Assembly: GCA_965644495.1 (NCBI GenBank)
Contig: CBFFSA010000001.1
Span: forward strand, 2,914,001-2,978,000
Length of the DNA: 64,000 nucleotides
Reading direction: 5' to 3'
Source: Perkinsela sp. CCAP 1560/9
Taxonomy: Eukaryota > Protista > Euglenozoa: Kinetoplastea
The notes beneath the pieces were generated by a model, which saw nothing but the letters and a program-made list of their open reading frames with translations, made no database searches and was not told where the DNA came from. The position numbers and the translations under genes were made by a program. Positions 1 through 64,000 of the stretch are shown here, piece by piece. The number at the start of each line of letters is the position of its first letter. Position 1 is the stretch's first letter.

Positions 1-1
1 A

Positions 2-604
2 GCAAAATAGTTTACCGCTTTTCGCATCAATCTCGATAGGTGAGCACATCAACAACCCGAAACGGTTGTCCAGCCTTTTCTGAGCAGCTTCTATTCTGTC
101 GTCTACTTCTCGGTGTGGCAAAATGTATTTCTCCCAATCGGAGTTTCTGGGTCGGTCCGTTCCTGCACGTGGACCACTGATCAGAGACGTGCACAATGCT
201 GTGTAGTTTCCATCCCAGAGTGTCACGGAGACATCAGGGGCTTGTCGGTGTGAGGCTCCCACGAATTCCACATTTGCGATCGTAGGACGAATGCCTTGAA
301 TGAGAGGTTCGGTGTAAACAGTTGTGCGCGTTAAATTGTAAGGCACATTTCGAAATTGGTGTCTTCCTCCATGGGGAGAATATTGTGGATCGAGCAGTGC
401 ATCCTCAGCGGCAGCTATCACGAGCTCTCGGTAGGATTCCCAAACGTACGCGTGGTTCAAGCCTTGTAACATAAAAGGAAATGCTTCGTAATTGGGGTGG
501 AGGTGAAAGTTTCTACCTGGCCCATGCAGGGTAAGGTATTTCTGCGCGTGGGCAATGGCTTGGGCAGCAGTGCTTCGGTTGAGACTGGTGAGCTGCGCCA
601 ACAT
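2..604 (-). CDS. hypothetical protein, 3'-partial (runs off window start)
   Basis: Manual translation from ATG at 604 (MLAQLTSLNRSTAAQAIAHAQKYLTLHG...) stays open for ~200 codons to the window edge; same strand as the cluster; no motif recognised. Confidence 0.7.
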   Translation of the reverse strand, partial: MLAQLTSLNRSTAAQAIAHAQKYLTLHGPGRNFHLHPNYEAFPFMLQGLNHAYVWESYRELVIAAAEDALLDPQYSPHGGRHQFRNVPYNLTRTTVYTEPLIQGIRPTIANVEFVGASHRQAPDVSVTLWDGNYTALCTSLISGPRAGTDRPRNSDWEKYILPHREVDDRIEAAQKRLDNRFGLLMCSPIEIDAKSGKLFC

Positions 605-946
605 GAAAAGTGCATTCAAGATAGTAAAACAGGATTAATCTCGTTTGAGTTATGAAAATACAAGCTTTACAAAATCTTGTACACCTCTCATAGCTTCCTC
701 AAACGTCCACACCATGAGTGGTATTTCAGTGCTAAAAACATTATCGGGCAAACATTCACTGATTTTTAAAGGTAAAACAATGGCAATGGTAAACAATGGC
801 AAGCGCAAGCTTAAATAGTTCCAACAATGTGTGAGACACAACCAAAAGAAGAAGGCATCCAGCATGTATCAGTATTTCAGTAATCTACATTTTCATTCAA
901 AGTGGTTAGGCATGACAGTGAACTACACGGAGGTTGAGGAATCACT

Positions 947-2095
947 TTAGTCCTTGGCATCAGAAATACCTTGTTCGCTTATGCAAAATGCGCACTCAAG
1001 CTCCGGCAAAGAAGGACTGTCATAAATTTTACAAATCCGTTGCTCACCTCGCCCTTTTCGGAGACTTAACCGTGTAGTTGAAGCATGAGCGACCACATGT
1101 CCACCCACGGGCTTCTTAGGATCTGCCACGAACATGGAACCTCCCCCGGGGTCGCTAACCACTTGGTTCGTAATATAAACCGCGACGTTAAATTCCTCTG
1201 CCATCTTAATAAGGCTGCTTAACATCTTTCCCAGTTTCTGTTGACGTTCCGCTAACTCTCCACGTCCACTAAAATCAACCCGAAACAGCGCCGTAATACT
1301 ATCCACCACCAACAAGGCAAACTGCTCCTCACACAGCTTCGCCGCGACCAAAGAGAGAAGCTGATATTGGTGCTCATGGGTAAACGCTCGCGCCACAATA
1401 ATATTATCCATTGTAGCATCCGGATCCAACCCGTACCGTTGCGCAATCGGACGAATCCGTTCCGGACGAAATGTGGACTCGGTGTCGATATAGGCCACTT
1501 TTCCATTCCCCCCTCCCATCGCTTTCGGCAGCTGGCAGGTCACACACAACGTGTGCGCGATCTGCGTCTTCCCGGTACGAAACTCTCCAAAGGCTTCGGT
1601 AATACTCATGGATTCGACCCCACCCCCGAGGAGCGTGTCTAACGCTTGAGAGCCTGTGGTAATTCGCGTAATCCGTCGTCGTTTTTGCAGACTCTCGGTT
1701 GCGGTAATAAACCCCGTATGGGCAAGTTTCCGGGCAGTGTCAATAATTTTATCCACCTTGGCCTCCGAGAGACCTTTGATGGCTACCAGATCCTTACGAC
1801 ACTGCATCAGGACCCCCTCGACGGTGTGGACATGCGCGGTACGGAGTTTGTTGACATCCACGGCGGGAATGCCCATCTCGGTGAGTTTGTCGAGCTCTTG
1901 GAAAGTGGGGCTGTGCTCATGTATGGTAGAGAACGCAGCTCCGGTTGCGTCAGTGTGATCGGCGGTCGCGCTCGTTTCGGTTTCACAGGATGCCGCTGCC
2001 CCGGACGGGGCTTGCGAGGTCCTTGATTTGGCTTTTACTTGAGAAGAAAGGGCCAGGCTAACGGAAGCGGTACCGGGTTGGAGCTGGAGGCTCAT
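947..2095 (-). CDS. DMC1: meiotic recombinase DMC1 (RecA/RAD51 family)
   Basis: Walker [61 protein letters not shown]; ITEAF and VDFSG are DMC1-type rather than RAD51-type. Confidence 0.9.
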
Positions 2096-2537
2096 AAATG
2101 GAGAAAACAGAAGAGGTTTGTGTTATTTTATAGTAGAAATAAGAATCGTCAACTAATACCATGCTCCAGTGTCAAGAATACCAACGAAGGATTGTAAAAT
2201 TTTGTGTTCTATTACAGCTGTATGTTTTTTTTCGTTACACGTAAAGTTCTGTGAAGCACGAAGAATAAATCAGGTTGTCTAATTTGAAAGAACTGGCAAC
2301 TTACGTCTATTTTGAATAAAATGGGTGGGGCAGCTCATCGGAAGCCAGTACCCAGAAAAAGTGCAGACTATGAATATTGCGAATATCAACCCCCAAGAAA
2401 CCCTGTAGCAGCATTTCCGGAGTCAAGCCTCTTACATATCTCATTACTTCGCAATGCAACTGTTCAGCATGAACACTATTCATAGTGCTTCACAAGCATT
2501 GCGTCTCCAGAACAATAGAACAGGCGAATCGAGTAAC

Positions 2538-2828
2538 TCAACGACGCACCGAGAATTCTGCGGAGCGCTCCCTGGCCCGTGTCTTGGCGTCATGTAGTGG
2601 TTGATAGGCTATGTCAATGGCGCGTCCGGTTTTCGGGTCTATTACAACCTCATATCCCACTGCGGATGTGGGGCCTGTGGTAGGCGTTTCCTTGAGAAAC
2701 ATAACGTAGCCGCTGTACGCCAACAGACTAACACCCGTAACACGAACAACAGCCTGGGCAGCATGAAATTTCCAGCCATAACTCCAGCTTACTGGTAAGA
2801 ATTGACGCAATATACTGGGGCCAAACAT
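2538..2828 (-). CDS. small hypothetical membrane protein
   Basis: 96-aa ATG ORF on the cluster strand with one hydrophobic segment (VVRVTGVSLLAYSGYVMFL). Confidence 0.6.
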   Translation of the reverse strand: MFGPSILRQFLPVSWSYGWKFHAAQAVVRVTGVSLLAYSGYVMFLKETPTTGPTSAVGYEVVIDPKTGRAIDIAYQPLHDAKTRARERSAEFSVRR

Positions 2829-3215
2829 GTTCCTTCCAAAACGAAGCTAAAATTTCTCAACTAAGGTGAAGCGGGTGATAGTGCTACACAATTGAATACT
2901 GATCAAACTTAATGATTTTACATGCGAACAATGTTTATTCGCGAATTTTATCGGTTCACGTTGGTATGGATTGGTACCTTAGGATAGTTATAGTGGATAA
3001 AAATAATGCACCGACATTGAGACGACGCAAGTTGAAACGACGCAAGTTGATTTCCCTTTGAGAAACATGATTGATATTAATAGAGGAGCAGCACATTTGT
3101 ACATCAGTCGTTATGGTATAATATACAGAGTTTCTGGAAAAAAGTCAGCTCAATGTTAGCACCCCGTTACTGGTTATTCGTGAATTCACACATTCCCATG
3201 AATTATCCCCCAAGG

Positions 3216-4520
3216 TTACAATGTATTTTTTCTTGTCCTAAATTTACTTTTTGAATGCGCCGAGTCACGACGACGCCGCCAATTGCAAAATTCCGCACAT
3301 AGTTCGGTCTTGATTACGCACCACATCCTTTTCTTGGACTCGACGATGCGTTGTCTAATTCCGTTCTTGTCCACGAAAGCGCGATGTTGATCATCTATCA
3401 TTGCCTCAACACTCACGTAACGCTTCTGGCAAAATTCGTAAAACTTATGGTTCATTATGGAACATTTCGGGTCGTATAAAAATTCATGACGTAAGTAACT
3501 TTCTGGATAAAAGTACTGCAAAGATATACCAATCTCAGCCAGGCGGTCGCGCCAGTGCCTTATTTCCTTCGGAGGTGCTTCCATCCATTGATTCCATGCA
3601 ACCTGCCGTGAAACAGGCCATACCTCCTTCTCCTTTAAATCCTTGCAGTACAAAGAAAATGCTGTAGGAGGGATTTCCAATGGAAAGAAAGGGAGTTTCT
3701 TTAGATATACTCCAAAACCTTTGTCCGTATAATGTTTGAAACGTTCCTGAAGTTCCTTTAACTGCATAGCGGCAAGAGAGAAAGTTTGGATATCCTGTTT
3801 GTACATCCTCAACAATATTGATTTTATCCCTTTCCACAAACCTACATTATCGCGTCCAAAAAAACGGGCGTCCGCGTCTTCTAACAGTTTCTCTGCTTCT
3901 TCATAATTCTTGCAAACGAAATTGTAAAAGTCATGATTCTGCCTGGGATTCATTTTGTCATAAGGCTGATCAGAATTGGGAGTTTCGGGTGAGAAATACG
4001 GGAGTGATGGTCCACGGGTAATAGCGTCATGTCGGAACGATTTTCGACGGCCTTCCTCCATATTTTTCCACATACTAAATCGTGTTGAACGTTCCCACCC
4101 AATAACACCCCATGAAAATAATGTAAATCCTACTATTGGCGTATTAGGCTTTACAAAAAAAGAGTGCGTTTGATCCTTGCGCCCCCTCTTTCCCTCAAAA
4201 TGTGTTGAAAGCACCTCAAAATCGTCCTGCAGTTGGCCCTTTTGCTGAAGGTCACGAGAAAGATTATGATAAAATCTCTCACGTGTCGTAGCAGTACGCG
4301 GTGTATGTCCAGGCATGAAAGATGTATTCTCATCTGTGTCTATGGACTCAGTCGTGTTTTCAGCTCTAAATTCCTTCTGTAAAGTCTCTTTGTATATAGC
4401 TTTCTGTAAGGTTAAAGTTTCTTGTCGTTCATGTTGTCGATTTCGGAGGTAGGTATTAATAAAATCTGTCGACGACGACGTAGAACGAGGTAGGGAAAAG
4501 CGAAAGAAAGTGCACCTCAT
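3216..4520 (-). CDS. hypothetical, probably mitochondrial, protein with an HMG-box-like segment
   Basis: 434-aa ORF; N-terminus MRCTFFRFSLPRS resembles a presequence; PPTAFSLYC...AWNQWME...E.RHW resembles an HMG box. Confidence 0.6.
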   Translation of the reverse strand: MRCTFFRFSLPRSTSSSTDFINTYLRNRQHERQETLTLQKAIYKETLQKEFRAENTTESIDTDENTSFMPGHTPRTATTRERFYHNLSRDLQQKGQLQDDFEVLSTHFEGKRGRKDQTHSFFVKPNTPIVGFTLFSWGVIGWERSTRFSMWKNMEEGRRKSFRHDAITRGPSLPYFSPETPNSDQPYDKMNPRQNHDFYNFVCKNYEEAEKLLEDADARFFGRDNVGLWKGIKSILLRMYKQDIQTFSLAAMQLKELQERFKHYTDKGFGVYLKKLPFFPLEIPPTAFSLYCKDLKEKEVWPVSRQVAWNQWMEAPPKEIRHWRDRLAEIGISLQYFYPESYLRHEFLYDPKCSIMNHKFYEFCQKRYVSVEAMIDDQHRAFVDKNGIRQRIVESKKRMWCVIKTELCAEFCNWRRRRDSAHSKSKFRTRKNTL

Positions 4521-5113
4521 TTTATCAACTTTTGTATGAGAAATTACGGATCTAGTGGTGTGGATGGAGGTATTAAAGGGAATTAAACTCCAACGTTATC
4601 TTGGCATGTCCTTTGAAATTCCAATACAGTAGTGTAAGTAAAGCAAATTAATTTAGGACACAGTAAGTAAAGATTATTTCATGATACTATATTTTACTGA
4701 ATATTACTATAAATTTTGTCAAGAGACTCGCGAACCAAAACTTAACAAAGGTTGCGACATCCAGAAATGCGATTAGTAACATTCAATCAGCAAATCAAAA
4801 CTTAACAAGGAATAAGAAAGCTCGATATAATAGCTTGAACGAGACAATCGACGGTATTATAATTGTTATTTAAAATTTATTATTCCCAAAGCGCTCCCAG
4901 TACATTCAACCTGGGGGTATACTTATCAATTATCAATATCGTGCGAATAATGAAGAATTTCAGCTCAAAAAGTGTATTAATCTTTCGTTCATCAAATTAC
5001 GAACCACAAAAATAATTAATATGTACCAACTTTCAATATTCTTAACTAAATATTCCAAGTGTCACCTATGAAGAATGTTTACACTGTGCAACAGTGTATT
5101 TTACGCCACTTCG

Positions 5114-6145
5114 TTAATAGCCTTTACTCAAATCAACTAGGTATTCAGGAAGCTTGCCGCTCTCTACGTAAGTTTGAGCCAGTTGTACGAACTGTTCCGC
5201 GGCCTCCTCGAATGCCTTTTTCCCAAGATCAGCATTATGAAACGTCATCAAGAGCTTGTCATCCGGCAAGTCCCACACCGGGCTGGACTCTGGCAGCGGC
5301 TCCGGTTCAAAAACATCCAACGCCGCACCACGAATCTGACCCGTCTGTAACGCCTCCACCAAATCGCCCTCATGTACCGTAGACCCACGGCCAATATTCA
5401 CCAGCACCGCACTTTTCTTCATACGCTCAAAATGCTCCGCACGAAGAAAATTCACCGTATGCTTCGTATGCGGCAACACCACCACCACAAAATCACTCTC
5501 CTCCAAAACCTGATTCAACCCCGCTTCCCCATGCAGCTGTTCCACCCCGAGATCATCCGGGGACGGCACCGGGGAGCGTCGGTACCCCAGCACCCGCATC
5601 CCCAGCGGCGCCACCACCTTCGCCACCGCGCGGCCAATATTCCCGTACCCGATCACCCCGAGCGTGGAGCCCCGCATCTCCTCATTGGTAAACCGCTCCC
5701 ACAGGTTGTGCCTCCGGTGGTACTGCAGCCGTACCACCTGTTTGTGAAAGTACAGACAGCTGAGCAGGACGTGCTCCGCGAGGAGCGGGGCGTAGGGGCC
5801 GCGGGCGTTGCTTAGGGGGGCGTGCAGGAGCTGCGCCAGCCGCGGGGGGTCGAAGGCGTCGACCCCGGCGAACAGCGAGTGCACCCAGGCGACGGTGGCG
5901 CCGTGGGGGGCGAGCCGCTGGGTGTGGAAGGCGTGGAAGATGTCGGTGGCGGCGGGGTCGCCAAAGGCGAAGACGTAGCGGTCCGGGGAGGTCTTGGATA
6001 GTTCGGCGGAGAAGTCGGAGAGGGTGCTGCCGATGACGATGTGGGAGAAGAGGGAGGGGGAGGTTTTGGAGAGGATGCCGCCCATGTGGGTGAGGAGGGC
6101 GGGACTGATGATGGCGATGAGGGTGAGGGGGAGGGGGGCGGGCAT
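5114..6145 (-). CDS. D-isomer-specific 2-hydroxyacid dehydrogenase, NAD-binding
   Basis: GVIGYGNIG Rossmann motif, LVNIGRG, GAALDVFEPEPLP, catalytic H in TFHNA. Confidence 0.92.
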   Translation of the reverse strand: MPAPLPLTLIAIISPALLTHMGGILSKTSPSLFSHIVIGSTLSDFSAELSKTSPDRYVFAFGDPAATDIFHAFHTQRLAPHGATVAWVHSLFAGVDAFDPPRLAQLLHAPLSNARGPYAPLLAEHVLLSCLYFHKQVVRLQYHRRHNLWERFTNEEMRGSTLGVIGYGNIGRAVAKVVAPLGMRVLGYRRSPVPSPDDLGVEQLHGEAGLNQVLEESDFVVVVLPHTKHTVNFLRAEHFERMKKSAVLVNIGRGSTVHEGDLVEALQTGQIRGAALDVFEPEPLPESSPVWDLPDDKLLMTFHNADLGKKAFEEAAEQFVQLAQTYVESGKLPEYLVDLSKGY

Positions 6146-6332
6146 GGGGAGAGGAGGGGAGGGGAGGTAGGGAGGGGATAGGGAGAGGGTAGTTTTGGAA
6201 TTCGTGGGTACAGGAAAATGCGAAGTAAAACATAAGTGTTTTATATCCGAATTTTGACCAAGTGAAAGAATTCAAAAAAAGAATGTGCACAACCGTGACA
6301 TCTGCAATCCTACGCATTTCTTGGCAGTAGCA

Positions 6333-6698
6333 TCACGCCTCTCTGCTCAACAGTTCAATTTGCGTCTCTGCTGCTTTTCGCATATCCATGAAAGCATCCA
6401 TCTGTGCGGCTGCAATTTCCCTACGTGTCAATGTTTGTGTAAGACGCCGGTTCAATTCGTCCCATTTTGAGGCACAGAACTCCAAACACTTCTTTTCTTT
6501 CTCGTCTTCTTTCAGACGATTCATTACATGTTTCTTCTGGCGTTCGTTGGTGTACAAATCACTTAAATCGACGCACTTGGAGAGACAACTCTCAACTGGT
6601 GCATTGAGCATTGTATTTCGGAGGCGTACCTGGGACAACATTTGGTACGCAGTCATTGTGTTGCTTTCAAATGAGGTGGGAGGCGGCAAGGGCTGCAT
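6333..6698 (-). CDS. small Tim-like (twin CX3C) intermembrane-space chaperone
   Basis: CLSKC...CLEFC twin CX3C in a ~120-aa helical protein. Confidence 0.65.
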   Translation of the reverse strand: MQPLPPPTSFESNTMTAYQMLSQVRLRNTMLNAPVESCLSKCVDLSDLYTNERQKKHVMNRLKEDEKEKKCLEFCASKWDELNRRLTQTLTRREIAAAQMDAFMDMRKAAETQIELLSREA

Positions 6699-6837
6699 CA
6701 CTTGAAAGAAGTTCGTAGAAAGTTAGTAAAAAGCACGAGATTTCAATAATGACAATAACCTATTCCCAAAAGAACATTCCAAACTACTCATTCCAAACTA
6801 GAAAATGTACCCATGGCAAAAACTTTGTGCAGTAAAA

Positions 6838-7302
6838 CTAAGTAAATGAGGCATGTAGCGTATTTAATAAAGTTCTTAAAATTTTTCTTTCCAGTAAAGT
6901 TAGCTGCTGAAAAGCGTCGTCAGAGTGCTTGGAATCAAGCGCAAAAAGAGCTATAATATATCTCCGAATCCGATTCATAGAAAATCTCGGGTTGTTTTTC
7001 AGCGTCAAAATTTCTCCGTTCCTCTTGTCTTCCGTGCTTACGGATTCTGCTTCACCGACATTATCTCGTTCCTCTTCTTTTCGAATAGCCCGCTCACAAG
7101 CTTCCAGTAGTTCTGGAGTTGGTACCGGTACGTTTCCTGACGGAACATATCCCCTCGTCGCGTGTGAAGCTCTATTCGATAGCGTGCTAAGTTGTTCATA
7201 CAACATGTATTCCTCTAAAAGGGCCTCAGTCGTCAGAAACGCGGAAGCACACTCTAAGCCTTCTGGAAATTTCCAGTTCCGCAGGAAATTTGGGTCATCC
7301 AT
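6838..7302 (-). CDS. hypothetical protein
   Basis: 154-aa ATG ORF on the cluster strand. Confidence 0.6.
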   Translation of the reverse strand: MDDPNFLRNWKFPEGLECASAFLTTEALLEEYMLYEQLSTLSNRASHATRGYVPSGNVPVPTPELLEACERAIRKEEERDNVGEAESVSTEDKRNGEILTLKNNPRFSMNRIRRYIIALFALDSKHSDDAFQQLTLLERKILRTLLNTLHASFT

Positions 7303-7651
7303 GAATTGTTCTATTCAGTCGGTTGAGGAAAAAGGTCAATGTTCGCTTTTAAAAAGTATCTCACAAAGTATACCAGTTCTAGAACTATGAAAAGTGTACT
7401 AAACTTAAACTTAATGTTCGTAAATGCGGTTGTGATGGCTGAAGAATGTTCATTTAAGATTGTACAATTTGTAATCTGAATTGCAAGTTAATTTCACTAT
7501 TTAAAAGGTGGAAGCTCTATTTCTTCGATGCAAATGACCAAAGGTATGGTACTGAGTGACACCTTACAGTGTACTACACTGCCTTCACTGTATGATAGAA
7601 TGAAAGGCGCTCGTACCAAACAGAGTACGTTTCCTTTTGTCATAATATCAG

Positions 7652-9052
7652 CTAGGGAACACCAAGAAGCATTTTCAAGACGAGATTTAGTCTTGTGCAA
7701 CGTTGCGAGGATGTTGGCGTTCTGTCCCGTTTGCCATGCAAATACAACAACGTCTTAATTATAGAATCAATAAAAGGATTCGATGGTACGTTTTCATTTG
7801 GCGATATGCCTTCATCTTCTATATCAAGTAGTTTGAGAATCGGAGCACGTCGTAACATCGTGTTACCAGTCGGCGTGTCAATATAAATCATCTCTTTCGG
7901 AAGGGATGTCAAGCAAGCTGAAATAGAAATATCTTCAGGGAGTAAAACTGTACCCCCTTTGTGGCACATCTGCTCTTCTAACGCAGTGGTATCAGATGAT
8001 TCGAGGCTAAACTTCACACTCTGTACCGAGGCCGGTGGAGTAGTAGCGTTCAAAGGGGGAATGACAGAGTTGTCTTTCTTATCCGTATCATTCGAAGGAG
8101 GTGAATTGTTTTTAGGTTCCGAGGTTTCGTTGCTAACATAGAGTATTGGTCCGTCACACGTGGATTTTGCCACCCCAACAGGCCACACATTGCGTTCCTC
8201 CAACGAGAGGCTATCGCTTCTTTTTAGGGGTGTCAAAAGAGGCCGCACCATTTGACATAGTGAATCATCATTTTCCTGGCGCAGAAAAGTATGACGAAGC
8301 AATTGAGCCGACGATGGACGCGAACTCGCTCTTGGGTGTAAACAACACCGCAGAAAACTTCGAAAGGAAACACTCCAGCGTTGTGGTCTGGAGAGTTTTG
8401 GCAGAGTCCCTGACCGAATCTCCATTAAAGCTCGAGGAGAGGGCATACGACTGTGAGGCGGAGAACCCTCTGCCATTTCAATCGCCGTGATTCCCAAACT
8501 CCATATGTCAATTTTTTGGTCATATTTTCCCTCTCGCGCCATCTCGGGTGCCATCCAACACGTGGTGCCGGCGCACCCACTCGTCGGTGTACTGGTGTTT
8601 TGGATGGCGGAACCAAAATCTCCAAGTTTTATTCTGTAATCGCCCGTCAACAGAATATTACTACACTTTACATCTCGGTGTATGATGCCTTCGTTGTGCA
8701 AATAACACAGCGCACTTATTACAGCTTTGCAAATACTTGCAATTTCACATTCACTTAAGGTCCTCTGCAGGGAGTTCATGATTCGCTCTAAACTGCCATA
8801 GGCACAATATTCTGTGACGATCCATGTCGAATTTGTGTCTTGGAAGGAACCGTACCACTGCAATATATTTGGATGATGACAACGCTGAAGCAAACGCGCC
8901 TCTTGAAATTCCTGTAATCTGTTGTCATCAGTCTCTAGGTGGGGGAGGAGCTTAACTGCGTAAATGTTTCCGGTTTCCTTTTCCCGCACTTTGCAAACTG
9001 TACAGGTTGCACCATTACCTAGAGTCTCAAGAATGATAAAAGTCTTGGTCAT
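7652..9052 (-). CDS. STE20/MST-family Ser/Thr kinase
   Basis: HRDVKCSNILL, DFG, GTTCWMAPE, DIWSLGITAIEMAEGSPP. Confidence 0.9.
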   Translation of the reverse strand: MTKTFIILETLGNGATCTVCKVREKETGNIYAVKLLPHLETDDNRLQEFQEARLLQRCHHPNILQWYGSFQDTNSTWIVTEYCAYGSLERIMNSLQRTLSECEIASICKAVISALCYLHNEGIIHRDVKCSNILLTGDYRIKLGDFGSAIQNTSTPTSGCAGTTCWMAPEMAREGKYDQKIDIWSLGITAIEMAEGSPPHSRMPSPRALMEIRSGTLPKLSRPQRWSVSFRSFLRCCLHPRASSRPSSAQLLRHTFLRQENDDSLCQMVRPLLTPLKRSDSLSLEERNVWPVGVAKSTCDGPILYVSNETSEPKNNSPPSNDTDKKDNSVIPPLNATTPPASVQSVKFSLESSDTTALEEQMCHKGGTVLLPEDISISACLTSLPKEMIYIDTPTGNTMLRRAPILKLLDIEDEGISPNENVPSNPFIDSIIKTLLYLHGKRDRTPTSSQRCTRLNLVLKMLLGVP

Positions 9053-9197
9053 CCATCAAATACTGACATAACCCAACACTAAAAAATGCACTTCTACCCA
9101 GTTTTGTTTTCAAAACCTTTACTCGTTCAGACATACAAAGTAAAAATACAAACCTGTCAAAAAATACAAAATTTGGTTCCGAACAAAATGTCGTACA

Positions 9198-9815
9198 CTA
9201 CGTATGTTCCTTATAACGCACTTTCAAAGGAAGGCCGTGTAGCACGGAGCCATCCAGCAGCTCACACGCTTTTTCGCAATCCCCAGGACTCGAGTAGGTG
9301 ACGTAGTACGTTGCTGGGCTCTTACCTAGAGGGTCAAACAAGTGATCGCGGTGAATACTACGTACCGCGCCCACGGTCTCACAACATTTTCGTAACTCAT
9401 TAAAAGGTACATGTACCATTACATTCGTAATCCTTACGGTTGTTTCGGGTAAGATCTGGTAAGGGGGCAAAGCGCCCTGTTCGAGCTCAGTGAGTCGTTG
9501 ATGCACGTCATTCGCCAAGGTGTTATAACTAGACAAAATCTCCTCGTGCGTGGCACGCACCTTTTTTAGATCCTCCTGGAGTTGTGTGGCTTTTTCCCGA
9601 ATCTCGAGTGCGGTGCGTTGTTGCTGAAGAAGTGGGGACCAGGCTTCCTGTAGGAGTGTGTTGACACCTCTTACCCAGGAGGTGTGCTGAACTTTTTTGG
9701 TGTGTTTGTCGTTATGTGGTGTACTGGGCTTCCCTTCTCGTCTACAAATTCGAGATGCGAAAATCATAAAATCATGTATGTAACGAAAAATGCGAAGTAT
9801 GTAAATGCTTAACAT
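9198..9815 (-). CDS. coiled-coil plus C-terminal RRM protein (true start may be the downstream MIFASR)
   Basis: VRITNV...ELRKCCETVGAV...YYVTY...ACELLDGSVLHGLPLKV fits an RRM fold. Confidence 0.65.
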   Translation of the reverse strand: MLSIYILRIFRYIHDFMIFASRICRREGKPSTPHNDKHTKKVQHTSWVRGVNTLLQEAWSPLLQQQRTALEIREKATQLQEDLKKVRATHEEILSSYNTLANDVHQRLTELEQGALPPYQILPETTVRITNVMVHVPFNELRKCCETVGAVRSIHRDHLFDPLGKSPATYYVTYSSPGDCEKACELLDGSVLHGLPLKVRYKEHT

Positions 9816-10027
9816 ACGTTGGTAAGAAGCATTATATCACATCTTACTTCTATATAATACTGTATATGCGCTTCATCTTATCAAACTACTTTTTTTACAA
9901 ATTTGAATTTGGCAATCGCTTTTTTATTAAGGATTATTCTTCCGTATAGAGGATGAGATAACTTTGGACATGTACTTTGAGGAATTGAAATATTCAGAAT
10001 TTAAATAAAAGTAGAAGACATGATCTC

Positions 10028-10513
10028 TCAAGTTTCAGCCTGTGAGAAAGGATTGTTCTCCGATCGATTAAATAAATTTTCTCTAAAATACTGACTCCTA
10101 TCTTCGTGTTTCACTGCCTTGTAAATATCACGCAAGCTGCTAATTGCGTGAGCTACTAGTAGCTCTCGTTTGTTCCGTTTGATGTTGTTAAGGTGTGAAG
10201 GATTCATCTCCAAAACGTCCCCAGATAACAAGGGTCTTTTATTGATCGGTCGACGCGTTCGATCCTTTCTTCTCATTTTTTGAGATATTTCCACTTTAGT
10301 TTTCAGAGATAAATTCTCTAGCGTGGATCCGAACTGAAAACCTTCCTCAAGAGTTTTAACGTTGCTATCAATGTTTTCGGAAGATGGAATAACGTAGTTT
10401 TCACTATTCTCACTGTTGCCACGACCTTGTTTACTTCGTCCCCGCTTCGTAATTTGCGATCGCTTGAGCCTTTCCTCTCGTGATAACTTCGCTTTGCGAG
10501 TACTCTTAACCAT
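10028..10513 (-). CDS. basic hypothetical protein
   Basis: 161-aa K/R-rich ATG ORF on the cluster strand. Confidence 0.6.
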   Translation of the reverse strand: MVKSTRKAKLSREERLKRSQITKRGRSKQGRGNSENSENYVIPSSENIDSNVKTLEEGFQFGSTLENLSLKTKVEISQKMRRKDRTRRPINKRPLLSGDVLEMNPSHLNNIKRNKRELLVAHAISSLRDIYKAVKHEDRSQYFRENLFNRSENNPFSQAET

Positions 10514-10950
10514 GTTTAAAAAAGATTCAGAAATTCTGAATCAGAATTCACGAAATAAATATTTAGTAGTTTTATAGATATTTAGTTTTATAAATATTTA
10601 GATATTTAGATATTTATGATACTCCTTACTCCTAGTTGAATGAGAGGTCTACGCAGATGATAGATACAGTAACTCAAAAAAGTGTTCAAATGTTTCGACA
10701 TTTTTTAATGTTTTTATTTTTTACCAAAGAGAATCAGAGGATAATGCTGTAGTATATGGTAGTAGTGTAGGCTGGGGTAGTGCTTATATCCCCACGTACT
10801 TTGAGTTCATCAACGATCTTACTACGAAAAACTATGAAAGATATAATGTCAGTCCAACATATGAACACTTTTTTGACTTTTTTTCGGACACGTTTTTTTA
10901 TAGGAAAACGTTCTACTGCTTCACCCTTAATGGACCAAAATGGTTTAGAC

Positions 10951-11889
10951 TTAATACTTAGTAAGTCCCCCCTTCGCCCTGATGACTGCCCTCAAACGAC
11001 GGGGCATGCTTTGGACAAGAGGGAGGCATGCACTTGGAGGAACTTTCGCCCATGCTTTTTGGGCCCGTTCCCATAACTCGATCATTCCTGCGGGTGGGTC
11101 GGGGTAATCTGCCGTTGCCTTTTTCAGTTCAACCCATAGGTTTTCTATGGGGTTTAAGTCGGGAGACTGAGGGGGCCAGTCAAGCACACACAGCTCCTGC
11201 GAATTTAAAAAATCCCGAGCCTTCTTACTCGTGTGCTTCGGATCGTTATCCTGTTGGAAGACGATCCGATCCTTCGTGACACTCAGCTTTTGTAGGGAAG
11301 GGGGCAAATTTTGTTGCAGTATTTGAACGTACTGCTCGGCGTTCATATTCCCGTGAACCAGCTCAATGGTTCCCACACCGTGCTCCATCATGCAACCCCA
11401 TATCATGATGGAGCCGCCACCATACTTGAGCGTACCTTGTGTGTTTCGCTCAGACAGCTCCTCCCCAAAGTCTACCCAAACCCACCGGCTACCATTCGAC
11501 TCGAAACGGCAGATCTTCGTTTCATCCGTGAAAAGTACACGGCCCCAGTCGGCGTGCGTCCAATGCTCGTACTTTCTTGCAAAAGCAAGACGTAGAGCCT
11601 TGTGACGTTTCGTAAGGTAGGGCTTCTTGACCCTCTTCTTTCCCTTCATACCACGCTTACGAAGGGAAACCCGAATGGTTTCCGGGCAAACATCCGCAAT
11701 ACCTTCGTCTCTCAACCTTTTGCTGGCGGCAACTGCGTCTTTTGTGGCGCCGCTAGTGATGAGACGGCGGAGGCGCCTACGGCAAGTATCACTCAGCTTA
11801 CGTGGGCGACCGGTTGGTTGTCTAGATAGCGATGGAAGATATTTATTTTTAATGCGGCTGACATTTCCTACGCTTAAGTTTAAATCGGC
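10951..11889 (-). pseudogene. 5'-truncated Tc1 transposase (left arm)
   Basis: Frame open from ADLNLSVG..GRPRKL through FTDETK, QQDNDPKH, SPDLNPIE; no upstream ATG (in-frame stop at 11922-11920). Confidence 0.88.
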
Positions 11890-11950
11890 GTAGAATGTAG
11901 AAAATAGAGCAACTTGGTTTTATTCTCCTATTGTAGATCTTTGTTCTACT

Positions 11951-12979
11951 ATGCACAGTACACCGAGTTATTTACGAAAGATTGCTATTGAAAAACTTGA
12001 AAACGGATCTTCACTTCGTAGAGTGATTTAAACTTAAGCCGCCGATTTAAACTTAAGCGTAGGAAATGTCAGCCGCATTAAAAATAAATATCTTCCATCG
12101 CTATCTAGACAACCAACCGGTCGCCCACGTAAGCTGAGTGATACTTGCCGTAGGCGCCTCCGCCGTCTCATCACTAGCGGCGCCACAAAAGACGCAGTTG
12201 CCGCCAGCAAAAGGTTGAGAGACGAAGGTATTGCGGATGTTTGCCCGGAAACCATTCGGGTTTCCCTTCGTAAGCGTGGTATGAAGGGAAAGAAGAGGGT
12301 CAAGAAGCCCTACCTTACGAAACGTCACAAGGCTCTACGTCTTGCTTTTGCAAGAAAGTACGAGCATTGGACGCACGCCGACTGGGGCCGTGTACTTTTC
12401 ACGGATGAAACGAAGATCTGCCGTTTCGAGTCGAATGGTAGCCGGTGGGTTTGGGTAGACTTTGGGGAGGAGCTGTCTGAGCGAAACACACAAGGTACGC
12501 TCAAGTATGGTGGCGGCTCCATCATGATATGGGGTTGCATGATGGAGCACGGTGTGGGAACCATTGAGCTGGTTCACGGGAATATGAACGCCGAGCAGTA
12601 CGTTCAAATACTGCAACAAAATTTGCCCCCTTCCCTACAAAAGCTGAGTGTCACGAAGGATCGGATCGTCTTCCAACAGGATAACGATCCGAAGCACACG
12701 AGTAAGAAGGCTCGGGATTTTTTAAATTCGCAGGAGCTGTGTGTGCTTGACTGGCCCCCTCAGTCTCCCGACTTAAACCCCATAGAAAACCTATGGGTTG
12801 AACTGAAAAAGGCAACGGCAGATTACCCCGACCCACCCGCAGGAATGATCGAGTTATGGGAACGGGCCCAAAAAGCATGGGCGAAAGTTCCTCCAAGTGC
12901 ATGCCTCCCTCTTGTCCAAAGCATGCCCCGTCGTTTGAGGGCAGTCATCAGGGCGAAGGGGGGACTTACTAAGTATTAA
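11951..12979 (+). pseudogene. near full-length Tc1 DD34E transposase interrupted by a 12-bp insertion
   Basis: ATG 11951 MHSTPSYLRKIAIEKLENGSSLRRV is in frame with the transposase body; 12-bp insertion at ~12025-12036 adds TAA stops at 12029 and 12035; removing it gives ~338 aa with HTH SLRRVAADLNLS, GRPRKL and D-D34-E. Confidence 0.88.
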
Positions 12980-13418
12980 GTCTAAACCATTTTGGTCCAT
13001 TAAGGGTGAAGCAGTAGAACGTTTTCCTATAAAAAAACGTGTCCGAAAAAAAGTCAAAAAAGTGTTCATATGTTGGACTGACATTATATCTTTCATAGTT
13101 TTTCGTAGTAAGATCGTTGATGAACTCAAAGTACGTGGGGATATAAGCACTACCCCAGCCTACACTACTACCATATACTACAGCATTATCCTCTGATTCT
13201 CTTTGGTAAAAAATAAAAACATTAAAAAATGTCGAAACATTTGAACACTTTTTTGAGTTACTGTATTCATCAGATGTACAATAGGCTATCAAATTAGAGA
13301 CAACAAGCAATTTGTACCTTTCATCTAACAGTCCACATCATATCTTGTAGAAGATGGATGATGACATGTGTATCAAACTAAAAGTTACGAAAAGTTCGTC
13401 CTTCAATCATCGAGTCTA

Positions 13419-15368
13419 TCAAGCAGATCGAGATCGAACAGTGTCCGACTTGAAGATAGAGCTTAATTGTTGGTTGCCATGAAAACCCATGCTTTCAGCA
13501 TTTTCACGTACTTCTGATAGGGGCGAAGCGGTGTATGTTTCATCTGCTGACGATTCACTTTCACTTTCAACAAGGTATTCTACAGCTTGTTTGAGCTGCC
13601 ACGCTTTTGCCGAACTAAGATCCTCAACGTCGTTTTCAAGAAACGCTGCTATCTGCCCCGGAGTAACGTGAAATCGATCTCTACATTCTTGCAGCTTCTC
13701 CACTTTAAGGGTATTTGTGTCGGGTGATTGCGAAGTGAACGAGGTTGAAACAGATTCTGGGTCACCATTTTCTGTTGAGCCTGTGGAGTCATCAGAACAT
13801 GAGCTGTTCCTGCTAAATAAATATTGATCTCGGTGGCATGCTGATGTGTCGTCGTTTTCACAGACCTCTAGAAACCAATCAAAGGTTTTCAACATGTCCT
13901 CTGCTGATAACCGAGCGGAAGGATCTATTTCCAGCATAGGGCGCAAAAACTGAGATATTTCAATCGATTTTTCGGAAGTGAAATTATATTTTTCATATAA
14001 CACATCCTCCAATGACCATAACTTCAAGTCAACAACATGCCGAAAACCACCGTAGCTCGTCAAGAATCGGTCTCGATACTTCCCGTTGCCACGTGCCATA
14101 TGATTAGGAATGGGTCCTAGGGCTTCTACCATCTGGGCTAAATGATCTTCATCGCGGCTGTACTGCTTGGATTCCTTTGGGTCAAACAAAAAATCTCCTG
14201 TTATGAGTTCAAAGGCAAGGCAAGCTGCACTCCACAGATCCGTTGAGGTATCATAGTCGTACCCTAGGATAACTTCAGGACTCCGATACTGCCGTGTCTG
14301 AATTTCATCACTGAACTTTTTATTCCTCCAACAAGCGTTTCCAAAGTCAGCCAAAGTAACCTGCTCCGTACGTCTCTGCTCCCAATCTGCGCTTACTTGA
14401 GTATCTCGTTTCTCATCCCTCTTTTCCGAGTCAACACAAGAGAGAGATTCCGTGGATCCATTCAGCCCGTTTGATGCGTACACAGGCGTAGAATGCTTCT
14501 CCGGTTTACTTTCCGGAATTTTCAGTTGCTTTACTTGTTCTGCCAATTTGTCAGCTTCGTCACTTCCTTGCGAGGGTTCTGCTGGTTGCCCGGGCTTTTT
14601 GACGTCCTTTTCGCGTCTCTTCAGCCTCTTCTTTTGCGACTTTGTAAGTAATTCTGGATTCTTTTCTGAGAGTCTGATGTCTTGAGCACGATCAGGAGGT
14701 ACATAGTTCTGCATGACTTGCTGAATTTTCAAAGTTGGTGCGGAAAGCAGTACATTTTCGGGTTTGAGGTCCGTATGAATGATGCCTAATCTATGAATGT
14801 GCACCAGAGCCTGCAGAATCTGCTTCATTATCTTTTTCACATGAGACAAAGGTAACCCACGATAGTTATGCTTCTCAATCAAATGCAAAATATTTTCTCC
14901 CAGAACTTCAAAAATCATAATCACGTGCTTCCCGTTTGGGCCCCGATGCTCGAAGAAATCAAGCATGTGCGCACAATGTAAAGATTTCCATTCATCATGT
15001 GAGATACTATACCGTATTTGCTTCAATACTTCAATTTCGTCCATAGCTGCTTCTGTGTATTGTGCAGCGCTCTTCTGCACTTTCATAGCCGCAAATAATT
15101 CTGTATTGTAGTCCCACACAAGCCACACGGTAGAGAAATATCCCCATCCTAATTTCTGAATTACGCGATACCGGTTCCAGTAGAGCTCACCTATGTGAAC
15201 AGGATGATATCCCCCTTTTCGGTACTCTCGTTTCCGCTCCATTTCTGTATCGCTAAAATCTTCTTCGCTTTCACTAACATAATCATTTCTTTCTTTTTCC
15301 TTTTTTCTTCGGATCTGCATTTGTGGGTTCTGCGGCCCATTCTTTCGTCTTAAAAGTGCATGTCGCAT
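13419..15368 (-). CDS. SRPK: serine/arginine-rich protein-specific kinase
   Basis: YRKGGYHPV, KLGWGYFSTVWL, HTDLKPEN, spacer insert, ADFGNACW, IQTRQYRSPEV, YSRDEDHLAQ. Confidence 0.95.
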   Translation of the reverse strand: MRHALLRRKNGPQNPQMQIRRKKEKERNDYVSESEEDFSDTEMERKREYRKGGYHPVHIGELYWNRYRVIQKLGWGYFSTVWLVWDYNTELFAAMKVQKSAAQYTEAAMDEIEVLKQIRYSISHDEWKSLHCAHMLDFFEHRGPNGKHVIMIFEVLGENILHLIEKHNYRGLPLSHVKKIMKQILQALVHIHRLGIIHTDLKPENVLLSAPTLKIQQVMQNYVPPDRAQDIRLSEKNPELLTKSQKKRLKRREKDVKKPGQPAEPSQGSDEADKLAEQVKQLKIPESKPEKHSTPVYASNGLNGSTESLSCVDSEKRDEKRDTQVSADWEQRRTEQVTLADFGNACWRNKKFSDEIQTRQYRSPEVILGYDYDTSTDLWSAACLAFELITGDFLFDPKESKQYSRDEDHLAQMVEALGPIPNHMARGNGKYRDRFLTSYGGFRHVVDLKLWSLEDVLYEKYNFTSEKSIEISQFLRPMLEIDPSARLSAEDMLKTFDWFLEVCENDDTSACHRDQYLFSRNSSCSDDSTGSTENGDPESVSTSFTSQSPDTNTLKVEKLQECRDRFHVTPGQIAAFLENDVEDLSSAKAWQLKQAVEYLVESESESSADETYTASPLSEVRENAESMGFHGNQQLSSIFKSDTVRSRSA

Positions 15369-15728
15369 GAAAGCAAGATAAAGTGTTCAATCTGAGCGGC
15401 TTAGCCAAATTCAGTCACAAAGTGCAAAATGAAAGTAATCCGCAAAAAATGGTTTGCAATATAGTAAGAATTGCGTGTTTAATGATACTGAACTTTAATA
15501 AGTCAAAACTTGTTCCCTTCCCTGTATAAAAGTTTTCAGTATCAAAGATATGCTGCAATGAAATCATATGTCATGCGAACAAACTAAGCAAACATGTGAA
15601 CGTCACGCACAAAAGAGCAAAATCAGCAAAATGTATCAGTACGTAGTTCCGTACTTCTCAGTCATCCTGCTGACCATTAGGATCTAATACCCTTTTAAAT
15701 AGAGAGTTCTGCCACTTCGTAATTTCTC

Positions 15729-16400
15729 TCACATAGCACCACCACGTTTTTCCTGACCCTCTGTCCACGCCTTGGCAATCATTTGTTTCATGCTATCATC
15801 CCCATCATTGTACATGTCCTTCATGAGTTTCATAATGCTATCCCCCGGATTGGCATCGTCATCCGTTTTGCTTTTCCCAACAGAGGGAAATCGAGATACC
15901 TTTTCTTTGAGTTCTGTCCAATGTCCTGAATCTGATTTTGGTAACGTGAGAACCACCGCACCCCCGTGTTTTATCCGATACGAGCAGGCATCCGCTTTCA
16001 CCGACTTCTCCAACGGATAGAGCAGCAGTCGACAAGGCGTTCCCCTCACCTCAGCGGTAAACTCAGCCCGATTTCCCGAAGCCACGAGCTGTGGATTAAC
16101 GACACCCTCCGTGTCCTGAACCCCCGACAACGTGAAATAGACTTTGACGCTCTTGTCGGTTTGATCCCAAGAATATTGCGTGAGTTCTTTAACGGGTAGT
16201 TTGACTTTTACCGTGTCCGTGGTTGCCACAGCAATGGGGGAACTGGAAGGTAGGTCTGCGCCTTTAGCTGTTGTCATCGAGGTTAACAAATTTTGCAACG
16301 CTGCTCGCACGTTGGGTCGTTGTGCATCCGAAATTAATCTCTGCAACTCGTTAATATCTTCTTGAGGAGTGATCATGGTGTAAATAAAGGATAAGATCAA
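15729..16400 (-). CDS. calcyclin-binding protein (CacyBP/SIP)-like, CS + SGS domains (likely start MITPQ at 16376)
   Basis: YSWDQTDKSVKVY (CS domain); NPGDSIMKLMKDMYNDGDDSMKQMIAKAW (SGS domain). Confidence 0.88.
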   Translation of the reverse strand: MILSFIYTMITPQEDINELQRLISDAQRPNVRAALQNLLTSMTTAKGADLPSSSPIAVATTDTVKVKLPVKELTQYSWDQTDKSVKVYFTLSGVQDTEGVVNPQLVASGNRAEFTAEVRGTPCRLLLYPLEKSVKADACSYRIKHGGAVVLTLPKSDSGHWTELKEKVSRFPSVGKSKTDDDANPGDSIMKLMKDMYNDGDDSMKQMIAKAWTEGQEKRGGAM

Positions 16401-16508
16401 TAGATCCTTGTAAGATGAAATAACGCAGAGATGAAATTGTGTGTGTCATGTAGAATAATCACGTACAACTCATAATTCATCACATAGAAATAGTCTAGAA
16501 CACATGGT

Positions 16509-17624
16509 TTACCGCTTCTTACCATTCTTTGGAAGCACCTGCAAAGATTTAATCTTGTCCTCCAATTGCGTTAGCTCTGGATCTGCATTATCGCAGGCCG
16601 ATCTTTGTTCACAAAAACCATTTGTTTCGTTCTTTGGAGGATTTCGTGATTTTTTGTGTTTTGCAGTCGAAGGTCGAATATTCTTGTGAGCCTTCCTTTC
16701 ATGCGATTCTGATAAGTTCTCCGAAGATGTCATGCGTCGTGCGCAACCAAAAAATCCAACCTGAGGTGCGCCGCTCTCTAAACACGTCGGTTCCTTCTCA
16801 CATTCCAGGCTTTGTGCTGTCTCCTCTCTCTGATGTGACATTTCGACAAACTCCTCAACCCCTCCTTCCCCTTCCTCATATACAGCGGTGGCTAACACAC
16901 AAAGCGAGGCATTGTTGCAGCTTTGAACCTTACTCTGTAACTCCCGGTAGCGAGAGGGTGGGAGTGTCATCGTCCACACAGATCCTGGTATCGAATCTGT
17001 CGCATCGGATGAGGAGACCGTCGAGCTCTCCACTCGCAAAAATTCCATCGAATGTAAAACCTCTCCTATTCTTTGCGGTCCAGAGACACGCACGCGCATA
17101 TCTGCCCGTGCCAGCGGCAGCGGTTGGCTCTCCACAAGGGACTTCACGACATGTAAAATTTGTGGTTTCATCGCGGTGTGCAGACGGACGGCGAATCCCG
17201 TATCCCGCATCACACGCTCCAGGACACTTTTTGAATAGCGCCGGCGGGTGCGGGGGTCCACGCAAAGCTCCGTGACGCCGGTGACGACTTGGGACCACGC
17301 TTTTTGGTACTCCGCCTCGCGTTCGAGCTCAGCCACTTGGATTTCCCCATGCTGGAGAATATGAGAAAGGACGGTGGCCTCATCTGTGGTGCCGAAACAC
17401 TTGGAAAGCTCCGCGCTGGAGGCAAACTGTCCCGTGCTGACATTCGTGAAGACACGCTCCGTGACCACTACGTCGTGGAGGTTATGTTGGGCTCCGCTAC
17501 GGTAGGCGAGTACGGTGTTTTTGTGACACGCAATTTCGAATCGCTTTCCTTTCTGACGCAAACGAACGATGGAGATACTGTTGTGCCTCCGTTGATTGAG
17601 AGGAGTAGTGATGCGAGCACTCAT
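16509..17624 (-). CDS. SBDS: ribosome maturation protein SBDS/Sdo1
   Basis: TPLNQRR..ISIVRLRQKGKRFEIACHKN, VFTNVSTG, FGTTD, GEIQV; start placed at ATG of MSARITT. Confidence 0.92.
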   Translation of the reverse strand: MSARITTPLNQRRHNSISIVRLRQKGKRFEIACHKNTVLAYRSGAQHNLHDVVVTERVFTNVSTGQFASSAELSKCFGTTDEATVLSHILQHGEIQVAELEREAEYQKAWSQVVTGVTELCVDPRTRRRYSKSVLERVMRDTGFAVRLHTAMKPQILHVVKSLVESQPLPLARADMRVRVSGPQRIGEVLHSMEFLRVESSTVSSSDATDSIPGSVWTMTLPPSRYRELQSKVQSCNNASLCVLATAVYEEGEGGVEEFVEMSHQREETAQSLECEKEPTCLESGAPQVGFFGCARRMTSSENLSESHERKAHKNIRPSTAKHKKSRNPPKNETNGFCEQRSACDNADPELTQLEDKIKSLQVLPKNGKKR

Positions 17625-17974
17625 TCGGATATGTGGAAAAGGAAAAGGAATGTTTATTGTTTGTATGCTTACTGTACACCATGCAAGGATAGTCAACGAG
17701 GACCATCAGTGTAAAAGCCTTCTTAGAAAAACAACATGTGTTAAAATACTCATCACTATCACTATTCTGATTAGGGCATGTGATTTTCCCTCGCATACGT
17801 AATACATGTGTGCTACGCTGTATGTAGTTGATTTCTTTTTACATTGTTCAATGCCCTGCGCCAATGTCATAAGAAAATACATGATTATCTGCTGATCTTT
17901 GACACTCAAAAATTAACTGTCATGTATGCAATACAAATATACTCCTACATTCTTCACATATTAGACATCAGATC

Positions 17975-18811
17975 TTAGTGTTGTGTACTATGTGCTCGTG
18001 GATGCAATGAGCCAAACACATCTCCTAGAATAAATGAGCCGTTGTGTGGCACGAACGATACATTGGGAGAGTTCACCAATTCATTGGAAATCTCCTTGGC
18101 TGCTTCAATACGTCGAAGCTCCACAAGACCATTACCAGCCTTTTGCATCGCATTGCTAATGAGTCGCGCTGCGCAAGATTCACCCTCTGCTCGAATGACG
18201 GCAGCTCTTTTCTTTTGCTCGTTCTCTTGAACAACAAATTTAAAGCGCTCCGCCTCTTGCTGCGCGACTTGCTTTTGCTCCACAGCCATCATGAACTCCT
18301 TTCCGAAAGAGATATCCATCAGACTGATGTCGTCCAGAATAATGTTAAACTCGCGGCTAGCTTTCTCGCTCATCCAGCTACGAATACGTTCACTCACCTT
18401 TTCACGGTTCACAATAAGCTCCTCGGCATTATGTTCCGCAACCACAGCCTTCATGATTTCATTTCCAATCGAGGGCAGAATCTTTTCGTCATAGTCGTGA
18501 CCGAGCTCCCGGTAAATATCTGGAAGCTTCTCCACACAAGGGCGAAACAAAACGCGAAGGCGTATGTTCACCATCTGCAGGTCCTTCGTTCCCGTCATCG
18601 TACTGATCACACGCGGCCGCAGGCGAATGTCAAACAGCTTGGGGACTTCCACCATGGGCATACGGAAATGGATGCCTTCTCCATAGGTACCGTCCTTGAT
18701 ACCTGAAAGCATGGAGTAGACCACCGCACACTCCCCGGGGTGCACAACGTAGGTGCACGTTCCAGCAGCCACGGCACCCAGCCCAAAGGCAACGGCTGTG
18801 CGCGCGAACAT
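17975..18811 (-). CDS. PHB1: prohibitin (PHB1-like)
   Basis: GEGIHF, TGTKDLQMVNIRLRVL, DYDEKILPSIGNE, AVEQKQVAQQEAER, ELRRIEAA. Confidence 0.92.
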   Translation of the reverse strand: MFARTAVAFGLGAVAAGTCTYVVHPGECAVVYSMLSGIKDGTYGEGIHFRMPMVEVPKLFDIRLRPRVISTMTGTKDLQMVNIRLRVLFRPCVEKLPDIYRELGHDYDEKILPSIGNEIMKAVVAEHNAEELIVNREKVSERIRSWMSEKASREFNIILDDISLMDISFGKEFMMAVEQKQVAQQEAERFKFVVQENEQKKRAAVIRAEGESCAARLISNAMQKAGNGLVELRRIEAAKEISNELVNSPNVSFVPHNGSFILGDVFGSLHPRAHSTQH

Positions 18812-19277
18812 GGGTGAAATTAAAGGAAAGAAAAGAGAGAACGTTTTGAAAAGTATGATTGCGTTCTAAGGTGACGACATAAAAAAACATGGATGGGTAG
18901 AGAGACATAGGGAAGCACACATAATTTTTATGTACAAGTGCTCTTAATTCTTTTTCAAACGTACACAAATCTATCTCAATGAACACTTTATACTGCATCC
19001 ACCCAACTCCGAACAATATTGTATCATTAGAAATAGGCATGAATTGCTCGTTCTTCTTAAGTGTCCCGATCGTCGCAGCTGTAGTGTGCTTTCCCACACG
19101 CCGGGGAAAAATATTATCAAATGGTTTCAACGGCGTTTTCTGTGGAATCCGAAGCCACGAATGAAAGGAAAGGTAAGGTAAACCTTGCATGGAAAAGGAG
19201 ATGCTGAACTGAAATAGTTGCTGCTGTTTTACATCGTATTGTGTATGGCCAACATGCACCTCTATTCATTAGTATAT

Positions 19278-22163
19278 CTACTCATTTATGTCTGGATTAG
19301 AAAGTTTTACTTGCCGTATTCGATCTAGGCCAGGGGAAGTCGAATTTACTTTGCCTTCAACTTTCGACGACTCCGAAAATGCAACCAGCTCTGCAGCTTG
19401 CTCCTCAGTCAGAGTATGATGCGACAACTGTTCGGCGATCTCTCTAGTTACCGTGTCGAAAATATTGCCTTCAAGTGAAAGTTTGGTATAGGAACGAAAA
19501 AGTTTCCACAAATCCTTGGTGCTGTACTTCACGTTCTTTAGTACCATTTTTGTACGCCTAGCTAACACGAAAAGCACTTGTTGAAGTGACTCACAGGGCT
19601 CGCCCCCTTTAATATACTGCATCCAATGGTCGGTTGCGAAGACATCAGCCAGTTGGGTGACTTTTGTGGCTGTAAGCAGCGTCGCATTTGCCTCCACGTG
19701 GCTTAATATTCGTTTGCGTAGTGCGATAGATTGCAGGAGACCCAGAGGGCCCATTGCAATGGCCCAGTTCAGCAGGACACCTTGATCTGTGACGATACCG
19801 GTGTGGTTCTCCCAAGAGGAACGAGCAATGTGCCGCAGCGTGTCACGGCGCGGGACGTAAGCCGTCTTACACATACAGTACAGCCAGTCCGATGCAAGGT
19901 GCAAAACCCACGCGCGGCTCAGCGTATCCTCCACGTGTTTGTACACGACATCCAACAGTGTGGTTCGGTGACACTGAAGATCGCCAAGGGCGCGAAGCAA
20001 CATGTTTAGCACGGGGCCGCTTGGTATCACAGGGGTCTGCGAATCCGGCTTGGGTATCAGTTTCTCTTCAGCAACTGTGTATAAAAGCTCCAAAATGTCG
20101 GGCGATATTGTTGGAAGCACAGAGAACGCACGCAACGTCGTAGTTATATCGACAATGTTTGTCATTTCACGGCTTCGTAGTCCTTCCTTAATGCGTTTCG
20201 TGAGTAAATTCGTGACGCTGGGCTCCAAGCACATTAATACCGTTAAAGAGTTGAGAACTGAGCATGCAGATTGAAGACTCCATGGGCCACAATTCGAAAA
20301 TTTTGAGCAAAGCACGTCCTTAATTTCTTCATTGTATCTTACCGACTGACTCATAAAAGATAGGATCATAGCTATTTGTCCAGGGGAGAAATAGAGACTT
20401 TTTAAACTCAGTAAGCGTTCGTATACGAGCAACGTAATTTCTCGTGACAGAGGGTCTGATTTCCGCCTAGTACGGGCATTTAAAAAAACGGTAATGGTTT
20501 CTATAGATGTTCTCGGCAAAGATCTCTCAAATGAGTAAGAAAGTTCGCTCCACGCGTCAATATTTATTACCCTCGACGAGGCCATGATCTGCATTAACGT
20601 CGCATGATCTTCTGAGAAATCCAACAAAGAATTGCGGAGTAGTCCAGGTAGGCGTATCCAGAGTTGTGAATATATCAAATTTTTTCGCTTTTCTTGCTCA
20701 TATTTGTTTCGATATACAAACTGAGTTAAGAGAATGATGTCTTCAATACTAAAATCACACGTTTCATTCGCTTTTGAAAGTTCAAGTCGAGTTTCCACTT
20801 GATGAAGAATTGCCTTACCGAACTCAGCATGTTTTTTAGGAAACTTGTCACCAACGCAATATCGTACGAGTTGCACGAGATTATGGTTATCAAGAACACC
20901 GTCAGGTTCGGATTTTGCATTACTCAAAATTTTTGCAATGAAGTCATGCGCCAATACAGGATCACAAATCGCCGAGCGAAGCATAACTTGTAGAGCAATG
21001 GTCAGTGTACTCGACGGCGCATCCTCAATATTCTTATGTACGTGGCGGAGCAGTGCATTGTACACTTCGGGGTTACCTAAAAGAAGTCCTCTAGTGCTGT
21101 GAAGCAGATCCCTTGCATTACGAACGGAACAACTCTCAAGGTTTTGTAAAATCATGTTTCTCACCGGGTCACACAAAGCTTTCGTTCTATGAAGTTTCAG
21201 TACGTTTGCACCTCGTAGCAGCTCGCAAAGCCGAGGTATCGATAGACATGCAAGGCATGGAATGCATGAGTCAAGTAGGACTTGATGTCCTTCTCGATCA
21301 AACATTTCGCGTTGTCCGACGTTTAACACACAAAACGATTCCATGTATGGCGGAACGCATTGAACAGAACGTTCATTGAGCGGTACAAGACGCATCATGG
21401 CATCATGAAAGAATTTCGCCGTCGTTTTCCGAAGAGAAAGTTTCATTCGGCCTACCATCGACAGAATATGAGGAATACGTGAACATGAAAATCCCGTTGC
21501 TTCACAATTTGAAAGGGTTTCTGCTAAACTGTTTAAGACATGCTGATAATCTGCATATTCAGTGCCGTGAACCATATCCATTGCAACGAAAAGTTCTGCT
21601 AAAGCATTAGGGTCGCTACTTGAAAGTAACTTTTGTGCCCTACTGAGGAGTATACGAAAGAAACCATGGTCATATGAAAATCTGTCCTGTTTGACAACAG
21701 AAAGGGCGTTCGCTACTTGTGCTGCATCCATAGTGTGAATCAACTCACAGTATCGACTTCGGCATTTCTGTAATAGGACCCATGGCATGGGCAACGTGAC
21801 TTCGCTGGAAGTCCTCAAAAATGCTGTTAATTCTTCTATCGCCAGTTCGGACGCTAATAAATCTACTCGGTCATATAACTCGCCAACGAATTTGTCTGTG
21901 TGCAGGCGTTCAGTCGTTTTATCCAACCCTAAAGCATGGAGTATAACCGCAATATCCCTTGCACTTAGTTTGCTCACAGTGATACCAAACAGATTTTTAT
22001 TGTAGCCATGTAAAATGCACTGCGGAGGTGAGTCGAATATTTCCAACAAGGACTTCAATACTTTCAAAGTTTCCGCAACATTTAGAATATGAGGAGGTAA
22101 CGTGCGCTGCAAGAGTCTTTGTAGAGACAATGGACGCACATGGGCAAGTGACAACAGCTTCAT
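19278..22163 (-). CDS. large helical-repeat hypothetical protein (OPR/FASTK-like, possibly organellar RNA binding)
   Basis: 961 aa, Leu-rich helical repeats such as MDAAQVANAL, FSPGQIAMIL, SLQSACSVLNSL. Confidence 0.6.
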   Translation of the reverse strand: MKLLSLAHVRPLSLQRLLQRTLPPHILNVAETLKVLKSLLEIFDSPPQCILHGYNKNLFGITVSKLSARDIAVILHALGLDKTTERLHTDKFVGELYDRVDLLASELAIEELTAFLRTSSEVTLPMPWVLLQKCRSRYCELIHTMDAAQVANALSVVKQDRFSYDHGFFRILLSRAQKLLSSSDPNALAELFVAMDMVHGTEYADYQHVLNSLAETLSNCEATGFSCSRIPHILSMVGRMKLSLRKTTAKFFHDAMMRLVPLNERSVQCVPPYMESFCVLNVGQREMFDREGHQVLLDSCIPCLACLSIPRLCELLRGANVLKLHRTKALCDPVRNMILQNLESCSVRNARDLLHSTRGLLLGNPEVYNALLRHVHKNIEDAPSSTLTIALQVMLRSAICDPVLAHDFIAKILSNAKSEPDGVLDNHNLVQLVRYCVGDKFPKKHAEFGKAILHQVETRLELSKANETCDFSIEDIILLTQFVYRNKYEQEKRKNLIYSQLWIRLPGLLRNSLLDFSEDHATLMQIMASSRVINIDAWSELSYSFERSLPRTSIETITVFLNARTRRKSDPLSREITLLVYERLLSLKSLYFSPGQIAMILSFMSQSVRYNEEIKDVLCSKFSNCGPWSLQSACSVLNSLTVLMCLEPSVTNLLTKRIKEGLRSREMTNIVDITTTLRAFSVLPTISPDILELLYTVAEEKLIPKPDSQTPVIPSGPVLNMLLRALGDLQCHRTTLLDVVYKHVEDTLSRAWVLHLASDWLYCMCKTAYVPRRDTLRHIARSSWENHTGIVTDQGVLLNWAIAMGPLGLLQSIALRKRILSHVEANATLLTATKVTQLADVFATDHWMQYIKGGEPCESLQQVLFVLARRTKMVLKNVKYSTKDLWKLFRSYTKLSLEGNIFDTVTREIAEQLSHHTLTEEQAAELVAFSESSKVEGKVNSTSPGLDRIRQVKLSNPDINE

Positions 22164-22265
22164 GATGCACGAGTTGTGTCATACACAAAGGAAAATAATT
22201 ACGATAAACTTAGACATCACATAGTTAGGACATAACAAGTAAACCTAAGACAAAGTACACCCGGT

Positions 22266-22300
22266 GTGAACCTATCGACGATAGGTTCACGATAATCGTG
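22266..22300. repeat. overlapping perfect palindromes
   Basis: GTGAACCTATCG-A-CGATAGGTTCAC (22266-22290) overlapping CACGAT-A-ATCGTG (22288-22300). Confidence 0.85.
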
Positions 22301-22713
22301 GGTCGTTTAGTTTTTTTCCACCTATAACCTACTTAGAGGGTTGAAACCTATGAAAGGCAAAACCTGACAAAACCCGCATAGTCATCATTGACGTGGCGAA
22401 GAAAAGTACTATGTCAAAAATGGTGAAGAGCATACTTCAGGACGCCAGCGCATGTCCTTTCTCCTGTCAAGACATGCTTTGTGGCACGAACACCACATTA
22501 TAAGCATTTAAACTTACTCGAAAGCAAACTCTAGAACAAACTTCCTGTGCACACATTGAAGAACTCTAGTTTGAGTACCTACATACAACTCCGGTCAGAT
22601 TGACAAAGCTGAATCAAACATAGTCATGCGACGAAACACACCGTTTGTCACGAGATCGCTTTCCCATTTTCCACTTCTTCCAATGGAATCCGTTGTCCCC
22701 TCCTTTCCCTCTC

Positions 22714-23682
22714 CTAGAAGTACCCCGTGTCATTTAACCCCACCCGCGGCACCCTCCACCCAGTCTCGATCAACTCATACACCCGACGCAACGCCTCGTT
22801 GTTTCGTCTCTCATACCCCATCGAGGTCGGGGCCCCATGCCCGGGCAGCACTGCTGTGTCATCGGGAAAATCCTCTAACATGCGAAGCGAGTGGGCGAGT
22901 TGATCCCCGCACGCGTAGGGCAAATCTACGCGAGCGATGGAATCACGAAACAGTACATCCCCAGTAAATAGCAACCGTTCTGTCGGCAGGCTCAGCATCA
23001 TATGCCCCGTAGAGTGCCCCGGGGTGTGGATGTACTGACACGGAATGTCCCCGAGCAAAAAGAACGCATCCATTCGTCGTGAGGCACAGCCCATTAAGTA
23101 GTCGCCCTCCCCACGACGACCTGCGCTAATGTTTGGACAGGCCCGAGGGATGGGCATTTGCACCTCGGCCATGTCATAGCGTCGGTACCGTTGACACACC
23201 TGGGTCCATTTCTCCATCCATACCCCATCGACGGGGTTGTACGCGAAACGGGTATCCTGGCGATTCTTATCCCGAAGGTAGCAGAAAGGGTGAAGCCCGA
23301 TGACGTTATCGATGTGAAGATGGGTGAAGAAAATAAATTTAAGCTCGTAGGCGGCGTTGTCCATGAAGGTTACCCAGTCATCAGGCCAGTCGTCTGACAT
23401 GTCGATGAGAATGCAATCGTTTTTTTGCTGCTTCTCCGGGGGTGTTTTGGTCGCGATAAGCCATTGATTGGAGCTAAAATTGTTAGCAAAGGCTCGGCGA
23501 AAAATGCGTACGTGTTTGGATTCGTGGTGTAACAAAATGTAATGCGTGTCCAGTCGGTCCTTGCGGGGAATCCCTGGATTCCGTTCGGCTCTCTGCCATT
23601 TGAAGTGATCGATGGTCTGCGCATGAGCATTCGAATTTCCAATAAAAGGAATACCGCATCGAAGAAGAGAACGGCGCAACAT
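22714..23682 (-). CDS. metallo-beta-lactamase-fold (glyoxalase II-like) protein, probably mitochondrial
   Basis: MLRRSLLR presequence; THLHIDN, HTPGHSTGH, LFTGDVLF, VLPGHG motifs. Confidence 0.85.
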   Translation of the reverse strand: MLRRSLLRCGIPFIGNSNAHAQTIDHFKWQRAERNPGIPRKDRLDTHYILLHHESKHVRIFRRAFANNFSSNQWLIATKTPPEKQQKNDCILIDMSDDWPDDWVTFMDNAAYELKFIFFTHLHIDNVIGLHPFCYLRDKNRQDTRFAYNPVDGVWMEKWTQVCQRYRRYDMAEVQMPIPRACPNISAGRRGEGDYLMGCASRRMDAFFLLGDIPCQYIHTPGHSTGHMMLSLPTERLLFTGDVLFRDSIARVDLPYACGDQLAHSLRMLEDFPDDTAVLPGHGAPTSMGYERRNNEALRRVYELIETGWRVPRVGLNDTGYF

Positions 23683-23875
23683 CAGTTAGATCAGATTCAT
23701 CCGAATCTCATAACGTTCATTGTAAGAAACCATAAAAAAAATTCATAAGTTGAATATGGAAAAGATTTTGCTGCGGGTTACTTTTATATATCCTATTTCA
23801 CAAACATCACTGTTGAAATGGAACGTCTAGCTAAATTAACGGGGATACAATTAAATAAAGGAAAGTGAAGTAATC

Positions 23876-25684
23876 CTACTTCCATATCCTTATCGTCCGA
23901 TCAACACTCACTGCGGCAAACTGCTTGTGCACGGAACTCCACGCAATGTCTCTGACACAAACCTTCGGCTCCGTTCGTTGCAGCACAACCTCTTTTTCCT
24001 TCGTATCCAACACAAACACCCCGCCCATCGCCCCCAACACCAAATACCTCCCACTATCCTCCACCCTCATCTTCCCACACTGCGCCGTGAACCGCACCTC
24101 CGGATGGGTCCACCGAAACAGCGGAACGCTCTCCTGCCGTCTATCCCACCCCTGCACCACCCCATCCTGTCCACTGGAGTACATCCCATACTCCCGCACG
24201 GGACACAACTCCACCCCGAGCACCGCCCCTCGGTGCTGGGCAGGGGCTCCCCCCGCCTGCTCCTGCTTCGTCCTCCCCCCCGTTCGCGTATCCCACACCC
24301 GCACCCTCCCATCACTGTGCGCCGTCACCACCCCGCCCCAGGAAAACCCGGGAGGCACCGCGAGGTCGTTCACCCGGGAACCACTGGTGGCTCTCCACAC
24401 CGTAGTCCCTCCCCCCGCAATATCCCACTTCCGCAGCCCCCCGTCACGGGTCGCGCTGTAGGCGTGGGAGGGGTCCCCGACCGAGGAGCCCGGACCCGCT
24501 CCCCCCGCGGCTACCGCTGCGCTCCCCCCCGAGCCCGCGACCACCGCGAGGGCGGTGATGGGGACCGCGGGGCCGGAGAGCTGGCAGCGGTACCGGCGGG
24601 AGGGGGCGTGGAGGACGACCACGGTGCCGTCCCAGCAGCCCGCGAGCAGGACCGCGGGGGAGCACGCGAGGGCTTGGATGGCACTGGAGACGACATGGGT
24701 GGTGGTGGGGGGCGTGGGCGTTGTCGTCGCACTTCTACTCGTTGTATTCGTTAGAGTGCTACTCGTTGTACGTAGTAGAGTACTCGAGGTACGGGTCGTA
24801 CTCCTTGTAGTCATAGGGGTAGTTGTAGGGATAGCTGTACGGTTCGTTGTAGGGTTCGTTGTAGGGTTCGTTGTAGGGTTCGTTGTAGGGATAGTTGTAG
24901 GGTTCGTTGTAGTTGTAGGGGGAAAGGGGGTGCAATCGTACCAACACAGGGTACGGTCGGAGCCTCCGGTGACCAGAGCGGTGTGCTGGGGGCCGGAGAA
25001 CACGCAGGTGGTGAGGTCTCCGGGGGTGGGGGAGGGGGTGGAGAGGAGGAGGGTACCGGTGGGGGTGTAGGGGTCGTCGGTGGGGGTGGGGTGGGAGGAG
25101 GGGGTGGGGTGGGAGGAGGGGGTGGGGTAGGAGAGGGTGGTATGGGAGGGTGGGTTTTGGGACTCCAGTTCGGTGATACGGCATTGGAGTTTGGTGTTGG
25201 CGTCCTCGAGGTGGGCGACGCGGAGGAGGGCGTCGGTGTAGGCATCAGGTTGGATTCCGTCTTTTGTGGTTGGTGAGTCTGGGACATCCATTTTTTCTTT
25301 GAGTAAGTCGTATTCTTTGTGCCAGATCGTAGCTGAATCGCTGAACAATTCGTTTTGTCGTGTGAGGTGTGCTAACGATCTGTCGAAAGAATCGATTTGC
25401 TCCCTCATTGTAACAATGCGTTGTTCGATTACGTCCACATTAGATCTCCAATCGGCAATTAATGCTTTTAGGGCCCGTTGGTCAATTTCGTCGTTCTGTG
25501 TGCCTTTTGTGCTCATCAAATTCACGTCTCCTCCTATTGTTCTATTCGTACCGGAAAATTGCATGCTTGTGATTAACATCAAAATTGTACACTTGTTTAC
25601 TTCAAGAGCAATGTTGTTTTTATGGTTTTCTAAGATTATCTGAGAACTTCTCAGATAATCTGACAGCTTCTCAGTGAGAAGCAT
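23876..25684 (-). CDS. ATG16: ATG16-like coiled-coil + WD40 protein
   Basis: N-terminal coiled coil then WD repeats paralleling ATG16L1 blades (VTGGSDRT, SGSRVNDL, TAHSDGRVRVWDTR, SGRYLVLG, IAWS..AVSVDRTIRIW). Confidence 0.6.
   Translation of the reverse strand: MLLTEKLSDYLRSSQIILENHKNNIALEVNKCTILMLITSMQFSGTNRTIGGDVNLMSTKGTQNDEIDQRALKALIADWRSNVDVIEQRIVTMREQIDSFDRSLAHLTRQNELFSDSATIWHKEYDLLKEKMDVPDSPTTKDGIQPDAYTDALLRVAHLEDANTKLQCRITELESQNPPSHTTLSYPTPSSHPTPSSHPTPTDDPYTPTGTLLLSTPSPTPGDLTTCVFSGPQHTALVTGGSDRTLCWYDCTPFPPTTTTNPTTIPTTNPTTNPTTNPTTNRTAIPTTTPMTTRSTTRTSSTLLRTTSSTLTNTTSRSATTTPTPPTTTHVVSSAIQALACSPAVLLAGCWDGTVVVLHAPSRRYRCQLSGPAVPITALAVVAGSGGSAAVAAGGAGPGSSVGDPSHAYSATRDGGLRKWDIAGGGTTVWRATSGSRVNDLAVPPGFSWGGVVTAHSDGRVRVWDTRTGGRTKQEQAGGAPAQHRGAVLGVELCPVREYGMYSSGQDGVVQGWDRRQESVPLFRWTHPEVRFTAQCGKMRVEDSGRYLVLGAMGGVFVLDTKEKEVVLQRTEPKVCVRDIAWSSVHKQFAAVSVDRTIRIWK
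24820..24918. repeat. 12-bp tandem repeat encoding (PTTN)n inside the WD40 gene
   Basis: GGGTTCGTTGTA units repeated with variants. Confidence 0.85.
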
Positions 25685-26143
25685 GATGTCTTAGATATCA
25701 TGCTGAAAGGTGAAGAAAAATATGGAATTAAAATATTTACAGAAAGGGTCTATCGTACGCTAGTAAGCACGTGATATCGGTTCACCCTGATTTATCTATT
25801 TTAGATTATGGACGTTCTTTCAAAGAGGATAAGTCAAGGGGCTAGAATTAGTTTTCTTCCCTCACTTATCTTCATCAGGGAGTTTCATGAGGCCTTCCCC
25901 ATGGCCTCAGAATAAAGTCTCGAAAAACTACCGAGCAAGGAAGTCTCTCATTCGGATAAAGGTTCCACCCTTGGGATTTCGGCTCGACTGTCATGAGTTT
26001 CCCATGAAGAAGGTTCATTAGAGAGTGATAGTTGTCCACTAAAGAAAAAGGACATGGCGTAGCGATAGTGGATACTAGATAGATGTACTGATTGTTATAA
26101 CACGGTGTATAGCACGGTTGTCTCTAGAACACTTAAAAAAAGT

Positions 26144-29100
26144 TCAAATTGAATGGTCAGGTGGCAAATATTGTTTAGGTGCAACATTTTGTCTAGTCTT
26201 CGTTTGGTGTTTCCGAAAGTTTTCTGACTTACCCATTCGTCTTCTTTGCTTTTGGTCCTGCACAGCTCTCAACCTTCTCACTCGCTCTTCTGTAACTGGG
26301 CGATAGCTTGCGCGTTCCGTGTCGGAAGTGCTTCCTGTCCTCTTTTGAGCATCATAAAATGCTTGTATGCTAGCAGCTGTGGTATGGGTCATATCTGAAG
26401 CTGATCGACCAAAGCGTAATAAAGGTTCCTCCGGCACTTCAAGCTGGCCTCTTTGGTACATTTCTTTGAAACGCTGCAGGTAGTCGTATTTCCGATTTTT
26501 ATGGCCGGCAACAGATCGTGCTCCTATACCGTGCCGAGAGGCGAAGGCAAGTGTCTCAGTTTTGTGTGTCCGCAAGGTTTCGATAACATCCCTTGATTGG
26601 CTACTTTCCTCCTTTGCAATTTGCTTGGCCAACACCGACTCCGTATAAAGCTCTTTCTGTGCGGCGTACATTACCGGCGACATTGGTTGGGGCGAATCCG
26701 TGGTGACTGCATCCGATCTATTGTTCTCAGAAGACACCAGTGTATCGGCACTTTGCATTGCATTCTCCATATCTTCATCATCCATATAAGGAGCCAGTGG
26801 ATTGGTTCTGTCTTTCACCCAGACAAGCTCGCCTGCGTGCGGCAAGGAAGTACTGTGTTCCGCTACAGGCTTGCGACTGCCATCTTCATACACTTCATGA
26901 GGGAAAGCTTTGGCATCAGCAAGTTCAGAGGGTGTTTTTGCGTTTGTACTGTCGATTTCTATTTGCTCTGGTATTGTTCGCTTGGTCATGCCAACAGGCG
27001 CAAATGGGGTACTTTGTAATAGTGATGTTTCACCACGAGAGACCGCCAATGCCGCGTATTTTTTTAGCAAATTTCTTTCTCTCCATAACGTTGTATCCCA
27101 CCCGAAGGCACCCAAGCGTTTTTCTGGATAGACATATCCAGATTCATCAATAGCCCATAGTGCCCCGGCAGGTTCGCTACCATCTGCTCGAAGTATTGGA
27201 AGAAGTTTGTTACGATCTCGTGGGTTTGGGATGTCTTCCGGTTTCTTAAATTTCGAAATGATCCCAAGCTTTGCTAATGCTTGATTTTTTTCTTCAAAGG
27301 ATTCGCCTCGCGGGGTTCCATCATCGGATGGGCTATCAAATAACTTATGCTTCGTTAACGTATTGCTTTTCCATTTTTCCCAGTACTCTATCGGAGTATC
27401 CATCGGTGGCACGGGATCCAAGGAAGGGAGATTTTGCTCAGCATCAAATTTTCTAAGCTCCTTGTTAGACTGTTCCGTACTGCTGTCAAGAGGTCTCCGA
27501 AGATCATCTTTACAATGAAGCAAAGGATTTGTTGGATCGTAAACGACATCAGGGTCAACGTCATCGGGCGTTCCTTGTGTTCTATAATCTCCTCTAAAAT
27601 TGGTTTGTTCCACGTCTCTAAGACCACGAAAACTCGGATGAATGTCACTTGAACTCTTTTCTTTTTGTGCATTCAACGAGTTTTCATTTTGATGATCCAA
27701 CGGAATTTCATGCTCTGCAGTACCTGAACCGTGCCGCTCTTCGTACTCTTCACGAGCCTGTTCCATTCTTCGGGAGCGTCTTCTCATATCTCTTGTATAC
27801 GCAGCTTCCTCTGAGATATTTCGAATCCTTCGAAGAAGAGCAACAGTAGATGGATACCCTACCTTTTCCATTGCATCGAGGTAAGAGAGCGCGCGGGTTG
27901 TGCTGCCCTCCTCTCCAGATCGCAAATGCAGAAGAATCATATTTACATAGGCGGACTTGGGCAAAATCTTTTTTGGACCAACACCACCAGAAAGTGCTAG
28001 CTCTGCAAATACACTCTCAGCTCTGGCAACCTCACCTTTGCATAATGATAAAAATTTTAAATACGCAACGTAAGCCTGAGCTGGCTTCTCAGTGATGTTG
28101 TAATCGTTGAAGCTATGTGTCCATATTCTCATTCCTTTGTTGGACCACTCCTGAAAAAGTGTTAAATCATGGGCATAGTGTTCACCTATCATATGGATGA
28201 TGCTGGCGTAAATGTGTAGCAAAGAACTAAGTGCACGGGATATCCAATGGGAAGTAAAACTGTCCTTCGATTTTAGTTTCATGGCTACAGCCAGATCAGA
28301 AGTTGTCTCATCTCCTGCTTTCACCAGTTTATCAGCTACCTTAGAACGCGTGTGTATCAAGGCAAGTACACCCAGACAGGTTGTTTCTGCCTCCTTCCAC
28401 AACCCGTTCTTTGGATGAGCATTCTCTGCCTTAAAATTCTCATACTCAGCTTTTCGGATGGCATGACTATAGGCCGTAAGCACTGTAAGAAGGTGTTGAA
28501 CTTGAAATTTATGCCCATTCTCTTGCAATTTTGCAAATAACTTTCTCAACGCTGACAAGTCACCACGATTTGCGCTCCCACACATCATGTAGAAAAACGT
28601 TTGATTGGACCACTCAAAACCCAAGATCTCCATTTTTCTTCCGTACTCGACCAGTAGAGCATGGTCCTTAGGTTGGCGTTGCAGTGCATAAAGCACTGCA
28701 TCGAAACATTGACGTAGAGGCATCATATTATACGCAGATTGCATGTGCTCGAACAACTCAACACACTTCATTACGCTGCTTTCCTTTGTTATATCGCGTG
28801 CATGAGCCCATAGCACAGCAGCAAAAGTTGCTTCGTCGGGTTCCAAGTTTGCCAACTCTCTCATGTGATCGTAAACCTGTATTGCGCTGGAGCAATCATG
28901 CGCCTGTACGAATCCGTGAATAAGAATCGTCCAGGTCACACGATCTGGTGTCACGCCTTTCGATTTGGCTTCTTCTACTAAAGACATGCATTCATTGACT
29001 AGACCTTGATTAGCGTACATTGCTATAATAGCATTGTATGATATGATATTCTGGCCGCCCAGTCCCAGGGCCTTGGCTAGATCAAAAAGTGTTGCGGCGG

Positions 29101-29749
29101 CTTTATAGTTTCCGTAAATGCCAAGAGCCCGTATTGCGCTTTTGATACCTTCCGGATCATAACTTAGTCCAAGATCATTAGCCATTAGGACAGCAAGCTC
29201 TTTGGAGCGCGCTGTGATGGGGGCGTTAAAATCTAAGTATGCGACAGGCATTCCATCCTCTGCTAACGGTTCGCTAGGCAGAAGAGACGCGTTTGTAGTA
29301 AATTGCGCCGATAATTTATTTGAGGAAGCTGGAGTTGAATTACCGTGTGTAACATCCTTAGATTCTTCATTCTGATCGCAGTTCTTCACATTTTTAGTCG
29401 AATCACTCGACGGCAGTAAAGGATATACTGAAATCTTATCTTTTCCGAGAACATAGGGAGGATCATTTTGTATTTCTGAACAAAAATCAGCTAGTCTACG
29501 TAACCCGCTCTTGCAATTCTTTACGACGTTACGACTTTCGCCGCACGTATCGTCTTCCAGGGGGTACTGCCAGGCATATGCCCAGCGTTCGATCATATCA
29601 TCCCATTTTTCTGTCTTTGGCGGGCGATAATCGGCCGGAAGCAAAGATTTTCGATAGAGTTGGAGCTCAAGTTCTTTTACAGAGGGCCCAAGAGCAGTGC
29701 GACCGCGAAGCGCGATGTGCTTTACCGCTTTAGCGTACGTAGAAGGCAT
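26144..29749 (-). CDS. pentatricopeptide-repeat protein, mitochondrial (possibly KRIPP1/mS55-type)
   Basis: PPR motifs NIISYNAIIAMYA...G, PDRVTWTILIHGF, PDEATFAAVL; orthology guess rests only on size and recollection. Confidence 0.85.
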   Translation of the reverse strand: MPSTYAKAVKHIALRGRTALGPSVKELELQLYRKSLLPADYRPPKTEKWDDMIERWAYAWQYPLEDDTCGESRNVVKNCKSGLRRLADFCSEIQNDPPYVLGKDKISVYPLLPSSDSTKNVKNCDQNEESKDVTHGNSTPASSNKLSAQFTTNASLLPSEPLAEDGMPVAYLDFNAPITARSKELAVLMANDLGLSYDPEGIKSAIRALGIYGNYKAAATLFDLAKALGLGGQNIISYNAIIAMYANQGLVNECMSLVEEAKSKGVTPDRVTWTILIHGFVQAHDCSSAIQVYDHMRELANLEPDEATFAAVLWAHARDITKESSVMKCVELFEHMQSAYNMMPLRQCFDAVLYALQRQPKDHALLVEYGRKMEILGFEWSNQTFFYMMCGSANRGDLSALRKLFAKLQENGHKFQVQHLLTVLTAYSHAIRKAEYENFKAENAHPKNGLWKEAETTCLGVLALIHTRSKVADKLVKAGDETTSDLAVAMKLKSKDSFTSHWISRALSSLLHIYASIIHMIGEHYAHDLTLFQEWSNKGMRIWTHSFNDYNITEKPAQAYVAYLKFLSLCKGEVARAESVFAELALSGGVGPKKILPKSAYVNMILLHLRSGEEGSTTRALSYLDAMEKVGYPSTVALLRRIRNISEEAAYTRDMRRRSRRMEQAREEYEERHGSGTAEHEIPLDHQNENSLNAQKEKSSSDIHPSFRGLRDVEQTNFRGDYRTQGTPDDVDPDVVYDPTNPLLHCKDDLRRPLDSSTEQSNKELRKFDAEQNLPSLDPVPPMDTPIEYWEKWKSNTLTKHKLFDSPSDDGTPRGESFEEKNQALAKLGIISKFKKPEDIPNPRDRNKLLPILRADGSEPAGALWAIDESGYVYPEKRLGAFGWDTTLWRERNLLKKYAALAVSRGETSLLQSTPFAPVGMTKRTIPEQIEIDSTNAKTPSELADAKAFPHEVYEDGSRKPVAEHSTSLPHAGELVWVKDRTNPLAPYMDDEDMENAMQSADTLVSSENNRSDAVTTDSPQPMSPVMYAAQKELYTESVLAKQIAKEESSQSRDVIETLRTHKTETLAFASRHGIGARSVAGHKNRKYDYLQRFKEMYQRGQLEVPEEPLLRFGRSASDMTHTTAASIQAFYDAQKRTGSTSDTERASYRPVTEERVRRLRAVQDQKQRRRMGKSENFRKHQTKTRQNVAPKQYLPPDHSI

Positions 29750-30209
29750 ATGTAGGGACTAATTTCGTCAAAGACGAAGTTTACGTAGGCAAAATATAGG
29801 TTTTTCAGAAGTATTTGGAATAATCTTCAGAAGTGTTAATATTTCTCAAAGTGTTTTATCAGTCCTCTAGCTAGCCTTATTTGCATAATATTACTATTGA
29901 AGTACATCCGAAAATCGCATGTTTTCTATTTACAGGACTTTAATGCCGTTAAGTTCTACATGTGTATTTCGTTAATCTAGAAATTTTCTAGGTTGGGATC
30001 CTCCTATAAGCCTTATTAAGGTCTACCACGTACTATACAGTGCAGTATAAAGTCCACGAAGCTTCTACAAGAATCCTTAGAACAATAGTAAACCCCTCAC
30101 ATACTGCGCATTATCTAGTAAGACTTTTTCTAAACTTGGGAAAACTCCCAAGGGATTGTTCGATCACGTTCCATAAAACCAGTAGAAGACAAGGAACAAC
30201 GCCATAGCA

Positions 30210-30854
30210 TTATTGTGAGGCATCTGAACTTTTTTCCGACGTCACATCGTCCATGCGCGCATCTACACATTTACGAAAGGCATCGACGATTGGAGCGCAC
30301 TTCACGATTTCTTCTTTGTCATAAACATTTCCCTTTTTCGATTCCCTAAAACATTTTTGGATAGCCACTTCCTCGTCTTGACAGAAAGGTTCGTGATACT
30401 GTTTTTCAAAAGACCCATCTCGCACAACGTCATGCAAAAGGTCTTGAATGAGATTCGATTCGTTCTCAATGTTCATGAGAATTTTTTCCGAATCAGTTAA
30501 TTCTCTATTTCCTGATTTCAGCGCCCCCGAAGTGCAAGAATTCTTTTCTTGAGCAAAAGCTTTCGGCAACTCGAAAAATGATCCAATAAGCCGAGCTACG
30601 CTTCCTACTTCTTTTGTAATTGTGTCTTGGGCTAACTTTAATGTGGTTTGAAGAGTTCTCGCACCTTGCACTTCTTGAGTTTTACCTGGAAGGAGCTCGG
30701 GATAATGCCGCAGACCTTTCGGAAACACATGCTCTTTGGACGCCAGACCCAAATTCACCAGTAGAAGTCCCACTTTTATTTGATCTTCGTGCTCTTTTCG
30801 AATATCATCCAGCATTCGAGAACTGGAAGGATGATTCCAATTTGCACTTTCCAT
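30210..30854 (-). CDS. twin CX9C (CHCH) protein, Mic19/CHCHD-like
   Basis: C-terminal CQDEEVAIQKC and CAPIVDAFRKC. Confidence 0.7.
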   Translation of the reverse strand: MESANWNHPSSSRMLDDIRKEHEDQIKVGLLLVNLGLASKEHVFPKGLRHYPELLPGKTQEVQGARTLQTTLKLAQDTITKEVGSVARLIGSFFELPKAFAQEKNSCTSGALKSGNRELTDSEKILMNIENESNLIQDLLHDVVRDGSFEKQYHEPFCQDEEVAIQKCFRESKKGNVYDKEEIVKCAPIVDAFRKCVDARMDDVTSEKSSDASQ

Positions 30855-31099
30855 TTAAAAAGTAGTATTTTCCTTTTCGTTCGAATAATCCCTGACGTTA
30901 AGTTAAACATTTCCGAAACTAATGTCTTCCGTTTTAAGTGACGCCTGTAATTCCTCACTACATTAAATTAATGAAGATTGTTAATACAATGTACCATACT
31001 TTCTACTCATAAAAAGAAAGTATAGCCTCGATATTTTTTAAGGAATCGCTCTAGCTTGATATCTTGGGAATTGACAAATTTTTACCAGCATTGCGGTAC

Positions 31100-31182
31100 T
31101 ACAATGTATATCCCGGGAACGTATATCAAATCAAACGTATACAATGTATATCCCGGGAATGTATACAATGTATATCCTGGGA
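31100..31182. repeat. three-copy ~20-bp intergenic repeat
   Basis: TACAATGTATATCC(C/T)GGGA at 31100, 31140, 31164. Confidence 0.85.
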
Positions 31183-31288
31183 CACAACTTTTTGTGACTG
31201 TTGACTACAACTACAGTGTTGTAGAGAGTTATCCCTTCACGCAAAATGAAGCTGAGTGATCACTCGGTGCTCAACGCTTCATCGCAGC

Positions 31289-32419
31289 TTATTGAAGGAT
31301 ATCGCAGCAAACTAACGACCCCCGTAATGTTACCCCCATGAGGAACGCATCACTAATGGACGGGGGTCCCATCCACATGTCGTCCCCGTGAACGGTACGT
31401 ATAACGTCCCCGGAAGGCAAATGCCGAACGTTTGCTTCGGAATCAGTACCGGCCGTGACCACAAGCTCGGCAGAACTTACACCTTCCAGATCTGATGGAG
31501 TTTTGTACACTTTCATGCTGATACTTTCTGCGTCCCAGTGAACAAAACACGTATCGTACTTACTTATACCTCTGCAATTATGACGCGCTTGCATTTTCCG
31601 AACATCGAGACAAGTGAGAGTCCTGGAGTTTCCTACGGCATAAAAATTACATGATGGTGCATCACAAATAGATAGAAACGTCTCATTGCCACATCTTGCT
31701 CGTGAATTATCGCGGATCTGATTGCATCTGGCCGCTGATGTCCGCTGTCGAATATCGAACAGTACTAATTCACTTCCTGTAGCCGTGACAACCACATTTG
31801 AGCAAGTTTTAGTAGCAAATAACGAGGTGGGGTATCCATCCAAAGTGATGGACCTCATGTGTGTTCCCTCGAGAGAATGTAAGCGTAATTCATGTGAAAG
31901 AGAATGCGCACTTGCAATCGCATTCTCTCCTACACTAATACCATAATGTCCAGGAGGAAGGTGATTGTTGACTTTAGTGCCGAAACAAAAGGTAGATGTG
32001 CGCGGACTGAGAGTATCATGTCCCTTTCGGAGGAATTTGTCGGATGTCTGGTATATAAAGGAGTCGTTCCGTCTGTTTAAATACAAGTGTCCTTTCCTGT
32101 CCACATGGTAAAAAACGTCTTTGTCGGGACCTCGATCTACATCAGTAATTAGCGAAGCATAATTTTCATTTTCGAGCACCGAAATTTGAGTACTATCGTT
32201 TTCCAGGGGACTCGGTAACAAACACCGCTTTTCAGTGTCGTATGTTAATAAAGCAACTTCGTGTTTTTGAACAACAGCGAACACAATTCGCTGACCATCG
32301 CGTTGTAGGACGCATATCTTTCGTCCTATACGTGAGGGAAAGCTTCCGCATACGTCAACAACGTTTGGAAACAAGGTGCATGTCATATCATAGTGTGTTT
32401 CAGCTTTAATATGCTTCAA
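31289..32419 (-). CDS. divergent WD40/beta-propeller hypothetical protein
   Basis: 376-aa ORF; LVLFDIR, LTCLDVR, VVTAGTDS are WD-like segments. Confidence 0.65.
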   Translation of the reverse strand: MKHIKAETHYDMTCTLFPNVVDVCGSFPSRIGRKICVLQRDGQRIVFAVVQKHEVALLTYDTEKRCLLPSPLENDSTQISVLENENYASLITDVDRGPDKDVFYHVDRKGHLYLNRRNDSFIYQTSDKFLRKGHDTLSPRTSTFCFGTKVNNHLPPGHYGISVGENAIASAHSLSHELRLHSLEGTHMRSITLDGYPTSLFATKTCSNVVVTATGSELVLFDIRQRTSAARCNQIRDNSRARCGNETFLSICDAPSCNFYAVGNSRTLTCLDVRKMQARHNCRGISKYDTCFVHWDAESISMKVYKTPSDLEGVSSAELVVTAGTDSEANVRHLPSGDVIRTVHGDDMWMGPPSISDAFLMGVTLRGSLVCCDILQ

Positions 32420-32594
32420 ACGTTTTCTGTATCGGCAATTTTTGTCAATAAAATTAGAAAAGAGGCTAATCTACGCTTTCTGAAGACGAATTTGTTTTAT
32501 TATTTTCCCAAAGGATACTCAAAAAGCTTCATTTTTCAGTGCTAGAGCGTATGAAGGGTAAAGTTTTGCACACAGAATTTGAAAATTTGGTTCT

Positions 32595-33296
32595 TCATTT
32601 GGCTCCTTGTATTTCCAATTGTTTTCTCCAATTCCGAAACTCTTGTATTAATTTTAGTCTTTGGGCCCACATTTCTTGAGCCTTTGGAGACACCAGTGGG
32701 ACTATCCCGGGTAACGAACTTGAAGCCAGAGATTGAAATATCGGACGAATACTACTACAGTCAAAACCATTTCTGTGCAACAAATTGATCAGGAAAGAGG
32801 ATAATTCAGAAGGATTGCGCTTTGCAATCTCTTCCACACGCGCCTGAATGCTCTTTCGTAGGTCATCATTTCGTAGTGGAAGACGATGTGTTTCGTGCAG
32901 CACAAGCAAAGCTTGAATCTCCGAGACAGTGGCCTTGTATGAACTTTCGGTAAGAACCCCTGCTCGCTTACTCATCTCCCATGAAAGAAACGCTGGCGTC
33001 GGAGCAGACTGCAAGATGTTTATGTTGTACGTCCAGCAAAGCCGAGGGGGTCGGGAATATGGCATGGTCGAGTGGTTCGTGCGCCATATTTGATAGCGCG
33101 TGTAAAAATGCCCTTTGTTAAATACATTCCCATACGCATGGAAGTCCGTGATATGGCCAGCTGCATGGATGCGCGACCAACCCTGATTCGACAACGTTCC
33201 GAATCCCCAGTACTGTGTATTGCTGTATGGACGGAGATCTAAATATCGTCCTCGCTCTCGGCCCACAATGTAAAATGTCTTTGAAGGTGCAAGCAT
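32595..33296 (-). CDS. hypothetical protein (possibly mitochondrial)
   Basis: ~233-aa ORF from ATG MLAPSK, rich in aromatic and basic residues. Confidence 0.7.
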   Translation of the reverse strand: MLAPSKTFYIVGRERGRYLDLRPYSNTQYWGFGTLSNQGWSRIHAAGHITDFHAYGNVFNKGHFYTRYQIWRTNHSTMPYSRPPRLCWTYNINILQSAPTPAFLSWEMSKRAGVLTESSYKATVSEIQALLVLHETHRLPLRNDDLRKSIQARVEEIAKRNPSELSSFLINLLHRNGFDCSSIRPIFQSLASSSLPGIVPLVSPKAQEMWAQRLKLIQEFRNWRKQLEIQGAK

Positions 33297-33538
33297 GGAT
33301 GGCAAGTAGAGGGCTTCGAAATCAAATAGTTTCCTAGTGGAGATACGTAATGTCGAAATATCACAATAAAAAGGGATTAAGAAATAAGACGAATGAAACA
33401 GTAAAAGAAATTCAACGGTTCACAAGCACGAAGAAATTTGCATTCAAATCTTTCAAATTAAATTTTGACACTTTTAGATAAAGAATGACACCTGAATTAA
33501 TGTTTCATCAAAGAGAGCACAAGTTTTGGGAGTATGTG

Positions 33539-35737
33539 TTACGCATTTTGGCCTAACGTCAATTTTTGAATCGCTGGTAACAAGTCTGCCACTTCATCTC
33601 CCGCTACTTCGGTTGCAAATTCGGATGATGCTATATAAGCTTTCATTTGATCCAAAGCACCTCGAAGTACTTCACCTTGAGGTTCTATGGCAAGTAGATT
33701 CTGCACCGCAGATAAGAAGTTCCGATTCTTCTTAGCACCGGTGATGCGCATTCCTTTACATGCTGCCTTCATAGCGAGTAAGAATTTGCTCATTCGATAA
33801 TATACGAGAGTACCTAAATAATGTGTTTCTAGCTCTTTTTCCGCGTGCGTCTCCAAAATCTTCAGATAGGATAACGAAGAAGTCAAATCAAGTGTACTTA
33901 GTTCTGGTGCAGGACCAAGTGGGGAAACACAGGAGCTGGACAATTGCCGCAAATACGGAATTACGGACTCTTCAAGTAGTGCAAAGTTCGTTCCGGACAT
34001 CTCAAGATAACACTCGACAATACCATACAGCGCCCGTTTGTGGAATGGGTGCTGAAATACTTTCGAGTTAATCATTTCTGTGTAGGCTCGCAGAGCGTAC
34101 TTCCTTAAACAATAATTGTGAAAATCAAACTGATCCTCTTTGAAAGCACGAAAGGTGTTGTCAACGAGTAAATACGTTTGAAGAGCACTGCGTAGGTCTC
34201 CCAAGCGACGTAAGGCATCCGCTAACTCGATTTCATACCACGTCACTTCGAACTCCTTAAGATTCCCGAGCACACCTTTTTCATGTGTTCGAATGAACTT
34301 TTCATACACGGCTGCTGCTTTTTCTATATTATTCGCGCGTAGCAAATATTTTACTGTTCGGTTCGTTAGATACCGATCGGAGGCGTCGAGATTACGAGCG
34401 AACAGCATGAGATCAGCTGCATCTGCAAGATTGCCTTGCCGTTTCTTTATCTTCGCCTCTACCGTATAGACATTTTCAAATGTAGGTGAGTGAAATTTCG
34501 CGGCGGCCACTTCAGCGAGAGCACGCTCATAATCACCTAACTCAGTGAAATGTTGTGCAAGAAAAATGTGAATAAAAAGCAGCAGTGTTGGATTCCGCTC
34601 CCCACCCTTTAAGGCGCCATGGATTCTTAGATCTTCCTTCCACTTTAAAAACAGGGATTCGATCGCAGCAATGCACTGCGGTCTAGCGTATAATGATTTG
34701 AGGGCGGAAAAGAGAGACGGAATATTTCCTTCCACGTAAGGACGAGCAAAGGTGATTAATCTGGTCTCAAAATCAGTTCCCTCTGTCACATCCAAACAAT
34801 AGCGAGCTATTGTTTTCGAAGGAGCCTTGAGTAAATTTTGATTGAGTTCATCAAGACAAGATAAAATTTCTTTTCGTTGCGAAGCGGTAAGTTCGGAATA
34901 TTGCACATCTGCTGCAAGTGGAAAGGAAACAGCAACATTGAGGTATTCCTTAATGGCCCTGGACGAATGCGGATTCAAGTTAAGCACCTTAATGAATGTT
35001 TGACGTGCCTCGGTAAACATGCTAAGTTTAGTTTCGCAATGGACTTGCAGTTCGAAAAGCAATAACTTATCGAGTACTTTCGCGCCGTTCTCTTTTGCAA
35101 CTGCGTACGCTTCTGTATACAGACCGCCGTCCACTAACAGTTGTATTTTGTATAGTTGCAGTTCGCTAAGCTCCAAGCGAGACTCTGTAGTAGATGTTGC
35201 CTTCTCGAAGGCGCATATTATTAAATAAGCAATGTTGTGGTTCCCTGCGAGATGATGAGCGACGGCAAGACCCAGCCAATGCACTTTCACATCCGGCTTT
35301 ACTTCAAGAAGTTTTTCTCGTGTCTGAATGAGCCCGGCAGTATCTAACAAGTGGTTCTGCAGAGTTGCCAAGTCACGCAAAATTTGTAGATTATTGGAAT
35401 CGTATTTTAAAGCATTTATGTAGCACTTTGTTGCCTCAGCGTAATTCTGTTCCCCTCGATGGATAAGCCCAAGCACGTGCCATGATACGTGAGAACGCAT
35501 GCTATGAAGTACTCCTCGCTTTGCTAACTCCAAAGGATTCTCTTCACCCCACTCTTTCTTATCCGTCTGGGAGAGACAGAGACCTTTTAGAGCGAGCGTT
35601 TCCCCATGATTGGGATATACTTTCAAGAGTTCAGAGGCATTTTTTATTCCTTTCTTGTATTGTTTGGTATCATAGTGTTTCATAATCTGCTTGTACACAT
35701 CTTCCCATTTCGGTGAAAGACTACTATCCTTGCTCAT
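33539..35737 (-). CDS. NAA15: N-terminal acetyltransferase A auxiliary subunit
   Basis: YDTKQYKKGIK, HGETLALKGL, SHVSWHVLGL, NLQILRDL, EDQFDFHNYCLRK..LRAY. Confidence 0.95.
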   Translation of the reverse strand: MSKDSSLSPKWEDVYKQIMKHYDTKQYKKGIKNASELLKVYPNHGETLALKGLCLSQTDKKEWGEENPLELAKRGVLHSMRSHVSWHVLGLIHRGEQNYAEATKCYINALKYDSNNLQILRDLATLQNHLLDTAGLIQTREKLLEVKPDVKVHWLGLAVAHHLAGNHNIAYLIICAFEKATSTTESRLELSELQLYKIQLLVDGGLYTEAYAVAKENGAKVLDKLLLFELQVHCETKLSMFTEARQTFIKVLNLNPHSSRAIKEYLNVAVSFPLAADVQYSELTASQRKEILSCLDELNQNLLKAPSKTIARYCLDVTEGTDFETRLITFARPYVEGNIPSLFSALKSLYARPQCIAAIESLFLKWKEDLRIHGALKGGERNPTLLLFIHIFLAQHFTELGDYERALAEVAAAKFHSPTFENVYTVEAKIKKRQGNLADAADLMLFARNLDASDRYLTNRTVKYLLRANNIEKAAAVYEKFIRTHEKGVLGNLKEFEVTWYEIELADALRRLGDLRSALQTYLLVDNTFRAFKEDQFDFHNYCLRKYALRAYTEMINSKVFQHPFHKRALYGIVECYLEMSGTNFALLEESVIPYLRQLSSSCVSPLGPAPELSTLDLTSSLSYLKILETHAEKELETHYLGTLVYYRMSKFLLAMKAACKGMRITGAKKNRNFLSAVQNLLAIEPQGEVLRGALDQMKAYIASSEFATEVAGDEVADLLPAIQKLTLGQNA

Positions 35738-36051
35738 GTTTTCAGCACAGAAGGACTTTCTTAATGATCATACGAGGAAGGAGAAAAAATCCCTTTGTAT
35801 CACAATTTTCTGCAAGAGTACTACGTAACTGTGATTTATAGCGCGTGATACTCATTATTATGAAACCCAACGAACGACACATACAAACGATTTTCTTTCT
35901 TATTTTTAAGGAGTATACTTCTATGCACAAGGATGGGATTTATTATAATATGCAGAGCCTTTGACAAGTAAAGTTGTATTCGAATAGGCCATAACTAAAT
36001 AATCTCATAAACTCAGTTTAAATTCATCGGGTCCTCATTTCATTTGATGCA

Positions 36052-36390
36052 CTAAATACTGTAGGGGAATACCAAATCCAGAAACGTCATAATAAATGCC
36101 ACTTCCACACCTAATAAAAAGATAGACACGGAGGATAGTCCCTCAATCCAGTCGGGCGAATACTTGTATGGGTTCTCGGGATCATAGTCTTTAAACTCTC
36201 TCGGCCACTCTGCTTGGTTAACAACGACTTTGCTACGTTCTTCATCGGTCAGTTGTGGCCTTCGCATTGGGTTTTTAAATGGCCCGACGTTATAGGAACG
36301 GATCTGAGACACGTATGCTGCGCACGGTAAAACATTCGTTATCCTTCTTGTGAGGCCGTTCGACCTTCTGCGTGAATATCGAACAATCAT
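36052..36390 (-). CDS. small mitochondrial membrane protein (hypothetical)
   Basis: ATG MIVRYSRRR presequence-like; C-terminal hydrophobic helix; the upstream part of the listed ORF looks non-coding. Confidence 0.65.
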   Translation of the reverse strand: MIVRYSRRRSNGLTRRITNVLPCAAYVSQIRSYNVGPFKNPMRRPQLTDEERSKVVVNQAEWPREFKDYDPENPYKYSPDWIEGLSSVSIFLLGVEVAFIMTFLDLVFPYSI

Positions 36391-36806
36391 TTGAAAGAAC
36401 AAAAACTTTATGTCAAACAAATGGCTAGAAGACTTTATACAGTTAACACACGAACGCGATTCCAAAATAAGTGCAAAAAATTTAATTAAAGGTGAATAAA
36501 ACTTGCGCATGCAGGTTATGTGTACAATTACAAAAACAATTCTAACACACATCTTCATGTGAATGAAGATCTTCATCCTCAATGATTACATATCCATCGC
36601 TTTGTACTATGCGAAAATTTCGATAATCAGGTTTTCTTAACCGTAATTTCTACAACCTGACCGAATAGACCATTGCGAGGAAAAGAATTTAACGTTGCGA
36701 TATGTTACTAATCCTACCATTTTTTTCAAGTGATCCTATCAAGTGAACTTCATCTGTGACAAACCTCCGGCACACTTCTCCTACCCCCATTACGTAGCAC
36801 CCCCTC

Positions 36807-39800
36807 TCACATCGACGTGTGCAAATCCTCCAACGCCTTCCACGCCGCCTGCTTCGTCTCCTCATCCAACTTCTCCACCCCCAACGCCTGGGCAATCTCC
36901 CCCCTCACCCTTTTCCACGACAGCTCCGACAACGCCTCCTCCGATAACCCCCCATACCGACGCCTCACCACCTCCTCCACCTCCGTACCCCCACCCCCAC
37001 CCCCACCCCCTCTCCCCTTCGGTGTCCCCAACAACGACACACTCCCTGAACGACTACGTACACTCCATGACCTTTCCTCCCCCCCCTCCCCTCCCCCTCC
37101 CCCCTCCTTCCCCCCTCTACACCCCCAACTCCCCACCGAACCCGACCCCCCAAACCCCAGCCTCATTACCGTAAACCCCTGCGGCAAATACACCCGTTCA
37201 CTCCCCTCCCCCCCCTCCCTCGGCTCCAACCCCTTCGGCAGTCTCACCGCCCCCTCCCACCCCCTCCCGCCGTACCCCCCACCCCCCCGCTCCCTCCCCA
37301 CCCCCACGGTCTGCTGCCGCAGCACCTCCCCCATCACCCCCTCCGTGAGGTCACACAGCACCTGGAGCCGTACCCCCCCCTCAGCACCCACGGCGTACCG
37401 GTCCCGTTGCTGCCTCATCCGTCGCAGCAGTTCCCGGAGGAAGGGCACGGAGGCCCACTGGGCGCCCCGCAGCACGGGCTCCAGGAACAACACCAGGACG
37501 CGTTGGAAGGACCCGAGGGAGTGGCGGGGGTCGAGCTCGTGGTCGTAGAGGGGGTGGTGGGAGAGGGCGTAGAGGAGCGGGGGGAGGAGGTACTCGGGGT
37601 AGAGGGCCACGGCGGAGGGGTGGGTGAGGGCGACGGGGGGGGAGGCCTCGGCAAGGGCGGTACGGAAACGGTGGAGGACGTGGGTAATGGATTGGCGAAG
37701 GAAGGAGAGGTTGGAGCGGTCGGTCTCGAGGAGGGCGGAGCACAGGAGGTGGGTGGTGCAGGACAGGGGGAGTTGGTGGGTGAGACAGAGGTGGGTGTGG
37801 AGTTTGCGTTGGAGGGTGCGGCGGTTGGATTTGTGGTCGTCGGCGCTGAGGGCGACGTGGAGGGCGTTGGAGAGGTGGGGGTTGGATTGGAGGGCGGCAC
37901 GGGCGTGGGGGAGGCGGAGGAGGCGGAGGAGTTGTTTGCAGAGCGCGAGGCGCTTGTCGACCGGGGAGGCGGTGTCGGGCATTCTCTGGGAGGTTTTGAG
38001 CATGTCGATGAAGAGTTCGGTGAAGCGGAGGGCGTCGGCGCTCCCGTCGGGGCCTTGCGCTTGGACGTGAGCTGTCAGGACACGCAGCACGGCTTGTAGG
38101 GAAAGAGCTGCATGGGGTTCACTTGAAACCGTGCAAGTGTGAGCAAGGTGGATTAAGTTCTCCACGACAGGTGCGCTCAGTGTGGAAGATCCGGACAGAA
38201 GAACCTCACGAAGGGTAATTGTCAGATGAACGAATTCCATAGATTCCGTCTTTAGTTTCTCGTTGATCGCAGCTAACATCTGATCTAATGCCTTTGGAAA
38301 GGAGAGGGCACACACTCGGAATGTCTTAGCAGCGAACTTGCATAAGTAAGAGCTGTTGATCGAGGCGTTCATACAAAGCTTGCCCAATTTTTGTACCAAT
38401 TCATGGGTTGGACAATATTTTTTTGTGGAGAGTGTTGACCCCGTGGAGACAGTATAAAGCAAATGCAAAAGGAGGGTCAGTGTGTCCTCAGGCTCTGTAA
38501 TTAGCTTTTGTTGACTTGCCAAGGAGCTTCGTGGTCGACGTGCGGGTGAAGATGTACTTACAGTTTTTGATCGTTCCGTGGTCAGCCAATCCTGTACATT
38601 ATTCAGTGTAAATTCGGTGAGAAAATCGTGAATGGATTCCAGGGTTTGGGGATCATTTATGCTCATGAAGATTAACGCACGGATAGCCGGCTCCATTTTC
38701 GTGTTCCTCTTAATATTGTCAATGGCTATATCTACTGCATCGACACTTAAGGGAAGTACAATCCTCGGCAGAACGTCTTTCTCAAAGTAGGACCCCGCTT
38801 CCTTACGTACATTCGCCTGAACCCGTCTAGTCAGTTCGACTGCTGACTTCCACTCCAACTGCCCCTTCAGTTGCGCAAACTCTCGAGCGATTTTCTCGTC
38901 CTTAATGTTGATCAGACTGATCCATTCTGTTTTTGCATCTCCAGTAGAACTCGGGATGGCCTTTGACAAGAAGTTTATTAATTTGTCCATGTCATCTCGC
39001 GATATTTTTTCTGAGCGTGAAGAAAGCACCTTCTTGACCACCGTTCGAAGTCGGCCCATACGTCCCAATATTTCTTCCATGACCTTTACGGCGTATCGGT
39101 CTAACGAGCAGCAAAGATCAATGAAACTTGGTGAAGAACGTATCATTGAGCTCAACGCAAGTTCTACGGAAGAACGGTTCGTACCGTCATCGGTGACGTA
39201 CACATGGAGGATCTCATTCGGTATCCATTGCTTCACAGATGCAGGTATACTGGATGTGCCGAACAGATTTGCTAATTGATTTATCGCCGCAATTCTCACG
39301 CTGGCTTTCTTGTCCCTGCATCTTGTCCCCACGGCTTTGAGCAACCCTTGTGGCGTGCTTGATCCTGCTGAGGTAAGGATGACATTGACCGCATTTCGTC
39401 GCACAGATTCCTCCGCATCAATCAATTTAGATTGCAATGGATCGGAAAGCACGTTCCACAACTGAGAATGGTAGGGCAAATGAACGGTTTTCGCGAGAAC
39501 AATACCACCAAATTTCACCATCTCATTTCTGTTTCCCACACGGGCGTCCCAGTAGCGGGTTAAAAAGAGTTGACTGGGTTGAGAACATTCCAACAAAAGC
39601 ACTGGTACGCTACTGTACAGTTTACACAAAGCTTTAATCAAAATCGAACGCAAATCAACGTTCTCGGATTTCAGAAATTCAACAATGCTAGCTAAGGCCT
39701 GCCCTACACAACGAGGACTGGCGTTCGCTATCTTTGTGACCAAGCGAACAATATCAGCAAACTCTTCCATTACTTTTTTCTGCTGTGCCTGACGGGTTCC

Positions 39801-40607
39801 TTCCGAGAGATCACATTCAAGCAGTTTTTCCATCACAGCATCCCAGTCCTGGGTGAGTTGAACACCCACGAGTCTTTGAAAGTTCTCACCAGCGCGAGAG
39901 AAAACGAGTTGTGCCACAGCCGAATCCTTGCGCACGCCCTGTAATAAAATATGAAATTGTCGATCACCGACTCCACCTGTGGCCGTAATCACATCTGTAA
40001 TTAGGCTCGCCATGTGCGAATCCGACAATTCGTACGACTTGCTGTGGTCTAGCAACGCATCGGTAAGTTTGGCAATACCTTCCTCATTAATATTACTCGG
40101 CGTAGCGGCGGCAGGCTGTTTTTTACACAGAGCGTATAGTACGTGCACGGTGCTGAGGCACTCCAAAAGGTGAACTAAATATGCACGGGGGAGCTGCTTT
40201 CTAGAGGAGCTGGAACGCATACGCTCAAAAGGCGATGTGAGAAGAACAAACGCATCGCTTGTCTTGTCTTCAGCAAAGGGAAACTGTGGAGCGACAACAC
40301 GCAGAGCGTCACCCACGATACATGCGGCAAGAAGTACTATTTCAGCATTCACGTGCTGGGCAATTTCCTTTTTCAGGAGTTGATGCAAATACTCTGGAGG
40401 TAACGGGCCGGACTCTTTCTCTGGTACTTGGGGATATGAACTCATAAATTTTGCTTGCTCTATTAAATGAGAAAGCAGGCTCTTGGTATCGTGATTGCGA
40501 AAAATGGCAAGCGATGTTTGCGGCTTCGCTTTCTTGCGAGCTGGAGCCTGCTCCATCGAATCAAAGTCAACAACGTCCATGTGGCAAAAAATCGTATTGA
40601 AATACAA
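36807..40607 (-). CDS. PDS5: sister chromatid cohesion protein PDS5-like (HEAT repeats)
   Basis: LAACIVGDALRVVAPQFPF, LIDAEESVR, RCRDKKASVR, WIPNEIL, YPEYLLPPLLYALSHHP. Confidence 0.85.
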   Translation of the reverse strand: MYFNTIFCHMDVVDFDSMEQAPARKKAKPQTSLAIFRNHDTKSLLSHLIEQAKFMSSYPQVPEKESGPLPPEYLHQLLKKEIAQHVNAEIVLLAACIVGDALRVVAPQFPFAEDKTSDAFVLLTSPFERMRSSSSRKQLPRAYLVHLLECLSTVHVLYALCKKQPAAATPSNINEEGIAKLTDALLDHSKSYELSDSHMASLITDVITATGGVGDRQFHILLQGVRKDSAVAQLVFSRAGENFQRLVGVQLTQDWDAVMEKLLECDLSEGTRQAQQKKVMEEFADIVRLVTKIANASPRCVGQALASIVEFLKSENVDLRSILIKALCKLYSSVPVLLLECSQPSQLFLTRYWDARVGNRNEMVKFGGIVLAKTVHLPYHSQLWNVLSDPLQSKLIDAEESVRRNAVNVILTSAGSSTPQGLLKAVGTRCRDKKASVRIAAINQLANLFGTSSIPASVKQWIPNEILHVYVTDDGTNRSSVELALSSMIRSSPSFIDLCCSLDRYAVKVMEEILGRMGRLRTVVKKVLSSRSEKISRDDMDKLINFLSKAIPSSTGDAKTEWISLINIKDEKIAREFAQLKGQLEWKSAVELTRRVQANVRKEAGSYFEKDVLPRIVLPLSVDAVDIAIDNIKRNTKMEPAIRALIFMSINDPQTLESIHDFLTEFTLNNVQDWLTTERSKTVSTSSPARRPRSSLASQQKLITEPEDTLTLLLHLLYTVSTGSTLSTKKYCPTHELVQKLGKLCMNASINSSYLCKFAAKTFRVCALSFPKALDQMLAAINEKLKTESMEFVHLTITLREVLLSGSSTLSAPVVENLIHLAHTCTVSSEPHAALSLQAVLRVLTAHVQAQGPDGSADALRFTELFIDMLKTSQRMPDTASPVDKRLALCKQLLRLLRLPHARAALQSNPHLSNALHVALSADDHKSNRRTLQRKLHTHLCLTHQLPLSCTTHLLCSALLETDRSNLSFLRQSITHVLHRFRTALAEASPPVALTHPSAVALYPEYLLPPLLYALSHHPLYDHELDPRHSLGSFQRVLVLFLEPVLRGAQWASVPFLRELLRRMRQQRDRYAVGAEGGVRLQVLCDLTEGVMGEVLRQQTVGVGRERGGGGYGGRGWEGAVRLPKGLEPREGGEGSERVYLPQGFTVMRLGFGGSGSVGSWGCRGGKEGGGGGEGGEERSWSVRSRSGSVSLLGTPKGRGGGGGGGGTEVEEVVRRRYGGLSEEALSELSWKRVRGEIAQALGVEKLDEETKQAAWKALEDLHTSM

Positions 40608-40821
40608 TGAATCATACTTTCAAGAGAGAGCTCAAAATTTAACCTGCTATATTAATTCTGTTTTTACAAAGTGACCCAAAAAATATGGGATGAATTTAAG
40701 CTTAGTTAAAATAAGAAAAAGAAACTCGTTTCTTGGTTTTTTTAAAAGGGGAAAACAGCAATAGTCGTGATATAGGGGTATGCTCCGATCGAAATGCCAA
40801 CAGACAGTGGATGTAATGAGA

Positions 40822-41529
40822 TCATGTTTTTCGAGCATGTACATGATCCCGGTGAGCAACGTATTCCATTGAGGCTTTAATTAAAGGCTTAAACAGGTCT
40901 CGAAGCCTGTTGCCTAAGAGATCCACAGCGGCTTGGTCTCGACAATCTCGATTCCACACACTCAGTCTCGCGCCGCTGGTTCGACGGGAGAACACAATGC
41001 CGACGACAGTCTCCGTGGGGTTGTCTTTTTCAAGCGCGCCGCCCACCACAGCCATAACCAGCTTCTCCCACAGAGCATCGTACAGAGGACGCTGACTTCG
41101 GGTCAAGCTGCAGGTCCATTTTCCACCCGACTCGTTGGCCGCATCTTCCCACATGGGGCGAATGCCGTCGCGAAAGTAGTAGTAGGTACACCCGGACGGT
41201 GTCTTATCGACAACCCAGGAAGGTATGGAGTACGGAGGTTGCATTCTGCGAAACATCTGCCAAAACGTTTCTACAGTAGAAAAGCTGTCCACTCTCCGGA
41301 GTTGACTTTCCCACGTATCCGACCCAGCAGCTTCAGATTGTGCCTCTGGATGGCCATGTGGCTTAGACCCAGAAATAAAACCGAATCGCCATATCGTCCA
41401 CGTGGAGGACAGGGGATGGGTGCCCATGGTTGATACTGGGGTATGTGTGGCGTGCCGTCCAGATCCCGATAATTTATCTTCATCTAATTCTAAGAGCTCG
41501 CCTTCAATATTATCAAGATCATCAAACAT
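40822..41529 (-). CDS. eIF4E: eukaryotic translation initiation factor 4E family
   Basis: HPLSSTWTIW, FSTVETFW, YFRDGIRPMWED..N..GGKW, LSVWN. Confidence 0.95.
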   Translation of the reverse strand: MFDDLDNIEGELLELDEDKLSGSGRHATHTPVSTMGTHPLSSTWTIWRFGFISGSKPHGHPEAQSEAAGSDTWESQLRRVDSFSTVETFWQMFRRMQPPYSIPSWVVDKTPSGCTYYYFRDGIRPMWEDAANESGGKWTCSLTRSQRPLYDALWEKLVMAVVGGALEKDNPTETVVGIVFSRRTSGARLSVWNRDCRDQAAVDLLGNRLRDLFKPLIKASMEYVAHRDHVHARKT

Positions 41530-41723
41530 CGGTAATCCGAAAAAAAGGTCTGAAAACTCCTCTTTGATTAAGTATAAATAAATCGTCTTACAATGTAAGA
41601 TACATTGTTGAACTGCAGTACCCTGTTGATCCTAACATTCAGATTATTTCAATAGTTACTATACATGTGAGCGGCTGCGGGTGAAATCTCGATGAAACCC
41701 CGCTACCCACGGCCACTCATGTA

Positions 41724-42570
41724 CAGGGGGTGACACTTGAACCTGGGGGGTCTAAGATTTGTAAAAACAGCTCAGCTTTGAAGAATAATGCGGCGTTGGA
41801 GAGCTCTCTCCGAGTTGTTTGCCTTCGGCGTATTCGGACCGCCCAAGTTAAACAAATTAATTCGAAGACAAAAAAACATGGGTTTTTCATGTGAAAAATT
41901 GTTGATTTTTCTTTTTTCCCCTTTTTATGACACAAAAGCGAGTTCGCTCGAGGACATCGCATGGTACATTGTCTGCCTGATCGTATTCTTCTCCCACAAA
42001 GCTCCACAATGCTTCTAGTAGCAGAGTATGAGCAAACACAGTCTTTCTACCGAACATCTTAGAACTTTAGGGTGCACGAAGACACTATAAAGCGATGGAT
42101 TGAACGCCATTTGGCGACTGGGGATATCGAAAGTCACGTTCCTTTGCGTGCTTCCCTTGTTTCCACTCCTCTCCTCAAGGAAACAGCGTTAAAAGTAAAT
42201 GGTGACGGTCAGGGATGTGACTTACATGTATGTCATTCCGTCCTTGAGAGAACTCCTAAGGGAGCTGCATCGACGAGAATTTTTGTGTCCTAAGGAATAT
42301 TTAATCAAAGAAGGAGATAATCAAAGTTCCTTTTTAGCACCTCACAAGATTCGCCGAATGCAATTCGCGAACGACATGATGCAGCTCTCCGATAAAGCTC
42401 TCGAGGAAATTGTTTTTTCTGACCAAAAAAAATATTGTTGCAAAGCATCAGCGAAATTGCTTTGTACTAAGACATGTAACTCTGAGAGAGCTCTGCAATG
42501 CGCTATTCTTTTTGAAAATTGGGAAGTTTTTACAAGTTTTAGACCCCCCAGGTGCAAGTGACACCCCCTG
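41724..42570 (+). mobile_element. internally deleted Tc1-like element with imperfect TIRs of ~90 bp
   Basis: TA-CAGGGGGTG(A/T)CACTTG.ACCTGGGGGGTCTAA at both ends; internal relics TIKRWIERH..TGD and HKIRRMQFA...IVFSDQKK. Confidence 0.85.
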
Positions 42571-42578
42571 TATACACA

Positions 42579-43867
42579 TACATGAGGGGCTGCGGCTACA
42601 CAGCCATGAGGGGCTGCGGGTCGCGGGTTCGGCGCGGGTTCGGTGCGGGTTCGGTGCGGGTTCGGTGCGGGTTCGGTGTGGGTTTGGCATCGGCTGAGGC
42701 CTTCTCAAGCTCAGGTCAACTTTGCAGAAAACGCAGGCTTTGAAGCACAAGACTAACCAAAGGAGAAAGAATAAAATTTCGTATGTAGTAGAATTGCAGT
42801 GTTAGACCCTAAACTTTCGTTTTCAGGGTTTGTAAAAGGTTTATAAAAGCAAGATTATATATATTTCCCCTCTTGCAATAAGCCACAAGATCATCAGACC
42901 TTGGGCCCCGAAGTTGTGGCAAAATGTGCGAAGCGTGGGTTAGACCAAAAGAGAGTCCAAGAAGCTTGCTGTGTCTACGAAGGGTGGACAGTATGCCAAC
43001 GGAAACTGACATTCGCACTTGTGGCCCAGATGCTCTGCATAATACAGCGAAGCTTTACTGTGGGCAAGTCGAAAGTTTATCGTCGTGCGGCAACTTCTGT
43101 TGCGGAATACCACAGCCCTTCAGTGTGTTAACGGCTTTTTCACTCTTTTAACGTCAAATATTACATCTGCAACATTGGCTCCCTACCCACGAACGCGAGA
43201 TACGCTCGAAGGTGAATTTGATCGCTTGATCAGTGATTCGGGACGACAAGTCCAAGAAGATCCTGGGAAAGCTCAGCTTCGCAAAAATACAAGCATATCC
43301 GAGTATTCCGTCAAGCAATAAATCGGATTCACTTTTCGGAAACGCACGCAGAACGTGAATTTGGCGACATGCTTCACATCGAGAATAAGAAGCGTCATCT
43401 TGCAAATGATCTGTTGGAAGGTAGGGTGCGTGTGCTTTTTAACAACCCACGAAATCTTAATCGACACAAGGTACGCTTGTCCCCCGAAGAAGCACTACCC
43501 GCTTATCCCTCGGAGTACAACACACGTACCACTGGGTGAAGCTACTTCAAGGAAAAGAGCACTCACAAATAATTTCTTCTACTATTGGATCTTCACGTTG
43601 CGTGCAAGGCACTGGATGACTTGCAGATTGTTCGGTGATGGGAAGACAGAAATTAATTATTACTGATACTGACTTCAGACGATAGGAAAAGTTGTTTAAG
43701 TACAAAATATCAGAAGTCAATGCTCAAGAAAGGACTGTATCGGCATTTTCTTCACCGGGATTCCATATGCTAAAAAACTGGAAAATGGTTCATTTTGACC
43801 CCAAATGCGAAGCGCGGGTTCGGTGGGGGTTCGGTGATGCACACCCGCAGCCTCTCACCTACATGTA
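42579..43867. mobile_element. unclassified TIR element remnant with subterminal 11-bp repeats
   Basis: Termini TGAG(G/A)GGCTGCGGGT at ~42607 and inverted at ~43843-43857; (GCGGGTTCGGT)n at 42623-42683 and 43813-43836; interior is broken ORFs. Confidence 0.5.
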
Positions 43868-43939
43868 TACATGTAGGTGTATCGTGAATATTATTGTCCA
43901 TAATTAAAATTCTCTCAAACCGTCGCTTTACAAAACAAT

Positions 43940-44467
43940 TCAGAAAGTCTGATGCCTAGGCTGAATCATAGGGTCGAAGTTATGACTTTGCCCTAGCCAA
44001 AAAAATAAGTCATCATGCAAAAAGAAGAAATTCGTTGAGTTTAATAAACTTTCATTTGTTGGCTGCTTCGTTAAAAACGTGAAAACTGTCCCCGCCTCTA
44101 AGCAACTTAAGTTCAATCAAGCACTTGAATAATGCACTAAAATACAAAATAAATGATAAAAATCATAGTTTTTTGCAGAACTTTCGGGTAAAGGCTTCAT
44201 CACATCTTTTCATGATGCCATATCGATTTCGAGATCTGTTTAATGCTGAAGGAATTAGGCTAAAAGCTCGTGCCACACAAATTTTGGACCCCCACCTTTT
44301 TCGTGCCCCCCCTCCCTGTAAAGTTATATCGTGAATACTTTTTTTCTGACTTAAATTTCTCTCAAAGCACCTCATTACAAATTAACTCAGAAAGTCTGAT
44401 GCCTAGGCTGAATCATAGGGTCGAAGTTATGACTTTTCCCTAGCCAAAAAAAGAAGTCATCATGCAA
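43940..44467 (+). repeat. 81-bp direct repeat (43940-44020, 44387-44467)
   Basis: TCAGAAAGTCTGATGCCTAGG...CATCATGCAA, about two mismatches. Confidence 0.9.
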
Positions 44468-44468
44468 C

Positions 44469-45204
44469 ATGAATGGAAGCGACTCCAACGTAGGAAATGC
44501 TGCCCTTCATCAAGAAGAAACTACCAACTACGAGTTCTCAAAAGTTCAAGTCGATGAAACCTACATTGGGAAAAGGAAATACAACCGCGGAAGACGACAA
44601 CGAAAGGAGGACTGGTGGTTTGTAAATATTTCGGTAAATATTCGAGGTGATCGGACGCAAAACTTGAAAAGCCCATTGGAAATTAGTTAAGACACGCGAC
44701 AAAATCCCCTTGGAGAATTTTACTCTGCCGCTGGTAACAAGTGCACGCTCCCTCGCGGTTTCAGATTGTTGGGGTGGGTACGTTGATTTCGGGGAATACT
44801 GTACACACTTTGCAGTTAATCATATTATCAATATGATAATATTTAAGGAGTTCGTTGAGGCCTACGGATATCATACAAATAATACCGAAGGCGTACACAG
44901 TACCACGACGTGGGTAAAGCAGCAGCACCACGTATTCGGAATGACTTCGATGGACCTGAAAAGGAACGTTGCACTTCAGTGCATCAAGTTTGGGTCCTTC
45001 CATAATCAGCGGAGAAAAGCGTGGAGAATTCGTTTAATCGAATTGTTGAACTGCATAAAAGACCACTATGGGTATGAAGCGAACGATCAGTTGGAAGATG
45101 TAAGCGAAAGTTATTGGAGTAAGGCGCCCCCCGACAGCGAGGACATTTTGATTAATAAGGAATCAAGCGGTGATGTCGAAGAAGATGGATTCTTAGAAGA
45201 GTAA
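44469..45204 (+). pseudogene. degenerate Merlin (IS1595-like) transposase
   Basis: VQVDETYIGKRKYNRGR, SDCWGGY, AVNH...YHTNNTEG across a frameshift. Confidence 0.88.
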
Positions 45205-45404
45205 AAGCGAGAACAACGTTTTGTACATAGGCATTTAAAGTGTACTGATCACCTCAGCTAGTGCGCTCGACCTCGGCTTCCAGGCTCTCCGAACCTTTGT
45301 GTTTTTTTTGCTTTTAGTCACTTTATAATAGAAGAAAAAAATACAAAAGAGGCCCCGGTGGTCCAAAACTGAAAATTAAATTTCAAAAAAAAATGCGCGG
45401 TCCA

Positions 45405-45572
45405 GGGGAGATCAAGGGTGGGATCAAGGGGGGGGAGGTCAAGGGGGGGGGGCAAAGAGGGGGGGTCAAGAGGGGGGTCACAGGGGGGGTCAAGGGGGGG
45501 GGGCAAGGAGGGGGGGTCAAGGGGGGGGTCAAGGGGGGTCCATGCGGGGGTCAAGGGGAGGCCCATGGGGGG
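45405..45572 (+). repeat. G-rich minisatellite, approximately (G6-9 TCAA)n
   Basis: More than ten GGGGG(G)TCAA-type units. Confidence 0.9.
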
Positions 45573-45804
45573 GCATACTTTTTGAAATTTTCAAAATTTT
45601 AAATTTAAAAATCGAGCGCAGGGAGGTGGTAGAGTATGCCGCGGCGATGATTTTCGACCCCCATGTTTGGGGGTGACCCGACCTCGTACGCGCAGGAGGG
45701 GTCCGTCAAGGTCAAAATTTCCGAACTTTTTGGGATCACGGAATAAAAGCTGTTCAAAAAAAAACGTTAAACCACTTTTTCCCCAAAATCGATTCCTAAG
45801 TCGA

Positions 45805-46025
45805 ATTTTGAGAGTTTGGGACCTCAACTACCATTCTGTGTCGTTTTTTCGTCAGATGCGTCTCCTAACCCTACTGGTAAACCTCAAAAATGGCCTAAAC
45901 TCGGGGTAAATTTTTTCATGTTTCGCCTAAGAATCGGGCTATTTCAGAATCGAGGAACACGAATTCTTCGTGGTTTTTTGGTAACTTTTCTTCTTTGGCT
46001 CTTCGTTAAACGCGGAGGTAGTTTT
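45805..46025 (+). repeat. dispersed repeat, copy 1 (copy 2 at 63239-63461)
   Basis: Shared ATTTTGAGAGTTTGG.ACCTCA.CTACCA...TACTGGTAA and identical CTTCGTTAAACGCGGAGGTAGTTTT. Confidence 0.85.
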
Positions 46026-46066
46026 GAAGTTTTAAGAAACTGCTCAGGGAAATTGGTGTTGTAGCA

Positions 46067-46552
46067 CGACACGCACCCAAGGCTCCTCACCTCAAACAAA
46101 GACATAAAGATGCCCGTCTGAAGCTTGCAAAAGAGCTGCAGCATTGGAGCACAGAGCAATTGTCACGCATCATCTGGTATGACAAGAAAATATTTCACTG
46201 CGGCTGTCGAAGCAACCGAAACCACTTTTGTCGAATCACCGACGTACCCATTGAAGCACCCAAAGGAATAGATAAGTGGTCCGATGGTCCTGGTATCATG
46301 GTGTGGATGGGAGTAAGTTTGAAGTACGGAAATCCATTACTTCGACAAACCAGGGGTAACAATCACAGGTCAAATTTTTGAAGATGCGAAGAAACGTGGG
46401 GGCTTTTCTTCGTTTCTCAAGCGTCACCACGGGGCCATAGTCGCGATGGATAACGCAACTGTGCGCAATCGAACACGTCGTTTGTTTGCAGGGGCCGGCA
46501 TTAAGATGCTTGATTGGCCGGGAAGTCCACCGACTTGAATCCGATCGAATGT
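46067..46552 (+). pseudogene. degenerate Tc1/Tc3-like transposase
   Basis: KAPHLKQRHKDARLKLAK..W....SRIIWYDKK, GIMVWMGVS, KMLDWPGS../DLNPIE with frameshifts. Confidence 0.85.
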
Positions 46553-48707
46553 ACGTGCCCAGACGGCCATAGAGGGAACAAGAAATCTGCTCCATGCAGC
46601 GCTTGGGACTCACGGTATGCCAAGATCCGATCTTTCTCCTGGACATTCAGTTTGTCGCGGAACGCCTTCTTATCGACCCGATCTTAGAGCGTGCCTGCGC
46701 ATACGCGGGAAGAGGCAGCAACGTGCACGGCTCGCGCTGCATTCGTCAATCTCTTACAGCTGCAAAGAGCCGCTATTTTTCCAGCAGCGAACCGTCACTG
46801 GTTCTTGCTGCTCTTCGGCATAAGATAATAATAATTATCGGAACGCATGAGGATCCCCGTTGTGGAGAAGCCATTCGTGTGCCTAGCGCAGCCCGGCTTC
46901 TGCAGCGATCCCTGGATCACGGCGTATATGAAACGGCAAGTATGTGACGCCGCCGCCGGATGCCCGGAGTGGGCCTATTATGCAAAGACCCTGACAGAAA
47001 TTTCACCAGGTGTCCCCTTTTTGAAAGCGAAGGACGATGGGGTGCGTCTAAGGGTCTGAACCCTGCTCTGCAAGCTCGGAGGGATAGTCATGTGCTTTCG
47101 GCTGCGTCACGAAGTCGTCACAGTGTCTTGCGATGTCCTTGAATCCCCTACGTTGGACAAAACCGTTGACGCCAACAACGAATCCATTGTTGCTCACCTT
47201 GCGACCCATTCTCGGGCGGTATCTCTAGTTCACCGATCCCTTCCGTACGAACTTTGACCTGCAAGCCCTTGTTCGCCGCCTGAAGAAACCAGCGACCAAC
47301 CGGGGCAATCTGGTATCCTTCACTTTCCTACACTGCTCCCAGCAGCAAATGTTTGGTACTATGCCCCGCCCAGCTCTGCGGCCATCAAGTCCTGCTCGTT
47401 ATACCTCATTATCAAGCTCACATACCCAAGCTCTTCTCGATAAATGCTCAAATGTGCAAAGATTCGGAGCCTTTTCTATAACATGTGGGCCGTCCTCAAT
47501 AAAGCCCGGAAGTGTAATATTTCAATACCAGAGTATGCGGCATTCTGTATATAGCATGGGGTTTACTGTGTACGCCCCCGTTCACCCTGTTTTGCCCCGG
47601 ATTATGCAGCTCGAAAAAATGCTTGAAACTGTATAAATACTTTACTGTGTATAGACTGGGGAAACAGGAATTCAGAACAGAAAGTTTGCCCCAAGGGCTT
47701 CCAGGTTGTCCCTTGGTGTTTCAAGGTCGACAAGTCCATACAATTGAACTAAAGACGCAGAAAAGTAAAAATCGTAGCGTACAGTTGTCATGAACCCATA
47801 GTCGTATTATCCAGTGATGGTTTGCAGTTTTATCAAACTCGGATAATACTCCCTTGTATTGTAAAAGTGAAGCATGAACACACGTTAAAGAAAGCCACTT
47901 ACTTGCTTTTCGTTTATAACAGATTGTCTGCACGTCCATCACTATCAAACAACGATCTGATTATGAAATGTCCACACAAGTAAAAAAGACCATGCAAATG
48001 TATGGCAGTACTAACGCAGTCCCTGGCTTCCTTCGCAAGGTTATATTCCTCTTTATTTGAGAGTGTGCAGGTCATCGATTCCAAGTCATATAAAGAAAGA
48101 AATTTTTGTGCTTTATTATCAAAACGTTAAACTATACCTCCACAGAATGATGCCCCACAACGTACCTGAGAATAATCTGTTGGGCTCCCCTCGATAATAT
48201 CCAACGAACTACATACATGTATTACCAAACATCGTTTAACAATTATCGAAAATGGCCAAAGACATTGCGCATGGTTTTGCTCACTTGCCAAATTCCACCG
48301 TGTACTTTCTATCACGTATAGAATCGAACTCCAGAATGAAATATTGCTGATAAATGATGCACTGATTAATGTGAATAAATCGGATCACCCTCACAAGAAC
48401 CATGAAATCGTTTGAACGAGCAAACACTATCAAGTGCGTGCTTATTGCCTTTCATGACTTGAAAAGTACATTGCAGTACGTCATTTTTCCATCTCGAGAT
48501 GTCATCGTCGTGAAGTGCCCAAATTTAGTTACTGCGGGACATTAAACCGCTGATCGCTCACTTCGGCTACTGGACTCCAGGCTTCTATTCTTAAGATAAT
48601 ATCATAAGTAAAACGCAAAGCAGGAAGTCTCACCTTCTTAAATAGAAATTTAGCGTCAGAATAACAAAACAAAACATACAAACTACGCAATACAAACTTT
48701 TTATCAC

Positions 48708-50051
48708 CTAATTAAGTTCTTCAATAATAATATCCTTCATATTATTTCCATCCGAATATACTACCTTCCGCGATCCTTCCTGGGGCGCGGACAATCCAGT
48801 TTCCATACTCTCTGTGTTTCTGACATCGATATTCCCCTTCGGAGAGCCACTTCTCCCCACACGACGTCGTGTGATGGCATTGATATCAGTTACCGGTGGG
48901 AGTTCAGCGTTTGCACACCCCATCGGTTCCTCCGAAAAGAAGGGGTGTTCTAGTGCCTCTTTTGCAGATGGCCTTTGCCGTGGGTCCCAGTGAAGCAGCA
49001 ACAATAAAAAATCTACCCCCAGTGGAGACAAGCGTGACCCAAATCGTGCCGCTACCGTATTTTCTGTGGGGTTTGCACACGGGAGTTGCGACAAAATCGC
49101 CTTTCCCATTTTTGTCCCTTTGTACAAATCCAAACAACACGGCACCCCGAGAAGCTCAAAAAGCTCTCGAATTAACTCAGTTTCCGCCTCTACGCTGTCC
49201 GGAACAAACGGAGGCCGGGCACATCTTCCCACCAGCGTGGATCCCAGGAGTAGCTCCGCGAACACAACCCCGACACCCCAGAGATCGAGCGCTGCGCTGT
49301 AGAGATGCCTCGCGCGGAACACCACCTCCGGGCTGCGGTAGATCATGGTCATCACGTGAGCCGTCCAAGCCTCTGGGGGAAGCGCGACCCCTCCAAAATG
49401 CCGGACCAGACCGAAATCGCAAATTTTAAGTCCCCCATGGGCGTCGAGCAGTAAATTCGAGGTTTTAATATCCCGGTGCACCACCCAGTTATGGTGGAGG
49501 TGGGCTAGACCGTGTAGAAGTTGCTGGGTGAGATTTTTAACCTGAGCAAGCGTGAGCCGGGGCTCCGATCTCAGCTCTCGCATCCACACCTTAACATCGG
49601 CGGGGCAATACTCCATCACGAGAAAGACCTCCGAGGGGTCATCCCCGGTGCACACCTCCACTACCCGCACGAGATTCGTATGGGAACATCCGAGCAGGAC
49701 GTTAATCTCCCGGAGAAGGTAGTGAGGGAACCCCCCGCGGTGGTTGTGGATGTGCTCGGGTTTAATTCGCTTCACGGCATAGATTTCAGCGCTTGAGGGT
49801 TTAGCCTCCGTAGTCGCCGTCTTCATGGCTCGAAAAACAACCCCGTAGGAGCCCTCAGAGATGGTGTTGAGTTTCTTGTACTTGGAGATGTGCTCACAAC
49901 GACGGAGGTACCGGGGAGGGGTCGTGCGGGGCCAGGAGAGACGGGTTTCGGTGGAAATGTTTTCACTTAGAAGTTGCAGCACGCTTTGAGGGCGCACAGG
50001 GGCGCTGCTTTGTGAAATATCCTGGAGGAAGGAATCAATATCGTTACCCAT
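48708..50051 (-). CDS. cdc2-related kinase, CDK11/CRK9-like
   Basis: ISEGSYGVVF, cyclin helix GFPHYLLREI, HRDIKTSNLL, ICDFGL; the PxYLLRE helix recalls kinetoplastid CRK9. Confidence 0.85.
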   Translation of the reverse strand: MGNDIDSFLQDISQSSAPVRPQSVLQLLSENISTETRLSWPRTTPPRYLRRCEHISKYKKLNTISEGSYGVVFRAMKTATTEAKPSSAEIYAVKRIKPEHIHNHRGGFPHYLLREINVLLGCSHTNLVRVVEVCTGDDPSEVFLVMEYCPADVKVWMRELRSEPRLTLAQVKNLTQQLLHGLAHLHHNWVVHRDIKTSNLLLDAHGGLKICDFGLVRHFGGVALPPEAWTAHVMTMIYRSPEVVFRARHLYSAALDLWGVGVVFAELLLGSTLVGRCARPPFVPDSVEAETELIRELFELLGVPCCLDLYKGTKMGKAILSQLPCANPTENTVAARFGSRLSPLGVDFLLLLLHWDPRQRPSAKEALEHPFFSEEPMGCANAELPPVTDINAITRRRVGRSGSPKGNIDVRNTESMETGLSAPQEGSRKVVYSDGNNMKDIIIEELN

Positions 50052-50296
50052 TAGGGAGAGGGGTGAAGTCTTGGAACCGGAGTGGACATGAAGGGTGGTG
50101 TGAAGGTTGAAAGTAGGAAAAAGAAGACCTTAAAAGGTTCATTTTTAATTCATTGTAGTAGAGTAATTTGTAAGATATATTTTTATCCCCGCGATGTCAA
50201 CTTCATATATAGGAAAGTACTGAAGAAAAAGTTCGACCCCCATCACTGCACATGAAGGTAATTTTCACAAAAGGTTCATGACCAAAGCATACATGT

Positions 50297-53200
50297 TCAA
50301 GGGTGACGCATCACCGCGTTCGCCGGGGAGGCAACCCATTCAGACTGTAAGCTCTCTCCTGCGTGTGATCCCGTTTCCCAGGATACCACAGAAGACTCGA
50401 CTTGTGCGGGTAGAGGAGAAGACGGGCCATCCTCTGCTTGCCCTCTAGTACGGTTGCGCAGCCATGGGTGTCCCATCAGCCCCGTCGCACTCCATCTTTC
50501 CTCCGGATCATGCCGAAAACAGTGCTCCAGAAAATCGCGACATTCCGGGTCAATGGTCTCTGGAACATTCGTAGGCAGTCCCTCATGGGTGCTAATAAAA
50601 AGCAGCGCGCTGTAAATATTTTCAAAATTCTCCGACCACGGGACATCACCTCCGTTAAGCATTTCAACCACCGTACACCCCACGGACCAAATATCCGCCT
50701 TGGTACCATAGGGTCCATGTTTAATCACCTCAGGGGCCATAAAATACGGCGACCCCACACACCCGGTCGGATTCACCGTGGCCGATAAAATCCGACTACA
50801 CCCGAAATCCGCCAGCCGCACATGACCCTCGGAATCAATTAAAATATTCTCCCCCTTGATATCGCGATGCACAATGTTGTGTCCGTGGAGGTAGGCCAGC
50901 CCCTGGAGCATCTCCCGGGTGTAATGCGCAATCAGCGCGTGCCCCAGCCCGTGGAACCGCCTGCACAGCGCCGTGAGATTCCCCCCGGAGGCGTACTCCA
51001 TAAAGAGCGCCATGGTGTGGGCCGTGACCACGCTGCCGTAGTACCGAATCACGTGGGGGTGGGAGAGGGTTTGCAGCATCGCGAGCTCCGCCTTCAGGGC
51101 CTCGTGCTCCGTGGCGCGCAGTTCCCCAGAGGACAGCGCAATCTCTTTCACCGCGACGAGCCGCGGGGTCCCGCGGTACCGCAGCAGCCCGACATAGACG
51201 GTGCCGTAGTTCCCTTTGCCAATGACGGGACCGCGGCGGAAGGCTTTTTCGAGTTCGTGGGAGGCGATGGCGAGACGACCGGTGAGGGGAGGGGGGGAGG
51301 GGTCGAGGAGAGGGAGGGGGAGGGGGGTGGGGGGAGGGGAGGGGAGGGAGAGGCGCTTGGGAAGAGTACGACGACGACGGGGACCTTTGGAGAGGTAAAA
51401 GAGCACCAGGTAACGCTCGAGGAAGGCGTGATAGGCGTTAAGAATGGTGGTGTGCTCGGTTTTAAGGTCACGCCACTGGTCGAGGAGTTCTCGTTTCTCG
51501 GATAAAGGGGCTTTGTGGATTCTGGTTTTGTGTTCGAGGAGAGCTTCCTCGGTATTAAAAAGGGCTTGCTTCCATCGTGTGTTGGTTTCGAGATCGGTCG
51601 GATCGATTTCAAGCTCGGTGTCGTCGTCTTCGGACACTAATGTACAGAAATGCGACGCAAGAAAACTGAATATGGCGGATAGAAGCAATTTTACGGCCAG
51701 ATTTTGTGCAATCGTAAATATGAATAAAGATCGGTCCTGAACGCTGTCCTGAACGCAATCAAAGAAAGAGACGAACGTGACGCATAAGTACAGCCCGCCT
51801 TGTATCTTATTCACGTTCTTGAAAGCACAGGGGCGCGCCCAGTAATGGAGTAGAAAAAGGACGATGTCCCAATACAATTTGTAAAACCTTGTATTCATTC
51901 CTCGCCAAACCAGGAAATGCAGCGTAGTTGAACGCAAAATCAAAACGCAACTTCGTAGCGTTACGAAACCTCTTTTATGACGTAGATCACTATCTCGTTG
52001 GTATGGTGGGTGTGCCATAGGAAACTGTGTGTTGTGGGATATATTCGGGACAATCCATGTAAAGGCGAGAAAAGTAGCGAACCGATGAAGGCTCTCCGGT
52101 TTCTCTACCGCACGGCTCATGAGTAGGCAAACCAGCGGATAATATAGGGAGTTCGTTATCCAACTGAGGACACTATGCCCGGCGGAAAGAAACGAATCAA
52201 AGATAAATTGTTTATCGCCAAAAATAGAGTTGTCCCAAAACATAGCTAACCACAGCACGATCCACGCAACAATCGCAAGGCCAACAAATTTCTCGAGATA
52301 CGAAACGACGTACACTTCGCGGAATAAGCTAATGCCACTAAGCAAGTAATGAGGCTTTGTACAAAGAATCAGTATTTCAAGTAGAATGGCTGAAATGTTC
52401 CAGTAGTTTTGTGCTAGGTAGTTGAACTCATAATAACTTAAATGCAGATCTAAAGGAGGCGCCACACGTAGCTCTTTTACTAGTGATTCAATAGAACCGC
52501 TTGCATAAAGCAACGTCGCGAATAAAAGTAATACAGCACTCAGAGGAGCGAACAGAAAGAACGCATAAATATCCTCTCCAGCGTAGCTGTATTGCGTAAC
52601 CGAAGTATTCGCTATTCTGCCTCGTAAAAGCGGTACCGCTTGCTTCCGATTCGTTAACAAGTTAGATGCCGTCTTTTCGGGAACTCTTCCCTCCAGGTAC
52701 AGGTACCTTCGCATTTCATCGGATAATGCATCATAATCTGACTTTTGGGGTATATGCATCGACCCAACTTTCTCATCCGGATGCGGTGTTTGTTCAATTG
52801 GATAAGGAAGAGAAATACGAGGAACATATGAAGGTGATGCCTCGTGAGAAAAAATCGGCCATGAATTATCCAGTAGGATGGCACCGGAATGATAAAGAGT
52901 GTAGTATCCACCGATGGATTGGTATATGGCCCGCAATGCGTCAATAGTCTCTTCAGCAAAGTTATTGTGCGCCTGGTCTATAGATTCTCTCATTTCTGAG
53001 TGAGAAACGGTCGATGGAGCTGCCCCCTTGTCATTGTACCCTTTTGTAGCCATCGACAAATACGTAGATAGATCCTGACATTCAGACACCATATCTCCTC
53101 GCAGATACATGTCGCACATTCCAGCAAATTTGATATTATCTCTTTCCATCGTGGATGAAAAATTGTTAAACTTGTTCGTGTAAAAAATGCATCCTGATAG

Positions 53201-54484
53201 ATCATTGCGTGAGGCTCGCTTAAGTTTAAGAGGAATAATGTATAGGTCTCTGCAGCTAAGCGGAGCGCGAAAAGGCTCCATCCTAGCAGTCTTTCCTTTG
53301 GTTTCAATTGCTTGTAAGCAAAGAGTCGAATTTGGGAAGAGTGTGAGGTAAGGCTCCTGCGCACCTTGCTGGGGCATTTCGTCCTGCACAAAATTGTTAC
53401 TCCCCAACAAGGTATATCCGTTTGAGACAATGGACACACCTGGGCGCAGGTCTAAGTTATCAGAGCCAAGTAAGAGAGTGCCTTCGACACTAAAGACACT
53501 CCGAAAAATGGAATTCGGCGAAAGAAAGAAATCCTCAGGATACAGTGCATGAAAACTACCACCTAAGATTGTTAATGAACTTTCTGTACCAAATCGAACA
53601 CGTCCTTGTGCTTTAATGACACCGCTGAGCAACAGTACATCAGTGGGTCCATCAAACGAGGTTTCCTGTAAAATTAAAGAGTCTGTAGCGAACACTACTC
53701 GACTGTTTGCAGTGCTTTCAGCTACCACGCATAATGACCTCGTATGAATATTATCGGTCCCAATAAGTGTGCTGTTCCACAGTTGTATATTGCCTGTGAC
53801 AAAGCCTGAAATTGTTAGCTCAGCATCGCTGTTGACCCTAATAAGAGCGCCTGACTGAGACGTAACAGAGGTAAATGTTGCTTTTGTAGCGCTTGCTAAC
53901 TCAATTTTGCCGGAGTTGTCTATAGGAACGTCGCAGTACATGCGGGACTGGGAAAGGAACTGGTTAGTCATACTAAAACTTTTGGCATGCATCTCAATGT
54001 ATAGGGTCCCAAAGTTCTCCACACGTGCCTTGTCTGAAGCTCTAAGCAAGATATCATGCATGCTATTCGAAACAAGATAAAGGGAGCCGTAATTTACGAT
54101 CCGAGCATTTGACCCCATTGCAAAATTGGATGCATGAATAACTAAACTCCCATGATTCTCAAGCGTACAGTCCAAGAAGCATTTCCCAGTGCCACTTCCT
54201 GCGAAACCATTGTTACGAATATGTATTGTACCGTTGCCCTGAATCTCTCCTGACGGCCATTGAAAGGATTCTGTTTGAAGAACTTGCCCATCGAGGAACA
54301 TTGAAGACTCCGTATCCAAAGTTTCATAGACAGTTGTGTTAGATAGCTTTCCATCATATTCTGCGACAGTCGGGGAACCGGAAGGTCCATAGTTTACCCT
54401 TGGTATTTGCCTCCAAATGACATCTCCAACCACCCAACTTAACCAGAGTAGTACAACGTATCGTACTATCTGTTTCTGTTGCAT
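50297..54484 (-). CDS. multi-pass membrane STE11/MAP3K-family kinase with a large ectodomain
   Basis: Signal-like N-terminus, several TM helices at ~aa 640-950, kinase with GKGNYGTVY, HRDIKGENIL, ADFG, GSPYFMAPE, DIWSVGCTVVEM. Confidence 0.9.
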   Translation of the reverse strand: MQQKQIVRYVVLLWLSWVVGDVIWRQIPRVNYGPSGSPTVAEYDGKLSNTTVYETLDTESSMFLDGQVLQTESFQWPSGEIQGNGTIHIRNNGFAGSGTGKCFLDCTLENHGSLVIHASNFAMGSNARIVNYGSLYLVSNSMHDILLRASDKARVENFGTLYIEMHAKSFSMTNQFLSQSRMYCDVPIDNSGKIELASATKATFTSVTSQSGALIRVNSDAELTISGFVTGNIQLWNSTLIGTDNIHTRSLCVVAESTANSRVVFATDSLILQETSFDGPTDVLLLSGVIKAQGRVRFGTESSLTILGGSFHALYPEDFFLSPNSIFRSVFSVEGTLLLGSDNLDLRPGVSIVSNGYTLLGSNNFVQDEMPQQGAQEPYLTLFPNSTLCLQAIETKGKTARMEPFRAPLSCRDLYIIPLKLKRASRNDLSGCIFYTNKFNNFSSTMERDNIKFAGMCDMYLRGDMVSECQDLSTYLSMATKGYNDKGAAPSTVSHSEMRESIDQAHNNFAEETIDALRAIYQSIGGYYTLYHSGAILLDNSWPIFSHEASPSYVPRISLPYPIEQTPHPDEKVGSMHIPQKSDYDALSDEMRRYLYLEGRVPEKTASNLLTNRKQAVPLLRGRIANTSVTQYSYAGEDIYAFFLFAPLSAVLLLFATLLYASGSIESLVKELRVAPPLDLHLSYYEFNYLAQNYWNISAILLEILILCTKPHYLLSGISLFREVYVVSYLEKFVGLAIVAWIVLWLAMFWDNSIFGDKQFIFDSFLSAGHSVLSWITNSLYYPLVCLLMSRAVEKPESLHRFATFLAFTWIVPNISHNTQFPMAHPPYQRDSDLRHKRGFVTLRSCVLILRSTTLHFLVWRGMNTRFYKLYWDIVLFLLHYWARPCAFKNVNKIQGGLYLCVTFVSFFDCVQDSVQDRSLFIFTIAQNLAVKLLLSAIFSFLASHFCTLVSEDDDTELEIDPTDLETNTRWKQALFNTEEALLEHKTRIHKAPLSEKRELLDQWRDLKTEHTTILNAYHAFLERYLVLFYLSKGPRRRRTLPKRLSLPSPPPTPLPLPLLDPSPPPLTGRLAIASHELEKAFRRGPVIGKGNYGTVYVGLLRYRGTPRLVAVKEIALSSGELRATEHEALKAELAMLQTLSHPHVIRYYGSVVTAHTMALFMEYASGGNLTALCRRFHGLGHALIAHYTREMLQGLAYLHGHNIVHRDIKGENILIDSEGHVRLADFGCSRILSATVNPTGCVGSPYFMAPEVIKHGPYGTKADIWSVGCTVVEMLNGGDVPWSENFENIYSALLFISTHEGLPTNVPETIDPECRDFLEHCFRHDPEERWSATGLMGHPWLRNRTRGQAEDGPSSPLPAQVESSVVSWETGSHAGESLQSEWVASPANAVMRHP

Positions 54485-54809
54485 CGAAACTGATGGAATG
54501 CGTCGAAGGCTTCAAACATACTCTATTTTCCCTCAGTGACCTCAGCAGTGTCAACCAGTTGCATGTGAAAACATACGGACATATCCTACCTAAAAGTGAC
54601 TTGCTTGTAAACACTAAAAATTCAGGACAACTAACAGCAAATGTATTCAAATATGCAAATACACGCAGATTTACGTGATATAATGTGGAATTAAAGTTTA
54701 GTTCAATTTCAATATTTCTTAATAAATTGGGAATATATTTCAAAACTTCTCGGGTATCCTTTCGCTTTCCTCAAGTGCTTCGCCTGATTCTTTTGAAGGC
54801 ACTCACTCG

Positions 54810-55196
54810 CTAATTTTCTTTCTTTGCAAGATTGCTTCTCACACGACGCACACGGCGCAATTCATGGCGTTCGAAATCGGTTGACTCTCGCTTAGCTTGA
54901 GCAACGCCAAGTTTGCGGCTGATAGGCCCGGAGGAGTATTTCGTATTCAGATCATCCTTTTTAAATGCAGCGCGAACGGCTTTGCTGCTTGCACCACGAG
55001 TAATGTCCGTTTTCAAATCAGTCAATTTTAGGGATTTAAGATTGATCATTACACGAGGGATACGACATTCCGGATTCTGAACAAGGACGTGATTCTGGTC
55101 AATAACGTTTACGATCAATGCAGCTTTGTTCTTAAAGGCACCGCGCGTGATTTGCACCAGACGACCAACCTCAACGAACTTCTCTGAACTACGCAT
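54810..55196 (-). CDS. RPL14: 60S ribosomal protein eL14
   Basis: FVEVGRLV, AALIVNVIDQNHVLV, TDFER; start at MRSSEK. Confidence 0.92.
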   Translation of the reverse strand: MRSSEKFVEVGRLVQITRGAFKNKAALIVNVIDQNHVLVQNPECRIPRVMINLKSLKLTDLKTDITRGASSKAVRAAFKKDDLNTKYSSGPISRKLGVAQAKRESTDFERHELRRVRRVRSNLAKKEN

Positions 55197-55368
55197 TCTA
55201 TAAAATACAAAAAAGATAAGCCAGGGAAAAATATCTATTCTATATTTCGTCAAAATAGAACTTACTATACTACACACAAGTGTAAACATACCTGTAAAAA
55301 AGTATCATACGGAACGAAGGAAAAAATAATATCAATCATGAATTCGTGTTGGATTACTTTCCGGAGTC

Positions 55369-57576
55369 TCATCTCTTTTTAGATTTCCGCCTTCGCTTTT
55401 TTCCTTGCATGGTACAAGGCGTCGTATCGATGTGATCCATGTCCTCCTCACTAAGGCAAGCACCTGGGCTTCGCTCTGCACAAAGAGATAAATTTTGACT
55501 TCCTCGAAGCAAACGAAGCTTCTTTCTTTCACGATGCGAGGGTGCATCAACAAAAACATCCTCTCCTGTACGACGTCGGTATTCCTCCTCCGTGATCTTT
55601 TTCCCCTTTAATTTACGTAACAAGGCTCCCTCGTGAAAGATCTCGCTTACTTCAATTTGCTTCCAGATCTGCTTCTTTTTATGTTTGGATAAGTCGGTAG
55701 ATTTCTTTAAAACTTCACGACGCTCGTTTCGTTCGCTTCTTTTAATATCCAGCTTCTTCTTTCGCGCCTCAAGTTTCTGTATTCTCTTTTCTTCCTCCAC
55801 GGGGTCTGCACACGACACACCGTGGATATCAATTCCTGAAAATTCATCCGGTAAGCCGATTTGGATTCGAGACATCATTCGTGTCTCGCTAAGATTTGGG
55901 ACCTGAAAAAGGCCATAACCATTCGTGAGATCGGCAATGTTAAGACTTTCAAAACGGAAGATGTACCGACAATGGTGCTCCTTGTAGCCACGCACGAAAC
56001 ACGCAAACGCACGGGTCGCAAGATTCATAATCGTACGATCCGAGAGGTACGCTCTTCGAATGATGTTCACCGTCTCCACATTATAACAACTTGAGGAAAC
56101 CGTTGGGGAACTGCCCTGTTCTGTACTCTTTTTTCTTGCACGATTTCGATCACCCTTCTTCATTACCGCTGACCCTAACAGAAATCTCGGATCCGGTTTA
56201 GTCTCATTCTCGGTTTCCACACCTTTAAGAATCTCCATCGCGTCCAAGGTAATCCCCTGCAGCTGTAAATACGGAAGATATTCCAATTCTGTGGGATCAA
56301 GAAAAGTAATGGACTGTCCTGCCCTTCCCATTCGTGCGGTTCGCCCGATGCGATGCACAAACGAGCGAGGATTCGTCGGGGCATCCAACTGCACCACCGC
56401 ATCCACAAACGGGATATCTAACCCTCGAGCAGCCACATCGGTGCAGATCAGTACCCCCTGGGACGCGTTCATGAACCCCTCCCGTGCTTTTACCCGTTTC
56501 GAGGTCGGCAGCTGGCCATGCAGCGCAAACAGCGTAGCGTCGGGGAGAAGCACATGGAGCGCCGCAAACAACCAATCCACACTGGCACAGGTTAACACAT
56601 AGATTAAAATTTTATGGGTCTGGTATCGAGCATGAGAGTCATCTGATGATGATGAAGAGCAGGAAGAACACACAGAAGAGCTCATCCTATCGTCTTCTGT
56701 CTTCTCCATCAGCTTCTTGTTTTTATTACTCAGAAAACACACAACCGCCTCGAGTCTTCGATGGTAGCGCATTACACTGTAGTGGAGTTTTAACTGTGGG
56801 GGGAGTTGGGAACACAGCGTGCCATGAGGAGGGGAGGGGGCCGTAGCGCTTGTTGTGTCCCGCACGTCAATGGTCAGAGGACGTCGTAGCCCACAGCGCG
56901 AGAGCTCAGTGAGTTCTTTGGATTGGGTGGCACTAAACAGCGCCGTTTGTCGTTGACTGGGGAGTCGCTTTAAAATAATGTTTAGGTGGGTTTGAAATCC
57001 AAGCGCGAGAAGCTGGTCGGCTTCGTCCAGAACACAAAGGGAGAGGTTTTGTACGTGAAGGGTGGGGGAGGAGGAGGTGCAGAGAACCTCAAAGAGTCGT
57101 CCTGGCGTGGCGATGAGAATGTGGCAGCCAAACTTTTGGTAGTGCTGCAAGTCATGCGTGAGGTCGTACCCTCCCATCATGCGCATGGTTCGAACGTCGC
57201 TTCCCAGAGCTTCGTTGATCCAATTGCGATAGGTGTGAAACACTTCCACGATTTGAAGACCAAGTTCCCGCGTAGGGATAATGACAATAGAATGAATATC
57301 ATGCGTCGAGTTGTGTGTTTGTTGTTTTTTCATGAGAGACTCAAAAATAGGGACGGCGTACGCCAGTGTTTTCCCACTACCTGTCATTGCCTGGACAACA
57401 ACATCCATTCCGCGAATCATTTGCGGTATAGTACACGCTTGTACAGGGGCCATTTCGGCAAATTGTAGTTTTTCGGTGAGAAATGTTTCAGAAGCCCGCG
57501 AAAGGGAGAGTTCAGACCAAGGACCGGCCATTTCCTGAAGAACGGCGCCAGAAAAAGCCACATGTTCGTCATGCAT
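55369..57576 (-). CDS. SPB4: DEAD-box RNA helicase SPB4/DDX55
   Basis: AMTGSGKTLAY, PTREL, DEAD, SAT, HRIGRTAR, and SPB4-type RAFACFVRGYKEHHCRYIFR. Confidence 0.9.
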   Translation of the reverse strand: MHDEHVAFSGAVLQEMAGPWSELSLSRASETFLTEKLQFAEMAPVQACTIPQMIRGMDVVVQAMTGSGKTLAYAVPIFESLMKKQQTHNSTHDIHSIVIIPTRELGLQIVEVFHTYRNWINEALGSDVRTMRMMGGYDLTHDLQHYQKFGCHILIATPGRLFEVLCTSSSPTLHVQNLSLCVLDEADQLLALGFQTHLNIILKRLPSQRQTALFSATQSKELTELSRCGLRRPLTIDVRDTTSATAPSPPHGTLCSQLPPQLKLHYSVMRYHRRLEAVVCFLSNKNKKLMEKTEDDRMSSSVCSSCSSSSSDDSHARYQTHKILIYVLTCASVDWLFAALHVLLPDATLFALHGQLPTSKRVKAREGFMNASQGVLICTDVAARGLDIPFVDAVVQLDAPTNPRSFVHRIGRTARMGRAGQSITFLDPTELEYLPYLQLQGITLDAMEILKGVETENETKPDPRFLLGSAVMKKGDRNRARKKSTEQGSSPTVSSSCYNVETVNIIRRAYLSDRTIMNLATRAFACFVRGYKEHHCRYIFRFESLNIADLTNGYGLFQVPNLSETRMMSRIQIGLPDEFSGIDIHGVSCADPVEEEKRIQKLEARKKKLDIKRSERNERREVLKKSTDLSKHKKKQIWKQIEVSEIFHEGALLRKLKGKKITEEEYRRRTGEDVFVDAPSHRERKKLRLLRGSQNLSLCAERSPGACLSEEDMDHIDTTPCTMQGKKRRRKSKKR

Positions 57577-58305
57577 CGTTACAGGTATCGCAAAAACCTC
57601 GTGCTTTTAAGCCAAGACTGGAACAGAATCGAAAAACGACATAAAGACAAGAGTAATTCCTTTTACAAGTAGTAAATAAAACGTGGATTATACCTAAATG
57701 TAACTAAATTACAGAATACGTCTTAGAGTAATTTTCTATTTTTAGCGTTTTTCTATGTGAACGCAAAGCCAGAACCTGATTCTTCGAACCACACACGTAA
57801 ACGTCGTAAAAATGGAAACACTATGCTTAATGGAATAATATTACTTAGAAGAAAGGAATACATTTTTTTACAATACAATCTATTTGAACCTTCAAAAATG
57901 GTTCCTACAGTATACCTTTGTGCCGCCATCACTATTAAAAAACGGACATCTGAACTACCGTCACTGCCCAACACATATCCTAGAACAGATAGGTCATCTT
58001 AAATCTGGAAGAGATAAGAAGGAAGAAGGGAAATAGTTAACGCTGATGACCTCGAAGTTTGAGGCGACTTCGAAATCAGCTCCAAGTGTTACAAGAAGTG
58101 CCCCATTTTCAGTCGCAGATGAGCTGGTCGGACCCAATGGAAATGACCTGAACCGACTAAGCACACAAAATAAAGAAGCTCTACAGATAGTGGCGCGATC
58201 CGCTGACTCTCCTGCGTCTTACGACATTTCAATTCACGACCTGTCTCAAGAGAACGTCTTACAACCCAAACACCAGAAGCATGAGCACTATTGTTCGGAT
58301 AATTT

Positions 58306-59534
58306 GGTGAAATTCAAGCAAAATTCGCCCTTTCTGAAAAAAAAGGAAGGTCGTCCCCACTAAAAATAATTGTATCTTTTTTGTATCGTATCATGTATTT
58401 CCAGTTTTTCCTTTATTTTTCAGATTCATTTTTCAGACTCCTCAAATCCAACACATGCCCTGTAAAGGATGCAACGGTTTCGCTTGCCGAGGAAATCTCA
58501 CTTTGAGCAAAGTTTCTGTGTGGAGCGAATCGAAATGCAGGGAGTGGTTAAGAACCCATAAGTTGGTGGCTCAGAAGGTTGCATGTTATAAAAGACATAA
58601 GGCGCCCTGTACTACGCACGTCACTGACGGGAAATGGAGGTGTACTAAAAAATGCAAAGGAATGTACGCCACCTTAGGACCTCTCGTACCTGGAAGGGCA
58701 CAAAGAAGTGCAAAGCAAACATTAAAGTACATAATTTTATACGCTCGTGGTGGACGACATGCGGATTCGGCAGCGGAGACAGAACTTAGTCAGCAGACCA
58801 TTGTGTCTCTAAGGCAATGGATGGATGGCATGATGGCCACAGCTCATGTTCGCCGACGTATCAGGAATCGCGGCAGCGTTGCTTCAATGCAATGCGATGA
58901 GACATTTTTTTCTGTACGGAAACGTCACCGAGGTTCTCATGGTGCAAGACGGATGCGAGATGATGGTACAGAAGTTGCACAGACAATTGTGACTACTCGA
59001 GCGAACAAATTATCTGAAATGTTCATGGAAGTTGTACCTGATCGTAAGGCGAGCACGTTACTTCCTCGAATTGAAGATCTGGCGAGCCGGGGGAGGATAC
59101 GAATTTGGACCGACGGGGCGCGTCACAATATCCGCCTTGGTGGACGCTATAAGTGGAATAGCGTGAACCACCGCCGAGAATGGATAACAGAAGAGGGTGT
59201 CCACACGAATACTGTGGAGTGCGCGAATTCGGTGGCGAAGAAGAGACTTAATCGAGAAGGAAACGTAATAGGAAGGAAAAAGAATAAACGGGCAGATCGT
59301 GTGCAAGCCAATGCTGAAAAATGCAACGGCAGCCTACGGTACAATGGCGGCGATGTAATGCTGCGCATCCTACAGAATCTACAAGATCATTTTCATTGTA
59401 TTCATTTGTAAGTCTTGTCCAAGTATTTAAGTCGAAAACTAGAAGCGAAAAGTGTTGATTTCATGGCACAAAATTTTTGAAAACCGGAAAAAAAACTTTT
59501 TTTAAAAAAAGGCGAATTTTGCTTTAATTTAACC
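58306..59534 (+). mobile_element. complete Merlin DNA transposon (1229 bp)
   Basis: GG-initial imperfect TIRs GGT.AAATT.AAGCAAAATTCGCC; exact 8-bp TSD GATAATTT at 58298-58305 and 59535-59542. Confidence 0.93.
58455..59411 (+). CDS. Merlin/IS1595-family DDE transposase, intact ORF
   Basis: N-terminal Cys/His cluster, CDETFF..RKRHRG, IWTDG, VNH..E....GVHTNTVE. Confidence 0.9.
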   Translation: MPCKGCNGFACRGNLTLSKVSVWSESKCREWLRTHKLVAQKVACYKRHKAPCTTHVTDGKWRCTKKCKGMYATLGPLVPGRAQRSAKQTLKYIILYARGGRHADSAAETELSQQTIVSLRQWMDGMMATAHVRRRIRNRGSVASMQCDETFFSVRKRHRGSHGARRMRDDGTEVAQTIVTTRANKLSEMFMEVVPDRKASTLLPRIEDLASRGRIRIWTDGARHNIRLGGRYKWNSVNHRREWITEEGVHTNTVECANSVAKKRLNREGNVIGRKKNKRADRVQANAEKCNGSLRYNGGDVMLRILQNLQDHFHCIHL

Positions 59535-59990
59535 GATAATTTGCGACGCCAGCTCATCCAATGCATAGAGCACGAAGTGTGCAAGCTATCCGGAAATTCT
59601 GCAGACCCGACCGCTGTGCAAAATTTTTAAGACGGTGCAAGAAAATTAAAACAAATCTTTTTCCAATTTTTATGGATAGCGTTTTTTTTCTTGTGCGGTT
59701 TGCCAAAAAAAGAACCTATAAAGGGAGGGAGGGATCGACGCTATTATGAACAGGGGGGTACAGTATACATGTATATAAAATATACATGTTTATAATATAT
59801 TCAAAATACCTATTAATAATAGGTAGTATATTCGAAATACCTATTATTTCGATCAATAATTGAGATTATGAAACATCATCTGCTGATAAAGTAAAAACCA
59901 CTAACGGAAAGTCGTTCGTCATGCGAATTTACATTCCGACCTCAATCTATCTCGTTACGGAAGGAAGCAATAATTGTAAAAGATACTACA

Positions 59991-61037
59991 TTAATGTTTT
60001 TGCCTACGCAAGGGATTGACAGGTTTTGAAGCGCTGGGTATTGAATCGGATTTTTCACTGGGTTTCGTGTGAAAGAGCATAATTCCCTTGTCCTTCATTG
60101 CGGAGTTTAATAAAGCGTCCTGTAGGGCTTGCGAGGTGAATCCAACATCGGATAATGCCTGAGAAATGTATTGTAAGTGGGAGGGTAGCAGTCTACGCTT
60201 CTTGTGCAGACGCAATGTTTGTCGGTGTAGTTCGGAGGCCAGTGGTCTGTCCCGAAGCGCAGTAGTGCGCAGAGCCATTGCCACATTCAGCAAAACATGG
60301 CTCTTTCGTGGTTTGCTACGTTGAAATTGGGTCGTTATTTTGCGAAAAATATGGCGGATAACATGGGGGTCGATCGAATGAGATTCATAGGACACAACGC
60401 AGCGTAAACTGCTAGCAAGTTCAAACAAGCTCATACGTGAAAACACCTGTAAAAAGCGGCGCTGCGCACGACACACAACTTGTGGGTCTGCGATACCCAT
60501 CTTATGTAAAAATCTAAGGGCGAGAAAGATACCTCGCGAGTCAAAAGTATGTAGTTGTACTCTTAGAAGTTGAAAAAGGCGAACCAAGAGATCTCTGTCC
60601 GCTAGGTCATATCGGGTGCAAACCTCACAAAATTCTGTTGTCGTATAGGAATCTATATCATTCGATGTTAGAACTTGATTGCGAAACGCATCATAATATT
60701 TTTTTAGTCGATTGTTCTGTGCTCTTTCGTACTTGTATCGCATTCCTTGCTTTCTTGTATGCAGCAGTTTTTCGACTAATTCTTTAAGCGTTAATTCGGA
60801 CTCCACACTCTCTTTGGGATTGGGAGACGGAGCTTTCCCCAATGATTCAATTGTGGGCGGATCTGCAGAACTCCCAGAATTCTGAGGAATAGTTGCTACA
60901 GTTGAAGATGGTTCCTTATCTGGCGAAGATTCAAGGATCGAAGTCACGGCAGTACGAAAACACGTAACCCAAAGCGCGTTGCGAAGGAGTTGAACACCTG
61001 TGTGATTCAAGTAGACAGTAGAACAATTTTTGAGCAT
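59991..61037 (-). CDS. hypothetical helical-repeat protein, probably mitochondrial
   Basis: 348-aa ORF; FDSRGIFLAL, MSLFELASSL repeats resembling OPR/FASTK helices. Confidence 0.65.
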   Translation of the reverse strand: MLKNCSTVYLNHTGVQLLRNALWVTCFRTAVTSILESSPDKEPSSTVATIPQNSGSSADPPTIESLGKAPSPNPKESVESELTLKELVEKLLHTRKQGMRYKYERAQNNRLKKYYDAFRNQVLTSNDIDSYTTTEFCEVCTRYDLADRDLLVRLFQLLRVQLHTFDSRGIFLALRFLHKMGIADPQVVCRAQRRFLQVFSRMSLFELASSLRCVVSYESHSIDPHVIRHIFRKITTQFQRSKPRKSHVLLNVAMALRTTALRDRPLASELHRQTLRLHKKRRLLPSHLQYISQALSDVGFTSQALQDALLNSAMKDKGIMLFHTKPSEKSDSIPSASKPVNPLRRQKH

Positions 61038-61464
61038 ATGAAAAAGATCAGATTGGAAATAATGCCTTAATAAGGTCGAAAAATTGAATGGGGTAGGCTC
61101 TTAGTTACTCTAAATAAACTTCTAAACTAAATCCGTATATTCATTGGTTTTGAACCCGAGTTCAAGTACATCCTGTTGATCGCAAAAACAAGCAATAAAT
61201 CTATCTGTATTCTTTCAGTTTTATGAAAGGAACGGAAGAAACTTGTTGGTGTGTATTCATTACAGTAGCAAACCTCAAGATTACTTCCCCAGAAATTTTT
61301 ATGACATTAGTCCTCATAATACGCAAGAAACAATCACCTCGCATAAGTTACATTCCTGCACCAGAAAATATATATTATGTTTCAGACGCAAACGAAAAGA
61401 ATTTCTGTCAATGTTATTTATTTAGCCATATTAGACGGATTAAGTTTCAATACAGTCACCAGTA

Positions 61465-62991
61465 TCAAAATTCGTCGGAGCCTTCCTCACCATCCTCCTC
61501 CTCCTGCCCCGCCTTCTCTGCTACTGCTTCGGCTTCTTCCTTCTCCGCCTCTTCTTTCTGCCGTTGCTCAGCAGCTTCGCGTCGCGCGACAATCTCCTTA
61601 TTCCTTTCCGGGTCGTCGTGACACGTGGCATATTCGCAAGGTATCACAGGAGCAGCCGCGCCAAACATATTGGGAATATCTTCCTCTTCAGGTACCTTAA
61701 AATCTCTCAGCCCATCCGTCTGCAGCATACGACCCGATGTAACAAAATGACGAATTGCGCCACGGCGGAATTTTCCATCAAACCATTTGATTGCCTTCTG
61801 TCCGTCCTTTGTGATCGGTACAAAGAAGGCTAGTGAGGGCACTTTGGGTACTTTAAGGTGTTTGGCAATACCCTGAAGCTCCTCAGCGTCAATTTGGTAA
61901 ATATGCAAACGAACCTCCGCCGCTCGCAGCACCTCTTTCGCTACTGTCTGAAACATCTTTAAGTCGTTTTCGTACTCTGCCACGGCAGAACCAAAGAACG
62001 CGACGGCCACCACACAGTTTGTCGGTTTCACCACCCACTCGTCAAACTGCTCCCAGGTAGAAATCTCTCTTGCGGGGTTTCTCAACACCTCCGCGACTGC
62101 GGCTCGACGTTCCGCATCACTGCTCGGTCGCGGATCCGGCATCTCTGGGAACTCTTCCAGCAGGTTCACCAATTTTCGAAACGCTGTGGCGTCCCCCCAC
62201 TGCTCCTGGGTCAGCGTCGTCAGTATCTCCCCCTCAGCCGAGAGCACCACCACAAACGCATTCTCCTCGACTCCACGAAACAACGACCCCTTCTCCTTCT
62301 CTGCTCCCCCACCCTCGCACCTATAAAACCGTACCTGGGTACGAAACCGTGCCCCCAGCGCCGCCTGTCGCGGGGTCGTCTCATTATGAAAAAACACAAC
62401 CCTTGGACCCTCCGCCTCCTGTATCTCGGTCTCCCCCCTCCCCTCCTTCACCACGTGCCGCAGACACATCTCCGTGGTATCCGCATACCGCGTCGGGGCA
62501 TTCCGGATTAACCACCCCACCAGCCCCTCCACACTGAACCCGTGGGCCAGCGCCTGGGGGTAGGCGATCGGGTAACCATAGACCCCCGCCCCCGCGGGGA
62601 GCCCCACGCGGTCCAGCAAGTGCCCAAACACCACCAGCTCGGGCCACGCGCTCACGCGCGCGAGCTCAGCCACCGCGGCGGCCTCCGGGGAGTCCACGGG
62701 GAGGAACCCGACACGGACTAAACCCTTCGTGGCCTCGGCGACTGCGGTGAGGGCGGGACGGGTCGCGATGACCTCAGGGTCCCAGGGGAGACCGAACTGG
62801 ACGAGCCAGTACTCCCCGTTGGAGAGAGCGTGGGTGAGGGCGGAGGGGGTGAGTTCGGTGATGAGGGAAGAGGGGGAAGAGCTAAGGTCCTCGGAGTCTG
62901 TGGTATGGAGGAGGGGGAGAGGGGAGGGGGAGAGGGGAGGGGTGAGGGGGAGGAGGAGGAGAGTGGTGAGGAGGGTGGGGAGGAGTTGCAT
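61465..62991 (-). CDS. PDI/thioredoxin-fold ER protein lacking CxxC
   Basis: Signal peptide MQLLPTLLTTLLLLPL; ITELTP...YWLVQFGLPWDPE thioredoxin start; second Trx-like domain; acidic tail ending SDEF. Confidence 0.75.
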   Translation of the reverse strand: MQLLPTLLTTLLLLPLTPPLSPSPLPLLHTTDSEDLSSSPSSLITELTPSALTHALSNGEYWLVQFGLPWDPEVIATRPALTAVAEATKGLVRVGFLPVDSPEAAAVAELARVSAWPELVVFGHLLDRVGLPAGAGVYGYPIAYPQALAHGFSVEGLVGWLIRNAPTRYADTTEMCLRHVVKEGRGETEIQEAEGPRVVFFHNETTPRQAALGARFRTQVRFYRCEGGGAEKEKGSLFRGVEENAFVVVLSAEGEILTTLTQEQWGDATAFRKLVNLLEEFPEMPDPRPSSDAERRAAVAEVLRNPAREISTWEQFDEWVVKPTNCVVAVAFFGSAVAEYENDLKMFQTVAKEVLRAAEVRLHIYQIDAEELQGIAKHLKVPKVPSLAFFVPITKDGQKAIKWFDGKFRRGAIRHFVTSGRMLQTDGLRDFKVPEEEDIPNMFGAAAPVIPCEYATCHDDPERNKEIVARREAAEQRQKEEAEKEEAEAVAEKAGQEEEDGEEGSDEF

Positions 62992-63238
62992 GGGGGGGTG
63001 GGTGGAGGTTAGGGGTGTGGAGATAGGGTGAAGAGATAAAGAAGAGGGGGTTTGGTGTGTGTAGGGAGTGGGTAGGGGCACCTAGTGGATAGGATTCTAA
63101 ACTATCATGGGGTATAAATTATATTACGGTGGTTGTATAACTACCGCTCTACCCTTGATTATAGAAAAAAAGTGAACAAACAGTGAAAATATAAGAGTAA
63201 CACAGGAAAGTACTTTTCCAAAATTAACTCCTCCACGT

Positions 63239-63461
63239 ATTTTGAGAGTTTGGAACCTCAGCTACCACTCTACGACGTTTTTTTGTTCAGATTTACTTCC
63301 TACCCGTACTGGTAAGGCATCAAAAACGGTCTAAAGTTTGGCTAAAATTTCGCTTTTTTGACCTACAAATTGGTCTTTTTCACCAAAAAAAATGGGATGA
63401 ATGCATGATCTTTTCGCAATACCTCTTTTTTAGTCGCTTCGTTAAACGCGGAGGTAGTTTT
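63239..63461 (+). repeat. dispersed repeat, copy 2 (copy 1 at 45805-46025)
   Basis: See copy 1. Confidence 0.85.
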
Positions 63462-63630
63462 CAGCGCGAAGCGCGCAGCAGTGGTGCCTTCTAAGTTGAA
63501 CACAACCACCGCATTTAAAGAATCGATTAAAGAAGAATTGAAAAAAAAGTGAACAAAAACAGTGAATTTTCTCAGGATTTATGAATACTTCTCATTCATA
63601 AACAAAAAGGAGTCCTCGAAATTTAAGATA

Positions 63631-63717
63631 TACTATCCCCCTCCTATTTCCATGTACCGCCCCTCTAAAAGGGCATTTTTCCAAAAATCGGTGTCCTGTT
63701 AAATAGGGGGGATAGTA
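63631..63717. mobile_element. 87-bp MITE-like hairpin with TA ends
   Basis: TACTATCCCCCTCCTATTT ... AAATAGGGGGGATAGTA imperfect inverted ends. Confidence 0.6.
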
Positions 63718-64000
63718 ATTAATTTTCTGTCACCTTGCACGAAGAATAGTGACAGACAACTAGGGGGGGTACAGTAATACAGATAGCTTGCGAGAGAATT
63801 GGATTCCGACCCTCAAGCTGGTAGAATGAAGCACAAAATTATTTTGTGATTTTCTATTTTAAATAGAAGCGAGCGGAAGAAAAGTTAACGAATACAAAAA
63901 CGGTACGAAACCAAAGAATGGGGCTACGCTTCAACCCACCTCCAGCACGCGAGTGTCAGTTGAAAATCTTGCCGAGTGGATATCCACATCACATCAATTG

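Follow-up and report, generated by a model that had tools for sequence, protein, structure and literature searches.

The fold-back at 10667-13263 of the window (the whole 64,000-nucleotide stretch of DNA analysed here) is probably a young, polymorphic family-A copy from a Tc1 clade in which the native element is a two-gene palindrome of 2.6-2.7 kb. The native order is end, transposase, short spacer, transposase, end, with the genes head to head. Judged from the copies in the genome, the fold-back is the native form of this DD34E Tc1 clade in its prokinetoplastid host and not a one-off accident. The interest lies in the clade architecture and in a pair of filled and empty alleles; the window copy itself is a broken member of the clade, not a new system. 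The features of the locus are listed below.

10028-10513, minus strand: host ORF downstream of the element, 161 aa, no Pfam family, starting 153 bp past the element
10665-10666, no strand: left TA target-site duplication, a single TA in the empty allele
10667-11890, minus strand: left arm, with the CAGT terminus, a 3′ end of 284 bp and codons 26-338 of the transposase, without the start codon, which is deleted
10667-10880, plus strand: left end module of ~213 bp, carrying one outer repeat and, inverted, one inner repeat (motif matches at 10677 and 10863)
10951-11890, minus strand: 5′-truncated transposase frame
11891-11950, no strand: true family spacer, 60 of 61 bp kept
11951-12979, plus strand: right transposase gene, DD34E, 338 of 338 codons with two stops inside, ATG at 11951
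12026-12037, plus strand: private 12-bp in-frame insertion that copies the bases immediately 3′ of it, with TAA as codons 27 and 29
12040-13263, plus strand: right arm, identical to the left arm in inverted orientation
13050-13263, plus strand: right ~213-bp end module (motif matches at 13057 and 13243)
13264-13265, no strand: right TA target-site duplication, a single TA in the empty allele
13419-15368, minus strand: SRPK kinase, the host gene upstream of the element, with its stop codon 155 bp before the element

The two inverted arms (10667-11890 and 12040-13263) show 0 mismatches over 1224 bp, far above chance expectation, and the symmetry extends through the TA at 10665-10666 and 13264-13265 and one chance base before it is lost. 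Both termini start with CAGT. Each arm comprises codons 26-338 of a DD34E transposase (PF13358 and PF01498; D-to-E spacing 34) and the 284-bp 3′ end. Long host ORFs throughout the window lie on the minus strand and have no visible introns. An earlier sequence-only reading of this DNA had described identical 1224-bp inverted arms carrying most of a transposase and the 3′ end, symmetry ending at TA-flanked termini, and host genes of one orientation on both sides, and these descriptions hold. The 149-bp spacer that it reported stands as the distance between the arms, but only 60 bp (11891-11950) of it is true spacer; the remainder consists of the first 77 nt of the right ORF and the 12-bp in-frame insertion.

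That neither arm makes full-length transposase, as that reading also had it, is likewise to be expected from the sequence, since the left arm has lost codons 1-25 with its start and the right arm carries two in-frame TAA stops. The left arm is the one in sense to the minus-strand host transcription. Its first AUG (11864) is out of frame and opens 23 codons, and its first in-frame AUG, at 11649, would yield 232 aa without most of the DNA-binding region. The 12-bp insertion is missing in the family-A copies L002 and L004-L007. Both lesions are central and private to the window copy, and both sit at codons 25-26, which is the same point of the fold; this suggests that a single local repair event, at or after insertion, made them. 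The window arms share 2 private substitutions, as do the arms of another complete copy (L036), and arms of one copy seem to exchange sequence. A reassigned-stop genetic code was considered for the stops and rejected, since they are confined to the private insertion and the standard code leaves the host ORFs open.

The insertion can be followed in a second assembly (ENA ERZ24900291), which covers the locus (L060) with only parts of the filled allele; the two assemblies may have reads in common, and the structure was read from assembly consensus sequences. The L060 consensus is a mosaic of an empty-site junction and pieces of both element ends. The junction runs from the left flank through one TA into the right flank, whose next 491 bp show 3 differences to the window sequence; the consensus also holds left-end pieces and about 360-400 bp of the right element end, followed by window-type flank. 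The simplest reading is that the assembler merged filled and empty alleles. Because an empty site with one TA is mixed with pieces of both ends, the unit entered a single TA with both ends in one target, and the insertion is polymorphic. The empty-site allele that the earlier reading proposed to look for is present, with an exact junction. The window arm lies 0.33% from the family-A consensus, against 1.0-3.6% for the other A copies, and by this measure the window copy is the youngest of its family and a recent insertion.

Dozens of related segments occur in the genome, and other fold-back copies, also named as a check, are among them. For instance, L008 of family B (C1:1791099-1793761) has the whole palindrome: two intact head-to-head ORFs of 338 aa, a 57-bp spacer, TA ends and arms that differ at 3 sites; it is 79% identical to the window in DNA and 81% in protein. 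In L036 of family C (C1:3079535-3082229), at 52% protein identity to family B, the palindrome is likewise complete, with both 335-aa ORFs intact, a 97-bp spacer and 3 arm differences. An autonomous-looking copy of about 338 aa, which had been named as a check, is present in family B, but no intact family-A ORF was found in the genome, a count that is a lower bound. In most copies part of one arm is lost. Two-ended fold-backs with internal deletions are represented by L015, L017, L023, L026/28, L046 and L059, and more fold-backs on C21, C13 and C57 are known by coordinates only, as are distant Tc1-like families of 28-34% identity.

The truncated copies retain the same plan. Every family-A copy that reaches the ATG (L002, L004-L007, L017 and L022) continues into the same spacer, in either polarity, and an inverted stub of the second gene. 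Across families, copies extending beyond the ATG keep the spacer, most of them with an inverted ATG stub, and a further family (L044) has an ATG stub, the spacer and a retained gene. Spacers between the divergent transposase genes of the clade measure 42-97 bp. In the copies read, no terminus just upstream of the ATG, that is, no ordinary 5′ TIR, was seen. These copies do not fit the earlier idea that the locus is an accidental, Mu-killer-like derivative of an ordinary element, as intact, autonomous-looking copies are equally palindromic. The palindromic families form one clade (SH-aLRT 100 in a quick tree without bootstrap, in which the out-of-frame row famA_L007arm is disregarded). Between families A and B, dN is 0.12 and dS 1.0, with dN/dS about 0.12; from this comparison the transposase stayed under selection while the architecture persisted.

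Several other repeats were observed beside these copies. Locus C18:153523-155016 (G000, L026/L028) and L056 have the same flanks, with the family-B fold-back interior inverted between the two assemblies; the G000 locus has an extra 447-bp deletion, and a flip between arms or an assembly error is possible. L005 and L006 (C2:1301231 and C13:190362) are a single A copy that was duplicated together with some 7 kb of flanking DNA, at 97.9% identity; it sits in an (ATAG)n run, with another such run past the stub. A conventional single-ORF Tc1-like element with 116-bp TIRs lies at L040:4814-6352, so ordinary and palindromic designs coexist in the genome. A long inverted pair (L051:2376-4803; 764 bp, 88%) adjoins a family-A copy and is unrelated to its transposase.

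The closest relatives outside the genome share 40-48% identity and have the ordinary design. A TIR pair surrounds one ORF in about 70 of the 84 outside loci, with TIRs mostly of 210-240 bp, and a second transposase arm appears in 0 of 84, many of them on short contigs and 61 with at least 250 bp upstream. Since the 3′ TIR of these relatives contains the same inverted inner repeat as the window element ends, the clade most likely arose through replacement of its 5′ TIR with an inverted copy of the gene and the 3′ TIR. The repeats in the ~213-bp end modules are likely candidates for transposase sites. As a special feature of the palindromes the inverted inner repeat was rejected, because ordinary relatives (L061 and L063) have the same layout. 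A 938-bp inverted repeat in L122, tried as a second palindromic case, was rejected as non-coding.

Kinetoplastid genes have no promoters of their own; host transcription runs one way, and messages are trans-spliced behind pyrimidine tracts. With one gene, an element would be in sense to the host in only half of its insertions; a mirror element would offer a sense arm every time. The spacers of families A, B and C are purine- and then pyrimidine-rich read either way (about 0.7 purine in the first half, 0.24-0.39 in the second), which places a pyrimidine-rich leader before each ATG. The spacer fits a candidate two-way trans-splicing signal, with the qualification that host 5′ regions are only loosely T-rich and the signal is not diagnostic. 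A spliced-leader-like motif had 2 matches, each with 2 mismatches to the pattern used, and serves as a lead only.

As a tentative further reading, the clade may be an autonomous Tc1 lineage adapted to kinetoplastid expression, in which the 5′ end was traded for a mirror gene. The two-way spacer would draw trans-splicing and guarantee a sense mRNA, perhaps cutting the precursor between the arms, and the antisense arm would limit the element through RNAi; the window copy would be a case with only its silencing output left. In the main reading, given at the outset, the downstream arm would in either landing orientation be a sense gene with a pyrimidine-rich leader, and by this means, through one-way host transcription and trans-splicing, the mirror design would persist. 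Transposase from an intact arm would bind the two identical ends and move the whole unit by cut-and-paste into a TA, as expected from Tc1 biology. The element would pay for the design with antisense or hairpin RNA and with unstable DNA. At the window locus, host transcription would meet the right arm antisense and the left arm in sense. Local repair or a template switch at the centre probably removed the start of the sense arm and put stops in the other. Any hairpin RNA from the window copy would be a by-product common to its relatives.

A dedicated silencing locus, which the sequence-only reading had proposed as a possibility, would be another way to read the window copy: a perfect 1.2-kb stem with both coding starts lost, acting like Mu killer as a dominant trans-silencer of the family. 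This we regard as unlikely. The perfect arms do lie 155 bp behind a housekeeping gene, and a long stem is predicted for the unprocessed minus-strand transcript (-189.6 kcal/mol and z -22 for the centre region), in line with the suggestion that read-through RNA could form long dsRNA. A PAZ-Piwi Argonaute is present in three copies, and in T. brucei 7 of 7 large inverted repeats gave small RNAs (PMC3447711). Of the window's 1204 21-mers, 812-896 match other A copies perfectly, and an intact A ORF was not found. Nevertheless, intact copies of B and C are palindromes to the same degree, and against intact family B only 8-10 of the 1204 21-mers match perfectly (290 with at most 2 mismatches), whereas 0 of 1204 match family C. 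The perfect siRNA matches would therefore fall on broken A copies and hardly on B or C, which argues against a trans-acting silencer of the family. The window copy, as the youngest of family A, is also unlikely to account for decay among the older copies, the filled allele is polymorphic, and even in the case of Mu killer the read-through hairpin model has been questioned (PMC3440606). Of the RNAi genes, proposed as a check, the Argonaute is there, but the RNase III (Dicer) search of the genome returned a single weak match (E 0.02) and identified no Dicer. Given the equally palindromic intact copies and the few 21-mers matching family B, a special one-off Mu-killer role of the window copy is unlikely; hairpin siRNAs from the clade as a whole, with the window locus included, are plausible. 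The locus was further suggested to be open to non-autonomous mobilisation, yet no daughter copy with the window lesions was found.

That the structure is an artefact, with one ordinary element turned back on itself during library amplification or in assembly, is very improbable. The 100% identity of the arms and the garbled second assembly at the site would agree with it, but the flanks are unique and collinear with a TA at both ends, and the garbling is explained by the mix of filled and empty alleles, with both element ends present. Arms differ elsewhere (3 sites in L008 and 3 in L036), other fold-back loci recur in the second assembly, and the ATG-spacer-ATG layout, with differing spacers, recurs in four families, whose amino-acid identity falls to about 52%. 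It is somewhat less improbable, though still doubtful, that the palindrome is remade repeatedly by fold-back repair during transposition as a by-product of no selective value. In its favour, the two arms of one copy resemble each other at least as closely as they do the arms of other copies, the arms share 2 private substitutions in the window copy and 2 in L036, and one locus has its interior inverted between the assemblies. Against this, each family has inherited a fixed asymmetric spacer between two ATGs, where a fresh fold-back would give variable junctions, and arm-to-arm conversion in an inherited palindrome explains the shared variants equally well.

The assembly carrying the window comprises 21 Mb in 110 contigs. 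In a quick tree without bootstrap, the window SRPK clusters with two environmental proteins and a PhF_6 sequence (SH-aLRT 99), and this cluster is sister to a trypanosomatid-containing group. PhF-6 is the prokinetoplastid Papus. This placement makes an early-branching kinetoplastid the most likely host. The three Argonaute genes are 99% identical and lie about 11-13 kb apart (L031-L033; G000 C7:656178-681371). Two catalytic Asp motifs are visible in them, and the last catalytic position looks non-canonical. A second, Piwi-only protein in two copies (L034, C11:37638; L035, C21:115027) resembles the kinetoplastid PIWI-type paralogue.

Elsewhere in the window, an intact-looking Merlin/IS1595-type element with 38-bp imperfect TIRs occupies 58306-59534. 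Its 318-aa ORF (58455-59411, PF12762) is on the plus strand, against the host gene direction, and a near-match 8-bp repeat in the flanks may be a target duplication; published kinetoplastid Merlins have no TIRs (PMC8101967). A 104-bp inverted pair (79%) around 643 bp at 41722-42572 is a possible MITE, and 110-200-bp self-inverted repeats occur in the flanks of many other loci. Two diverged copies of one repeat, each after a G-rich tract, lie at 45802-46025 and 63236-63461, and a Rad51/DMC1-family gene at 947-2095.

Long perfect palindromes are normally unstable and trigger RNAi. Yet this Tc1 clade has retained one while its proteins diverged by about 50%, in a host that possesses Argonaute, and polymorphic insertions continue. 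The clade makes it possible to test directly how a DNA transposon deals with one-way transcription that lacks promoters, and the locus offers a natural pair of filled and empty alleles for measuring hairpin siRNA output and the effect on SRPK mRNA.

Among known systems, maize Mu killer resembles the window copy in a ~1.3 kb inverted duplication of a transposase gene, two same ends and adjoining host genes (PMC3440606). Mu killer is a single derivative of the non-palindromic MuDR, with a duplicated 5′ part and genetically shown dominant silencing (PMC3440606), whereas the clade duplicates 3′ parts, the form is the family norm, and silencing is a putative property. The window copy has the inverted transposase duplication with two like ends, but is neither a unique derivative of a non-palindromic autonomous element nor matched well enough to target the autonomous one. 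The large inverted repeats of T. brucei share near-identical inverted arms in a kinetoplastid and could feed RNAi; they are not described as DNA transposons, and their siRNAs were measured in T. brucei (PMC3447711). Rpmar49 and Rpmar17 mariners also have one end replaced by the inverted other, two 3′ ends and variable central deletions (PMC4678618), and the Dromar7/11 MITEs an end replaced by an inverted copy of the other (PMC4161770). These are short, non-autonomous derivatives alongside ordinary full-length elements (PMC4678618, PMC4161770). The palindromic clade shows the same replacement of the 5′ part by an inverted 3′ part; unlike them, it is not a short non-coding lineage needing an ordinary partner, as complete copies code twice, the form extends over several families, and among the copies read no ordinary full-length partner was found.

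The Merlins of Perkinsela and Bodo saltans are likewise DNA transposons of early-branching kinetoplastids, but they belong to another superfamily and are reported to lack TIRs and TSDs and to be inactive (PMC8101967); in the Tc1 clade, ends are intact and an insertion is polymorphic. Inactive Merlin is the only kind of DNA transposon named in the single kinetoplastid survey that was found (PMC8101967). No report of an autonomous two-gene palindromic Tc1 was found in the open-access literature. The repeats of Galileo and Foldback are non-coding and enclose one central transposase gene. Galileo/Foldback elements share long terminal inverted repeats and structural instability; they belong to the P superfamily and their repeats are internally repetitive (PMC3573991).

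The closest likeness is to Tc1 itself (IS630-Tc1-mariner, DD34E, long-TIR type), with a 335-338-aa DD34E transposase, CAGT terminal inverted repeats and a TA duplication, and with end modules similar to those of 210-240 bp in the nearest environmental relatives. The polymorphic insertion and a dN/dS of about 0.12 between families are indirect indications of cut-and-paste capacity. Tc1 elements carry one gene between a 5′ and a 3′ TIR, whereas this clade lacks the 5′ TIR, has an inverted whole gene and 3′ end on that side, and possesses inverted repeats that are 1.2-1.3 kb long and coding. With two head-to-head genes and two 3′-type ends, the clade is a variant of Tc1.
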